Assembly (NCBI GenBank): GCA_963765895.1 | Contig: CAVXZB010000084.1 | Span: forward strand, 448,001-512,000 | Length of the DNA: 64,000 nt | Source: an uncultured Nitrososphaeraceae archaeon | Lineage (GTDB): Archaea; Thermoproteota; Nitrososphaeria; Nitrososphaerales; Nitrososphaeraceae | Direction: 5' to 3' | Shown: one piece after another, positions 1-64,000 of the stretch | Numbering within the stretch: position 1 is the first letter of the stretch | Layout: every line of letters begins with the position of its first letter | Translations under genes and position numbers: made by a program | The notes under the pieces: generated by a model | What the model was told of the DNA's origin: nothing | Seen by the model: only the letters and a program-made list of their open reading frames with translations | Databases searched by the model: none

Positions 1-888
1 ATATTTCTATACTCCGATTTCATGCAATTATATAATAATCTACAAACTCGTGCATTAGGGATAATGATGCATTGATTGGGTTTTGACGCAAGTATTATAT
101 AATTGCCAATATCGATAATATAACTACTACCACCAGCGTCCTGCAATCAAAGTGAGTCACATAATAAATGTATATTGTTTCAACAATACTTGTGGAAATT
201 GACTAGTAATAAAATAGTCTGTTGGAAGTTTAAAGATAATAGATAAGAACGAACATTATTCAAATTAAAGTTGTAGCTTGGCCATTTATACTACTAGTGG
301 TTAAAGTAGGATCACAGATGACGATCAGTCAAAACATATAAGATACCGATTAAATATTTTTCAGGTATTGTCTTGTTATTGGCAGGAGTTACATGTACTA
401 TACCTCTCCTTGCGAATTGGGTTTTCAGGCTCGTTCCATTTTCACAGATTGGTGGACCTAGCAAACACGGTCCTCGCCAACCCTCGTCATTTTAAAGATG
501 ATGAAAGCTACCTAAGAAAACGTATTATATATTTTTAATCCAATACATATACTGGTCGTTGGTGGTTGTTTCATTCAAATTCAACCATAATTCTATCAAT
601 TCTTTATTAGGTAATTCCCACAACCATTCTGCCTAAAGGTAGACAGATATTTAATATAAGTTTAGTCTATAGCTGTTGACTATTTTAGTTTGTGTTATAG
701 TCGCTGTGGCTTTTCTATATAACCAAGTTTAGCCTAATAATCCCTCTTATAATTAGACTACCTGTGGCCATTTTCAATATCTGCTATTATTACTATTCGT
801 ACATTACCATCAAGTTTAGGTCAAGTCAATAATTTCGTATTAGTATAAGGATAACTTTACCTAAAAAGAGAAAAAGAAAGAAGGAATG

Positions 889-1152
889 TTAATGCAGATC
901 CTCTTTCATTCCCTGATTATTCCAAGTTTTGTCTATAGTCATTTCCTCAACGTTAATTGAAATTTTAACCCATTTATCGTGATTTCTAAACATATGCGTA
1001 GATACTCCTTTACGTGCTCCATGAGGGAATCTGTTGCCAATTCTGTCAATCAATCTATCTCTTAATTTATTTACTTGATATTCAGCAATCATCAGATTTC
1101 CAACTATGTTCTCTAGCTCCAGGTCCCTTTCTTCAATTTCCTCTTTTTCCAA
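889..1152 (-). CDS. Hypothetical acidic/helical protein
   Basis: 87-aa ORF with natural-looking composition; no recognised motif. Confidence 0.35.
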   Translation of the reverse strand: MEKEEIEERDLELENIVGNLMIAEYQVNKLRDRLIDRIGNRFPHGARKGVSTHMFRNHDKWVKISINVEEMTIDKTWNNQGMKEDLH

Positions 1153-1690
1153 TTTTCTTGTTCGACCATTTACTTCCTAATCTGCATTTTCTATGTATTG
1201 TCTACTTCCTATTTGATAATGAATTTCATTGATATAATTTGATGTATCTATCACTGGAGTAGACAGGTTTCTACCACATACTGGAATACCAGCCTCTTCT
1301 TCTGTTTCGTTGTTTTCTAGTAGGACATAATCAGTACTACTACTTTTCATTCATTATTAGTTAGACAACATACTATAAAGAATATACTAAAATAACTCGG
1401 CCCATAAAATCATACCATTAAAAGATTGCTACAATCGTATAGTTTTGAAATATCTTATATTGAAAAAAACTTTCATAGCAAAAATTATTCTGGGTTATCA
1501 TATTAATATATTGCTTTTATTCGGATAACCATCACCTAAGGGAATACAAGTAAATGCTTATACAGAAATCTTCAAAAACTAGATAAAATTGAGAAATATT
1601 TCTTCGTGAAATAACCCTAAATTCGTATATTAATCAATATTAAGAGACTCTATAGTTGTGGATGTTATTTTGTTAAATTGACGTTAATCT

Positions 1691-2101
1691 CTATGCAGCT
1701 CTTACCGCTGTTGAACCACATCTCGGACATGTCCTTTCATTATGCTCTTTGCCACAATTCATACACCAGAATTTGATTGGATTATGATGGATATTTTCTG
1801 GTACACCATTACTGCTAAATCCTGAAGATACTGACCTATATAATCCTCGTATGCCATCCTTCATGCCAGATTTCCGCAAACCAAGATCTGTTCTAATGAC
1901 ATTAAGTGCTAAGAATATAAGCAAATAGACTGCAAAAGAAGCCGGAAAAGGAATTAGAAAAGAGACAAGAAAACCAACCCCAACATAGATCAGAAACCAT
2001 TTCAAATAATTTTTATAAATACTATGGCTGTTGGCGTCAGACTTATTATTACTTCCTCCTACTCCACTATACAAAGTTCTTCCTCCTACAATATTATTCA
2101 C
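1691..2101 (-). CDS. Membrane protein with C-terminal zinc ribbon
   Basis: Two hydrophobic helices followed by CMNC-x8-CPRC. Confidence 0.8.
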   Translation of the reverse strand: MNNIVGGRTLYSGVGGSNNKSDANSHSIYKNYLKWFLIYVGVGFLVSFLIPFPASFAVYLLIFLALNVIRTDLGLRKSGMKDGIRGLYRSVSSGFSSNGVPENIHHNPIKFWCMNCGKEHNERTCPRCGSTAVRAA

Positions 2102-2526
2102 TATCAGCTCGTATAAAGCCTATGAATACATTTGAACACACTATAACACAAAGTGGGATTAATTATAAGTATCTCAATAACTGCGGTAGCGCCAAAGTTA
2201 ACTAGAATATTAGTCATTTTTAATTATAAAGTTAAATTTGCACACCTATCATCCCATCCAGAGAACATAATAAATTCATGAATTTAATTATGGAAAGTAT
2301 AGTCAAGGTTGAACATGCAAAAATGCATTATATTTAATCAATTTGCACTTTATATTAGGTAGTTGCAGAGCGTTACAAATGCAAGTTAACTTGGTTAGAT
2401 ATTGATTATAAATCTTGATGGAGAATTACTATATGAGATGAGGGTAATTACAGCAAAATATCATCGAATTATAATCGGGGTGATACCTCACGATTCTAAT
2501 GAATTTGTATCTGTTACAGGGCTATC

Positions 2527-2721
2527 CTAGAAGCCCTTACCCGGCTGAAGTATATACCAATGACATCCGTCTGGAAGCTGGCGGCTATCTCTTGCGTCAC
2601 TTACCCCATGATTAAAGCCATATTGATAATCAATATTGCAAAGGTAGATGGAGCGCCTATCATTAGGAATGCTATGATTGCACTTAACATAATTGTCATT
2701 TTCATGCTTAGTATGTATCAA
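2527..2721 (-). pseudogene. Truncated fragment of a small secreted-protein family (DYQxGFxHGVxDA...CHWYILQPGKGF)
   Basis: Motif resembles a family I recall from Nitrososphaeraceae; no signal peptide and early stop. Confidence 0.4.
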
Positions 2722-3465
2722 GCCTAAAACTAATTCTTATATAATGCATTATTTGGCACCTCATGATATACAGCATACATAAATTTTACCATCATCGTGG
2801 GACGGTCAGTCTATACCTAGGACTGTAGCGTTTTCGATAATATTTATAACCCGGCATCCTACCTACCGGGTTATAACGCTATTTCAGAGATAATTGTGCC
2901 AGATGGGTTAAAACGTCTGATGTGTTAAACCTATTGGGTATTAACAGAACTAAATATGTTAGCTCGCGTGGACTAGTTGCTACTATTATCTGTAGATATA
3001 ATTATATATTGTTTCAATTTGGTCCAAATAATCAAAAACCGGCTAAACCGGGGTAACAAGATATAGAATAAATATACGCTTTTTTGCGTACATACAATAA
3101 GACATGATTTTTTTGTATATAAGGACGTTCAATGGGCAATAATGAATCCAACAATAAATATAGCCATATCATTTGAATTATTGCCAAGGATATAATTGAT
3201 GAGAACTGTCTAATTATCAAGTCTGAACTGACCCGTGCAATACCTAGAAAAACCTTCGAAGACTATCTTCCATCTTTAGTATGATAGTGTATAAAGTAGA
3301 TGGCAAATTTTGAACGTAGTAGCATTCTCTTCCATTTCTGTAATTGATTTAACAGATTTGTTTCATAGCGCTATACCATATGGGATTTGAAGAAGCGAAT
3401 ATAGATGTAGATTTATCCTATTACATATTATAGTTTTAGGATCTTTTCAAAATTTTATCGTAGTC

Positions 3466-4047
3466 TTATTTTGAACATACAAGCAACTTAACATTTGATT
3501 GTGATGGAAAATAAGATGACCAATAATCAATTATTTTGCTAGCTCTTTTCATTTTTAGATTATAGGTCATTTCTTGAGTCATCTTATTGGAATTCGTAAT
3601 AAAACCTAAAATGAGTTTGAGTTCGTGGTCTGCATACTTTGAATAGAGATTTCTTGATGCCTGCTTTATAGGCTCAAAAATTGGCCCCATCTTAATCATT
3701 GCCTTGTCTAGAAGCGGATCTATAAATATCAGGCGTCGGTCATTCGGATCTCTCTTTCTCCTAACATATCCTGCTTTAGCCAAACGGTCTACAACACCTG
3801 TGATTGCACCGGTAGAAAGACCCGTCTCTTCAGCTAACTGACTAGCGGTCATAGGCATCCTAGTTCTGATGATAACATCTAGACATTTATGGTCAGTAGG
3901 ATTGAGCCCCAGACGTTCGCCAATAAGATGATGAAAAAGAACAGTTCTTGTGCTAAATTCACGTGATTGTTGATCCAGAGATTCTAAGAGGTTATGATGT
4001 GATAATGCGAGATTATCATCGGAATTAGTGGTGGTATTGTCTGACAC
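3466..4047 (-). CDS. MarR-family transcriptional regulator
   Basis: wHTH MTASQLAEETGLSTGAITGVVDRL and DPNDRR wing motif. Confidence 0.92.
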   Translation of the reverse strand: MSDNTTTNSDDNLALSHHNLLESLDQQSREFSTRTVLFHHLIGERLGLNPTDHKCLDVIIRTRMPMTASQLAEETGLSTGAITGVVDRLAKAGYVRRKRDPNDRRLIFIDPLLDKAMIKMGPIFEPIKQASRNLYSKYADHELKLILGFITNSNKMTQEMTYNLKMKRASKIIDYWSSYFPSQSNVKLLVCSK

Positions 4048-4111
4048 TACTACCTAATACTAGTTTTGAAATATAAAATGTTTATGTTGTCTATCTATTA
4101 CCCTGATGACC

Positions 4112-4134
4112 TCTTAGCACATAAGATATTTATA
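4112..4134 (+). promoter_or_regulatory. Candidate MarR operator TCTTA-N5-TAAGA abutting a TATA box (TATTTATA)
   Basis: Palindrome in the divergent marR/ester-cyclase intergenic gap. Confidence 0.4.
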
Positions 4135-4156
4135 GCGTAAGACGTGTGTAAATAAT

Positions 4157-4720
4157 ATGGCCGTAGAAAAAAGAGGACAAATGAAATAGAACTAATAGAA
4201 AAAGAAAATATGAGAATTGTTAGGCTCGCAAATCAAGCCTTCAATACCGGAGATTTAAGCAAGGTTCACGAATTTATAAGTCCAGATTACGTTAATCGTG
4301 TATCACAGGGATTTGCAGAAGTAGAAGGCATATCAAGTCTTCCAAATGAATTTAGAGATATTATAAAATATAGATCAGGTCTGAAGGGTCCTGAAGAGTT
4401 TATGGATACTGTCAAATCGTTACGAAACGCATTTAGTGATCTTCATTATGCAGAGCAGGAAATCATTGCCTCTAGAGAGAGTTATTACTCTTGTAAATGT
4501 TAGTGGCAAACATGTAGGTGATTTTTTTGGCATCCCTCCGCCAGGACGCAACTTCAATTATGAAGCAATGCATATGTTCAGGATTCTTGATAATAAGATA
4601 GTAGAACATAGAGCAATTCATGATGATCTTAGTTTTATGATGCAGCTGGATTTGGTTCGCCCTACATCCCAAGAGTATGAACATCTCTCTCAAGCTTGGA
4701 AGGGTTGCAAGTGCAGGTAG
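4157..4720 (+). pseudogene. SnoaL-like ester cyclase (NTF2 fold), frameshifted
   Basis: ORFs 4210-4503 and 4436-4720 join into AFSDLHY...SGKHVGDFFGIPPPGR...KIVEH. Confidence 0.8.
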
Positions 4721-4914
4721 AGAAGATCTCGTGGAAATAATTTCTATTTAGATTAAGAGACCGACTGCTACTCAAAAATAAATAAATAAATTAATAAATA
4801 AGTTACCAAAAGGATAACTGGCTCGGTTTCTATATAGATAATGAGCATTATGTTATACTCCTTAACTTTAGTATTAAATCCCGTCCAGATCCTGTCCATT
4901 TATTTTTTTAATTT

Positions 4915-5127
4915 TCAGCCAATTAAATTAAGTATTGGTGTATGTATTATAGGTTCTACTTTTAAGAATTTGATTGCAGGAATATCATCACCAGCTTTCT
5001 TGCTTTCTATCTTTACGCATTTTATACATAGATACTTAGTCAGCACCTCAGAGTCATTAAAGTATTCAATTGCAAGTTTATAGTAGGCATCTACATTACA
5101 ATGTTCACACGTTACAGTTCTTTCCAA
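4915..5127 (-). CDS. Small CxxC/CxxC zinc-binding protein
   Basis: CEHC and CIKC pairs in a 70-aa ORF. Confidence 0.45.
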   Translation of the reverse strand: MERTVTCEHCNVDAYYKLAIEYFNDSEVLTKYLCIKCVKIESKKAGDDIPAIKFLKVEPIIHTPILNLIG

Positions 5128-5486
5128 CTACTAGGCTTATTCTTATAGCATACGATATCAAACACAGAGGTTATTTTTACTTGACAATTTGGTGAGAATA
5201 TACATAGTGGGACTGAAGGAAAAAAAATAAATAGGAAGAATGTTGATTACGATGGTAAACTATAACAAAAGTCCATTACCAGTAGAAGTGTTTATCCAAC
5301 GAAACATGGTGGGCAGTAAAAAACAAAAATACTGCAAGTACAATCTTTCGCACTCTCAAAAATCCTAATAACTATTTGGTATAGATAAAAATGTAGGAGC
5401 CTAATGAGAATAGTCGTAATCGTAAGGAAACAGTAACTTAATCCGAGCATGGGCATTCCATCTGGATATTTAAATTATCTACGCTA

Positions 5487-6070
5487 TTATGGAGCAAACC
5501 TTTTGATGGACAAGGAATTACTAAATACCGTCAAATCACCTATGACCCATCCTAATGCTGCTAACGCTGGAGTTAGTACTAGAGAATTTGTGAGACCATA
5601 TAACAATCCAGCAGCAATTGATATTGTTACAACGTTATAAGTAAAAGACATGGCTAATTCTGTTTTATTTTCCTAAATGAATATTGTCCTAACTTTAAGG
5701 CATAAAGAACATGCTTCAGGTCATTTTTATAAGTATTATATGTCCAGCAGACACGGCAATGTTTGTTCCGGAAGCAATAGCTATCCCCAACGTCGGGCCT
5801 ATGTTAGTACAGGAGCATCATTTATACCGTCATCGATCATGACGACTTTTTTACCTTAATTAATTTGCAGATTCTTTATTTCTAAAGCTTTTGCAATAGG
5901 TGAGACATGAGACCTGAAACATGACCTTTTCTATACCAAGTTTCTTGGCGATTGAATTGACTGTTCTCTTATTATCTCCATTGATAAGTATGATTTTCTT
6001 TTTTATATTCTTGAAATTTCTCCCTTTTTATATCATGCTCTTGTTCGCTTCAGGCCTTTGAGGATCAAAA
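5487..6070 (-). pseudogene. C-terminal remnant of a P1B-type heavy-metal ATPase (CopA-like)
   Basis: Manual translation across frameshifts gives INGDNKRTVNSIAKKLGI, GKKVVMIDDGINDAPVL, DVGIAIASGT, KIKQN, YNVVTISIAAG. Confidence 0.85.
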
Positions 6071-6075
6071 TAGGT

Positions 6076-6645
6076 TTATTTATCCTTGTTTTGATTATCG
6101 ACCTTATAGTCTAAAATACAACTCTTACTCAATTTATTACTTATTGAATATAGTGCCCATATCAAAAGGGCTATCGAAAAAATTCGTAAAGGTGTCTGAT
6201 AATTAGTTAGAAAGGCTGATGCAGTTATTCCTATCCCTCCAAATGTAGAAACTAGAAGTGACCCCAACGAGGAACAACTAGCACAAGTGCTTGAAAGCAC
6301 ACTTAAAGTCGACCCTGAAAAAAGTGATTTAATATTTATCTTCAAACCTTTTGAATGTCTTAGCACATATACATTCATACCTACAACAATACCCAAAATG
6401 ACTGTAGTTATAGTAGAGAGAATAAATCCTGTTACTGCATCATCTGGTAGGTAAAATACAAATACAGGCGTAAAAAAGAGCAGTTGATCAAAAATACTAA
6501 ATATGATCCAGAATATTATAGATATAACTCCTGCTATAACAACATACTGCCAATTTGCGAAGACCATTCTTACAGAGGTCGAAATAGTAAGAGGAGGTCG
6601 CGACCCTGATTTCAGTAATGAAGTTATTTTATTATCCCTTTTCAA
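6076..6645 (-). CDS. Integral membrane protein with CxxC motif (TCASC)
   Basis: About 4 TM helices; co-oriented 20 bp downstream of the DsbA gene. Confidence 0.8.
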   Translation of the reverse strand: MKRDNKITSLLKSGSRPPLTISTSVRMVFANWQYVVIAGVISIIFWIIFSIFDQLLFFTPVFVFYLPDDAVTGFILSTITTVILGIVVGMNVYVLRHSKGLKINIKSLFSGSTLSVLSSTCASCSSLGSLLVSTFGGIGITASAFLTNYQTPLRIFSIALLIWALYSISNKLSKSCILDYKVDNQNKDK

Positions 6646-6665
6646 ATTGCTTTGAATCCACTTAT

Positions 6666-7463
6666 TTATTCATTTAATTTCTTATCGATTACTGCCTGGA
6701 ATGAAGGGAAAGGATATGCTCCTAGTAACATCTCTCTACTTGAACCATCTTTCCTTTCTATTACAAAACTAGGCGTGCCTTGAAATCCTGAAGATATGGC
6801 TAGAGTATTATCCTTATCTACAAATGATTTATACTTATTATTATCAAGACATGAACTAAACTTTTGAATGTTCAAGCCAGGTATTTGTAGTGCAAACTTT
6901 TTCATACCGTTTGTATTAGCCCAGCCAGAGTTTTCAGCTCCTTGATTTTTATAGAGGATCTGATAAAAAATCCAAAATTTACCTTGGTCATTAGTGCATT
7001 GGGCTGCCATGGCGGCAGTGTTTGAATCTGGCCCGTGGGTTACAAAATTTTTGAAAATCATGTTTGCTTTACCTGTTTGAATGTAAGTCGCATTTATCTT
7101 TGGTTCAGTTACTTTAGCAAACCTATCACAAAATTCGCATTGAAAGTCGCCAAATTCAACTATTGTGAGTGGTGCTGCTGGATTTCCTTGTAATGGAGAG
7201 CCTGATCGGATTAAACTTTGTGGTGATAAATTGATTGCGATTTTTTCTGATTGTTTAGTCACTTGCTTGCCTTGTTCAGGACGTACTGGAGAAAAGCCAT
7301 TTTGGATAGTGCCACTTTCAACCCTCTCATGTGCTCTTTCTGCAGCCTTTGCTATATGAATTATAGTTTCAAGAGGATATGATGATGATTGCACGTACGC
7401 CAACGCTAAAGATAATAGGATTAATGCCAATGAGACATGCAAAAATGCTATTTTATTTTTCAT
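6666..7463 (-). CDS. Exported DsbA/thioredoxin-fold oxidoreductase
   Basis: Signal anchor, EFGDFQCEFC active site, GTP cis-Pro loop. Confidence 0.92.
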   Translation of the reverse strand: MKNKIAFLHVSLALILLSLALAYVQSSSYPLETIIHIAKAAERAHERVESGTIQNGFSPVRPEQGKQVTKQSEKIAINLSPQSLIRSGSPLQGNPAAPLTIVEFGDFQCEFCDRFAKVTEPKINATYIQTGKANMIFKNFVTHGPDSNTAAMAAQCTNDQGKFWIFYQILYKNQGAENSGWANTNGMKKFALQIPGLNIQKFSSCLDNNKYKSFVDKDNTLAISSGFQGTPSFVIERKDGSSREMLLGAYPFPSFQAVIDKKLNE

Positions 7464-7688
7464 ATATCTAGATCAATTCACTTAGCACAAAAAAATCTTT
7501 ACATTGTTATTGGGTTGATTGCGGCCCTTGCAGTACTTTCAATGTTAAATATACTTGTGGCGTCAGATTATTTTTCTACTTCAAGCGAGCAAGTAGATAA
7601 AATAGTTGACCTTAGATTATTGGCCGTTTTAATAGTTGTATTGATACCATTGGTTTTTATCTTTACTGAGATCAAGAAATGTTCTTGA
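7437..7688 (+). CDS. Small two-TM hypothetical protein
   Basis: Two hydrophobic segments; start uncertain. Confidence 0.4.
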   Translation: MQKCYFIFHISRSIHLAQKNLYIVIGLIAALAVLSMLNILVASDYFSTSSEQVDKIVDLRLLAVLIVVLIPLVFIFTEIKKCS

Positions 7689-8004
7689 TAGATGGGCTGA
7701 TATGTTTGAAAGAAATACATTAATAGCTACCATGGGTATTGGTATGACAGCAAGAGCTAAAGAAGAAGCAATCTTTGGTTGTCGCGATCTATACAAGAGA
7801 TTGGCAAACTACTACAAGAATATATGATTCAAAAATAATCTTAATGAATTTCTGAATGTATCCATACGTGATGCCGACCATCTGGTACTTGATGTCATAT
7901 TAGATTCGGATCACGTATTGAATGATGGTAAGTAGTCCAAGCAACAATCTTAGAGTTCTAAAGGAATATTGAAATTCATCACGGTATTGCATATGATATC
8001 AATG

Positions 8005-8301
8005 TTATTCATAAACTGGAGAATGACCTTGTTTTGATTGTATATATCTTCCTTTTGACTTAAATCGGAAATCAGTTTTATCTAACTTATTCTTATTTCT
8101 AACATCATTTAACTTTTTAATATCCTTACAATTTTTCTCATCCAAATTGTTGGTGGAGATATATCTAGCGTAAACATCTTCAACAAATGTAAATTCCCGT
8201 GTTGGAGATTCTACGATTTTTATTTCTCCGTTTACTTTCCATTTTCCTTTATCTATTTTTTTGTTTTTTCCCACTTTTTCTAAATCCCTCTTGTGATGCA
8301 A
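8005..8301 (-). CDS. Hypothetical Lys-rich protein
   Basis: 98-aa ORF only. Confidence 0.35.
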   Translation of the reverse strand: MHHKRDLEKVGKNKKIDKGKWKVNGEIKIVESPTREFTFVEDVYARYISTNNLDEKNCKDIKKLNDVRNKNKLDKTDFRFKSKGRYIQSKQGHSPVYE

Positions 8302-8863
8302 TACTATACAACCTGCAATGAATTAGGATGAATGTAACATGATAAATCTAAATCACAATTTATCAGAACAATGATAGCAGCGTATGCTACATTCATAGTA
8401 TCCATTTAATATAAAAGTTCAAGGAAGGTATCCGAAAGTATGCACATATGCACATATACGACTGTAAAAAATTGAATTTAAGGATTGCCATAAAAGATTC
8501 AATGCATTAACCTTATCACTATTCCTAGCCTATCAGATCTGGCAAGATCTCTCACGGCCGTTATTACATAACTAACTCGAATAAGCTATTGTTTACATGT
8601 AGCAGTTTAAACAACCATGAGTTCTTTCAGAGATAAATCCTTCAAATTCCTCAGTTTAAATAAACTTTCTTCTCAATAAGATTCTTTATACGAACATCTA
8701 GATAGACTAGTATAATCATGGATAATATCAGTCAAAGCCCATTTGTCGGAAAATAGGTTGGATATTGAGCTGTTATATTCCTGTCAAGACTTTACCATAC
8801 TTATATTTGATTAAATGTTTCATACGATATTTGAATCAGGCTTAACTCTACTCATCCACGCTT

Positions 8864-9505
8864 TCATATATCCACTGTATGCACTAATCCATGCAATGTT
8901 ATAATCCTGCTATACTTTATTACCGAAATGAATAGATTGTTATTATTATCATTGCTGAGTAACCTAAAATGAGATCCTCTATTCTCATTATCATAGAATC
9001 CAACTGATTCATGTAAATGATCTTGTTTTTCATATTCCTTGTTAACATAAGTAATATCGTCAGTTTTTACATCCTGGGTCGGTATTATTACGTCCTTTTC
9101 TATTAATTCCCTTGCGCTAAGATCTCTTTCTTGTAAGACCGAATCCACCATTGTAGGAAAGGTGGTGGGATCAGGATTTGAGTTGGAACTAGTTTCAGGA
9201 TCGGTATTTTTAATGCCACCATTGATACTTGTAGATATAGAATCTAGCCTGCTGTTTTCTTCCACATGCGAGAAAATCTTAGCCATCTCATCTAATCCCA
9301 TATCAGCTACTTCTTTCATTTCCGAAATAGCATTATCACTCGATGAATCAAATACCTCTGTTTGAGGTGTTGTTGATAATGATGAAGATGACGCAGGCAG
9401 TGATGAAGATGGTGCTGTGACTGCTACTAGTGATGACGAATTTTTCTTCCTTTTGATCCATTGTCTTAGTTTTAAGTTCTTTTCATCTCCCAATTCTATA
9501 CTCAT
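8864..9505 (-). CDS. Hypothetical Ser-rich disordered protein
   Basis: 213-aa ORF downstream of the REC cluster. Confidence 0.55.
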   Translation of the reverse strand: MSIELGDEKNLKLRQWIKRKKNSSSLVAVTAPSSSLPASSSSLSTTPQTEVFDSSSDNAISEMKEVADMGLDEMAKIFSHVEENSRLDSISTSINGGIKNTDPETSSNSNPDPTTFPTMVDSVLQERDLSARELIEKDVIIPTQDVKTDDITYVNKEYEKQDHLHESVGFYDNENRGSHFRLLSNDNNNNLFISVIKYSRIITLHGLVHTVDI

Positions 9506-9659
9506 ATCTATATTTTGATTACTATTCTTATTATCCGTTTGATTGTCAGAACTACTTATTGAAATTGTTTAGTGGTTGACTTGATTGGCTTGTAAGCAAT
9601 AGTTTTGGAGATCCGATTGATCTTCAGATCTATATTCGGCATGGCCTTCATTGAGAATC

Positions 9660-10064
9660 TTACGTTAGCTCTTTCTTTACATTTCTTATCAAATCTTCGA
9701 TGGTTAAGGGCTTTGGGATAAAGCATTTCACTTCATTGAGAATCTCTTTTGTTGGATTTCTTAGGCTCTCGTTATGTAATTCAGATGCAGTCAAAAAACA
9801 CACCTTAACTTTATTGTCTAATTTCCTTATTTCTTTATACAATTCATATCCATTCATTTTAGGCATATTAATATCAAGTATTACCAAAGAATAGTAATTT
9901 GGCTTAAAATTAGAGAGTGCCAATATTGGGTCAGTAAAAGCATCAACCCCATATCCTTCATCTTCTAGACCCATACTTAAGACTGAGATATTATCATACT
10001 CGTTGTCGACAAGTAATAGTCTCGTCGTCGTCGTTGCACTATTATTGTGGCTCACTACTATCAT
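9660..10064 (-). CDS. Stand-alone response regulator (REC)
   Basis: LLVDNE, ILDINMPKMNG, FLTA, PKP. Confidence 0.92.
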   Translation of the reverse strand: MIVVSHNNSATTTTRLLLVDNEYDNISVLSMGLEDEGYGVDAFTDPILALSNFKPNYYSLVILDINMPKMNGYELYKEIRKLDNKVKVCFLTASELHNESLRNPTKEILNEVKCFIPKPLTIEDLIRNVKKELT

Positions 10065-10128
10065 TTACATTAATAGCAATAATAATGATACTATTGCTAC
10101 TTAACGTTACTCCCGTTACTGGTATCAA

Positions 10129-10587
10129 TTATGAATTCAATTCTTCCTTTATTCGTTTTACTAACTCGTCTAGGTCAATAGGTTTTTGAATAATGCATTT
10201 TACGTCTGAGTCTTCTTTTCCTTCTTGACGCATTGAATCCGAACTACCCTGGAATTCTTTTTTGATATCTCCATGATATACATCAAATGCTGTGATAAAA
10301 CATACCTTAACTTTGGTATCTACCTTCCTTATCTCTTGATATAACTCAAATCCATTCATCTTTGGCATTTTATAGTCTATAAGAACTAGATTGTAGATGC
10401 CGCTCTTGAAATCAGATAATGCTTGTAAGGGATCATTAAATGCATCAACTTTAAAACCATTATCTTGAAGACCCATAGTATAAACCATTGTGATATCAAC
10501 TTCATCGTCTACTAATAGAATTCTATTATTATCATCATCTTTATTGTTATTATTACCGTTGTTATTATAATTGTCCATATTACTCAT
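10129..10587 (-). CDS. Stand-alone response regulator (REC)
   Basis: LLVDDE, LIDYKMPKMNG, FITA, QKP. Confidence 0.93.
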   Translation of the reverse strand: MSNMDNYNNNGNNNNKDDDNNRILLVDDEVDITMVYTMGLQDNGFKVDAFNDPLQALSDFKSGIYNLVLIDYKMPKMNGFELYQEIRKVDTKVKVCFITAFDVYHGDIKKEFQGSSDSMRQEGKEDSDVKCIIQKPIDLDELVKRIKEELNS

Positions 10588-10595
10588 GGTTCTTC

Positions 10596-12443
10596 TTAAT
10601 GTGTTACTTTGTCTCCTGACTTACTCAAGAATATATTAAAGGTAAAGGTGGCTCCCATACTCTTACCATTTCCATCTAGAGAAGGATTGTTCAAAGCCCA
10701 AATCTTGCCTCCATGGGCTTCAATGATGCTCTTTGAGATGAATAATCCTAATCCGGTGCCTGCATTAGATTTCGCAACAAATTTTGTAAACAGCCTAGTC
10801 ATTATTTCAGGATCTATTCCCGACCCCGTATCCTTTACACTTACTAAAGCCTTATTATCTTGTTCTTTTTCTATTTCTGCTTTAATTGTTATACTACCGT
10901 GCGTAGTGAACTTGACTGCATTGCCTACTAAATTAGAAATAACTTGGGTTAAACGGTTCTTATCCCCTTCTATCCGAATAACCTTGTTCTGTCCTTCATG
11001 GATTAACTTGACATCGCTATCAGATCTTTCAATTTCGTTTCTATAGTCGTGTACTATGTCTGATATTACTTCATTGAGATTGAATGTCTCTAAATTGAGT
11101 CGTAATGAGCCGCTTTCGATTCGAGTAACATCCAGTATATCACTTGTTAATCTTTGAAGTCTTGATGCATTTCTAGATATCGCCTGTATCATTTCATCTC
11201 TTTTTTCAGGATGTCGTTGTATTAGTTTAGAGTAACCAAGAATTGCTTGAGTAGGCGTCTTCATTTCATGGCTTGCTATATTGATAAATTCATTTTGCAT
11301 TTTATCATGGATTTTCAATTGCTGGTTAGCTAGTGCAAGCTGTTTGTTAGATAGGGCAAGCTGTTGGTTTGATTCAGCTAGAGAATCATTTGCCGTTTTT
11401 AACTCACCTGTTCTTACTTTTACAATTGTCTCCAATCTCTTATTCCATGAAAAAACTAGAAATGCAATAATAAATGCTACTCCTCCAATTACTGTCACCA
11501 TCAATACTGTAAAATATTGCTGCTGAATAATTAGAGCACCTACATCACTTGCAACGTTATGCTGTGCACTAATATATAAAATCAGAAAATCCTTACCATT
11601 AACTGCGACAGGCTGGTATGCAATTGTATTTACTTTACCGTTAATAGGAATATCTTTTGAGCCAGTATTTCCATGCAATGAATTTCTTATCAAGTCATTT
11701 AGGAGATTCTTTGAATCAGAAGAATGTAATGAAGACGCGAGCAGAGATTGAAATTTATCTCCAAAAATGTTTTCGCCAGCATATTGCTGGGTACCAGTAG
11801 TGTAAAGAATTGTTCCTTTTCTATCTAGTAGCCCGATAGTGCTATTAAATTGCGGATATAATTGATCTTTTAAAAAATTGCCTAAGGTTCCTAGTCTAAT
11901 CGAAGTAACCACTACACCTGTAAGTATGCCTTTGCCGTGGTTGTTACCGGTGCCTGTCTTGTTAAGGACTGGGTATGATATGTATAATCTTGGAATTTTG
12001 TCATTTGATTCTATTAAACTGCTGTAGTATACTGTGTGAGTTTGTTTTGGTATAGTAAAGTATGGCCTGTAACTTAGGTCTGCACCTTTATATTTTTGAT
12101 ATGCATTTTGATTAATATTACTTATCCAATTTATCTTGCCATCTTTATTAAGCCACATGTAAAAGTCAGTAAAATCACTTGAAGAGTTCTGTCTAGTGTT
12201 AATGACAGTATCAGCTCGTTTGTATTCATTATTGTGAATGGCAGGAGAATCAGCAAGTGTTTGTAATAGAGCACCAACAGTTTGCAACTTGTTTGTTAAT
12301 ATTTGTGATATGTCGTGTGCTTCAATCCTTGTGTTTGATCTTACTTCACCTGAAGCAATATCAACTATCCTGTTAGAAGTAAGAACTGAATATTGATATG
12401 AAAAAATTGATATACCTAGTACAACAGCAGCAACGCTGGCCAT
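10596..12443 (-). CDS. Membrane sensor histidine kinase (extracellular Cache-like, HisKA, HATPase)
   Basis: ASHEMKTP H-box, NLVGNAVKF, DTGSG, GTGLGL; YRPYF Cache-like motif; start probably slightly upstream. Confidence 0.95.
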   Translation of the reverse strand: MASVAAVVLGISIFSYQYSVLTSNRIVDIASGEVRSNTRIEAHDISQILTNKLQTVGALLQTLADSPAIHNNEYKRADTVINTRQNSSSDFTDFYMWLNKDGKINWISNINQNAYQKYKGADLSYRPYFTIPKQTHTVYYSSLIESNDKIPRLYISYPVLNKTGTGNNHGKGILTGVVVTSIRLGTLGNFLKDQLYPQFNSTIGLLDRKGTILYTTGTQQYAGENIFGDKFQSLLASSLHSSDSKNLLNDLIRNSLHGNTGSKDIPINGKVNTIAYQPVAVNGKDFLILYISAQHNVASDVGALIIQQQYFTVLMVTVIGGVAFIIAFLVFSWNKRLETIVKVRTGELKTANDSLAESNQQLALSNKQLALANQQLKIHDKMQNEFINIASHEMKTPTQAILGYSKLIQRHPEKRDEMIQAISRNASRLQRLTSDILDVTRIESGSLRLNLETFNLNEVISDIVHDYRNEIERSDSDVKLIHEGQNKVIRIEGDKNRLTQVISNLVGNAVKFTTHGSITIKAEIEKEQDNKALVSVKDTGSGIDPEIMTRLFTKFVAKSNAGTGLGLFISKSIIEAHGGKIWALNNPSLDGNGKSMGATFTFNIFLSKSGDKVTH

Positions 12444-12529
12444 TATAATAATATTAGTTTTACCAGTATGCCATTTTTTAATGGAAAGCCACTCCTTTAT
12501 TCATCCAATCTCAGTCAGATTAATAATAA

Positions 12530-12907
12530 TTATTCCCGCCTGCCATACAATACTGTGTCCATATGTTCTAAGAGCTCTTCATTTGTTATAGGCTTCCGAA
12601 TAAAACAGTTAACAGGAAGAGAAGAAAATATATCAGAATATGACCCATAATACATTTCTCCAGCTGTAAGAAAGCATACTTTCATCTTATCATCACGTTT
12701 CTTAATCTCTCTATAAAAAGAAAAACCACTCATTTCTGGCATCTTGATGTCAAGAATTAATAGATCATAGAAATTGGGTTTGAAGTTCTCTAAAGCAAGG
12801 AAAGGATTCTCGTATGAATCAACAATGAAACCATTTTGTTCTAATATCTCATGCAATGCGGTATTGGTGTCAGCCTCATCATCGACTACTAGAATTCTTT
12901 TTGACAT
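12530..12907 (-). CDS. Stand-alone response regulator (REC)
   Basis: VVDDE, LDIKMPEMSG, FLTA, RKP. Confidence 0.93.
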   Translation of the reverse strand: MSKRILVVDDEADTNTALHEILEQNGFIVDSYENPFLALENFKPNFYDLLILDIKMPEMSGFSFYREIKKRDDKMKVCFLTAGEMYYGSYSDIFSSLPVNCFIRKPITNEELLEHMDTVLYGRRE

Positions 12908-12988
12908 TTTGTTTATAATTTCCCTTTTAGTTTTACAATTGCTTCTTCATTTCGACATTATTATTGAATTACATGATGTTTATTTTTG

Positions 12989-13141
12989 CTATGTACTCGC
13001 AAGAGCTGACTTTAGCGGCCTATATATGCAAGCTTTTATCTTCATGTCTGGTATATTGCAAGCTGTAAAGTGCCAAGCAGTCTCAAGTCCAAATACAGCT
13101 ATTATAAATCCTATTGCTGGATATATCGAATACTCAAACAC
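12989..13141 (-). CDS. 50-aa single-TM micro-protein (not in the ORF track)
   Basis: GTG-start ORF VFEYSIYPAIGFIIAVFGLETAWHFTACNIPDMKIKACIYRPLKSALAST. Confidence 0.5.
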   Translation of the reverse strand: MFEYSIYPAIGFIIAVFGLETAWHFTACNIPDMKIKACIYRPLKSALAST

Positions 13142-13378
13142 AAAAGTCCATTATGTATTGTGCTTATTTTACTTTAGTAGACAATAATTTTGATAAATAA
13201 TAAACATTCTTTATATGCTGGGTGTAACAAAACAGGCCCATTGTATCAAGCTTGCAACTCGTATTCCAAGATTAGATTGAGTTGATTTATTCAATTGTGA
13301 ATTAATCCTCAGTCGTATCTAAATCTCATCTATTTTAATCAGTAGGTTTGCCTGGTCCGATTAACAAGTGCAATCTAA

Positions 13379-13640
13379 CTAGTCTTTTGCCCATTTCTTC
13401 ATCCAGTTAAATAGAGAGATAAAGATCCTGTCAATTCTTGCCCTTTAGTAGTGAATCTATATTTTACTGTGGGTGGATTTCATAATATCTCTGTGTTTCT
13501 AGAATTTCGCTTTAGGAAGTGCCTTTAGTCCTCTCGCCAAGGTTCTGCTAATGCCTATTTCAACATATTCTGAATTCTAAATTTCCAACAGGTGTGGTAG
13601 TACAACGTAATGGGAAGAATATCAAATGTTTGTCCCTTGT
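13379..13640 (-). pseudogene. HxlR-family wHTH regulator remnant
   Basis: Fragments GISRTLAxxLK, YYEIxPxVxY, TTKGQEL, LFNWMKKW in broken frames. Confidence 0.6.
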
Positions 13641-13834
13641 AGCATATAGTTTAGCTGTTCCTTATAATCAATCTGGATCCAATTATCCGGAACAGGAAGG
13701 AAATTTCATGAATCAAGATCTGTAAGCCAATGGCTTGGACTATTAATAATATATTCAAATATGATGTTACGAATAAAGATGTGACACTCATATATATCAT
13801 AGAAACCAGGCAGTAAGTGAGTTAGACACGTACT

Positions 13835-14419
13835 ATGATCAGAGAAATCATCACACCCGATAAAGTTCACAATGTTATTAATGAAATAGCGGAATCACAG
13901 TATGGTTCTCATTATAGTATAGTTTATCATAATCTAAATGTCTTGAGAAATATGTATCCACCACTAATAAGACAACACCTGGAAGCTAAAAACGATGTGG
14001 TTCTTTTCTTGCCATTTTATGATTCTACAGAGCGAGCTAGGCAGGTTTTATCAAAAAATAAGGTTGATGTTAACAAATGCGAGAACAAAGAGGAATCGCT
14101 AATTATAATGGATGCCAGTAAGGCATATTTTGGATCCTCGACAGACATTGTCTCATTTATTGCCTCATTAACCAAACTTGTCAAGGAAACAGGTAAAAAT
14201 GGTCTATCAGTATTTGAAGATATGGGTCCATTCTTTTATTATAATAAACTAAATGACTTATTAAGATATGAAGCTTCGCTATCCTCATCATACAGACCTT
14301 GGATTAAAGCTAAAGCATTCTGTCTTTACAACAAACTAGACTACAATCGCTTTGTAATAAAACAAAAGAAAACGATATCAAGAAATCATAATAAGCAGGT
14401 GGATACGATTGCTGAATAA
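13835..14419 (+). CDS. MEDS-domain-like sensory protein
   Basis: H-x3-Y N-terminus, GLSVFEDMG, YE, FCLY pattern. Confidence 0.7.
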   Translation: MIREIITPDKVHNVINEIAESQYGSHYSIVYHNLNVLRNMYPPLIRQHLEAKNDVVLFLPFYDSTERARQVLSKNKVDVNKCENKEESLIIMDASKAYFGSSTDIVSFIASLTKLVKETGKNGLSVFEDMGPFFYYNKLNDLLRYEASLSSSYRPWIKAKAFCLYNKLDYNRFVIKQKKTISRNHNKQVDTIAE

Positions 14420-14538
14420 TATTAATAATCATTCCTTTTACTCGACCAAGATAAAATAAAACAGAACTTAATACTTCTTATCTTATGATTTGAATTCCTT
14501 TTGCAGTATAATAAGTAAACAGAATGATTTAGTTCATA

Positions 14539-15147
14539 TTATTTTAAAGACAGCATTTTTTTATATTCAATATCGTTCTCAAGAGATATCATTTGTTCTT
14601 CCTTTCTTGTCTTTAGCACCGTCATTAACTCTGATTCAAGAATATGGGGGATTTTACAAATCTTATTTTCTACTATTTCTCTCGTCTGGTTTAGATCCTT
14701 GGCTCGAATCTTTAACATTAAGTCAAATTTACTATGCATTTCATGCATTTCCAAGACTTCCTCGATTTTTAAAATATCGGATATAATTTGATCTGCAGAA
14801 CCCGGAGAAATATTTATTCCCATAAACGACATGTGATCGTATCCCAGAAGATCATTATCTACCGAGATTGTAAATTTGTTGATAATGCCTGCTGCAATCA
14901 TTCTTCTAACTCTTATATGCACGGTTGCATCTGAAACACCAATTCGTTTTGCTACATCAACAAATGGTGTTGAAGAGTCTTTATTTAAAATGTCGATAAT
15001 TTTAAGATTAATATCATCAATCTGCTGAGATATTCGAACATCATTATCTATTTTGGTACTGGCAAACATGAGGTTAATATCATTAGCTTTGTTCAAACAA
15101 ACAATAAAAGTATTTGTAATTACAACAGAAATTTGCAAGGAATTCAA
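14539..15147 (-). CDS. Lrp/AsnC transcriptional regulator
   Basis: IDDINLKIIDILNKDS...AKRIGVSDATVHIRVRRM, RAM domain; true start probably downstream of the listed one. Confidence 0.93.
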   Translation of the reverse strand: MNSLQISVVITNTFIVCLNKANDINLMFASTKIDNDVRISQQIDDINLKIIDILNKDSSTPFVDVAKRIGVSDATVHIRVRRMIAAGIINKFTISVDNDLLGYDHMSFMGINISPGSADQIISDILKIEEVLEMHEMHSKFDLMLKIRAKDLNQTREIVENKICKIPHILESELMTVLKTRKEEQMISLENDIEYKKMLSLK

Positions 15148-15549
15148 TATTCATACAAGGCTTTCCATAATATGTATAATTTCCAATCAGTATTAGGCCT
15201 AGATTAGTATTACACAGAGTTTTTGATTTTTCGAACCACGGGAAAAGGAGGCCTTTCAATCGATCTACTATAGGATGAGATTAGATTAAAAAATGATTTC
15301 AAAAACCTTCAGATAGATTAATTCAAAATTCCTTGATAAAGATCCTTAGAAATAAAATATATCGCAATGTGACAATATTGATAATATACCTTAATTTAAT
15401 TATTTTAACCAACTAGAATCGCCTCGATGATATATCGAATCAAAATTTGTTATTATCAATTAATTGCCTATCATTTTTTTCATTACTTTACTGATTTAAT
15501 CAAAGAAGGCATTAAATAATTCTGTCTTATTAGCACTAGTTAAAATGAG

Positions 15550-15912
15550 ATGTTCCTCATAGTCGATGATGATTGTGATATTGTATTGATAATCAAGAGT
15601 AGTTTAAAGAAAGCAGGTCTTTCGGTGTCATCTTTTACTGATCCGTTAATGGCCTTGGAAAAGTTTATGCAAACACCATCATCCGATTATGATCTTGTAA
15701 TCTCGGATATCCGAATGCCACATCTTAATGGCTATGAATTTGTACGGCAAATCAAAAAGATAAAACCCACCATGAAGATTTTGCTTATGAATGCATTTGA
15801 GTATGAATATTCTGCTTTTCAAAAGGGTTTTTCATCATCAGATGTAAAGGGATATATGGAAAAACCTGTATCATTACATAAATTAAATCAGATGGTACTT
15901 GCACTAGTATAG
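15550..15912 (+). CDS. Orphan stand-alone response regulator (REC)
   Basis: IVDDD, ISDIRMPHLNG, EKP. Confidence 0.9.
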   Translation: MFLIVDDDCDIVLIIKSSLKKAGLSVSSFTDPLMALEKFMQTPSSDYDLVISDIRMPHLNGYEFVRQIKKIKPTMKILLMNAFEYEYSAFQKGFSSSDVKGYMEKPVSLHKLNQMVLALV

Positions 15913-16036
15913 CAAGACTTCACATTCTTATAATTTTTAAAGGATATACTTAGTTGTCATTCTTCGCATTAATATGGAAAGACAATAAACAATATGACAT
16001 AATAAATGCCATATTTAATTTGCTATTGGGGGTATT

Positions 16037-16396
16037 GTGGAAGAAATCGATGATACATTTACAAAGAGCATATTTATGGATGACTAAGGCATGGAATGAT
16101 CATAACAAAAGAAATTCTTTCTCTTTACTCTGAGAATTATATTCCGTACTCCTAAACTAAAATCAATGTATCCTAGCCTGATTTCAGCAACAAAAATAAA
16201 CAAGAAAGATTTGGAATATTTCCTCAGATTTAAAGAAATTTCTAATGTTATACTTCATACCAACAGACTATTTCTTGAATAAATATTCGAATATAATGCA
16301 ACCCTTGATAAGAAAATATAATGGTCTGCATTCGAAAAATTTGAATTCAACAATGATGGACTGATCGAAAAATCTAATGTATATTATGGTGCGTAA
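16037..16396 (+). pseudogene. SnoaL/NTF2-like remnant
   Basis: Fragments KAWNDHN, ILSLYSE, FRTPK, EKFEFNNDGLIEKSNVYYGA. Confidence 0.55.
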
Positions 16397-16665
16397 GATT
16401 GCAGAAGGAACGTTTAAGGTAATAAGATGTCTATTGAAAAAGGCCTGATTTGATAATACGTTACTCATATTCAATTGATCTACAGTTTGTTTTCAATTGG
16501 ACTGTACAAGTATGTTTATCTTACAACCGACTTACAATTAAATATGAGCTAGTATTTTCATTTGTCAAAATTAATACGAGATTAAATCGATTCACTGTTA
16601 TTAGGCTTCTGCGGTAATAGGTCATTAGTAACAATTGCCATGAATAATTATTGAAGGACTGACTG

Positions 16666-17037
16666 TTAAGTAGGCAATTTCTTTTTGACCGATTCCATCT
16701 TGTCTTCGAAGGTATGTGAGGCGTCAATTCTTTCATCTATACGTATTGTAGATATGATTCTTTTAATTCCAGTATCCTTTACAGCTTTATGTGCTAATTC
16801 GACTGCTCTAAGAATATTTGATAAATTTTCTGATTCTATTTGTGTTCCCATGGGGGTAAGAATGGTTTTTAGACCCTCCACCTTAGAGATTGCATCAAAT
16901 GCTACTGCAATTTCTCTACTCATACCAGTCTCCTCTCGGTCGTCTGGTGCAGAAGGAATTCGTGAGCCAATGGGTATTAGGCTAACTTCGGCATGTACCA
17001 ATATTTTACGTACATTTTCCTTGTTAGTGAGTTCCAT
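16666..17037 (-). CDS. MTH1187/YkoF thiamine-binding family protein
   Basis: AEVSLIPIG, LTPMGTQIE, STIRIDER. Confidence 0.9.
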   Translation of the reverse strand: MELTNKENVRKILVHAEVSLIPIGSRIPSAPDDREETGMSREIAVAFDAISKVEGLKTILTPMGTQIESENLSNILRAVELAHKAVKDTGIKRIISTIRIDERIDASHTFEDKMESVKKKLPT

Positions 17038-17164
17038 ACCACATTATCTTGTGATATCGATCCTATAAGCGTTAATTCATGAAACTTGTCAGATTCTGAA
17101 ACTTAATATTTGATATAGACCAGTTATGGAAGTGGTATATGTTCAATACGAGTAGGCTATAGCT

Positions 17165-17662
17165 ATGGTTGAAATTGATCAAATACTTATGTCAAATGAG
17201 AAGTATTCAAATGACTTTAAGTATGCAACACTATCGAGCTCACCTGTAAGAAAACTAGCAGTACTCGCATGTATGGATACTAGAATAAATGTGGAGAATG
17301 TGCTTGGATTAAATGTAGGAGAAGCGCACATTATCAGAAACGCCGGTGGTATAGCTACAGACGATGCTATACGTTCTCTTATTATTTCACACGAGCTTCT
17401 GGGAACGAAAGAATTTATTGTTTTGAATCATACAGATTGTGGGTTGCTCAAATTTACTGACAATGATCTTCAGAAGCAATTAACAGACAAATACAATACC
17501 GATGCAAGTGAAGTGGAATTCCATTCGTTTCCAAATCTCGAACAAAATGTCAGGGATCAGGTAAAAAAGATAAAATCTACGCCTTTCTTTTCTCCAGACA
17601 TATCAGTCTTTGGATTCATATATGATGTCAAAACTGGTAAAATCATTAGAATATCCAACTAG
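17165..17662 (+). CDS. Beta-class carbonic anhydrase
   Basis: CMDTR, RNAGG, HTDCG zinc ligands, YDVKTG. Confidence 0.95.
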   Translation: MVEIDQILMSNEKYSNDFKYATLSSSPVRKLAVLACMDTRINVENVLGLNVGEAHIIRNAGGIATDDAIRSLIISHELLGTKEFIVLNHTDCGLLKFTDNDLQKQLTDKYNTDASEVEFHSFPNLEQNVRDQVKKIKSTPFFSPDISVFGFIYDVKTGKIIRISN

Positions 17663-17787
17663 GAAAGTCAAATCTAAAACACTAGATAATGCTGCAAAAA
17701 AATTAAGATTGGATATCTCAGTTAAGGGAGTGGTCAAATCGTCTATTTTTGTTATCATTCATGAGTAGAATATTTTCCCTGTTTACG

Positions 17788-18375
17788 TTATTCCTCAAGA
17801 GAGACTTCCACTGGGTTGGATTGTTGGAGATTATATCAAACACAGGCGATCTTTTTTGTGCAAGCTCCACGAGTTCTCTTACTTTTCTTTTGGAGCGTTA
17901 GACTTAACTTTGAATGTGACTTTGATTTTCTCGTATCCATTTCTAACTTTCTCGGACGTCCAAGAAGGCCTTGGATATCGATGTCTCCCCGCTAGGATTG
18001 ACTCTACCTCATCTATCTTTACTCCTTGAGCGGCTGCATGATAGATCAGAGTAGTAGTTAAGCAACCATTTAAAGCTGCTAGAGTGCACTCTGCCGGATT
18101 GGGTCCGTGATTTTCCCCAATAAAATTGGTGGTTCATCTTTATCGAGCATGAAAGGATGACTCTACTGTGAGTCTGGCAGAAACCATAAAAGTCATTTAT
18201 AGTCGTTTGGTATGCCCACCATTAATCCATTTTCCTTTTGCACGGAAATTGAATTGTAAAATCATGGGATTACTCGTTATTGCCTCCACTGCTCCAGACA
18301 ACTTTGTAACATTTACGCCATTCACGATTTGTCGATCCCTTTAATCCCGCGTTCTCCTCTTGGTTGTTTATTCAT
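17788..18375 (-). pseudogene. OsmC-family protein, multiply frameshifted
   Basis: Fragments VNGVNV, DEPPILLG, GPNPAE, GCLTTTLIYHAAAQG, GDIDIQGLLG, RSPVFDII. Confidence 0.85.
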
Positions 18376-18673
18376 AGTCTGAATATCATGATAAACATTG
18401 TATAAGGTAGCTGTTGTTTGCTGCCATGGTATCATCTAATATAGTTAGTATATATCTATCGACGAAATCTACAAAATGAGTTGGAAGTAAGAAAATATGA
18501 TGAAAACTGCATCTCCACCATCTAAATTCCATTACTGATAAGATAACTCGTCCAAATATGAAAAAATAGCAGCTTTTTATTATCTCATCCATTTAACAGC
18601 AAACTACTTCTAATTTAATTTAAATATACATAGGATTTTTATAATAGGATAATCGTGACTGGTCTCTTTACTA

Positions 18674-19444
18674 CTAGTTTAGAAAAAGCTTGTGAACATT
18701 TTCTTTGGTAACATGTAGCTTGTGGACCTCGTCGCCAGTTAATAAAAAGATCTGATCATGCAGTTGGAATAGGTCTAAGATATTTTTTACACCTGAGTTT
18801 AACAGAGTTGCAGTCCTATAAGTACAATATGTCAGGCCTGGTATTCGATTATTGTTATAGGCTTCTTCAATAGTTAAGGCTTGCCTCAAGGAGGCACTTG
18901 CTACATCGTTTATCAGAAAATCTAGACAGCATACCTGCCTATTATTTGAGTGTTTAGCCAAATTTTCTATTACTCTTCCACAATATTTTATAATATTTTT
19001 TTGACCATGAATCTGACTTCGTTTTTGTTGTTGCTCTAGTGGTTGTAGTAGGACATAATGCTTGTCCTTGTCTTGGCTGTTTACTGATTCTGTTGCAGTG
19101 GTATTAGTACGAGCATAATAGTAGGGCATAGTAGTTCCATCATACCATTTAAGTTTAGACAAAAATTGAGATGACTGGCTGCCCGGTGGACCACAAAAGC
19201 ATCTAAACAACTCAGCTTCTTTGGCAAGTCTATCCATAGATTTTAGCAACCCCATCATTGATTCATTATCTGAATAAATCACTAGGTGATGCTTTCTTGT
19301 AATCTGTGATTGCTGGTGTTTTAACCATATGTCTACTGCATCTTTTACTATTGAATTTATAGAAACACCTCTTTGATTAGCCATTTCTCCTAACTGCGTA
19401 TGTACCTTATCATCGAACCCTCTAATTATTAGATTGTGCGTCAC
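18674..19444 (-). CDS. Ribbon-helix-helix protein with C-terminal MEDS-like domain
   Basis: NLIIRGFDDKVHTQL..A..RGVSINSIVKDAV; C-terminal YCTY. Confidence 0.7.
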   Translation of the reverse strand: MTHNLIIRGFDDKVHTQLGEMANQRGVSINSIVKDAVDIWLKHQQSQITRKHHLVIYSDNESMMGLLKSMDRLAKEAELFRCFCGPPGSQSSQFLSKLKWYDGTTMPYYYARTNTTATESVNSQDKDKHYVLLQPLEQQQKRSQIHGQKNIIKYCGRVIENLAKHSNNRQVCCLDFLINDVASASLRQALTIEEAYNNNRIPGLTYCTYRTATLLNSGVKNILDLFQLHDQIFLLTGDEVHKLHVTKENVHKLFLN

Positions 19445-19460
19445 AAGAGCTATTAGGTAA

Positions 19461-19493
19461 ATTTATATTTATAGTTATCGATATCATGATATC
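19461..19493 (-). promoter_or_regulatory. TATA box plus 14-bp perfect palindrome GATATCATGATATC (candidate operator)
   Basis: Palindrome at 19480-19493 just upstream of TATAAATATAAAT on the minus strand. Confidence 0.4.
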
Positions 19494-19820
19494 ATAGATA
19501 GCTTGAGTTGTATTATCGTGTTATCTCTCGAAGAAAGATAGGGATAAATAGGAAATAAGCCGTACTATAAATCTGCTCTAGAATGATACAACTAAATTGG
19601 TACGAATTTTCAGAAAGAGTGACGTATATGATATATTAGATATATAAGACGTTCCCTTTTATCGAACTAAGTAAGCCTCTAGTGACGTCTAGGAATGTCA
19701 AAGTTAAAGTCTTAAATTCTAGCTTTAATACAGGGTTTTAAATTGTATTAGCTACTTTTTAATAACTGCAATGACGAATGATCTACACAAAAACTAGAGA
19801 TAGTTAATCGTGAATAAAGA

Positions 19821-21101
19821 ATGGTTCGAATTGCACATATTTCAGACACTCATCTCGGAAAACGGCCAAAGCGTGTAAGAAGAGGCATTATTAATGATCA
19901 AATAAGACCACTAGAAGACGATTTCTATCTCGCTTGGATGGAATTCGTGAACCAGGTTACACATAGCGACCGGAAACCAGACATTATTCTACATTGTGGC
20001 GATTTTTTTGATACCCCTTCTGGCAATGACTCTAGTCCTCCTCCTGAATATGCTAGAACTATTGCAGCCAAGACCTTTAAACAAATTTATGATGCGAAGA
20101 TACCGGTCGTCATTATAGATGGTAACCATGGACATTATATGGAATATAATACTTCTACGCTTAGTGAATACGCATATCTTTTTGATAATATTTACCTTTT
20201 TACACATTATGATATCAGAAAAGCGCTAAAAGAGAAGCAGCCTCTATTCTGCGATTTTCCCGAACTCGATTTAAGGATTTTGGCTCATCCAGTTGTTCCA
20301 GCAAGGTCTTTAAATTCACTGGAATTATACTCAATGTACGAAAAATGGATTTCTATTCAGAATAATAATCTTGCATCAAGTATGAACAACGTACTCATTG
20401 CCCACGGTATGACGTCGAATTATACTTTACATCCTAGTATACTAGACGGAAAATATAGTTACATTGCTCTTGGAGATGATCATAAAGCGCACAAAGTGAT
20501 AGATACTGCATGGTATTCCGGCTCTAGTCAAGTATGCAGCTTTAGCGAATGGAATGATAAAAAGGGATATTTGATCGCTGAAATAAAAGGAAAATCAGAC
20601 AATGTTAATGTTACATTCAATGAATTAGAATCCAACAGAAATATAGTTAATAAAAGTGTCAAAATCTTCCCGGAAGATACTTCCTCAATGGTCATTGCAA
20701 GAGTAAAAAGCGTGCTAGATTCTCATAACCTTAACATACATTACGACTATGAGACTGCTGCCAGAGTGCGAATAGTTTTGGAAGGTAGTAAGACTTATGG
20801 TTCATCTTTTAATATGGGCGAGATTGAATCGTATCTTAATAGGTTGACCCTAGATTCTGACGAATACAACATAGTCGAATTTATTTTAGATCGCCCTGTT
20901 AGTCAAGAGCAGTTACAGGTCAATGAAATAGAGACTATGAGTAGTATTGAATATTTAATAGATAACGCTGAAATAGAGTTTAAAGATTATATAAAGTCGG
21001 TAAGGGATCTGCAACTTAAAAAGGAGAACTTAGATCCAGATCTACTTGCCAAAATTTTTGTACTAACACTAAAAGGTAATGACAGTAATGAAAATACTTA
21101 G
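19821..21101 (+). CDS. Mre11/SbcD-like metallophosphoesterase nuclease
   Basis: HISDTHLG, GDFFD, GNH, AHG, YIALGDDH, YSGS. Confidence 0.9.
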   Translation: MVRIAHISDTHLGKRPKRVRRGIINDQIRPLEDDFYLAWMEFVNQVTHSDRKPDIILHCGDFFDTPSGNDSSPPPEYARTIAAKTFKQIYDAKIPVVIIDGNHGHYMEYNTSTLSEYAYLFDNIYLFTHYDIRKALKEKQPLFCDFPELDLRILAHPVVPARSLNSLELYSMYEKWISIQNNNLASSMNNVLIAHGMTSNYTLHPSILDGKYSYIALGDDHKAHKVIDTAWYSGSSQVCSFSEWNDKKGYLIAEIKGKSDNVNVTFNELESNRNIVNKSVKIFPEDTSSMVIARVKSVLDSHNLNIHYDYETAARVRIVLEGSKTYGSSFNMGEIESYLNRLTLDSDEYNIVEFILDRPVSQEQLQVNEIETMSSIEYLIDNAEIEFKDYIKSVRDLQLKKENLDPDLLAKIFVLTLKGNDSNENT

Positions 21102-23628
21102 TGTAGAAATAGAGAATTTTAAGCCTTTTAGAGAAATTATTCTTCCTGACCGCGACACATTCGGCAATGGTCTTTTCCTTATCTGCGGCAAAAACTCTAT
21201 GGGCAAGAGTAGTCTGATAGAGGCTACATTATGGGGTCTATTCGGCGAGCAATTGTTTGATGCACGAAAAAGAAGTCTCTTGTTAAAAATTGGTCAGAAT
21301 GAGTGTAAGGTTCAAATCACTTTTGAGCTCGGGGAATCCGTTTTTCTTGTTATCAGAAAGCTAAATATTAGAAAGTCTGGCAATCCAACCAATAAGACTC
21401 AGAGTTTTGTATCTGATGCGACACTATTAAGGAAAGGTAAGGATGGCTTTTCGATAATAGTTAGTGATCCACGTAAAGTGAATGCTGAAATAGAGCGAAT
21501 GCTAGGTGTGACTTCCGATATAATAGAAAAAACTGTCTACGTTAGACAAAAAGACGTGGACAAACTTTCTAAGGCAGATAGCGTGGAATTAAGAAGTCTG
21601 ATATCAACTTTTTTTGATCTAGACGAATTTGATCGTATTAAAGACAATCTCCAAAACAAGTCTTCGAGTCTGCAGGATTCAATCTCAGGTTTGAAGGAAA
21701 GCATAGGTGCTATGAATATTTGGAAAAAAGATCTTGATGATAAAGAACATGAAATGAGGATTTGCCGCGGCAAGATCGCATCAAGAGAACAAGAATTAAG
21801 TGACAGGGTTCAGGAGCTCTCTAATATCCCTTCTGAAGATGTTTTGATAAGAATAAGGGATGTAGAAAATAAAATCGACAATGCACAGAGAGATCTTGTA
21901 ATTATTAATACAAGAATAGCTGACATAACAAGACTAATAGAAACCAGAGATTCGAGGTTAGATAGGTTAAGAGCTTCAATTTATGATATAACTGCCAAGA
22001 AAAATAAAACTCTGGAGGAATTGAATAAACTGCCCTCAAAGGAAGTTCTGCAGAAGGTATCTAAACTAGAAGTACAGATTTTCAATACAGAAGATGTAAT
22101 TCGAAGTACAATTACACAATCTAATCATCAGTTTGAATTTGACTCTGAAAAACCAGAATCAATCCTAGAAAGGCATGAGTTAGCAAAGAAAGACAAGGAA
22201 TCTGTAGAGTTGAAAATACGTAGCCTCAAAAAAAATATAGAAAAACTTAGAGAACAACTATCATATAATGAAGCAATATCTAATCTCAAAGAGAGTAGCA
22301 TAATTCATGTAGAGAGGAACGATAATTGTCCTGTATGTAATAAACCAGTTGAAGATAAAAATAGGCTTATTTCATCGATAAGAAAAGAAGTAGAGCGTAC
22401 TAGTCTAAATACTGGCTCTACAAATCTTGAATTGGCAGATAAAATGAATAACCTTTACGAATTAGAATTATTGGCTACCCACAACAATAAACTTGAAAGT
22501 GCACTAAACTCATTACTACCATCTTCACACAATCTTATCCAGTATCGAAAAGACCTCTTATCAATTCTATTGCCCTTCTCTTCAAAATCTGTCCAAGAAT
22601 TTTTGCGGTTTTTTAGTTTTAATTCTGTTAATGAACTGATTTCTACTAGAACAATACTGGAATCAAAGCTACCAGATTATGATCGACAAATTAGTTCCTT
22701 GGAAGTGGAAGTTAATAATGAAATAGATCAATACGCACGATATGACACTCAACTATCTGAGGAAGAAAATAAAAAAGATCAGACCTCAAATAGTCTAAAA
22801 AGCTTAGAGCATGAGTCGAGTCAAATCTACAGAGATATGTCTATAGAGTCTATAGACCAGTTGACTCGAAAGAATAATAGTGAAAGCATAGAGAAATTAA
22901 TCACAAAGCGAAAAGTTCTTGAACATTCAATTTTAGATTTAAGAGAAGATGTAATTCAACCGCTGAAGGAGCTGTTTTCAGACCTGGAAACAGAGATTTG
23001 TAACAGGAAAGCAATAATAAGTCAACTCGAAGCAAAGGAATCAGAAATTAGTCAAAAGGAGAATGAAATTCGACATGTAAAATATCTTAGGGGAGAAATA
23101 GACGGATTTATTTCACATTATGTAGTTGAAGGCAAATTGGTAGAAATATTAAAAAAAGCTACTAATTTCTATCTTGTACCATTTACTGATTCAAGATATA
23201 CAATTGATAAAATCTACTCTATAACTAAAAGAGTAAAAGATAGAGAGTCTCATGGTTTAGAAATTTCTTTATTTGATTCTAGAGACAATCATATAAAATC
23301 TAGGGAACAGCTTAGCGGCGGTGATGAAACCGCTTTAGGTTTGGCATTAAGAATAGCCATCTCTAAATTAATGGGTAGAATAAGACCATTTAGGGACTCT
23401 GAGAGACAGCTTCCATTATTAAATTTAATTATAATGGATGAACCTATGGCTAGCCTAGACTCATCTAGGCGCTCAGCAATAATAAACAAGTTAAGGGAGG
23501 ACAAGAGCTTTAGACAGATATTTCTAATCTCACATACTGATAATTTCTTCGGTGAGTGTAATTCAATTTTCCTTGATGAGGCTGTAGCTGGTCAAAGACG
23601 TTTAACATACAGCCCATTAGAAGCGTGA
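21088..23628 (+). CDS. Rad50/SbcC-like SMC ATPase
   Basis: GKNSMGKS Walker A, central CPVC zinc hook, LSGGD signature, IMDEP Walker B, ISH; overlaps the upstream nuclease gene; start MKILSVEIENFK. Confidence 0.92.
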   Translation: MKILSVEIENFKPFREIILPDRDTFGNGLFLICGKNSMGKSSLIEATLWGLFGEQLFDARKRSLLLKIGQNECKVQITFELGESVFLVIRKLNIRKSGNPTNKTQSFVSDATLLRKGKDGFSIIVSDPRKVNAEIERMLGVTSDIIEKTVYVRQKDVDKLSKADSVELRSLISTFFDLDEFDRIKDNLQNKSSSLQDSISGLKESIGAMNIWKKDLDDKEHEMRICRGKIASREQELSDRVQELSNIPSEDVLIRIRDVENKIDNAQRDLVIINTRIADITRLIETRDSRLDRLRASIYDITAKKNKTLEELNKLPSKEVLQKVSKLEVQIFNTEDVIRSTITQSNHQFEFDSEKPESILERHELAKKDKESVELKIRSLKKNIEKLREQLSYNEAISNLKESSIIHVERNDNCPVCNKPVEDKNRLISSIRKEVERTSLNTGSTNLELADKMNNLYELELLATHNNKLESALNSLLPSSHNLIQYRKDLLSILLPFSSKSVQEFLRFFSFNSVNELISTRTILESKLPDYDRQISSLEVEVNNEIDQYARYDTQLSEEENKKDQTSNSLKSLEHESSQIYRDMSIESIDQLTRKNNSESIEKLITKRKVLEHSILDLREDVIQPLKELFSDLETEICNRKAIISQLEAKESEISQKENEIRHVKYLRGEIDGFISHYVVEGKLVEILKKATNFYLVPFTDSRYTIDKIYSITKRVKDRESHGLEISLFDSRDNHIKSREQLSGGDETALGLALRIAISKLMGRIRPFRDSERQLPLLNLIIMDEPMASLDSSRRSAIINKLREDKSFRQIFLISHTDNFFGECNSIFLDEAVAGQRRLTYSPLEA

Positions 23629-23910
23629 GAAGGATTCTTGCAAACAGGATTCACAATTGCTGTCGCATTTTTGGTAATAAATCGATATAACATGCGGAAT
23701 AAATTCAAGGCGGCATTACGTCTATTATAGGATTTGAATATATATCAAGTCTGTAATATAAAATTAATTTCGAGAATTTTCTATAAATTGAGTCCCTAAT
23801 TCCAGCGAAACCAAATGTAATGGAAAAATATTAATGGTCAATATGCGGCATACTAGTAAATATTCTACTAGAACCAAATAGCATATTGCATAATTGAATA
23901 AGTATCTGGG

Positions 23911-24800
23911 ATGAATTACCATCAAGATAGACTTTTGGTAACCGGTGTGTCAGGCGGCATGGTAGCGAACTAGTAAAACAATTATCAGACTCTGGTGCTA
24001 TTTTTAGGCCAGGCGTCCATTCAAACGAAAATGCAAAGAGGTTAACAAAAATTTCCAGAGGAGGAGATATTTTAATGAAATAGATTATAAAACCCGGTAC
24101 TCTTAACAGAGCATGCAATAATGTAGATAAGCTGTTCTACTTATTTCAGGGGTCCCCAAGCCGTGGAGTATGCTTCCAGGTTCATAAAGGACTATGGAAG
24201 GCCGGAGCTAGATCTATAGTGAAGGTATCTTATCTGCGAGATTATACTAAATCTAGGGTAACAATAACTCGCTTACACAGACAAGTAGAAAAAGTGATTG
24301 AAAGTCAGGGATCCAGTTTACGTTCTTGCGACCAAGTTCTTTTATGCAGAACTTTTAATTTCTATGGTCCATCTATTAGGAGTAAGATGCTTTTTATGCA
24401 CCTGGAGGAAGTGCAAAGATCAGTCAGTTTCATTGACATGTGAGAATTCGCATCAGTAGCAGCCAATATTCTCATAGATGCGAACTGAAATGGTGAAATG
24501 ACTCACGTCGGCAGAGCTATGACATCACAGGACCAGGCTCCCCTACAATCGAGCTGCAGAAATTCTATCTAAGGTAACAAATAAGAAAATCAGTTATGTG
24601 AATAGTACCTGATGCAGAAGCTCGTCAAGGGATGAGAGAGAAGGCAACGGATGGATGGTTTATTAACATTGCATTGGAACTATATGATAGTTATAGAAAA
24701 GGATACGCATCAAACATATCTTTTGCAGTTGAATCTATAACTGGAACTAAGCCTAGGACATTTATTGGGTCTATAAGGATCATGCTAACTATTTCAATTA
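23911..24800 (+). pseudogene. NmrA-like/atypical SDR remnant
   Basis: LLVTGVSGxxGSELVKQL, ITRLHRQVEKVIE, FMQNF, ISFIDVRxxASVAA in broken frames. Confidence 0.75.
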
Positions 24801-24955
24801 AAAATTTTTTAATCTCTCAGTTAGTCAACCTGACCTATGTCTCAGAAAATATGTATTGGCCTGTCTACTCACAGTCTCTGCTGTCTTCATATCGATGAGT
24901 TGAAATTTATTTGCGGCATGGCTACATGTTTCCTTCATTGAAAATACTTTAAACC

Positions 24956-26003
24956 ATGATTATTCATAATTACTTTATGGCTATACGATTACAAGAAATC
25001 GAGAAGATATCAATTACCATACTTATAGATAACTATACCGATAGGCTTCTACAGAATACCTCGCATACATTGAGATCACCTATGATAAGGGGAGAAAAAT
25101 TTTTACCTGCTCCACTGGCAGAACATGGGTTTTCAGCACTCATCAAGATCCATCACAAATACCAAAATAAAGATCTTGAAGGTTTAGATTATAAGAATGA
25201 CAATAACACATTTCTCTTTGATACCGGTGTAACCGAAGAAGGAATAATCCTAAACGCCGCCAATTTTGGCATAAACCTTGACCAGATAGAAGCAATTATT
25301 TTAAGCCATGGCCACTTTGATCACTTTAACGGCCTTCTCAATGTAATAGACCATATCTCAAGACCAGTTGATATTATTGTACATCCGGATGCATTTCTCA
25401 AAAGATGGCTAATATTTCCTGATGGCAGGAAAGCCAAAATGCCAGTTCTAGAAGAACAGATATTGTCTAGAAAAGGAGCAATAATTCATAAGAATAGGAA
25501 TGTAAATTTCCTTCCTTTAAAGGAACACAACCACGGCTACAACAACTCGACAGCTGGCCCTTCTCTCTTGATCACCGGACAGATTCCAAGGGAGACAAAT
25601 TTTGAAAAGGGATTTCCTTTTCAATATATAGAAAATCCCGATGAAAATAGTCTTTCGCATGATCCTCTAGTTAATGACGACCAGGCCATAGTAGTCAATA
25701 TCCGAAATAAAGGTCTGGTGATACTAAGCGGATGTAGTCATGCTGGAATCATAAACACGATAAACTACGCAAAAAGGTTAACAGGAATAAGTAGCATTCA
25801 TGCAATTATTGGTGGATTTCATCTTTCTGGTGGAAAAATATATGAAGATGCAATAGATCCCACAATAGAAGAGATACAAAATGCAGATCCAGAATGGATA
25901 GTCACCTTGTCACTGTACCGGTTGGAAGGCCGTCAATAGAATAATAAATTCTATGCCTGAGAAATTTATTCAAACAAGTGTTGGGACCGTATTTGAATTT
26001 TAG
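24956..26003 (+). CDS. MBL-fold metallo-hydrolase (dihydropteroate-synthase-like MJ0301 type), with a +1 frameshift near 25903
   Basis: EHGFS, FDTG, LSHGHFDH, GCSHAG, GGFHL; PCHCTGW...VGTVFEF continues in another frame. Confidence 0.88.
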
Positions 26004-26134
26004 ATATGATCACTCATGTATTTAGCTAGATATCCCTATAGTGAAAGACAGAATTAAAGTAGGTCGTATAATTTCTCCACACAAATATTTAGATCAATGA
26101 TCCTGAAGGTTATAGTATGACTTAACAGTAGCTC

Positions 26135-26169
26135 TAATTAAGTAATTAATTAATTAATCAATTAATTAA
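26135..26169. repeat. (TAAT)n self-complementary microsatellite
   Basis: taattaagtaattaattaattaatcaattaattaa between convergent genes. Confidence 0.7.
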
Positions 26170-26296
26170 CGCCGGTATTAATCTAGATTCCTTGATTTAG
26201 CTTCACAAGCTTGGTCACGTCCGCGTTTCCTGCTGAAATAATCACTGTATTCTACTTTGTGACTCATTGGAGTATTATTACCATAAGGCATCTACG

Positions 26297-27331
26297 CTAA
26301 AGCCAATCAGACATAATAGGATCATATATTTTCTTCCTTGTATCGTCTAGGCTATTTCTTTCCTTAACTAGTCCCTGTTGCTTTAATTCGTCGATCGCGT
26401 TCTGAATTGTTCTTCTTGGCAAATGAGTCAATGCAATAAGTTCGCTCTGCTCGATGGGATGTTTTGTCTTTATTATATAATAGATAAATTTAGAAGCTGG
26501 CCCACCTTCGGGTTCTTTGTGATTATAAGAGATATCATATGACGACTTGGACAAAAAGCCTCTTCGTTGTGCCTCGACTTCAGCATTAATATCGATACTT
26601 ACTGCGGCAAGGTTCACACGTTGACCAAATTCTGCGATCATGGCCGACTGTTGGTGTTCAAGTGGCGTTTCAAAAATAAAATTACTAGGTGGATACCTTG
26701 CAGTTAATGCCTCTATAAAACTCCATTTAACAAGTCCTTTTTCATCATAGATGCCAACATTGATACCTTCATTTGCTTCGAGGATCACTTTATTATTAAT
26801 ACTGTTGTTATTAAAATTGGGATTCTTGAAACCCTTTGTTTCGTTTGTTATTTTCATTAATTCTTCTATCTTTTCTAATGTCCTATTAACTCCTAATTGA
26901 TGTCGTGGATCTTTCCTGCCCACTATCCAATGATATCCAAGATCTTTTGATAAAATTAAGTCGCGTATTTTCTCTCTTTGTTCTATATCTAAATCAATAT
27001 TATTTTCACCAATTTCTATTATATCAAACCCGTTTTTGGCTGATTCTGTAACAAATCTATCTAGAGAATTTTCGATAATTGCATATTCTGTGATCGTGCT
27101 CCCTGTTGAAACTCGGACATTATAATCGTGGTAAAATTTTATTCTCTTTTGCAACAGGGTTTCAGGCATTAGTAAGGGCATAATCCCGTAAATTTTTACA
27201 ACATCTATCATAGGAGACAGGATTTCGAAATTATCTGAATAGGTCCCATTTAACTTGTCTATAACGTAAGTTAGGCCTTCTTTCCTAGGCTTTTTATCAT
27301 CTACTCTACCCTTGACTAAATCGTCGAGCAT
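26297..27331 (-). CDS. Phosphosulfolactate synthase (ComA)-like protein with C-terminal wHTH
   Basis: KPRKEGLTYVIDK, IFETP..QQ, FG..VNL, QRRG; tail ELIALTHLPRRTIQNAIDELKQQGLV...DTRKKIY. Confidence 0.85.
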   Translation of the reverse strand: MLDDLVKGRVDDKKPRKEGLTYVIDKLNGTYSDNFEILSPMIDVVKIYGIMPLLMPETLLQKRIKFYHDYNVRVSTGSTITEYAIIENSLDRFVTESAKNGFDIIEIGENNIDLDIEQREKIRDLILSKDLGYHWIVGRKDPRHQLGVNRTLEKIEELMKITNETKGFKNPNFNNNSINNKVILEANEGINVGIYDEKGLVKWSFIEALTARYPPSNFIFETPLEHQQSAMIAEFGQRVNLAAVSIDINAEVEAQRRGFLSKSSYDISYNHKEPEGGPASKFIYYIIKTKHPIEQSELIALTHLPRRTIQNAIDELKQQGLVKERNSLDDTRKKIYDPIMSDWL

Positions 27332-27588
27332 TAAAACTCAAATATGTACATACTGAAATTACTAGAGCAGGCAAAGTAACACAAATTGAGAAATTGTTTG
27401 GCAGGCATTTTACTATTCTGGCACAGTTCATATCATTGGAGGCAGATATATATTCATGCCTTATTTATAACTCAGCTATCAACAATAGTTGAATCTCAAT
27501 AAATGAATAATTTGAATTTGAACTATGAGCACCACCATAAAAATTTGGTTTATATGCACATGCTATAAGTATCTATTGAATGCTAAAG

Positions 27589-27900
27589 TTACCTCAGATT
27601 TATTTGAATAGATAGAGCTGTAATTTTCGTAGGTGACAGTGGCATGAAGTCTATGCTCTGATTCAAACATAGTGGGCATGATCTTAGTATATCAGCCAAG
27701 TTAGGGTTTGCCATATTAGATATGTGATGTATGTAAGACGCACACCAAAGGCACGATTTGCAGAGCAAAAAGTAATGTAGGATATTTCCGATGTCGTCGT
27801 TAATCCTATCGTTATAAACCGTCATATTCCTTGCTCCTTCTGAACTTGAGCTTGCATGAGCAAATGTATTTTCGATTTGCTGTTGATGTTTCCTTGTTAT
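27589..27900 (-). CDS. Small zinc-finger protein (LLCxSCxWCAS...CPxC...MP)
   Basis: CKSC, C, CPLC; start uncertain. Confidence 0.65.
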   Translation of the reverse strand: MTRKHQQQIENTFAHASSSSEGARNMTVYNDRINDDIGNILHYFLLCKSCLWCASYIHHISNMANPNLADILRSCPLCLNQSIDFMPLSPTKITALSIQINLR

Positions 27901-28425
27901 AGGATGCGCGATCATTATTGTTAAATACATATAGAGAAATATAATCAGATCTATATATGCAAAATAATCATAAAGGTGTATTTGAGGTATTGGTTCATCC
28001 ATATTATTAATGGCATATTGCATTGAGAAAACGAACGAATATGTTGTTTCGATATTGTGTTCTCAGTACTATCTATTTTTTGTATTATATTTAGTTCAAT
28101 ATTTGTAAATCAGCTATCAAGCCAAGTACAGGGCTAAATCGTCGATTTGCTTGATAGAGATTAGTTTTCAGAATTTGATATTATAACTGAAGCCAGCCTT
28201 GCAGGCGTTTTTGCTCCTTTACCCAAAAGAATTCCTTCGGTAGTAGTATTTATCAGTGAGCTAATGAAAGATAATTATCTTGTAGCCGCGGCTAAGATAT
28301 ATTCTGTAGTAAGAGTAAAGTAACAAGATGCTATACCAGACAACAATTGAGTGGCCTGAATAAAGATTCAGTGGTACATTTAGAAAAAATAGAATAGAAT
28401 AGAGAAGAATAGAAATTTTTAGGAT

Positions 28426-29011
28426 TTATGATGCTAACAACTTAAGCTGGTCATCAAGAAACGATTCATCTCCGAGATTAAATGTGAAGACAGTGGCGAC
28501 CTTCAACATTTTTTGTGCATCGAGAGGGCTATAATATTTGTTTACGATTTTTTGAAATTCAGTAAATTTCTCAAGTTTTGACATTTTTCTCAGACGTTCA
28601 ATCAAGCTAATAGATGGATTATCATTCACGGCTTGATAACACGGTGGTCGTTGAGATTTTACGAAAGTCCAATCTTGGTACTTCAGAATATGATGCCGGT
28701 GTCTCATGTGTATTATGATTATGATTATTATCGATATTGCTATAACTATTGGTATTATTATAAATTTCGTGAGTGTACATTAGAGGATTTGGATCATTAT
28801 TCTGAATTCTGGTATTGTTGTTGTTTTTTCTAAATAATAATGTGTCTATCGGTTCGTGGAATTTACCATTTAGCCTGCCAACGATATACTCAAGTGGTCG
28901 AACTATCGCGCCGTTCCCGATATGTAGATTTTGGTTATGTCTGTTAGCGGAGGACTTTCTTGTGAAGCCGGCTCCGCATATCGCACAGATCCATGTATGC
29001 TGACTATTCAT
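28426..29011 (-). CDS. C2H2 zinc-finger protein, probably split by a frameshift
   Basis: CAICGAGFTRKSSANRHNQNLH; overlapping downstream ORF 28426-28707. Confidence 0.7.
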
Positions 29012-29428
29012 ACTCAGTATTATTTTATAATTCTGTCTTTAAAAAGAAAAAAGAAAAAGAAAAAGAAAAACTGGAGGCCGTATGTCCAGAGTGCTACGCT
29101 GTGCTGCACTGATTGTCGTATTATAGCTTGGTTTGACGACCTACAGAATGGCTAATAATGATATATCTTGACGCAACGCGTAGTAAAACAAAATTCTACA
29201 TACATAGATCATAAGGCAATTCTATTTTTTGCTCAAGATGCAGAAAAATCTGTCGTAAAACGTTGGAATTGAGAATTTATCCACCAAGATGGCTAAGATC
29301 CAAATAAATATTAGAGGTAAATCCAAACTCAAGTCATCAAACGCTTTAGAGACAAAGATATTATTATCTTGCTAGCGCTAACATCGTCATAACCTTGAGT
29401 ATAATTTATGCTGCTGCCACATTACATT

Positions 29429-31334
29429 TTATCCGCATAGCTGACCTCGCATTTGCTTAGCCATCTCACCATGTAGGCCACCAGCTGCGATGTGCCTATT
29501 AACTGCTTGATTGCATGCATCTGAAAATGCATTGTCATTTACTCCAGAATCGGAACCAGCGGCATTATTATTATTAGAACTGTCATGACCAGTCTTAACG
29601 AACCCGGTATCACTTTGGTCATTAGATGAAGGCTGTTCAGTATTGTCCTTGTTATCATCACCTGATTGAACTCCAATTACGTTAACTGCATTACCATCTC
29701 CCTGTACTTGATTAGCCAAGTTTTGGCAGTTAACATCAGATGCTCCTTTTCCGTTTCCACATACATTGGCCTGTGCAATAGATTGGCTTTGACCATGATG
29801 TCCATGTCCATTGTTGTTGTTGCTGCCACTGCCGCCGCTGCCATCTCCACTGCTACTAGTTCCACTTTGACGTACACCCAACTGTCCTGTCTGTCCAGCA
29901 TTTCCACCATTATCACTACCGTCATTATGACTATCATCATTGCCGCCTCCACCACCTGATTGAACTCCAATTACGTTAACTGCATTACCATCTCCCTGTA
30001 CTTGATTAGCCAAGTTTTGGCAGTTAACATCAGATGCTCCTTTTCCGTTTCCACATACATTGGCCTGTGCAATAGATTGGCTTTGACCATGATGTCCATG
30101 TCCATTGTTGTTGTTGCTGCCACTGCCGCCGCTGCCATCTCCACTGCTACTAGTTCCACTTTGACGTACACCCAACTGTCCTGTCTGTCCAGCATTTCCA
30201 CCATTATCACTACCGTCATTATGACTATCATCATTGCCGCCTCCACCACCTGATTGAACTCCAATTACGTTAACTGCATTACCATCTCCCTGTACTTGAT
30301 TAGCCAAGTTTTGGCAGTTAACATCAGATGCTCCTTTTCCGTTTCCACATACATTGGCCTGTGCAATAGATTGGCTTTGACCATGATGTCCATGTCCATT
30401 GTTGTTGTTGCTGCCACTGCCGCCGCTGCCATCTCCACTGCTACTAGTTCCACTTTGACGTACACCCAACTGTCCTGTCTGTCCAGCATTTCCACCATTA
30501 TCACTACCGTCATTATGACTATCATCATTGCCGCCTCCACCACCTGATTGAACTCCAATTACGTTAACTGCATTACCATCTCCCTGTACTTGATTAGCCA
30601 AGTTTTGGCAGTTAACATCAGATGCTCCTTTTCCGTTTCCACATACATTGGCCTGTGCAATAGATTGGCTTTGACCATGCTTACTTCCGTCTTTATTATG
30701 TCCCCCACTTTGTATTTGATTTCCAATATTCTGGCATTTTACGTCGCTGGCCAACTTGCCATTTCCACATACATTAGATTGTGAAATTACTTGGACTTGG
30801 TCGTTATTGTTGTTGTTATTGTTAGCTCCATTGTGATTATGACCGTTATGGTCGTTATTGTTGTGAGCTCCATTATCTTGATTGTTATTATCATTGTTAT
30901 TATTATTGTTATTATTATTGTCGCTACTAATCACTTCAAATGGTGCAGTGACAGTCTTTGAAGCATAACTGTTAGCAGAAGCTCTTGCTGCCTACATTGA
31001 AGGTACCAGTATCTGCATCTGAACTAATTCTGATGTTAAAAGTTGTTAGTCCATTATCATCTGTATGCGAAGAACCAGTAGCCACTTTACCAGAGGGTGG
31101 ATCTATCGCAAGCTTTACAAATGCATCACTGATCTTATCATTGGTATTTGCATCTCTTACAGTCACTGTGATCTTTTGTGTATCGCCTGTTTGTATTGGA
31201 TCTTGATCTACACTGATCTTCATTTTAAATTCTTTTTCTGCATAAGCTTTATTGTCTTGCACGATTCCACTGAGAGGGTTGTAGGGTAACAAATACAATT
31301 GCGCAAAAATAGAACTGCATAAAACTACTGACAA
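29429..31334 (-). CDS. Secreted protein: signal peptide + Ig-like domain + N/G/Q/H-rich Cys-paired tandem repeats (one frameshift near 30991)
   Basis: ORFs 30972-31334 and 29429-30934 join via TFNV/AARASANSYASKTVTAPFEVISSD if one G is removed. Confidence 0.8.
29659..30679. repeat. Intragenic tandem repeat, 294-bp unit (98 aa) x about 3.5, apparently identical copies
   Basis: CACCTGATTGAACTCC recurs at 29659, 29953, 30247, 30541. Confidence 0.97.
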
Positions 31335-31674
31335 CGACAGTAACGCGACTGACGGAGCTATTCGAATATGATTTACATCTCTCTTTTTACCTGAATTTAG
31401 AGGTACTCAATATTTTGTGACTAGAAGTTTGACATCCTAATTTTATTAAAGATTTAAGAATATGAATTTCATATTCGAATTTCATAATAATCTAATAAGA
31501 TGAGAATGAAGAATTAAATCATAGACGAATATAACCTAAAATAAGTTACTTTTCTTTCTATAGAACCCTTACGCACACTAATGTCTTACTAGAATTGGCC
31601 CCATCTTGATGACACGCGCATATATATCATCATCTTGCTTGCGATGTAGATTTTATTTATACCTAATCCCATAT

Positions 31675-32940
31675 TCAATAAAGCCAAGTTACAGCAAAAA
31701 TAATGCAAGAGTTTGTATAGAATATCAATTTTAATGAAAAAATTATTAGTCCTAATATAATAGCCAGAAAAAAGGAGACTTTTATTGTACTGCCCCAAAG
31801 CTCAGCTCCTGTTGCATTTGCTGGTTGTTCTAACGGCTGCAATCCTTTCTCTTTCAGAACTGCATCGAGTACCTTTGTATCAAATATCCCAGATAAATCA
31901 GGACGTTGTTTACCAAGATATCCTACATCAAATGCGTTATTTGCAGATTGTAATAATGCCAACTTTAGAGGATCGTAAGTAAAGTCTATCCTAGATAGAC
32001 TTGCCTTCAACTCATCTTCTGGTATAGCTTTTCCTGTAATCTTCTTGATCCCTTCATTTAATAATTTTGCAGCTTCTTCTTTATGACTATTAATCCATAA
32101 AGTTTCATTTACATTAGCCGCTAATAGTTTCTTTATAACGTCAGGGTTACTTTGGAGATAGTCTGTTCTTGCAACTATATTATTAGTTACAAACTTGCCT
32201 TGAGGCCACAAGTCCCTTTCATCTAGTAATATCTTTCCGCCACCTTCCTTTACCAATCTATCTCCCCATGGTTCTGGTACCCAAGCTCCATCGAGCTGTT
32301 TCTTCTGGAATAAGATCAGAGTATCTGCATTTGTTACTGGAACAACTGTTACATTCCCACCATTTTCTGTTGTTTTATATCCATGATCTAAAAGATACTT
32401 TCTCAATGCCACGTCTTGTGTATTACCGAGCTGAGGTGAGGCAAATTTCTTGCCTGCAAAATCTCTAGGAGAATGGATGCCTGAATCATTTCGAATAACA
32501 AATACAGCTCCACCACTTGCCGCTCCAGATATGATTCTTAAATCCTTCCCTCCGGATGCTATATAACCATTGATTGCAGGATTGGAACCAACGTATGTGG
32601 CATCTATCCGCTTTGCCAGAAGAGCTTCTATAGCTGATGGGCCAGCATTAAATGTAATTGTTTGAACATCAATGTTATCTCCAAATTGTTTTTCAAAGTC
32701 CCCCGTTTGAAATCCTATTATTGCTTGAGCATGATTAACATTCGGAAAATATCCTATCCTTAACACCTTCTTTTGTGTCGATGCTCCTTGTGCATATGCA
32801 AAGTTGTGGTATGCAAGCGAAGAGACCAAAGCTGTAGATGAGACTATAAGTAGAAAAATAGATAATGCCATAATGCGTTTAGCTATTCTAGAACTTCTAA
32901 AATTTGCTGTTGATCTTGAATTTATTTTAGCTGTTTTCAT
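31675..32940 (-). CDS. ABC substrate-binding protein, SsuA/NitT/TauT (sulfonate) family
   Basis: LRIGYFPNVNHAQA, FNAGP, ASPQLGNTQDVALR, WVPEPW; C-terminal tail possibly frameshifted. Confidence 0.88.
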   Translation of the reverse strand: MKTAKINSRSTANFRSSRIAKRIMALSIFLLIVSSTALVSSLAYHNFAYAQGASTQKKVLRIGYFPNVNHAQAIIGFQTGDFEKQFGDNIDVQTITFNAGPSAIEALLAKRIDATYVGSNPAINGYIASGGKDLRIISGAASGGAVFVIRNDSGIHSPRDFAGKKFASPQLGNTQDVALRKYLLDHGYKTTENGGNVTVVPVTNADTLILFQKKQLDGAWVPEPWGDRLVKEGGGKILLDERDLWPQGKFVTNNIVARTDYLQSNPDVIKKLLAANVNETLWINSHKEEAAKLLNEGIKKITGKAIPEDELKASLSRIDFTYDPLKLALLQSANNAFDVGYLGKQRPDLSGIFDTKVLDAVLKEKGLQPLEQPANATGAELWGSTIKVSFFLAIILGLIIFSLKLIFYTNSCIIFAVTWLY

Positions 32941-33322
32941 TCATCAAACAACCTGCTGATAGATATATTACTGCTTTTGAATATGTAGAAATTCGAGATT
33001 ATACGCAAAACTTTCACATATCTTGAACAGTAATACAAGGACTGATCGCCAATGGATTATTTGCCAATTCATAGGAATTAGACAAAATAATCTTGAATCT
33101 AAGCGTACTCTTATCGAGCTTTGTCTAGAAGTTATCAGTGTATGATAAAGTGAGAAAGAATTAGCAGAGTTGCCTAATTTATAAAAAGATATCATATTTA
33201 GAAAATATGAACTATTGCAAAATAATTGCTAAGCTTCTTTAAAAACATAATTTATAGATTTATTAATAAAGACCAAATCTACAATAAGAAAATTTGCTAA
33301 TAGATGCAATATATCCAAGTAA

Positions 33323-33577
33323 TTATGAGTTGCTAAATAATAACCAGTATTTTTTGCCACCGAATTTGGCTCGACAAAAGTTTCGAAATAGATTCTTGAG
33401 GCTATGACATGGTTTACATAAAAGTTGGTACTCTCTAGAATAAGGATCTATTTCCTTTGGAATTACATGATCCAAAGTCAGATCTGAATATTCTGTTCCG
33501 AATTCGAGCTTGCATTTTGCGCATTTTCTTCCAACCTTTCTTATCAAAGAATTTCTTCGTCTTAGATTGGTATTCAA
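33323..33577 (-). CDS. Small HNH endonuclease
   Basis: CAKC, LTLDHVIP, QLLCKPCHSLK. Confidence 0.75.
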   Translation of the reverse strand: MNTNLRRRNSLIRKVGRKCAKCKLEFGTEYSDLTLDHVIPKEIDPYSREYQLLCKPCHSLKNLFRNFCRAKFGGKKYWLLFSNS

Positions 33578-33789
33578 TGTATTCTAGCCTTAATCGATGT
33601 CCGTTACTTTTAAAATCTTCGCTTTGGCCATATACTGATCTCCATCTCCATATCGATCAAAAAAATACATTTGTTCTACTAGGTCGATTTTGCGGCAGTC
33701 TCGATTACACGAACTTGATTACAATATATAGCGGTGCTGTAGCTAGACAGGTTATTAAACGAATTTACAAATAATCATCCTATAGCTCT

Positions 33790-34148
33790 ATCACAAGTTG
33801 ACAACATAGTTGATCTTGGTTATCTGGTATTGAAAGGACTTTCCCACAGTAAACTTTGTAATCATATCAAGAAGAAAAAGAATACTTTGCTTTCAAATGA
33901 CGATATGAAATATAACAAGAATCACTCAAGACTTAGGATCATAGTGGAACACACCATATGTAAGACCAAAAAGTTTGGAATAATGTGTAGATTCAGAAAT
34001 AATTTAAGAAGGTACAATAACATATCTGATATTGTGTCCGGTTTCCTGAACTTCAGAGTGATGCAGTCTAACAGGATTTTCAATTTAGGAATACAGTCAA
34101 AATAGGCAGCATAAATGGATCATAACGGCTAATTACGCAAGGGATCTT
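33790..34148 (+). mobile_element. IS5-superfamily (DDE_Tnp_4 / ISL2-like) 3' remnant
   Basis: VDLGYL, YNKNHSRLRIIVEHTICKTKKFGIM, RFRN, IVSGFLN; possible TIR GCAAGGGATCT near 34137. Confidence 0.75.
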
Positions 34149-34152
34149 ATAT

Positions 34153-34980
34153 TTATTTGCTAGAATACACCCGTTTAAAAATGTGCCTATAATATAGGAC
34201 TATCTCCTGATAGATCAATTTCTTTAGTGAACGATTATTAGACGGTGAATCGGGAGAAGTACGTTTGAACAATCCTTGGATAGGTACTATGGCAGGATGT
34301 ACTTCATCGAATGTTCTACATAGGCTATTAATTTTGTTCTTTGTTTCAGTATAGTCAGTTAATTTTGATTGCTTATTTTCATCTTTCACATAACCTTGGC
34401 TAATAGTTTGGCAAAGCTGATTGACGTCAGTGATAATTTGAGGCTCTAGAACGTCATTTAAGAAAAACATTACATTTTTAATGTCATTTACTACACGAGA
34501 GATTATTTCGTAGCTTCTATTAATTTGATCTTTTATATTATCACGATTTTTTGTATCGCTGGCATACATAGGTTCTAGCCTATTTACCAACGACATTGAA
34601 AACAGTAACGTAGTAAAGTGATTCTTCAATGACTGAATTGCAAATTCTTTTCTCCTTTTTCTCATGGCATCATGTTCTTCAACTATTATTTTTAATTTTA
34701 GACTCTGTTTGTGAGCTAGATGATGAAAAAATACACCTAAGAAAGCGGCTATTAAACCATCAATAATCAAGTGAGACCAAGCAGATAGATCACATCCATA
34801 TTTAATAGAAAATATTGGACAGTCATTGTTAGCATTAGATGATGTAGCCAAAGCTTGACTAGCAAAATATAACGATTGTACAAGAAACACCATAGCAATA
34901 CTTAATGCAATCACTATTATCCCATTCATTACTTGATTATACGATCGTGTTGAATTGGTAGTAAAGGTCAATAAAATCAC
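34153..34980 (-). CDS. Hypothetical membrane protein (2 TM, helical cytoplasmic part)
   Basis: 275-aa ORF co-oriented immediately after the HK-REC pair. Confidence 0.7.
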   Translation of the reverse strand: MILLTFTTNSTRSYNQVMNGIIVIALSIAMVFLVQSLYFASQALATSSNANNDCPIFSIKYGCDLSAWSHLIIDGLIAAFLGVFFHHLAHKQSLKLKIIVEEHDAMRKRRKEFAIQSLKNHFTTLLFSMSLVNRLEPMYASDTKNRDNIKDQINRSYEIISRVVNDIKNVMFFLNDVLEPQIITDVNQLCQTISQGYVKDENKQSKLTDYTETKNKINSLCRTFDEVHPAIVPIQGLFKRTSPDSPSNNRSLKKLIYQEIVLYYRHIFKRVYSSK

Positions 34981-35003
34981 ATTACAAAACTTTCGATATC
35001 ATA

Positions 35004-35366
35004 TTAAACTTGCACCTGCTCTAGTTTCTCTAAAAGAAAATCCAGATCCACAGGTTTTCTTATACAAGAATGAACTCCTTTTTTAACAAGTTCTTCTATT
35101 TCTGAATCTATTACTGATGAAGCAGTAAATACTATAATTTTTTGTTTAGTTAAAAGTCCCTCCTTCAGAAGCGAATTAATTACATCAAATCCACTGAATT
35201 CAGGCATAGCTAAATCTAGCAGTACGATATCGAATTTTTTTTCGCGAATGAATTTTAGCCCTTCAGTTCCATTCTTTACATAGATAAATTCATGGCCACT
35301 TCCATTTAAGACTGTGTCAAGCAGTTCATTTATGTCTGTGTTATCGTCTATTCCCAGTATTTTCAT
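35004..35366 (-). CDS. Stand-alone response regulator (REC)
   Basis: GIDDN, LLDLAMPEFSG, FTAS, RKP; 4-bp overlap with the kinase. Confidence 0.93.
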   Translation of the reverse strand: MKILGIDDNTDINELLDTVLNGSGHEFIYVKNGTEGLKFIREKKFDIVLLDLAMPEFSGFDVINSLLKEGLLTKQKIIVFTASSVIDSEIEELVKKGVHSCIRKPVDLDFLLEKLEQVQV

Positions 35367-37324
35367 TTAGCTTCTTCTCTGACATCCATTACTTTTTCGC
35401 TCATTACTTTTTCGCTCATTGTTGTATTAGTTCTGTCATTTGGAATGGTGAAATAAAAGCTTGCTCCCTTTCCTAATTCGCTTTCAATCCATATCTTACC
35501 TCCTAATGATTCAATGATCCCTTTTGAGATTGCTAAGCCCAGGCCTGATCCTCCATGTTTCCTAGTCACTGAAGTGTCGATCTGGTAAAATTTATGGAAA
35601 AGATTCTTTTGTTTTTCAGGTGATATTCCTGTTCCGTTATCCTTTACATAGAAGAGTACGTCATCATCTTTACTTTGAGCACCATATTCGATTTCACCAC
35701 CTTCAGAAGGAACAAAATCGACTGCGTTAAGAATAAGGTTATTTAAAACTTGCTCTATTCTATTTCTATCTGATCTGATAGTAAGTTGCTCTTTTGTAGA
35801 GTTTATTTGTCTAATATTCTTTTGAGCCATTACATTTTGAAGGTTATTATACATATAGTTTAATAGATCATCGACATTTATAGGTTGACTATCAAACTTC
35901 ATTCTATTAAGATCAAGTTTTTGCACATCTAATATATCTCCAACTAACTGAAGTAGTCTTTTTGCATTCCTTTGAATTACATCTACTGCATTAAGTTGTT
36001 TGCTATTTAACTGTCCTATCAATTTTGGATTCTTTAGAGTCTGACACCATCCAATAATAGGAGTAAGGGGAGATTTTAATTCATGTGTAACCATCGAAGC
36101 AAATTCGTCTTTTTGTTTTTCAGTAGCATTTACTCTTTCTATCATTTCGTTAAATGCATCTATAACTTGGTTGATTTCCTTGTCCTTGCCTGTAGGATTT
36201 ATTCTTTGTAAGTCACTTACATCTTGGTTTCTACATTTCCTTGCAAAGTCTATGATGGGGCGAGTAATTCTATTTGATAGTATATATACTGCTATTAATC
36301 CACCAGCAATTACACCAAGAGATATTACCAATAGGATGACGGCAAGATTATGCAAGTTATAGTTATCAGACATCATTAATGAATATGGTTTTTCGTAAGC
36401 TAAAATCCAACCGAACATAGGTAATCGTTTGTAGACAATATAATGCAATTCTCCATTTGCAGAATACGTTACATGACCGGTATTTGTACTATTATCACTA
36501 GCTAAAATATTTCGGATGTCTTTATTAAATTCAGAAGATGCTGAAATAGTACTTATCGAAGGAAAAAAGTCTTTTGGAGACTGGCGAAAAGGTGCTGAAT
36601 TTAGACTTTGGTTGTAAACATGACCTGAGTCAGCTACCAAGTATCCTCTAGGATCAACCACATAAGCCCTACCTTGATCGACTCTGGTCATATCCTGAAA
36701 AGATTTTAGAGGCATTTCAAAATGATAAAACGCAGGTTTTGAACCGTCGTTAAGCACTATTGGAGTAGTATATGCAAAAACCCATCTTTTAGTATCAGGT
36801 GAGACATAAGGATACTGCGAATATACCTCATTAATATTTTTCTGAAACGACGGTTTAAAGAATGGCGTAGCTGCTTCTTTAGATGAGAGACTACTAAAGG
36901 GTGCGATTGTCTTCATAACCAATCTAGTGTGTTCTTGCCCTGTCCTATCTACTAAACATGTCTCGTCTACAGAGAACTTGTTCTGAAAGTCATAAATCCA
37001 CTGGTCAAGTTCGTTCTTGACGATTCTCTGTTGTGCTGTAAACTGTAGTACACCATCTTTGTATATATTTCCTGCCCGAGTATCAGGTAATTCAAAATAT
37101 TTTACAAATACCGGATTTTTGACCGCAAATAGCAAATCCTCTGAAGCTCTGGAATTAAGATTATCAATTAAATTCGCTTTGATTTCTACTTCATGACCCA
37201 TTTGTCGAAGTTGAGATTCTATTATTGCTGATTCAAGAGATTTGAAAGATATATATGAAGTAGATACAACTGCAGCGATAATAACTATTGAAAACATTAT
37301 AATTAGCTTTAATTTTATACGCAT
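35363..37324 (-). CDS. Sensor histidine kinase (dCache-like, HAMP, HisKA, HATPase)
   Basis: VTHELKSP, NLILNAVDF, DNGTG, GGSGLGL; MSEKV 15-bp duplication at the C-terminus. Confidence 0.95.
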   Translation of the reverse strand: MRIKLKLIIMFSIVIIAAVVSTSYISFKSLESAIIESQLRQMGHEVEIKANLIDNLNSRASEDLLFAVKNPVFVKYFELPDTRAGNIYKDGVLQFTAQQRIVKNELDQWIYDFQNKFSVDETCLVDRTGQEHTRLVMKTIAPFSSLSSKEAATPFFKPSFQKNINEVYSQYPYVSPDTKRWVFAYTTPIVLNDGSKPAFYHFEMPLKSFQDMTRVDQGRAYVVDPRGYLVADSGHVYNQSLNSAPFRQSPKDFFPSISTISASSEFNKDIRNILASDNSTNTGHVTYSANGELHYIVYKRLPMFGWILAYEKPYSLMMSDNYNLHNLAVILLVISLGVIAGGLIAVYILSNRITRPIIDFARKCRNQDVSDLQRINPTGKDKEINQVIDAFNEMIERVNATEKQKDEFASMVTHELKSPLTPIIGWCQTLKNPKLIGQLNSKQLNAVDVIQRNAKRLLQLVGDILDVQKLDLNRMKFDSQPINVDDLLNYMYNNLQNVMAQKNIRQINSTKEQLTIRSDRNRIEQVLNNLILNAVDFVPSEGGEIEYGAQSKDDDVLFYVKDNGTGISPEKQKNLFHKFYQIDTSVTRKHGGSGLGLAISKGIIESLGGKIWIESELGKGASFYFTIPNDRTNTTMSEKVMSEKVMDVREEAK

Positions 37325-37934
37325 AATTGTAAGTCTTGTAGAAGATTCTTAAACCTTTCTCTTAAATTTAGATTTTAAGGATTGTTGAATACTGATGAGT
37401 CTAATTATAGTCATTTTCTAGTATTAAGTAACAAGAAAGGCATATAATTAAACACCACAGGATTTTAACATAGTTTATGAACGGTATGGCGTATTACCAC
37501 TAGTTGCTATCAGACAGAATATCAATTGGCGTTTCACCTCATTTCAAAATTCATGAGCACAGTTTATCGGAAGACCAGAGGAAGCTCAGGCATAAACGAA
37601 TGAGCTCAGACAGCTGTTATCGCGATAAGAGGAACAAAAGTCAGCTTTTGTAGCTAGCATTGCAACTATTGTAGAGGCTACCAAAACATTATCATTTGGA
37701 TAAAGATTGTGAAACTTCTACTCCTTAATTGGCAACTCTAAATTTTGCAGACCATGGCTAAGCCAATACTTTTACCCACATAAGTTGGTATTCTCAAAGA
37801 ACTAGTAAATAGATTATAGAGAATTGGACGAGTTTCGAATGCAGAACAAATTATTATAAATTTCTTTCAAATCATATTTCATTTATCCTACAAGAAAATC
37901 CATATGCTATGAAAATGCCTGGAAGTCAAAATGC

Positions 37935-38423
37935 TTATTTGAATTTTTCTATAATCGATCTGTGTTGAGGATAGGTATGCACGAGATTGGTTATATTTGC
38001 CAACTCCCAATCGTGATAATTAAATCCTGGAGATACTGTACATCCAATTAGAGAATAAGAAGAAGGATCATTTACAAATGCCGCAAACCAACAGCCGGAT
38101 TCTATAACCTTTTGAAATACCTCATTATTGTCAATATTTTGTCCCAGTCTAATTTCGTCTAGGGAGCCATTCCTATGAATAATGTATAATGTTAGACTGC
38201 TGCCAGCATAGAAATGCCATATTTCATCTGATTTCATTCTATGGAATGAGGAAAATTGATTTCCCAATAGTAAATAATAGATTGCCGTGCAAATGTAACG
38301 ATCTCCATCATAATCGTCAAAATTTACTATCCTTCGGGATTTGTACGTTTCAATAAAGTATCCCCCTTCAGGATGTTCTTGAAGTCTAAGTTTATCAATC
38401 CAGTAATTGGCATCTTTATTCAT
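37935..38423 (-). CDS. Cupin_5 (DUF985) protein
   Basis: HPEGGYFIETY, TAIYYLL, SDEIWHFYAG, CTVSPGF. Confidence 0.92.
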   Translation of the reverse strand: MNKDANYWIDKLRLQEHPEGGYFIETYKSRRIVNFDDYDGDRYICTAIYYLLLGNQFSSFHRMKSDEIWHFYAGSSLTLYIIHRNGSLDEIRLGQNIDNNEVFQKVIESGCWFAAFVNDPSSYSLIGCTVSPGFNYHDWELANITNLVHTYPQHRSIIEKFK

Positions 38424-38885
38424 AATTCTGCATAAAACCCTAAATGTTATATTGATTTTAGGCTAACAAATGAATCTAAAGGTCCTGAATATCTTATGAA
38501 AGATGGATTTAATACTCGTGCCTCTATGCTCAGTTGTACGTGGTTTATGGTCAGAAGGGAATTGTCATACTTGGAAATTGAAGGTGAACTCGTCGAGTCC
38601 TGTTAGCTTGAGATTAATATACATCGATTGTTTTATAAATCCCTATCTCTTTTTGATTACGAAAACATAGCGTACAAATTTCTCAGATTCTTTCTTTTGA
38701 ATTTCCCCAAACTGATGTCAAAATACTTAAATGACGAGTGATATCATTGGCGATTATTTTGCGATTAGATTTATAAAATGATCACTATTCTGAAATTGTT
38801 CTGCCTGCCAGTCTCATTTCGTTCCAAATCAATTAACAACATCTAAACTAGTCCATATCTAGACTTGAGTTGATCTTACTGTGCC

Positions 38886-39291
38886 TTACTCATTCTCCGA
38901 TTACCTGCTGAAACAAGGTACGAGTCTACATTAGCTCGAACCTCTTTGACAATACCATTGGCGAATCTGAGTATCCAGCAGTAAGTATTCGGCCATGGTT
39001 TCCCCCTTGAGTGTAGTGGAAGTCGAAGTCATTTCTACTACAGCAATATCCTCTGAAACAAAGATTTGAGTAACTTGAAGTATACTCCTCCTTTTAGAAC
39101 TCTAGTCAAGCGTTAAAAAGTATCTTCAAGAAGTTGGCCTTGCTATTATAAACTCCAGCCAGTGGATGTGTTTCCCATGACCGTCCAATTTACGTCATCA
39201 GCTACGCTAATAAAAAAGGCAACTATGTTACTACGTTACTATCTGAAAAACTTATAAAAAGATTTTCTACAAATTCAACTGTTATTGGCAT
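38886..39291 (-). pseudogene. Ketosteroid-isomerase/SnoaL-like remnant
   Basis: VADDVNWTVMG, HPLAGVY, NTYCWILRFANGIVKEVRA in broken frames. Confidence 0.8.
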
Positions 39292-39920
39292 AGTCTTGCT
39301 ACCCTATATCTATGCCCACGTATATTAATAGTGTATATTAGTAGTCCGATTATATATAAGATTCGGCTGAAATGAACTTAAATTCATTTTTAAGTTACTT
39401 GATTCTAAGAAAGGTATCATATTATCTTGGCATATCGATCCTAATTGGAAAGCTATAGCTCTCCGCAATGGCGCGAATAAGTACGAATGCACTAGTAACT
39501 CCAATTACAAGTTCGCATAAATCTTATTTGTCTGGCTGATTAAGGTCTTCATAATCCAAATCCTTTCAGATCGGATAGATAGTCCATTGAGATAACTAAC
39601 TAACACCAGATTTTTGCAATATTAAGTATTGACATGGAAAGCGTTGAGTACTATATACAGGCATAAACTTTCATTCTCTACCAGTCTGGATATTTTTCTT
39701 TTCTCGTATATCATCGTTAACTAGTTATTTAACAAAGGATCATGCATTCAGATGATTATCTCAAATAATTTCGTAATAATAGTTGGTGATATTTTCTCAG
39801 TTGATGAAATGAATCGTAATAGGATCTGTTAGCTCAAGATATAGATTTAAAATTAATGAATCGTTAACATATATCGACAGGAGATTGACGAAAAAGTTGT
39901 TATTTTGTTCTTTATGCTAA

Positions 39921-40385
39921 TTACTGGGTAGAAATATTATTCTCTAAAGCTGCTATTGTAGCTATTTTTCGGTGTTCAAAAATGTTTTGTAGATGCTTGT
40001 TTGCATAGCCTTCGAAAAGCCTTCCAAATATCCAATATGGCAATTCAAACTCAATTTTATCTAATATCGTAGTTTGCTTTCCATCATGATCATAAAAGAT
40101 ATGCCTATGTTTCCACCTTTTGAATGGACCTTCCAGCATCTCATCTATATATTCATAAGGTTTGAATAAGGTAATTTTCGAATGCCATCTTGACCTTTTT
40201 TTAGTAATTATTTTTCCACTGAGCCATATCTCTTGTCCTTCAACGATATTTTGGCTAGTTGTATTAATTATTTGGATATCTACTTCTAGAGGAGTTATTA
40301 GCTTTAAGTGTTTGACTTCAGTGTAAAAACTCCAGACTTTGTCTATATGGCAATTTACAACAAATGTATGAGTAAATACCCGCAT
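39921..40385 (-). CDS. SRPBCC-family protein
   Basis: VWSFY...LKLITP, DEMLEGPFKRWKHRH, IFEHR. Confidence 0.88.
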   Translation of the reverse strand: MRVFTHTFVVNCHIDKVWSFYTEVKHLKLITPLEVDIQIINTTSQNIVEGQEIWLSGKIITKKRSRWHSKITLFKPYEYIDEMLEGPFKRWKHRHIFYDHDGKQTTILDKIEFELPYWIFGRLFEGYANKHLQNIFEHRKIATIAALENNISTQ

Positions 40386-40989
40386 AAGTAAGAAGATTAA
40401 GTGTATAATAATTAATAGCAATATCGTTTTTGGATTTCTTCAAACCATATTTCAGATGGACTAGGCGAATATAAACATTCAAATGATGACTTCATATTTA
40501 AATATCTCCCCTACTTTACCACACTGCACGCTAGACTAGGAAGTTTGGCACATATGTCTACAAGTCATATACAAGGGATAAAAAATGCTGGAATTTATTC
40601 TGTATACTTTGTTGCAATAGGAGAGAAATGGTACAAGGGAAATTCTATTAGCCATGCAACCTATGCTCGTACGATTCATGATGAAGTTCTAGTAAAGCAA
40701 AATGATGGTGGAATTATTATCACCTGAAGTTTGTAATACTGCAGGAAAAATATCCCCTTGCATCCTCTGGTACCAGTTGACTGGCAAAATCGAAATACAA
40801 CCCCCTACGGCCTCCTGATTAAGAAGAACTAAAGATTAATCTTAAGACTTTATTAGATTGATTTCCCCCGATTAATTTACTGAAGTCAGATGTTTGGTTA
40901 TCCTGTATTGCTCGTCAGTAACCTTTTCCATCCAGCCTGACATATTGTCGTCAACCTATTCCTGAATAGCCATAGTTTGTCATGCCCAG

Positions 40990-41265
40990 TTAATGTGATT
41001 TGAGCGAAGCCATATCAATAGAAAAGCGATACTTTACATCCGCATGAGAAAGTCTCTCATAAGCCTCGTTGACCAGGCTTACAAGAGTCATTGCCTGCAT
41101 ACTAGGCGCTAGTCCACGGAACGAAGTTTTCATTGCTAAATAATTGTGCATCGTTAGCGCGGTATCACGAACTTCCTTTAAAAGTTTAAAATGCTTGATT
41201 ACTACGTCAATGTATTCTTGGACAGTGTCCTTTTTCCCGTAAAGCCTCATAAGACCAGTTCTCAT
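40990..41265 (-). pseudogene. Chimeric remnant: TFB-like cyclin repeat joined to a Zn-alcohol dehydrogenase C-terminus
   Basis: EVRDTAL...FRGLAPSMQA then VNEAYERLSHADVKYRFSIDMASL. Confidence 0.55.
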
Positions 41266-41934
41266 TTACATCCTAAGATAGAATTATCGCATGGATACAT
41301 AATTAGATTGCGTAGGTTATAAGGCAAAAAAGTTCTTTCATTTTTTTAGTCAAATATGCTGAACTTTTGCGAGTCAACCTGCTTCCGCTTCTTTTGAATT
41401 TCTTTGTATATCATTTTCTTAATAATGCTGAACGTCAGTTCTTTTTTCATTTGCAACTAATATATTCTATCGGTATTGGTTTCTAAGAGTAAGAAAGTAT
41501 AGGTAGAGGTACTCCATGCTTACCACTATTTGGTATTAAGTTATGGTTGTTAGTTATCCTAATGGAGTCAAACACGCCTCATTAGTGAGGAGTTATTCGA
41601 AGCACAAATATTCTGGTCCACCTTTTACCACTCCGATGTCATCAACACAATCAAGAATGATGACACGTAACTTAGAAAGGAATCTATTAAGGGTTACATC
41701 TATTGTGTTCTATAATTCATTTTCCTGCTGAACTTTCTCAGTATAGACGAGGCCTTTAAGATGGAGCCAGCAGGCCACTAAAATCTAAATTACCTTGAGT
41801 ACAATATCTGTGTAAAAATAACAGGGAAAATGCAAGTCATGCTCGAATATCCCATTGAACTTCAGCCGCTTGTCACCCTACGTCCTAAACATGGAATAAA
41901 AATGAAATTAAAAGATAGAAATAATGCCTGACAT

Positions 41935-42882
41935 GGCTGTGTAGAAACCATCTCATACAGTCAAAGCTTTGTAAGAGTATAATACCAATAGTCTATTGAA
42001 AGAATCAATGTACGTCAGACTTGCAGGTACTATGTTCCGTGTTTTGAAGCATGCAAGGATTCCTCTATTTTCTAACAGGAAAAGTAATCACATATTTACA
42101 ATATGGCAGCACATAGTTCTAGTTGCTATACGACAGTATGAAGGTAAGAGTTATAGAATGTTTGTCGAGTGGTTAATTGAAGCCTATTACCTAAGGTCAT
42201 TTCTACGGTTGTCACGTATTCCTCATTTTACAACATTGCAAAAGTTTACAGATAGAATTAATAATTCATTGCTTGAAAAGATAATTTCGTCATTCATTGT
42301 AATTAGTGGTACCAAGCATATCTTTGCAGGAATAGATTCAACAGGATTTAAGATAACTCATGCATCACAATATTATACTGATCGAACAGAATTGAGAAGA
42401 AAATATGCGAAATTATCTATTGGAGTAGATGTATTACAACAAATCATATGTACAATTAAGATAAGACGAGCTCCAACAAGGCATGATAATGTAGATTTCA
42501 GGCCAATTATAACAAGGACATCAAATATTCTTCCATTATCTGTAGTTACAGCTGATAAGGGTTACGATAGTGAAGATAATCACCTTCTCGTAAGAGAGGA
42601 CTTACATGCATTCAGTATTATTCCTGCTCGATATGAACATGTACCGATGTGGAGAACACATGGTAAGTACAGAAAGCAGATGAAGCGTGGTTACTCCAAA
42701 TTGCTGTACAATCAACGAAACAAAGATGAAACCATAATATCAGTCATAAAACGACTATTTGGAGAGAATCTTATGTCTAGATTGACTAGAATGCAGAACA
42801 GAGAGTTATCATTTAGATGTATCACCTACAATATGCATAGACTGACTAATCTTGTAATATTGATGATGTTTTCTACATAGCC
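41935..42882 (+). mobile_element. Intact IS5-family insertion sequence, 948 bp
   Basis: TIRs GGCTGTGTAGAAACCATC / GATGTTTTCTACATAGCC (16/18 match); 9-bp TSD GCCTGACAT at 41926-41934 and 42883-42891. Confidence 0.95.
41996..42880 (+). CDS. IS5-family DDE transposase
   Basis: IDSTG, ADKGYDS, YNQRNKDETIISVIKR. Confidence 0.95.
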   Translation: MKESMYVRLAGTMFRVLKHARIPLFSNRKSNHIFTIWQHIVLVAIRQYEGKSYRMFVEWLIEAYYLRSFLRLSRIPHFTTLQKFTDRINNSLLEKIISSFIVISGTKHIFAGIDSTGFKITHASQYYTDRTELRRKYAKLSIGVDVLQQIICTIKIRRAPTRHDNVDFRPIITRTSNILPLSVVTADKGYDSEDNHLLVREDLHAFSIIPARYEHVPMWRTHGKYRKQMKRGYSKLLYNQRNKDETIISVIKRLFGENLMSRLTRMQNRELSFRCITYNMHRLTNLVILMMFST

Positions 42883-43562
42883 GCCTGACATATTTAATTG
42901 AGGACACTATATACTCTGTTGCTTAGAGCCTTTTAGGAGTAACTGTATCTTTCTACCATTCGCGTGCATTATCTCCTTTAGAATTATTGGAAAATAAGAT
43001 AATTATATCACACTGTGACAGCAGACCCTCGTTAATGTCGTTTGTTTCCGGGAACAATGGGAAACAAATACACCATAACAAGGTATCACAGTGTGACATA
43101 TTTTTATTATCTAAATTATATATAATACTTCGGATTAGCTTTGCAGTTACTATGTTAATATGCCTTCGACATTGACTATTTCTCCTCTATCCTAATATTC
43201 TTAAATGAAACATGAGAATCTGTACCATGATTTTGAATCCCAATATATCCTTCAGTACTCCTATTGCCCACCTATCTTGAAAGAAGTATTTTCTAGTACA
43301 GATATGCAGCGCGCCAGATTATAAACATTCTGCAAAGTGGGAGATTTGATGCATATAGTTTAAGTTGCTGTGTATCAATGTGCATTTCTAATATGAGTTG
43401 AGCCAAATTACATGTTGAATAAACGAGAATTGTTTAGAGTAATTCTAATACTGTGTCGAATCCTGGAAGATAACACCTATTAATTACGGGTTAGCATGAA
43501 TTTATAGTGAGGATACTTCTTTTCGTTTATCTGTAATACTAATACCACCAGGTTGAAATGTT

Positions 43563-44300
43563 ATGACTACTAATACCCCCAACAAACAAGTAGCCATTGT
43601 CACTGGTGCTTCGAGCGGTATAGGCCTGGGTATAACCCGAGCGTTGATGCAACACGGTTATCATGTGGTCGCCAACTCACGCAATATCAGCAAATCAAAA
43701 GATTTGAAACCCTCATCCGACCTTATTCTTGTGGACGGGAACATCGGCAAACTGGACTCTGCCATAAAAGTGGCCGATGCCGCCATCAAAAACTTTGACC
43801 GTATTGATCTCCTGGTCAACAACGCGGGCATATACATCACAAAGTCATTCACCGATTATACGCCGGCTGACTTTGAGTTGATGATTGGCACTAACGTTGC
43901 AGGTTACTTTTTCATCACGCAAAGAGTGGTCGCGCAAATGCGCAAACAGAAGTCCGGCCATATCGTGGGCATCTCAACGGTTTTGGTGGATCAGCCGTTG
44001 GCTGGTGAGACGATTTCGTTGCCTGTGATTACCAAGTCCACCATTCCGGCGTTTCACCGCGCATTGGCTATGGAATTCCTGGCTGACGGTATCCGGGCGA
44101 ATACAATTTCGCCTGGTGTTGTTGACACTTCGATGCACGCCAGCGACGACCACGAAATTCTAAAAAGACGCCACCCCTTTCCGCGATTGGTTCAAATTTC
44201 GGAAATCGTGGATGCACTGCTTTATTTGCAATCAGCACCCATGGTGAATGGCGAAAACATCCGCATTGATGGAGGGGCCCATGCTGGCGCCAAATGGTAA
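43563..44300 (+). CDS. SDR oxidoreductase
   Basis: TGASSGIG, NNAG, IDGG; catalytic YxxxK altered (PVITK). Confidence 0.92.
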   Translation: MTTNTPNKQVAIVTGASSGIGLGITRALMQHGYHVVANSRNISKSKDLKPSSDLILVDGNIGKLDSAIKVADAAIKNFDRIDLLVNNAGIYITKSFTDYTPADFELMIGTNVAGYFFITQRVVAQMRKQKSGHIVGISTVLVDQPLAGETISLPVITKSTIPAFHRALAMEFLADGIRANTISPGVVDTSMHASDDHEILKRRHPFPRLVQISEIVDALLYLQSAPMVNGENIRIDGGAHAGAKW

Positions 44301-44451
44301 TCAGCGTAGTGAGAAGAGGTCCTCGAAGTGGGAAGTTAGGTGCTGCTTTTAATTACCGAGGAGGACATCGTTAGTATTATATTACTCAGATTAATCGTAA
44401 AACGCACTAAATCATTCATAACATTATAGGCATATAGATACTATCTAGACT

Positions 44452-44844
44452 ATGTTGGTTATGGAGGATCAGCAAATTCAAGCTGCACTAGATCAACACT
44501 GGGCCGCCTCAGCGGCTGGTGATCTAGAAAGGGAACACGACATCTACGATGATCACGTCGTTGTAGATTACCCTCAATCTAGGGAGCGTATAGTCAGCAG
44601 GCGAAATATACAAGCTCTTCGCGGACATCACCCGTCTAAGCCAGCTGGATTCACGATCAGGAGAATAATTGGTAATGGAGACCTATGGATCACCGAGTAT
44701 GTGATCATCTATGACGGACGACCTATCCCAACAGTAAGCATAATGGAGTTCCGTGACGGGAAGGTCATCCACGAGACACAATACTTTGCTGAACCATTTG
44801 AGCCTCCGGCTTGGCGTGCTCAATGGGTCGAAAGAATGATCTGA
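44452..44844 (+). CDS. SnoaL-like/NTF2 protein
   Basis: YPQSRERI, WITEY..YDG, VSIMEF, ETQYF. Confidence 0.88.
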   Translation: MLVMEDQQIQAALDQHWAASAAGDLEREHDIYDDHVVVDYPQSRERIVSRRNIQALRGHHPSKPAGFTIRRIIGNGDLWITEYVIIYDGRPIPTVSIMEFRDGKVIHETQYFAEPFEPPAWRAQWVERMI

Positions 44845-45053
44845 GCTTGCGGATTGAGCAGGTTGGCGTCCCACTAATTCTCCGAAACTGCTATTTACAT
44901 GACTTACTGACTTACTGAGGATCTTTAGAAGAGAATTGAATTGCCTATTACTATTTGAAATTCGATAGGTTTACTACAGAATCGTAGTAAAGCCAGAGCT
45001 CCCTACCTACAGTTCTACAGCTTATAGAAATTAATGCCAATAGAATGTCATGA

Positions 45054-45275
45054 TTGTCAAAGCAACAGCAAAAAGAAAAAGAACTAACGATAGACGAAGT
45101 CAAGAAAATGATCTGCAAACAAATTGAAAAGAGACAGAAACAAGTCGGCCCAGCTAAACATAACATGCGAATAATAGAAAACAACATGACAGAACTAGAA
45201 ACAATGCAGTTCATACTTAGTATGATAACTGATGAAGAGCGATTAAGGGAGCGAGACAAACCAACCAACAAATGA
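45054..45275 (+). CDS. Small hypothetical helical protein
   Basis: 73-aa charged ORF, AT-rich inside the GC-richer patch. Confidence 0.45.
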   Translation: MSKQQQKEKELTIDEVKKMICKQIEKRQKQVGPAKHNMRIIENNMTELETMQFILSMITDEERLRERDKPTNK

Positions 45276-45433
45276 TATGCCAAATCTTGAAACCATGAGC
45301 TGTCTCTAACTTCTACTGCATAGGATTGGCCCACAGCACACAATGGGAGGATGAGCCATGGCCGGTGGTCACAGAGGTCGCCCAGCAAGCGGTAACAGAA
45401 ATGACTAAATCCAGGTGAGCGGAAGGAAAATTC

Positions 45434-45742
45434 ATGGAATACCTGACCGATATGGTCACCACAGTTCCCGAGGGAACTAGCCCCGCCAAAGTAGATGAAA
45501 TGCGGGCGGCAGTGCGAGCCGCTGAGCTCGCCAAAGCAGGCCATTTGGTCCGGCTCTGGCGCCCCCACTTGGTCCAGACGAATGGCGCAGCATTGGGCTG
45601 TTCTGTGCCGCAGACGAGGCAGAGCTTCGAAGTCCTCTACTCGTTACCTCTTCATATTTGGATGAAGGTCACTATTACTCCGCTGAGTTCACATCCCAAT
45701 GATCCAGAATCTCGCGCCCGTCAGGCCATGGAACATTCATAG
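45434..45742 (+). pseudogene. Muconolactone delta-isomerase-family protein, locally disrupted
   Basis: MEYL, RAAELAKAGHLVRLWR, LxSLPLHIWMKVTITPLSSHPNDP; central part looks out of frame. Confidence 0.75.
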
Positions 45743-46094
45743 ACCTAGCGGCATTACTGAAACTAAACCAATTACGACAAATACTGGACATCAGTGTAAT
45801 GTCGTCTTCTCATCTAAACTGTATAGACACAATAAGTGATGGCTAAACCAAAACATGCACAGTAACTAATACTAAGACCGGTAACGAATCGCTCACTTAC
45901 CCGGCCGAATTTAACAAATTCCTGATCGTACAGCAACTGAGCTATCGAAATCGAATTTTAGTAAGATCGTAAGCCGGCGAACACATCAAGAAATATTGTT
46001 TATACAGGCCTGACTAACTCTAATGAGCCTATGTAAATGAATTAGACGGGCAAAATGCCGGCGATATTTATCGTGTCTAGCTACGCCATAGACT

Positions 46095-46238
46095 TTACAT
46101 CATAGTAGGTCGACGTAAAGATGTAAATCTGAATCACGCAGTTTCTGGATTCTCTGCTGGGATAACATCCATTTGCGAATATTAGAGCACTACGCCTATA
46201 CACTTTAGCATAATGCGACCAGTCTTCGTAGGTTTCAT
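46095..46238 (-). pseudogene. Degenerate paralog of the zinc-ribbon micro-protein at 54310-54474
   Basis: MKPTKTGRIMLKC..ALIFAN..QQRIQKLRD..FT. Confidence 0.6.
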
Positions 46239-46289
46239 ATACTTATTATTCAGTTTATGCGACAAAATTCGTTTCGCGTCTAATCACGC

Positions 46290-47277
46290 TTAAGATACAA
46301 ATGTGTCCTTCATTTTTTGCACTAATGGCAAATAATCATTGAATCTTTCTATTGATGCAGAGTAGTCAATGAAATAACCGGTATCTTTTCCTATTAACGT
46401 TCCGAACTCCATTACCTTTCTTAGTCCATAGATTGGATTCACGTAGGTCCAAACTAGTTTATATGCTGGGGACCCCGAAAGTATATATTTATTATTATTT
46501 ATGTCATCTAGGCTGGTCGCTTATAATTTTGAGATTAGGAAAATTGGTGAGGTTTTTAGATTTAACTGCTAAGTAAAGGTAGTCTTTCAAAGATATCGGA
46601 GAATGACCGATCCGCTTGGACAAATTACTATTGGTGCCTATGTAGAATATTGGTAGCCCACTTGATAATCTTGGCACATAGAAGGAAGCAATAACCTTTG
46701 ACTTAAAATGATCTGGCTTATGTTGTTGCAGATTAGAATTGTTTTCAATTCGTATACTCCAATTGGATGGATACTGAACCGAGGCTCCGTAGCGGTCGTT
46801 ATGATATATCAAGAAAGTTCCCGTAGGAATTGCAGCAAGGGTTGCGTCATTTAGAGTAATATTGGGGATTGAAAGTAGATGCAACAGGTCCCGGCCAACT
46901 TGGTCCTCAAGCGCGTTGAAATCTGCTATGATTAAATTATTATTATTATTATTGGTTGCAGAAGCATAATGTGATTTATTTTCGTCTGACAATGAATTTA
47001 ATGTATTTATAAGGGTTGATCCTAAAGCTCGTGCATTAACAATGTTTCTGTCATTCATTTTAGCAAATATCAGCAATTCATCATAGGCAGCATGTAAATG
47101 CAAAATAGAATCAGCACTCTTGTTATTTTGAAACGACTGAATAGCTTGATCTATAAGGATTTTTATTAAGATGGAATTGTCATTCTTGTCATTTTGTGCA
47201 GATATATGGTTAATACCAAATAGAATCAAAGTTAATGTAATCAGGCAAGGTAGTAGAATGAATAATAGTCTGAACAA
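46290..47277 (-). CDS. Secreted PsbP-like domain protein, frameshift near 46520
   Basis: YHNDRYGASVQYPSNW; continuation LSGSPAYKLVWTY...YLPLVQKMKDTF in another frame. Confidence 0.75.
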
Positions 47278-48351
47278 AGTACAGACATATTTGGTAACTA
47301 ATGGTTATACTCAAGCGGCAATATTTCTTTATAGATTTCTAATGTACATCAAACCCTGTTAGGTTAAGCTCTCTCGCCTCACAGAGCATACGATCCGCAA
47401 TTCAATTATATTTCGCCCGGCGATTACATAATACATTACATATGTATCAACTTAGGATATGGCTGATCCTTCATTCTGTGACATGGGTGGCACAATAGCT
47501 GCATATTTCTGACTATTGACTTCCCATATAGTGCTCGCGGGACAATATGATCGACGCTAAGTTCGCTATCAAGAAAATTGTAGAACCTACGTCCTTCCAA
47601 CTTATGTTTTACTTGGTAAGTGAAAATATAATATCTTTATCACTATAGTTTACTTTAGATCGCCTGCAAATCTCACGGCCGATATCCTTTCTGTACACAG
47701 ATGACAAACCAGGCGTGAATATAATATGATTAGCAAGATTTACTTTACATAATTGCATAAAGCCTCATAAGAGTCGATATATTTTCTGTCCCTACTGTCC
47801 CTAACTAGTAGTCATGATCTATCCCTGAAATGACTAACTAACATTGTATTAAATTATAGAGATATAGTAAAAAGGTAAGTATAGGTAGAGTAGATAGTGA
47901 TATCGAACTAGGGACTAGATAAGAAATTTCTGGAGAAGTGGATCCTGACTAACAATTATGCTGGGATTATTCGAAGTCATGCGACTGAAGGTTTAATTTG
48001 AACGAAGTAAATCATTGACATCAGTCTTGGTATGTTCATTGCGACAGTAACATATTTAGATAAAGTGGATCTTTGGGTTTCGTTATCTAATCTGACGGTG
48101 AATTTTTCATTGTCTATGCCATCATTGCTGTTTCAGCCGTATATTATGTGATATAGTATGCAACTAATGGCCATATTCTCCGTCCATCTGACATTTCTAA
48201 CAATAATAGCCTGGGTTATAATGATGTTCTGAAGGTTCGGACATAGCGGAGGTTAGTTTATCTACTTGAGAAATGATAGTGCTAATAACATCAAATTTGT
48301 ACTACTATTCCTTGACCGTTTCAAATAAACTCAGCGTATTACATAGAAAAA

Positions 48352-48687
48352 TTATATTAGGGATTTTTCATTACTAGGTTCTCTTAGTGAATGCAGCATG
48401 TACAACATCTTCTGTAAATATCTGTCGTTATTAGACATTGAAACTTTTAATTTACCTTGGTAGTATTCAATAAGATGATCAAGAAAGCAGTTCGTTTTTT
48501 CTCTATCCTCTGATATATTAGAGAGTATCATAGCAAACCAGTACTCTATTAAGGCATCTTTTCCGTACCGACTTTCTAATTCAACAAGGAAAACAAAATT
48601 AGAATGACATCGTCTACATAGGCCATAATGTGTATTTAAGTATGAACTTTCTTCATTTCTAACAATGTGCCCACATTTTGCCTTCAT
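48352..48687 (-). CDS. Hypothetical protein with N-terminal CGH/CxxC zinc motif
   Basis: KCGH...LCRRCH. Confidence 0.6.
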   Translation of the reverse strand: MKAKCGHIVRNEESSYLNTHYGLCRRCHSNFVFLVELESRYGKDALIEYWFAMILSNISEDREKTNCFLDHLIEYYQGKLKVSMSNNDRYLQKMLYMLHSLREPSNEKSLI

Positions 48688-48975
48688 TTTGATACTATCC
48701 TTATTATAAGATATTACTTAGGTCTTAAAAAGTATAAGAGTTAATATTTACTTATATTGTTTAACATTAAATATAAGTTTTATAATTAGAAATAGTATAT
48801 TTCAAACCGCTATTCAAAGATGAGTATTAAATAATAAATTTATACTATTTACTTGACAAACATAATTATACTAAATCATGAATTGAAGAGACTTGACTGT
48901 AAATTTTATATTATCAAAATCAAATAAGGAAAAATACTGCCATAGGAAGAGTGACACTTTAAACTGATATTGTAA

Positions 48976-50460
48976 CTATGAATGATTCTTTATCCAATCT
49001 CCTACCTTTGGCCATAGTTCTTTATGAGCCTTTTTTCCTATCATTAGGCCTACGTGCCCAGAATTAAACTCGAATAGATCTTTATCATGACTTTCTGTTA
49101 ATACATCGTTAAGAGCCTTACTAGAATTAGGTTCCACCAAATCATCATGTTTGGCTATAATGTTAAGAAATGGCATACTAATTTTCTTTAGATTGACAAC
49201 TAGATCTTTAGTAGTATTTGCGTTAGTATTATTATCTCGATTTACTCCTATTTCTCCTCCTTCTATACTCATTTTACTTTTGATAAGTAAATTTTGCTTA
49301 TAACAATACTCTACAAATTCTCTATAGATTTCACCAATTACAGGTGGACTATCATATAACCAGGTTTCTGTTGCAAGGAATTCTATTATTGATTCTATAT
49401 CATGGGGTTGCTCAAAGAAATGGAAATACTTATGGCTATACTCTATAGGTCTTCTAAGGTTAAAAGCAGAATTTAGTAGTATGCCAGGTACATTCCAAAC
49501 GCATCTAAAATATGATCTTCATTTATTGATTTTGTCCATACAGAAAGTAACGAATTATCAAGATCAAAATCTCCGGGCGTAGCGATAGTTATTAGATTTT
49601 TCACCTTTTCAGGATGTAAAGCAGAGTACATGAGCGCAAGATCACCTCCCCAACAATAACCAAGTAATGATATTTTGTCAGATTTTGTAACCTTTCTTAT
49701 AAGGTCCACAGAACTGTCTATGTATTTATTTACAAAATGGCCTATAGTTAAAGTTCTATCATATGCTGATGGTGTTCCCCAATCTGTAGCAAACATATCC
49801 AGCCCCTGGTAAAGTAAGCTCCGTACTACACTCACTTCAGGTAGGAGATCTAGGATATAATGTCTGTTTATGAATGCATAGATTACAAGCACAGGAGGAG
49901 GCTTATTTTTCTTCTTCTTCTTCTTCTTCTCATAATGCTGTCTTTGTACCTACTCTTTTTCATTTCATACTTAGAGAGACCTGATTTATCATCATAATGA
50001 AATAGTGAATATTTTTCTAATTCGCAAATTTTCTGCGAAGGTGTACGGTATAGCATGTCTCTGGCTGGTTCAACAAAATCATTATTCCATACGGAAGAAT
50101 TGTTTGATATATATTGATACATCTTCCCCAGGCCAGTTATTTTGACTAACTTTGAATTGTTAGCAATAGTATCTGAAAGGACCTTGATGAATTCTTCTTC
50201 TCTAAACCTTGCATCAAATATCTTACCAAATTTACTTCTTAACATACTATCCAGTTCGGGCAGGTTCTTCCAAGTCCTATTATATTCAGAAAGTGTATCA
50301 AGGTATGTCAAATAGGCTTCTGCAAAAAAGTTGAATAGCTTTGTATTAAACTGCAACGAGCTTGAATAAGCTCGGGTAAGAGCATCAAAGCCATTCATAA
50401 TGGAATTATAGTAATAAAATGGGAAAAGGCCGATAACATTATTGCTATACTTGTTTGTTT
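48976..50460 (-). pseudogene. phaC: Class III PHA synthase PhaC, split by about 3 frameshifts
   Basis: YAFINRHYILDL, DWG, GYCWGG lipase box, ETWLYDSPP, DDLV, SGHVGL catalytic His. Confidence 0.88.
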
Positions 50461-51387
50461 CCGAATTAGTACTAGGCAATTGTACCCTATAATAGCCTCT
50501 TCTATAACCTATTTTAAAGTTCATATATCCAATATTAACAAATAAAAAGGAAAGCAATAGTTTAAACTATCCAAGAAAATAAATTGTTATAAATTCATGA
50601 TGCCATATTCAAATGTAACATACCATGCAGGACCGGCATCCTTACCCATGATCTAAATCATACATCAACCATGGTGTGTGTCCCTGTATCCTTGAGCAAA
50701 AAATGACCTACACTAGATGCACAAACAGGTGAATCTAGTATATCGCAAGTAGTAAAGTCAGCTGGCTTTAAGCGCTTTAGACGATCAGCTCAGACTTCTT
50801 AATATAGTATATGAGGCAAAATCCTGAATGAGTTAGTGATTAAAAGTCCTTACCAAGCTGAATAACTCCATCCAGAGCAGCCAATGTGATAGTGCAAATG
50901 TGATGACACGTACTAAAACATTATAGTTTTGGATAAAGATTGTGAAGCTTTTATACTTGATAGTTGGCAGGTCGTGTATGTGTAGTTGATAGGCGGCTAA
51001 GTTATCGGTCTAATATCTCTCTTGCTAGGACTCGGAAATACAAACTAATCTTGCCAGCGATTGTCATTGGAGCCGTTACTGTTTCATAATATCCAAGGCC
51101 ATAGCTTCCTGCTACCAACATCGCATAACGTCAAAACACTGATTAAATCATACGAAATCAAATATTGATAGTAATAGTCATCTCTATAATGCATTTAGAA
51201 TTTAATATTGAGTGCTTTATGACCTCTGTTACTAAGATCCGATTTTTGTCGTGCATTTCGACATCAAAGTTTTGTCATCATGAAGACAGTAGCAGTGAGT
51301 GAGTAACTGACCAAATAAGACCAAACCTCTAAAGTGCAGTTAACTCAATACTCCTTGATAGTGTAGAAATAAAAAATAAGGCTTATG

Positions 51388-51564
51388 TCAAGAATTACGA
51401 ATAGTTGCCTTAAGATTAGTTTGCATTTGAGTCATATCTTGTTGTGTTTTTCCGTGTTCTTTCATTCCATGTTCGGCTGCATCTCTAATAACTTCTTCCT
51501 CAGTTTCTCCTTTAGCAACGTAATCGCAGTCGCATCCTGCATCACGACAAGACAGTGTCTTCAT
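51388..51564 (-). CDS. DUF1059 small metal-binding protein (not in the ORF track)
   Basis: MKTLSCRDAGCDCDYVAKGETEEEVIRDAAEHGMKEHG. Confidence 0.9.
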   Translation of the reverse strand: MKTLSCRDAGCDCDYVAKGETEEEVIRDAAEHGMKEHGKTQQDMTQMQTNLKATIRNS

Positions 51565-52282
51565 ATCTAAATTAAGAGTATGGTCGATATTAAAACAATT
51601 CCTTTAGACTACACGTAATACATATTCTAGACATAAATCTACTGAGATTCATAGAAGCAGATCATTGATCGGCACTGGGTACTGTAGACATGTTCTTCAC
51701 TATATTGTCAGGAAGCCGGCGAAATCCAGCGAGATAGTCTTATGCGATTCTGATAGAAGTATGCCAAATATTTCCTAGAACTACGTCACAAGAAGGAACT
51801 GATAAGGGAAGTGGAGTGTGTTAACACCTTGTTTTCTACCTAGCATTCGTGAGACAGAAATCGAGCAGCCAACTAAAGTTGGTCTACATGCTATCACCGG
51901 ATATAAGCAAAAACTTCCTATTTGTCAATGTTGAAAGGTATCGACGGATGGCAACCTATTCTTCGTAATTCAATCCGAGGGTTAGCCTAAATCGTAACGC
52001 TACCAGAAGAAATTTCAATATAATTTGTGGTAACACCTATAATAAAGATAATGTAGGTCACTTGAATATTGTATTCGATGCCCGCTGGCTTTGACCTAGA
52101 CTTCTGATGTTACAGCGGTCAGCTTACTAAAAACGAATCTAACAAGAGTATCCTAGTCGGCAAACAGATCACGAAATATTGAAGCCTCGTAAATCATCTC
52201 GTAATGGTGGTCAATTACTAGATTCATGCATTAATCCAAAGTAATCAAGTCAAATAAATAACCAAACAAATAAAGGATTTGC

Positions 52283-52975
52283 CTACACTACATTGAAGGC
52301 TTTTTGTAACTTTGAATCGTAATTGTCTTTTTTGATTTCTAAATTGGTATTATAAATTCCATTACTTGATTGAGGTCCTATTTGTACAGTAAATGTCGCA
52401 TGTCCATCTTTATCCGTATATGCCGTTTGAGTAGTTGTTGTTGTTGTTTTGTCTATGGATGGATTGAAATTTGGTGGTTCTATGGTCAGTAGAACAAGTA
52501 CGTCAGAGATGGGTTGATCCGTATATTTATCTCTGACAGTTACACTCATGTAAGTTGTATCACCTACTTTTACGGGGTCTTTTATAATAGAATAGTCTAT
52601 GGTATACTGTTTTGAAGACTTGCAGTTAGCTATTCCACTAAACAGAGGTGCAAACTTTCCTCCAGCAATATTATCAACAGTATTACAAAAGCCCTTTCCA
52701 TCTGAGGATATACTATTTTTACCATCAAAGGCAGCTGCTTTTCCATTTCCAGAAGTATCAATATCCACATCAGCTCTGGCAGTTTGAATGATAGTAGGTA
52801 AGAGTGATAGTGGTGATGATGATGATATTGCGGGAAGTATTGAATAATTAGATAATAATACCGAAGGTGATGTCATAGTCAAGACTACAAGTAGACTAAT
52901 AATAAGCAGAAACTTGGGTTCTCTTTTCATATATCCCCTACCTTCTTTATTGTATACATGTCTATACATACTCAT
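52283..52975 (-). CDS. Secreted Ig-like-domain protein, paralog of the 30972-31334 domain
   Basis: DPVKVGDT..SVTVRD...TDKDGHATF aligns to DPIQTGDT..TVTVRD...TDDNGLTTF. Confidence 0.8.
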   Translation of the reverse strand: MSMYRHVYNKEGRGYMKREPKFLLIISLLVVLTMTSPSVLLSNYSILPAISSSSPLSLLPTIIQTARADVDIDTSGNGKAAAFDGKNSISSDGKGFCNTVDNIAGGKFAPLFSGIANCKSSKQYTIDYSIIKDPVKVGDTTYMSVTVRDKYTDQPISDVLVLLTIEPPNFNPSIDKTTTTTTQTAYTDKDGHATFTVQIGPQSSNGIYNTNLEIKKDNYDSKLQKAFNVV

Positions 52976-53061
52976 CTATCTCTTTAAAATTAGTTGATTT
53001 GAAAAAATGTGATTGGTGTCTTTCCATACCATTCCAAATCTTGCTCACAAACACTAATCAA

Positions 53062-53379
53062 TCATCTGCCACCAGCTGCTGCGGCTGCTCCTGCACTGCC
53101 ACCGGCTGCTGCCAGATGATGCTGCGCTATCGCCAGCTGCTGCGGCTGCTGCTGCACTGCCACCGGCTGCTGCAGATGATGCTGCGCTATCGCCAGCTGC
53201 TGCGGCGTGCTCGCGGCTGCGCCATGACTACCATGATGATGATTATTATGATGACCGTAGTTGTAGTGGTGATGGTTTCTGTGTGCGAACACGGACTGCT
53301 GTTCTGACATTGTTGTAGTAACTAGCAATAGAGCTATTGTCGCTATTGCTATTCCTGAGATAATATAACTTCGATTCAT
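53062..53379 (-). CDS. Small secreted His-rich, Ala/Gly/Ser-repeat protein
   Basis: Signal peptide ending SVFA, HRNHHHYNYGHHNNHHHGSHG, about 60-bp GC-rich repeats. Confidence 0.7.
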   Translation of the reverse strand: MNRSYIISGIAIATIALLLVTTTMSEQQSVFAHRNHHHYNYGHHNNHHHGSHGAAASTPQQLAIAQHHLQQPVAVQQQPQQLAIAQHHLAAAGGSAGAAAAAGGR

Positions 53380-54309
53380 ATCTATACAATGTATAATAGA
53401 TTCGAGTATACCAAGATTATGAACATATATTACAACTTCTTGATCTGTAATTATTTTCTATAAGATATTTGGTGCAATTTTTTCACTATATGAACTTGAT
53501 GAGCAATAATGTAATCGTACTTATAGCAGTAATCACAATGAGCCTCATCGTAATTATTCTAATCTACTCCAAAGCGTTATGTAAGGACTTTAGAGTATTT
53601 ATCTGTATACAAATAACGAATATGTCTTTAACTATCGATAGACTAACTTAGTTCATTGGAATCGCATACAAGTTAAAAAATATCGTTGCTATACTTATCT
53701 AGACAGGCAAATAATAACCATGTCTATGATGTTAGAATAGACCTGATATAACTAACCTGATTCATCAATCCGCCTGCCAAATAGTTGGTCTGGATAGACC
53801 TCATACTTCCGGCAGTTATGCCATATAGAATATCCATAGACAATCGGCCGGCCGTTATAGAATTCAGCAGTCTTAGGGGATGTGCTTCCTACCTATGACA
53901 TACACTGAATTCATTTAACGTCCGTGTGCATAACTAACTGTCAGTATACGTTATCTATATTATACATTATAGAATATATTAGTAAATTAATAGATATGTT
54001 ATTATCTATAATTATCTCTATTTTTCTTATGAAAGTGTCGTTAGGTTCAATCTCTGCAATAATGTTGATAGGAAGTTTAACGCCTCGACATCAATTGACA
54101 TATCCAATATCTTATGATCAATATACACTATTTATGATGCTTTTTGCCGGCAGGTCTGCCCCCATGAAGGTTCTCTATAAGAGATCATATCAGATCCGGC
54201 AAACTATCCAAGATCAGTATATGTGAGACAAGATGAGTAGTATGATATCTTAGCGACATTACTTGTAAAAAGACAAGACTATCATACGCTTTCAATTTTC
54301 CTCATACTG

Positions 54310-54474
54310 TCAACGTAGAGGTGTAAATCTGAAATCCCGCAGGGTCTGGATTCTCTGCTGTGACAGAAGTCTATTTGCGAATACTAAAGCGTTACATGTG
54401 TTGCATCGTAACATAATACGTCTAGTCTTGATAGGCTTGAGCACAGCCATAGCATTGCAAAAAAGACAATACAC
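54310..54474 (-). CDS. 54-aa zinc-ribbon micro-protein (not in the ORF track)
   Basis: VYCLFCNAMAVLKPIKTRRIMLRCNTCNALVFAN...; paralog at 46.1 kb. Confidence 0.6.
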   Translation of the reverse strand: MYCLFCNAMAVLKPIKTRRIMLRCNTCNALVFANRLLSQQRIQTLRDFRFTPLR

Positions 54475-54920
54475 ATATCATTCCCATGAGTTGATAACTG
54501 ACAATTTACTAATGTACAGTATATCATATCTAAGCTATATATAGCACCAAGAGAATTTCGCCGGATAGTCTGGTTGTTTGCTGGTTTTGTGCTGGTTTTA
54601 TGACTGCATGAGATCTTCGCCGGTCTGCCGGCGTGGACAAGAGAAAAAATCCGGTGAGCAGTATAAGATAGAAAAACTTAAGGAAAGTATGATGAGACAT
54701 GAAGTTATCGCCGGCTCCCAAAAAAAGTGCGCAAGCGATCTAAACATATTTCTGGCGTTTAATGCGTTCAGAATGGTTAGATTTCTAGATAACTCACAAA
54801 AAGGAGTAGAGCAGGATATAAGATATGTCAAACCTATCAAATTGTAAGCATCCAGGGCAAAATAAGAAGAGATCAAGCCTAGTGAACAAGACGTCAGTGT
54901 TCAGATACTTTAGTAGATAG

Positions 54921-55208
54921 ATGAAGAAACAAATGAAGAATAATGCTAAAATCATAGGATTCATAACTGGGGCATTGACCCTGGCCTTTGTGGTACAAAT
55001 ACATGATCTAAATGCAAAATCTGACCACGAATCTCAATTAGCACAAGAAGCCAGATTATTGGCCAAGAGCTTTAGAAATGATGATGCTAAAATAGGCAAA
55101 TGCAGATCCTTATCAGAAAACCCCAATTCAGAGAACGTAACTAGTTGTATTGAGAAGGCAGTAGAATCGAATAATAAAGATCTAGCACTATTGAATAAGG
55201 TCAGTTAA
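54921..55208 (+). CDS. Small secreted/membrane-anchored protein with two Cys
   Basis: N-terminal hydrophobic helix, C-x13-C. Confidence 0.6.
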   Translation: MKKQMKNNAKIIGFITGALTLAFVVQIHDLNAKSDHESQLAQEARLLAKSFRNDDAKIGKCRSLSENPNSENVTSCIEKAVESNNKDLALLNKVS

Positions 55209-55439
55209 TCTAGCTTTGAGATTGTCATCTTGTCTTTGTTCTCCCTGGAGATGTACATCTTTATCATAAAAGCATTATTCTGTTGTAATAGTTAGAAGCG
55301 ATGGCACTTAACGAGTTGATTGTCTGGTGATCTTTACCATTATACATTATTGAGATAGCTATCATATTATTCAAATATTTATCCGTGTTCATTTAGCCTC
55401 ACCTAAGGGATATATCATGGTATGACGCCTTGAAGGTTA

Positions 55440-58064
55440 TTGTCTACTTACAGATGTCCAAATTGTAATTCTTTGAACTCTGTTGATGTTAGTAAAATCT
55501 ATAATGGAGGATTAATATTTGCCTGTGGCAAATGCAGTGTTTGTGGTGTTGTTAAAGCAATTGACGATCACGATGAAGCATATTTAGAATTCTTGGATAT
55601 GTATGACAACGGACAGATCTCTAAATTACAAGATTTAGAATCTTTGTCAAATCGAGAAAAATTCTTACGTCCAAGGTCTGAAATAGAATCTTTGCTAGCC
55701 GATAATAACTTGATGGAAAATGACCTACTCAAGGCAATACTACATTCTAAAAAGGATTATGTTGTTGATTTCCGGGTCTTTCAAGAATCCGCACCCGAAA
55801 CAGGTGACGATCTTGGACTTTTACCTCTAGATGAAGGAATTATTGATGCATTACATGCGAAGAATATCGCGAGGCTTTACAAATTCCAAGAAGAGTCATT
55901 TGAGCAAATTTTAAAGGGAAACGACATTATAATTGTCGCTCCTACTGCTTCTGGTAAAACTGAAGCCTTTTGTATTCCAATAATACAAAAAATCTCTGAG
56001 GAAATTCTACATTTTTCCTCGTTGAGGTACCAAGGCTTTAAAGAAAAGGGAAAGGTGTTTGCTGTTTTTGTATATCCGACTAAAGCATTGGCACGAGATC
56101 AATTGCCAAAAATAACTCAAATCGCAGCAAATTTGGGAATAAACGTGAACATATTTGATGGAGATACTACAATGGCCGAAAGAGAGTCAATAATTAATAA
56201 TTCAGTTCCGGAAATCATTATCACGAATTTTGATGTAATTCATTATCATCTGATTAACAGGACAAGATTTTCACGTATGATTAAAAGTACGAAATTCCTA
56301 GTCGTTGATGAGGTCCATGTCTATACTGGTATATTTGGAGCAAATATTCATCATGTGATAAAAAGACTGCAAAGACTGATTAGATCATCAAGAAACGTGG
56401 AAAAACTCCAGATAATTGCTGCTTCTGCCACTCTGTCAAATCCTAAAGAATTCTGCAAACAACTGTTTGATAGAAAAATGGAAATGGTACAGGGCTTAGG
56501 CAGGAGAGGTAAAATAAACTTCGCCATCATGTTCCCGTCATTACATTCACAAAGGTCATTAATAATAGAATTACTTAAGCAGACCACTGCGAGAAAGCAT
56601 AAAACAATTGCCTTTAGCAAATCGCATTTGTCTTCTGAACTCTTGGCTTTTTATTCATCAAAGCAAGGTATCCCGATAAAAGTACATAGAGCTGGGTTGC
56701 TAACTGTGGTGAGAAAGTCTGTCGAAGAATCTTTTAAGACTGGTAAATTAATGGCTATCTCTGCTACTCCAACGTTGGAACTAGGTATAGATATTGGGGA
56801 TATAGACGTAGTAATTTCAGATATCGTACCTGTTAATAGGCTGATTCAAAGGTTGGGAAGAGCCGCAAGAAGTGGCCAGGATGGGTATGCTTTTCTTGCT
56901 TTAGGTAACGATCCAATAAGCCAATATTACAAACTACATCCTGATGATTATTTACAGGATCAAGAATTTGCGTATACTGATCCCAGTAACCCATTTGTAA
57001 TGGAGTATCAAGTTCTTGCAATGGCATGCGACAAGCCAATATCTATGTCGGAGTCGCCTTCAATTATTTCTACACTTCACAAGCTTATCTCAAAGGATCT
57101 TATCAAGTTGTCAAATGGCAAGTTCGTACCTAATTATAAAAAAGCTATGGAGGTCCTTAGAGAATTTAGTATTAGGGGGATTGGATCCAAGGTGGGGATA
57201 ACCTACAGTGGAAAATTAATAGGCGAACGTCAGATGCCTCAAGCAATAGAAGAACTCCATGATCATGCCATATATTTTTTGGCTGGAAGAAGATATCTTG
57301 TTCAAAAGCTATATTTTAGTAATAATAAGCAAGATAGTAAAATTCAACTACGGGAACAACTACCAGTGCCTTACGCGGATCTGAAATCTATTCCCTATGA
57401 CTATCCATACTATACAAAAGCAATTGTTAATGAGTTTCCTACTATTCTGGAAATTCACAATCAAAAAACCACGTTCGGTCTGGAAGTTCTATATTGCTCC
57501 TTAAGGATACAAAAGAAAGTAATCGGCTATTCAAACATAGAAGTTGGCAAAGAAGCATTACAGGGTACAAAAATTATGCTTGAAAATCCTATAGAATTTG
57601 AGTTTATAACTAAAGGATTGGTCTTTAAGGCACCTTTGCCTGAAGCCATAGCGAAATCTGCACTTGATGAGCAATATGTAGAAATGAGTGGTTACCATGC
57701 CTCAGAACATGTCATAATCGAAGGAAGCTCAATGATAACAGGAGGAGCATCTCAGGATTTGGGTGGAATATCACTTGGATCCACAGGTTTGATATTTATA
57801 TATGATGGTAGCGTGGGCGGTAATGGCGCCAGTAGAGCTCTATATGAGAAGTTTGATAAAGCGATTGCACGAGCATTAGATATTTTATCCGGTTGCCCAT
57901 GTATAAGTGAAAGTGGTTGTCCTAGATGTACTTTTTCATACAGATGTGGAAACAATAATGAATATCTGCATAAATCATCTGCTAAAGAAATATTGAATAG
58001 GATAGTGAGTGGGCAGCAAATGCAAATAGGTGATGCAACAATATTAGATAAACCTCTTGTCTGA
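55440..58064 (+). CDS. SF2 DEAH helicase with DUF1998 (Hrq1/MrfA/YprA/SftH family) and N-terminal zinc ribbon
   Basis: PTASGKT, YPTKALA.DQ, DEVH, SAT, LELGIDIG, QRLGRAAR, C-terminal CPC..GCPRC. Confidence 0.93.
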   Translation: MSTYRCPNCNSLNSVDVSKIYNGGLIFACGKCSVCGVVKAIDDHDEAYLEFLDMYDNGQISKLQDLESLSNREKFLRPRSEIESLLADNNLMENDLLKAILHSKKDYVVDFRVFQESAPETGDDLGLLPLDEGIIDALHAKNIARLYKFQEESFEQILKGNDIIIVAPTASGKTEAFCIPIIQKISEEILHFSSLRYQGFKEKGKVFAVFVYPTKALARDQLPKITQIAANLGINVNIFDGDTTMAERESIINNSVPEIIITNFDVIHYHLINRTRFSRMIKSTKFLVVDEVHVYTGIFGANIHHVIKRLQRLIRSSRNVEKLQIIAASATLSNPKEFCKQLFDRKMEMVQGLGRRGKINFAIMFPSLHSQRSLIIELLKQTTARKHKTIAFSKSHLSSELLAFYSSKQGIPIKVHRAGLLTVVRKSVEESFKTGKLMAISATPTLELGIDIGDIDVVISDIVPVNRLIQRLGRAARSGQDGYAFLALGNDPISQYYKLHPDDYLQDQEFAYTDPSNPFVMEYQVLAMACDKPISMSESPSIISTLHKLISKDLIKLSNGKFVPNYKKAMEVLREFSIRGIGSKVGITYSGKLIGERQMPQAIEELHDHAIYFLAGRRYLVQKLYFSNNKQDSKIQLREQLPVPYADLKSIPYDYPYYTKAIVNEFPTILEIHNQKTTFGLEVLYCSLRIQKKVIGYSNIEVGKEALQGTKIMLENPIEFEFITKGLVFKAPLPEAIAKSALDEQYVEMSGYHASEHVIIEGSSMITGGASQDLGGISLGSTGLIFIYDGSVGGNGASRALYEKFDKAIARALDILSGCPCISESGCPRCTFSYRCGNNNEYLHKSSAKEILNRIVSGQQMQIGDATILDKPLV

Positions 58065-58636
58065 TCGATATCAAAATCAAAATCAATTGCAATTCTAAAG
58101 TATTAGGACACTAATATGCTGTAATAATAATATCTCAGAATAAATGATATTCAATATCTTGGCAAGACAAAAAGATGCTTTGCAATGACTAAATAGCCTT
58201 CCAGTTTTTAAAGAATTACATTAATAAATACAGGCAGACACAGTATAGAATTAAGCAAATAACGTAGGGGTTTATGGAGGTCGTCAGAAAATATCAAAAT
58301 TGTATTCGTGCCTTGCGTCTCGATCTCAGAGCCGAGTTTATGTTAAGTCGTGTCTGTCCACAATGAGGATTAGTTCAATAACGAGTTGAATAGACCGTTT
58401 CTTTGATAAATAAGAATGCTATATTCAGATATAATTTCGCATAACGTAGTAGACGCGAAAGCTATCAACGCTACTATTACTCTCATTTTTGTAGATTTGT
58501 AGAATTAGGGTAATGAGAATTGGAATAAGAATTACAATGAGAATAACTGTGGTCTAACCAGTAATCTTAGATTCATTATTGTTATCGGTTTTTCCATCCA
58601 TCTATATGAATATTAGACGATTGATGAATTATTACT

Positions 58637-59095
58637 TTGATGGAGGGGTTTGCACTAAGTAAAGGGGAGGGTTCGCAGATTAACTTTCGTGGTACAAAAA
58701 TGGTTGTCAAGGTCTCTGAGGAAAATTCTGAAGGAAGGTATTCATTAATTGAAATGGTACATCCGCCGAACATAGGTCCTGCATTTCATATTCATCCTAA
58801 TGCATCTGAAGCCTATTATGTGATTGAAGGAGAGTATATAATACGATGTGGCGAAAAGATTTATCATTCCCAAGCTGGTGATTTTGTGTTCATTCCAAAA
58901 GGTGTTCCGCACAATTACCAGTCAGGTCCAAGCGGTGGAAAAGTAATTGTTATTTCACCAGCAGGTTTAGAAAAATACTTTAAGAAAATCGCAGATACTC
59001 TTCAGATTGGTAAGGTTACATGGGAATTAGAACAGGAAATTGCGCGTCGTTACGGCCAAGAATTTCTTGATAGTCTAAACCACTGGGGACAATAA
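58637..59095 (+). CDS. Cupin domain protein
   Basis: HIHPNASEAYYVIEG, GDFVFIPKGVPH. Confidence 0.9.
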   Translation: MMEGFALSKGEGSQINFRGTKMVVKVSEENSEGRYSLIEMVHPPNIGPAFHIHPNASEAYYVIEGEYIIRCGEKIYHSQAGDFVFIPKGVPHNYQSGPSGGKVIVISPAGLEKYFKKIADTLQIGKVTWELEQEIARRYGQEFLDSLNHWGQ

Positions 59096-59229
59096 TATAA
59101 AGGAATCATCTACTATCATCAGATTTTGCTGCTTTCTGGCTGCAAAAACAGGCTAACATTTGATTAGTAGGAGATCTTATCCTATATTTTTAAAGATAAC
59201 TCAGAGAATTCCTCGTATTACAAATAGTT

Positions 59230-59620
59230 TTCACCGAATTTGTTATTTCACAGCCAATCTGCGATGATTACCTCTGTCTCAATTTCAAGGTTTCTGGATC
59301 AATCAGACGACTTACCTCTGCCAATGTAGTGGGTTGAATGAATTTGTTTAAGGTACTCTGAATGCGGCTGTCCTTTTCCTAATTCTACCATCATTCCTTT
59401 TGTTTTTAATCAATTTTTGTTTTCTTGGTTTTTCCTTAATTGCAAAAATGATATTTTTTGCAGCTCCTTTTCCTTGTCTTATTGCGTGCTGAGCCGTAGG
59501 AGGATAAGGCTTTCCCGGTATTGGGATCAGTTATAGACGCACAATCACCAAGTGCATAAACACCGTCGTTATAAGGTACTTCTAATTACAATATTTTGAC
59601 ATCCAAATTGGAATATTATT
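59230..59620 (-). pseudogene. Type II NADH dehydrogenase C-terminal remnant
   Basis: GVYALGDCASITDP, YPPTAQHAIRQGKGAAKNI. Confidence 0.75.
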
Positions 59621-60281
59621 TAGTTTCCTTCTCTCTATAATGAGGAAGAATAAGTGCAAGGGCACCTAATGCAGCATATTCATTTACAAGTATTTGATAT
59701 CCTATTTTCTTCAGTATAGTTTTTTGCCATGTATATCAAATCCTTTATTGTATAGTTGGCATACATATTTTGAGACTTTAGCGATCTTTGCATCTAGTAG
59801 ATAGAGATTGAAACCAGGTTTAAGATCTGCACTGTTTTTATCTACAGGTCTGTCTGCAAGGGAAGCTGTTTTAAGAGTAACACGTTATTAAATTATTGTG
59901 TTTTCGATGGCAAATCCTGAATTTTAGCATTAGCCTGAGCAAATGCCACCATTATCTTCGTTATCGAGAGCACCAAGTTTATTAACCTAATCACTCAGAG
60001 TCTTCCGAAATCCTTAGCATTATCATTATACTCAACCACTATATGCATTTTATAGACGGATCATTATATCGAATGTTAAGTTCTATGACACATGTCCATC
60101 GTAGTTAGGACTGACCCAAATTTGCTCATTATAACGAGTCCCTACAATCATGTTCTTAATCAATTATGACCGTCTATACTATCTCTTTAATCAAGTGGAA
60201 AATACAAAATAATAGAAAATTATACGCATCTAGAGGTTATGAGTCACGGGGGATAGACGCCTTCCTAATTTTAGTAATTGA

Positions 60282-60800
60282 CTACGAGGATTCCTTTGTT
60301 TTCTCAATAGTTGGCGATTTAGTCTCTTGATGCATCTCATTATTAGTAATGTAATCTATGTTTGATGAGTTGGTAGTAGTTGATGAAACGGAAGATGTTG
60401 TTGTTTGTGGTACTGAACCATCATCAACATGAACACTGCTCTCGGGCTTTTTATCGAAGGTGAACCAAGAGTCTCGATCAGAATAATCGTCCTTAGCCAG
60501 ACCTTCACCTAATCCTGATAAAATTCCAGAAGGTATCGGTTGTGATTTGCTGAAAAGATTCGATAAACCCAATAATGCTCCAACTCCACCATGATGCACT
60601 CGTCGGTTAAAAATATAGACTTTTCCTGGGTTTTCTTGAGAATTCCAAGAAGATGTTATCAATTTGGCAATTGAAGAACCTAGTCTAAAAGCTTCTTTGT
60701 TCTTATCAGAGGATTCGTTGTCAGCCTGAGATTTCTTAGTCTCGTTCTGGGAACGGTTTCTAAAAAACATATTATAATCTTCATAGTTATATGGTAGCAT
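60282..60800 (-). CDS. Hypothetical protein
   Basis: 172-aa ORF with RVHHGGVGALL segment. Confidence 0.65.
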   Translation of the reverse strand: MLPYNYEDYNMFFRNRSQNETKKSQADNESSDKNKEAFRLGSSIAKLITSSWNSQENPGKVYIFNRRVHHGGVGALLGLSNLFSKSQPIPSGILSGLGEGLAKDDYSDRDSWFTFDKKPESSVHVDDGSVPQTTTSSVSSTTTNSSNIDYITNNEMHQETKSPTIEKTKESS

Positions 60801-61367
60801 TAGATAATAAAGATATGCTATTGATCTGTGCTGATAATTTGAGGCAATAATTTGCTTGGCGATATTGCAAACCTAATGACGATTAATATGCGTAGTCTAG
60901 AGCGTACTAGCAAATCCAGCGAATGTTTATTCGTTATATATTGCAAATTAATGTTATCTTTCACTAGCAGAATAACGAGAATTGATCACCTTGACTTTCG
61001 TATTTTCTTACATAATATCTTAGTATAGGGATATTATAGTGAGTCTTTATGAAATTTATGACCTAAGTAATTTTATAGGCAGTTCAGTCTTGGTTACGTT
61101 TAGTGCAGATTATATCAAATAGGACGCATTCATAATATGATATTAGTGAATATGTGGTCAATCACTTGTCTGTATTATGTTCTCATATGATCTGTTTATA
61201 GTTTTCAGAAGCGGTATCCGGTTTATGTAAACGTGCTTTCTCTGGGATTTTTAATGTCTACAATAAGCAAATCATCGGTAAAAACATGGATCAACACTTT
61301 CATTCTGCTGTTATTGTGAAAAGTTATGATACGAAACTGATAATAATATTAGATTCTGTTCTAACAC

Positions 61368-62138
61368 ATGTCGGATTCATTAGAGCAGCAGCAACAGCAA
61401 CAACAACCACAGACGCGATTAGGAGTGGTCACAATACATGACGCATGTCCCGCTTTTTCAACAAAGATATTCGAATTGGCTGATGAATTAGAGAGACTAG
61501 ACATAAAATTCAATATTGCATTGGTGCCATTCTTTAATGAAAAGCAAGACCTTCCTCGATTTCCTGAATTTGTTGATAAGATAAAATCCTACGACAACTG
61601 CCAAATTGTTTTGCACGGTCTTTATCATGAGTTGAAAAATGGTCAGTTTGATAACTTCCATGATACAAAAGAAGCAGATGCGGAGGAACAGATACGTGCA
61701 GGGCTAGAGATATTCCACGAAATAGGAATAAACACAGACGTGTTTATACCACCAGCATGGAAATTAAATAATAGCTCAATCAAAGTATTAGAAAAGTTGG
61801 GATTCAAATTAGCAGAAGAGCAAGAAGAATATATATTGCTACTTTCGCAAGGAGAGTTTAAGAAAATAAAGCTGCCAAAGGTTTTAAATTGGGATTCTAC
61901 TGGCTTTCCAGAAAAGAACATTGTAAACATGAGTAGAGATGAAAGAGCCTTCAAGTTGCAAACAGAAGAAAGACCACAAATTATCAGAATAGCTTTGCAT
62001 CCAAGAGACCCGGCTGAAGCAATCAAGGATCAAAAACAGATGATATCTATACTAAAGGATAGTGCTTATGAGATACCCACATATACGGAGCTTGTACCCA
62101 AGTTACAAAAATTAGCTCATTTAACAGAACTGAATTGA
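61368..62138 (+). CDS. Polysaccharide deacetylase-like (DUF2334)
   Basis: TIHDACP, LHGLYH, FIPPAW, IALHP. Confidence 0.85.
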   Translation: MSDSLEQQQQQQQPQTRLGVVTIHDACPAFSTKIFELADELERLDIKFNIALVPFFNEKQDLPRFPEFVDKIKSYDNCQIVLHGLYHELKNGQFDNFHDTKEADAEEQIRAGLEIFHEIGINTDVFIPPAWKLNNSSIKVLEKLGFKLAEEQEEYILLLSQGEFKKIKLPKVLNWDSTGFPEKNIVNMSRDERAFKLQTEERPQIIRIALHPRDPAEAIKDQKQMISILKDSAYEIPTYTELVPKLQKLAHLTELN

Positions 62139-62377
62139 AGAATAATAATAATAATCTTGTTTTATAACTAAAGATAGTAGACTATTCGCCGTCATAATAT
62201 CTATAACCTTAATAGATGCTTATACAGTTATATATTCATAGACTTTGCGCTATGTCCTTCAATACATATAGGACAAAAATATCTCTAGAGATTTTCTTCG
62301 AAAATATCTTTAGTATTGCATTATACATCTGCCAGAAGAGTTCAAACGTTATATTTTAGATAGAACGTTATTAACTA

Positions 62378-62929
62378 TTGACTGTACAAGGAAAGGGCAG
62401 GAAAAAGACTATACTAAGAACTGTTCGTCTAGATAGGCAATTAGATGAAGCTTTAGATAAAGATGCGGAGGAACACGGTATTAGTGAAAATGCGCTTATA
62501 TCTTCAATACTTGCAAAATATATTGAGTGGGATAGATATGCTGAAAAGTTTGGCCGCATTTCTTTGCCAAGTGAGGCTCTGAAAGCAATTATTGAAGCTA
62601 CCGAACAAGATAAGTTAAGAACTGCCGCCGAGGAATTTGCAGCATCAGTTCCCAAGGATTATATCATGTTTCACTACAGGAAATTAGATGTTGAGGCATG
62701 TCTTTTGCACCTGTCGTTTTTAGCTAGATATGCTGGAATGTTCAAATATGAAGTTCAGATAGAACAGGAGAGAAGATACACAGTCACAATTCATCATAAA
62801 TTTGGCGAGAAGTGGTCTTATTGGTTAGAAAAGTCCATTTCTATTGGCCTGTTTAAGAATGTACTAGGAATCCTCCCAAAAACTCATCTGAGTAAGAGTT
62901 CCGTAATATTTACGTTTTTTCTTCCGTAG
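62378..62929 (+). CDS. RHH/CopG-like DNA-binding protein
   Basis: RTVRLDRQLDEAL..DA...GISENALISSIL.KY.EW; H.FG.KWS. Confidence 0.8.
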   Translation: MTVQGKGRKKTILRTVRLDRQLDEALDKDAEEHGISENALISSILAKYIEWDRYAEKFGRISLPSEALKAIIEATEQDKLRTAAEEFAASVPKDYIMFHYRKLDVEACLLHLSFLARYAGMFKYEVQIEQERRYTVTIHHKFGEKWSYWLEKSISIGLFKNVLGILPKTHLSKSSVIFTFFLP

Positions 62930-63195
62930 CAATATACATTTGGCAACTATCAAGCCTCATTGTACCAATATGTTTTTTGGATTCGTGCCCATTAATACTT
63001 AATGAATTAGTAGATCACGGAATTATTATATCTTTGAATACCATCATGCCTCATTTTATGGCATAAGAATTACTAGTAAATTCATGAGATGGAGGACAGA
63101 TATTATTGTCACGATCTTAACGACTCGAATATTTCTTCATATATGGCCCGCTAGGCTCTTCATTTTGCATATTTTATTATCAGAGATATTATTCC

Positions 63196-63843
63196 TCATT
63201 CTTCGATCCCAATAGCGCGTATAGGTGAACCTGAAGCACCTACAAGTTTCAGAGGAGTCATTATGAGCGTAAACTTTTCATTGTTGAATCTGTATAAATT
63301 GCATAAATTTTCTATTACTAGAATTTGATTTGACAGGAGCGTATTATGAGCTATGAGTCCGCTATCAGAACCTACGTCAATGCTCGGACAATCTATTGCT
63401 ACGGCATTAACTTTTTTCTCTACTAGAAATTCCGCCGCGTCCTTTGATAAGCCTGGATTATTTTTCATATAATTGTCCTTTTCATTGATTTGCTTTTCCC
63501 AACCTGTGGATAAGACAACAGTGTCTTTTTCTTTTATCTCCAATTTAGTGTGTTTTCTTATATCATGGCTAGTAATCATTTGATTAGAATTCTTCTCTAT
63601 TTTTATGAGTATGCTATTATTACAAATATACCTATGGACTTCAATTTGATCTATTGTTGGGCCACTAGGGGCGAAATGAAATGGAGCATCCATGTGGGTT
63701 CCCGTATGAGTGCTCAAAAACACGACTTCTGAAATATATCCTTGAATCTCAAATTTTGACCATTTTAGGAACGTAGGTGATGGATATCCAGGGAAGGTTA
63801 TCATATCCGATGTGATTCCAAGTGTAAGATCAACTATTTTCAT
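63196..63843 (-). CDS. Cyclase family / kynurenine formamidase-like
   Basis: HTGTHMDAPFH, IENL, GSPIRA. Confidence 0.92.
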   Translation of the reverse strand: MKIVDLTLGITSDMITFPGYPSPTFLKWSKFEIQGYISEVVFLSTHTGTHMDAPFHFAPSGPTIDQIEVHRYICNNSILIKIEKNSNQMITSHDIRKHTKLEIKEKDTVVLSTGWEKQINEKDNYMKNNPGLSKDAAEFLVEKKVNAVAIDCPSIDVGSDSGLIAHNTLLSNQILVIENLCNLYRFNNEKFTLIMTPLKLVGASGSPIRAIGIEE

Positions 63844-63855
63844 GTTTTAGTACGG

Positions 63856-63886
<31 letters not shown>

Positions 63887-64000
63887 TCCTTTTGTCATAA
63901 ACTATCGATCTACATAAGCGCACTATCTAGATTGGCTATCGTATGAAAAGCGAAGTTCATTTTCTATTCGGTTAATTTTTAGAATTGGGCAGACTATGGA

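Follow-up and report, generated by a model that had tools for sequence, protein, structure and literature searches.

The window, the whole 64,000-nucleotide stretch of the Nitrososphaeraceae contig analysed here, carries on its minus strand a real gene for a secreted protein with an Ig-like domain and five copies of a cysteine-paired unit, and we read its true span as about 29429-31410. The neighbouring genes encode a Mre11/Rad50-like protein, ComA, an ABC substrate-binding protein and a two-component system. The preliminary description of this DNA, whose observations are confirmed in part, had placed the start of the gene at 31334, but the conserved start is a TTG at 31410, and the representative protein P0025 begins at the equivalent codon. 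From its upstream region to its stop codon the locus is made up of the following features.

31411..31520, minus strand: probable promoter, with DNA-level conservation across six congeneric genomes
about 31438-31450, minus strand: TATA-like box TTTAATAAAATTA, seen in the sequence within the conserved upstream region
31408..31410, minus strand: probable start codon TTG, kept in all five congeners and here put out of frame by an extra C near 31403
31403, minus strand: extra base (CC where the five congeners have C), shifting the frame between start codon and signal peptide
31302..31410, minus strand: signal peptide, with a basic n-region followed in the translation by a hydrophobic stretch ..IAPSVALLSLSVVLCSSIFA
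30929..31229, minus strand: beta-sandwich domain of Ig-like (macroglobulin MG2-like) type, broken here by an extra base
30991, minus strand: extra base (GG where G is found elsewhere), splitting the gene into two frames
30806..30928, minus strand: Asn/His/Asp-rich low-complexity linker, of variable length among orthologs
30665..30805, minus strand: unit 1, diverged, with the Cys pair kept but without the GDGNAVNVIGVQ tail (hmmsearch domain 1 of 5)
29659..30679, minus strand: tandem array of 294-bp period, 3.5 copies, 100% matches, score 2042 (Tandem Repeats Finder)
30542..30679, minus strand: unit 2, QSQSIAQANVCGNGKGASDVNCQNLANQVQGDGNAVNVIGVQ (hmmsearch)
30248..30385, minus strand: unit 3, identical to unit 2
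29954..30091, minus strand: unit 4, identical to unit 2
29660..29797, minus strand: unit 5, identical to unit 2
29432..29530, minus strand: conserved C-terminal tail with two Cys (..DACNQAVNRHIAAGGLHGEMAKQMRGQLCG), kept in the four orthologs that reach the C-terminus
29429-29431, minus strand: stop codon

As assembled, the gene is disrupted by the two single extra bases and does not form one ORF in the window: the Ig-like domain runs into a TAA at 30972-30974 and the remainder lies in another frame. In a DNA alignment the base at 30991 is missing from five of five congeners, all of which have an intact ORF, and it is also missing from the contigs of four of four public runs (two DNA and two metatranscriptome, from four studies), one contig being otherwise identical to the window over 223 bases; the extra base at 31403 is identified by comparison with the five congeners, every public contig ending short of that position. 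In the same genome amoA, a gene that ammonia oxidisers cannot do without, falls into three frames, and a hydrolase gene is also split. Because the congeners and the public contigs do not have the 30991 base, and because amoA is split too, we read the two breaks as assembly errors. The two extra bases could instead mark the window copy as a true pseudogene, a decaying surface-protein gene, a view with which the two in-frame stops in the short paralog C69:37147-37458 would agree; the intact congeners, the public contigs and the split amoA and hydrolase genes make this very improbable, as does the finding that in three of four truncated-looking short paralogs the start codon sits in another frame (two of these three share an extra T after GCTGCC). 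A programmed frameshift at 30991 was rejected, since the congeners and public contigs simply do not have the base. The assembly behind the window thus carries frame-breaking indel errors, by which any gene call made from it is affected.

The gene is present in metatranscriptome contigs of two libraries, covering 30690-31402, and the contigs from both libraries stop at 31402, which weakly suggests that a 5' end lies close to the start codon. The public runs containing the gene are without exception metagenomes of soil, rhizosphere or paddy, and a related-locus search with an intact ortholog returned a single locus, 100% identical to the query.

The N-terminal signal peptide that had been proposed from the translation stands, and AlphaFold2 places a helix at residues 19-39 of the ortholog, the signal-peptide region, but the proposed cleavage after AYA does not hold equally well: judged from the sequence, a site between SIFA and Q fits the usual xFA sites of the family better than the alternative AYA site, which ends at 31239, and cleavage at the former may be preferred, with some uncertainty. 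The Ig-like beta domain, also proposed before, is borne out by structure prediction. In Pfam the region gives weak MG2, Big_1 and Invasin_D3 matches (E about 2e-4, 22 bits against cut-offs of 33-35), while residues 61-160 of the intact ortholog are modelled by AlphaFold2 with seven strands at pLDDT 81-91, and the best Foldseek match is the MG2 domain 2p9r_A (E 4e-7, TM 0.82), which superposes with an rmsd of 2.3 Å over 102 columns; on these models we take the predicted domain to be real. At its other end the long form terminates in ..QMRGQLCG, with a Cys-containing helical tail for which AlphaFold2 predicts helices at 432-446 and 452-463, a helical hairpin at pLDDT about 50, and no sortase-type signal was found at the C-terminus. 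The tail has a weak resemblance (E 0.027) to that of a metzincin-like secreted ORF located on a different contig.

Between these domains lies the repeat region, and here the preliminary description had read the letters well. A unit-profile hmmsearch finds all five Cys-paired units on the minus strand, in the long frame, at E 2e-20 to 3e-19; the poly-Asn stretch is present as a poly-Asn/His linker; and units 2-5 continue into the GDGNAVNVIGVQ tail and are separated by G/S/N/H/D linkers. One 294-bp period comprises one unit and a 52-aa G/S/N/D/H linker, and units 2-5 are identical at the DNA level, linkers included. Unit number differs among species (2, 3, 3, 4 and 5, the orthologs having 2 to 4), and the units are similar within a species and different between species. 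Tandem Repeats Finder (score at least 100) found no array in three orthologs, because these hold fewer than two full periods. Since 52-aa low-complexity linkers separate them, units 2-5 do not constitute a contiguous solenoid.

The unit is a module of about 45 aa, hydrophilic and Q/N-rich, with a single covarying Cys pair and the consensus Q-x3-Q-x-N-x-C-G-N-G-x2-P-x-N-[VI]-x-C-Q-N-x2-S-Q-[IV]-Q-G-x2-N-A-[VI]-x5-Q. The window gene matches the profile, has Cys13 and Cys24 within the CGNG and CQN motifs, and carries a Sec signal upstream. Over 190 distinct units about 15 positions are near-invariant, Q, N, G and S occupy most of the conserved positions, and the composition is hydrophilic (median GRAVY -0.58, AVILMFW 28%, N+Q 25%). 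The cysteines are kept or lost together, with 188 units C/C, 2 S/S and none with a single Cys, both positions being Ser in two paralog types, and this covariation suggests an intramolecular disulfide.

No entry in Pfam, NCBIfam, the PDB or the named protein-atlas clusters covers the module family, the nearest protein-atlas clusters being all unnamed archaeal ones, and the best match of the unit to a solved structure (E 0.39 over 13 residues) was rejected. AlphaFold2, given the single unit with 121 aligned sequences, returns a low-confidence coil (pLDDT 50.8), and in the complete ortholog, with an alignment of just 11 rows, it predicts no strands over the repeat region, at pLDDT about 25; the beta-solenoid that had been expected is not predicted for either, and such low-confidence models are not evidence of disorder. 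That no confident monomer fold emerges despite 121 aligned sequences would fit a unit that folds on assembly, though as weak evidence. An internal 21-residue pseudo-repeat was considered and dismissed: an offset of 21 scores best among the long overlaps, yet the score is negative and lacks significance, and aligning one half of the unit with the other by hhalign found nothing.

The low-confidence coil in both AlphaFold2 runs, the hydrophilic composition, the G/S/N/D/H linkers and the soil, rhizosphere or paddy origin of the public runs would also be consistent with a largely disordered protectant or spacer, holding water or conferring desiccation tolerance without specific assembly. Some 15 positions that hardly vary over 190 distinct units, together with a Cys pair that covaries, are unlike disordered protectants, and we regard this explanation as distinctly improbable.

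The window gene is the long form of a lineage-restricted, previously undescribed family of extracellular proteins. Among 56,842 six-frame ORFs of the genome 21 match the unit profile at E<0.01, and 20 of these are further small ORFs with one unit each, 13 of them intact as assembled. An exhaustive profile search returned 436 protein-cluster representatives at E<=1e-3. A homolog survey across the Nitrososphaeraceae, as had been suggested, places the family in two genera, whose genomes carry from 20 to at least 47 copies each, and the module was not found in 250 other genomes of the phylum. The family is under purifying selection, with dN/dS of 0.00-0.19 over 10 pairs of one short paralog from five congeners, a sixth sequence of different length being excluded.

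In most members the unit heads the mature protein, either alone or before adhesin-type domains. Among 148 representatives it begins within 60 aa of the N-terminus in 140, is followed by 15 aa or fewer in 63 and by more than 60 aa in 45, and is present in several copies in 6; the domains behind it are VWA, CHRD, CARDB, NHL and YVTN propellers and thrombospondin type 3 repeats. What the preliminary description overlooked is that the unit serves for the most part as an N-terminal module of larger extracellular proteins, and this makes the possible functions wider than amyloid. A short module that recurs on otherwise unrelated extracellular proteins of a single organism and stands in tandem in one scaffold-like protein is known from dockerin/cohesin and SLH systems. 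The present module resembles these in occurring on many extracellular proteins and in tandem on a scaffold-like one, but it differs in that the same module is found on both cargo-type and scaffold-type proteins and in that most copies stand alone; no similarity in sequence or fold to attachment tags was found.

This architecture allows a heterotypic anchor, in which the unit would bind a common envelope component (an S-layer protein, glycan or lipid) and so attach diverse extracellular domains in the manner of SLH or LysM, the multi-unit Ig protein being a multivalent binder. The position of the unit at the mature N-terminus, before Pro-rich linkers and adhesin-type domains, in the 45 representatives with a long following region is what one would expect of an anchor, most cargo-bearing proteins having no obvious C-terminal anchor of their own, and tandem copies would raise avidity. 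Such a role does not readily explain the cargo-less copies, which make up the 63 representatives named above and most of the genome's 20 paralogs and which, at 20 to at least 47 per genome, are kept under purifying selection; nor was similarity of the module to any known binding domain found. An anchor of this kind we judge somewhat unlikely.

The many small mature proteins (45-60 aa), each with a Sec signal and probably one disulfide, might instead be soluble secreted effectors, that is, metal-binding, signalling or antimicrobial disulfide-looped peptides. One subfamily has GGHHHH, HHHNHHHNHHH or KKHRHHHH tracts directly before the unit, and among the 141 sequences with a heuristic cleavage site His stands at mature position 3 in 26 and within the first six residues in 20 more; copper acquisition genes, moreover, belong to the biofilm response of ammonia-oxidising archaea (10.1101/2024.11.18.624116). 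Against this, the invariant residues N, Q, G and S are not metal ligands, 95 of the 141 sequences have no His near the N-terminus, the module is also fused to large structural domains, strong purifying selection speaks against arms-race peptides, and neither immunity nor transporter genes were found near family members, all of which leaves effectors quite unlikely. A bacteriocin or RiPP identity was rejected on account of the Sec signals, the large-domain fusions, the purifying selection and the same lack of transporter and immunity genes nearby.

The surroundings of the family offer few associations. The recurrent neighbours in 21 family neighbourhoods are response regulators (6) and histidine kinases (4), both abundant in genomes of this archaeal family; no other neighbours recur there, assembly or secretion genes included, and no csg-like secretion or nucleation operon was found beside family genes. 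The cluster of family members on contig C19 is surrounded by housekeeping genes.

The interpretation offered before, of a disulfide-stapled cross-beta fibre or coat protein resembling chaplins and curli, is supported in part; of the checks proposed alongside it, those by profile and by structure prediction turned out unfavourable. The family is organised much like bacterial coat-forming amyloid proteins, yet is unrelated to them in sequence: the likeness to chaplins holds for organisation, with about 20 short secreted one-unit paralogs and one long multi-unit protein, and here goes further than the preliminary description could tell, but it does not extend to the PF03777 profile, which like the curlin profile PF07012 matches no unit. 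With hmmscan at E<=10 neither profile is found in the long protein. Against the six-frame genome, under the same limit, PF03777 gives one match of E 0.79 elsewhere and none at the 21 family loci, and PF07012 gives no match, an E. coli control scoring over the cut-off; both are also absent from the best 25 of the 58 families weakly matched by 121 members. A very distant true homology to the chaplin domain or the curlin repeat would account for the short common strings NVCGN, VNVIG and QGxGN, the two Cys, the short and long forms and the Q/N richness, but in view of these profile results, of the exclusively unnamed archaeal clusters nearest to the family, and of a hydrophilic unit set against hydrophobic chaplins (PMC5618241), we consider it extremely improbable.

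The comparison with the chaplins of Streptomyces (ChpA-H; PF03777) is nevertheless instructive. These too are a secreted multigene family, whose short forms consist of about one domain of 45-55 aa and whose long form has several copies, with an intramolecular disulfide believed to join two conserved Cys and rare members that have neither, ChpE being the one such chaplin (PMC5618241); the joint loss of paired Cys is seen in the present module as well, and its S/S paralog types recall ChpE. In the chaplin model short chaplins co-assemble with long ones (PMC5618241), and the proposal made below follows the same logic, with short subunits that would assemble together with a long form serving as tether. 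Chaplins form SDS-insoluble cross-beta fibrils, and for the module such fibrils are a conjecture. The differences are equally clear. The chaplin domain is hydrophobic (PMC5618241), yielding an amphipathic layer that repels water, and the module is hydrophilic and Q/N-rich, so that the module cannot act as a chaplin-type hydrophobic coat. Long chaplins carry a C-terminal sortase signal, whereas the present system has neither such a signal nor peptidoglycan, and its long form has instead an Ig-like domain and low-complexity linkers. Ten residues lie between the cysteines of the module, and the chaplin spacing is wider. The module, moreover, doubles as an N-terminal tag on many larger proteins, a role that to our knowledge is not described for chaplins.

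With curli CsgA/CsgB (PF07012), whose repeat consensus has conserved Gln/Asn positions, the module shares such positions together with a Q/N/G/S-rich, hydrophilic, secreted character. It shares too the presence of several motif copies per protein and of major and minor proteins with a common repeat (PMC7582709). Curli repeats, in contrast, are contiguous strand-turn-strand elements, stacked as a beta-solenoid, without a disulfide inside the unit, whereas the module units lie 52-aa linkers apart and each probably contains one.

The occurrence of one module in short, cargo-bearing and tandem forms points to module-to-module contacts, as in the chaplin co-assembly model (PMC5618241). Our preferred reading, to which we assign a probability of roughly 40%, is that the module serves homotypic self-assembly and display in a cell coat or matrix. 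Also counted in its favour are the copy number of the family, the N-terminal position of the unit, the covarying Cys pair, the prevalence of Q, N, G and S among the conserved positions, the unit number that varies between species, the purifying selection and the metatranscriptome contigs. The module would be a unit of homotypic self-association, and the short secreted proteins that consist of one module, numerous as they are, would form an extracellular polymer, the coat or matrix; adhesins and enzymes headed by the module would be built into the polymer and thereby displayed on it; and cross-linking, nucleation or tethering of the polymer would fall to the multi-unit protein with the Ig-like domain, its valency shifting through repeat expansion. 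The low-confidence coil in AlphaFold2, the spacing of the units, the negative outcome for an internal 21-residue pseudo-repeat, the lack of recurrent assembly or secretion genes and the hydrophilicity of the module speak against self-assembly. A more specific version, in which the two genera build a coat or biofilm scaffold from dozens of disulfide-stapled, Q/N-rich subunits of 45 aa that polymerise cross-beta in the manner of curli, with the same module docking VWA, CHRD, CARDB and propeller domains and the Ig-like protein serving as nucleator or tether, we think unlikely.

Functional amyloid has precedent in the Archaea (PMC7582709; PMC6242892). Methanosaeta MspA, the Methanospirillum sheath protein and the Haloferax volcanii biofilm matrix are, like the present family, extracellular structural proteins of Archaea, but they are large sheath proteins of Euryarchaeota (MspA about 60 kDa) or unidentified matrix proteins and not a multigene family of 45-aa modules. 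Among the matches listed from open-access papers and bioRxiv preprints we found no description of a functional amyloid or chaplin-like family in Nitrososphaera or this phylum, nor of small secreted Cys proteins of this kind in Nitrososphaeraceae. Aggregates and biofilms are the usual habit of ammonia-oxidising archaea in soil, their attachment is poorly understood and adhesion proteins are patchy among their lineages, according to a preprint in whose text the word 'amyloid' does not occur (10.1101/2024.11.18.624116).

If the cross-beta version were true, the family would be an analogue of chaplins and curli that evolved independently and displays cargo, and the Nitrososphaerota would have their first functional amyloid system. 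Should the module self-assemble in any form, Archaea would have a counterpart of chaplins or curli of separate origin that can display other proteins, and the module would offer a compact, genetically encodable tag that might be useful in materials. Even without self-assembly the module defines a new extracellular domain family, and because each genome has from 20 to at least 47 copies, selection on the family is purifying and it is present in soil metatranscriptome contigs, the family probably accounts for a major share of the surface or matrix of these cells.

In the assembled window the long gene is spread over two neighbouring minus-strand ORFs in different frames, given here with two other features of the region:

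30972-31334, minus strand: upstream ORF of the long gene (120 aa), with a hydrophobic N-terminus and weak Ig-like Pfam matches (Invasin_D3, MG2 and Big_1; E ~2e-4, all under the cut-off)
29429-30934, minus strand: downstream ORF of the long gene (501 aa; open from 30991), with ..AARASANSYASKTVTAPFEV, an Asn/His-rich linker, five Cys-containing units and a C-terminal tail
28622-29011, minus strand: ORF directly downstream, beginning MNSQHTWICAICGAGFTRKSSANRHNQNLH and continuing into an Asn-rich tail, with no Pfam match at E<=0.001
41996-42880, plus strand: DDE transposase ORF (PF01609), ~10 kb from the long gene

The ..AARASANSYASKTVTAPFEV that opens the downstream frame resembles the final strands of the Ig-like domain begun in the upstream ORF, and the start of the 28622-29011 ORF looks like a C2H2-type zinc finger. 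Over 29659-30679 Tandem Repeats Finder detects a 294-bp period (3.5 copies, 100% matches), which makes units 2-5, together with their 52-aa G/S/N/D/H linkers, identical in DNA; unit 1, the most upstream, is diverged and without the GDGNAVNVIGVQ tail. All features listed for the gene in the preliminary description are present, but in the window as assembled they are divided between two frames.

These frame breaks look like assembly errors in a natural gene of ~29429-31410. The orthologs in five congeneric genomes, four extending to the C-terminus and one ending with its contig, are single intact ORFs with GTFNVAARAS.. unbroken, and against every one of them a DNA alignment shows two surplus bases in the window, a G near 30991 (GG vs G) and a C near 31403 (CC vs C). 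With both taken out, the frame begins at a TTG (31410) kept in 5/5 congeners. Contigs from four of four public runs (two DNA and two metatranscriptome, from four studies), which were compared over 30690-31500 and stop short of 31403, also have one base missing at 30991, and one DNA contig differs from the window nowhere else over 223 bases. Outside the window, in the same genome (G000), the archaeal AmoA profile matches amoA (G000:C24:168102-168652) in three consecutive pieces in different frames; since amoA is essential to an ammonia oxidiser, we read the split as a sign of frame-breaking indel errors in the assembly, and an alpha/beta-hydrolase gene (L059:14009-14829; G000:C19, ~172.0-172.8 kb) present as two overlapping ORFs of 164 and 109 aa is probably another case. 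Three of the four truncated-looking short paralogs have their MNN.. start in another frame. In two of these three (G000:C19:179406-179825 and G000:C19:166210-166449) the signal-peptide sequence has an identical extra T behind GCTGCC, which puts that start out of frame and looks like a systematic, motif-linked sequencing error. Given the intact congeners, the public contigs and the split amoA, hydrolase and paralogs, we treat the long gene as intact in nature; that the window copy is a real pseudogene in the strain of the assembly seems very unlikely. The 110 bases before the start codon (31411-31520), which include a TATA-like box, are almost as conserved as the coding sequence in six congeneric genomes. 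Both metatranscriptome contigs end at 31402, a weak hint compatible with a very short leader; long-gene contigs from RNA libraries are no proof of transcription.

The Ig-like beta domain previously claimed for the protein is borne out by the AlphaFold2 model of an intact ortholog (11 alignment rows), in which residues 61-160 form a confident Ig-like sandwich (pLDDT 81-91); in a Foldseek comparison this sandwich is matched best by 2p9r_A, an MG2 domain (E 4e-7, TM 0.82). Paralogous secreted proteins of ~200-230 aa carry the same domain (37% identity) without Cys-paired units:

52286-52975 of the window, minus strand: Ig-like paralog without units
G000 C41:3968-4648: Ig-like paralog without units
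G000 C73:16028-16624: Ig-like paralog without units
G000 C48:116134-116733: Ig-like paralog without units

A 561-aa secreted metzincin-like ORF (HELGHNLGLEHGG) at G000:C64:27799-29481 (-) continues through a poly-Pro linker into a tail, ..DRHIAVRGAHGEAAQKIKDRL, with a weak likeness (E 0.027) to the tail that closes the long protein, ..NRHIAAGGLHGEMAKQMRGQL, and the two may share a C-terminal module.

A genome search with the long protein matched many small frames in G000, and 21 of its 56,842 six-frame ORFs match the unit profile at E<0.01, namely the long gene and 20 short ORFs. The typical short member begins with MNNK.. and a hydrophobic stretch, followed by ..AFA or ..AYA; a small number of basic or His residues then lead into the single unit, after which comes the stop codon. 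As assembled, 13 of the 20 short ORFs are intact; of the rest, three are frame-broken within the signal peptide, three are degenerate or fragmentary, and one contains two in-frame stops. The 23 relatives of one short paralog found by a word-based database search are all 'hypothetical', lack Pfam domains and come from Nitrososphaeraceae archaeon MAGs. An exhaustive search of 1.84 billion representatives with the unit profile gave 436 matches at E<=1e-3, of which 122 reach E<=1e-10. Among the best 150 of these 436, which comprise 148 new representatives, the unit lies inside the first 60 residues in 140, more than one unit is present in six, and the unit is followed by <=15 aa in 63, 16-60 in 40 and >60 in 45. 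Pfam recognises domains behind the unit in seven of 23 longer members scanned (VWA, CHRD, CARDB, an NHL propeller, a YVTN/lactonase-like propeller, a C-terminal YjcZ_2 membrane segment and the Ig-like domain of a second long form) and none in 16; a second search for longer relatives yielded 45 proteins of 175-337 aa, two with thrombospondin type 3 repeats and 43 with no Pfam domain. An example of the cargo-bearing architecture is a 523-aa member (L057:649-2217; G013:C89) with a unit, two copies of a Cys-containing Ig-like domain and YVTN-type beta-propeller repeats; a similar protein, P0056, has only a weak, sub-threshold SpaA_2 match.

Over 190 distinct units, positions Q5, Q9, N11, C13, G14, N15, P19, C24, Q25, N26, S29, Q30, Q32, G33, N36 and Q44 are near-invariant. 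The Cys pair is C/C in 188 and S/S in two and never single, which is good indirect evidence, from sequence, that the two cysteines bond to each other. One short paralog compared in five congeners gave dN/dS of 0.00-0.19 over 10 pairs (a sixth sequence, which differs in length, was excluded). The long protein has 2, 3, 3, 4 or 5 units depending on the species, alike within species and different between them. In one short-paralog subfamily (G000:C19:198875-199126, G000:C78:5617-5994 and G000:C10:23480-23668, for example) His-rich tracts such as GGHHHH, HHHNHHHNHHH and KKHRHHHH directly follow the likely signal-peptide cleavage site, and if cleavage follows AxA, a number of the mature proteins would start X-X-His, as amino-terminal Cu/Ni-binding motifs do; by a crude cleavage heuristic, His stands at position 3 in 26 of 141 sequences.

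Of 151 Nitrososphaeraceae genomes searched with profile A3, built from 39 diverse units, 29 have matches. They include every other genome of the window's genus (6/6, with 6 to 26 matches apiece) and all 14 searched in a second genus, which have between 3 and at least 47 apiece (13/13 without the unpublished genome G054). Sporadic matches occur in five further genera (3/21, 1/10, 2/21, 1/5 and 1/1 genomes). None was found in the remaining 11 genera sampled (0/21, 0/21, 0/11 and 0/7 in the four with the most genomes) or among 250 genomes sampled from 42 other families of the phylum. Short family genes of the second genus often stand in tandem clusters of three within ~1.2 kb (G126:C3:255597-256716; G054:C236:17080-18295, G054 being used for counts only). 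The presence of amoA marks the window's genome as that of an ammonia oxidiser, and the 20 public runs with part of the long gene all come from soil, rhizosphere or paddy metagenomes or carry no label.

The comparison with chaplin and curlin profiles that had been proposed gives no match. Neither PF03777 nor PF07012 matches the long protein at E<=10; against the six-frame genome PF03777 finds one unrelated place only (E 0.79) and PF07012 nothing, with its E. coli control over the cut-off. When 121 members were scanned singly, neither was among the families listed (25 of 58), none of which was matched by more than seven members and for which the best E-value was 0.016; NCBIfam, PDB sequences and the protein atlas held nothing named for the unit family. 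Membership of either family is rejected, and even a distant homology to chaplins or curlins is highly improbable. The unit is hydrophilic (median GRAVY -0.58, N+Q 25%), the opposite of chaplins, which are described as hydrophobic (PMC5618241), and its composition is closer in flavour to that of curli. Nor does the expected beta-solenoid appear in AlphaFold2 models: a single unit with 121 aligned sequences has pLDDT 50.8 and no secondary structure, and the intact ortholog (11 rows) has a helix at the N-terminus, a weakly predicted helical hairpin at the C-terminus and a repeat region of pLDDT ~25 with no strands throughout. These models are compatible with folding that may depend on assembly; a disordered protectant is one rival reading, which we think improbable. 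In the neighbourhoods inspected, no assembly or secretion genes lie near the long gene or the short paralogs. Single-domain response regulators occur in 6 of 21 family-member neighbourhoods and Cache-domain histidine kinases in 4 of 21 (at 35004-37324 (-) of the window and elsewhere in G000); both kinds of gene are abundant in genomes of Nitrososphaeraceae, and their recurrence may therefore be chance.

What informs the reading is the architecture: dozens of copies of the unit stand alone, others head the mature form of unrelated extracellular proteins of adhesin or enzyme type, and the Ig-like protein carries it in tandem. Because the same module occurs alone, as an N-terminal tag and in tandem, association of module with module is the simplest single explanation, and we give this homotypic reading a probability of roughly 0.4; that the assembly is a true cross-beta amyloid we hold about half as probable. 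The main rival, a heterotypic anchor to an envelope component, accounts for the unit-tagged proteins but leaves the many cargo-less copies without explanation, and we consider it doubtful; soluble effector or metal-binding peptides are unlikely. We found no description of the unit family in open-access papers or bioRxiv, and a 2024 preprint on biofilms of ammonia-oxidising archaea mentions neither amyloid nor such proteins (10.1101/2024.11.18.624116). The unit family is new as a family, and it belongs to a known kind, that of secreted, modular proteins of the surface or matrix that may self-assemble. The chaplin analogy survives in a functional sense but not as family membership; chaplins are thought to work by co-assembly of short and tethered forms (PMC5618241). 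Under homotypic association, the short proteins would form an extracellular polymer or layer, the unit-tagged proteins would be built into it, and the multi-unit Ig-like protein would cross-link, nucleate or tether it.
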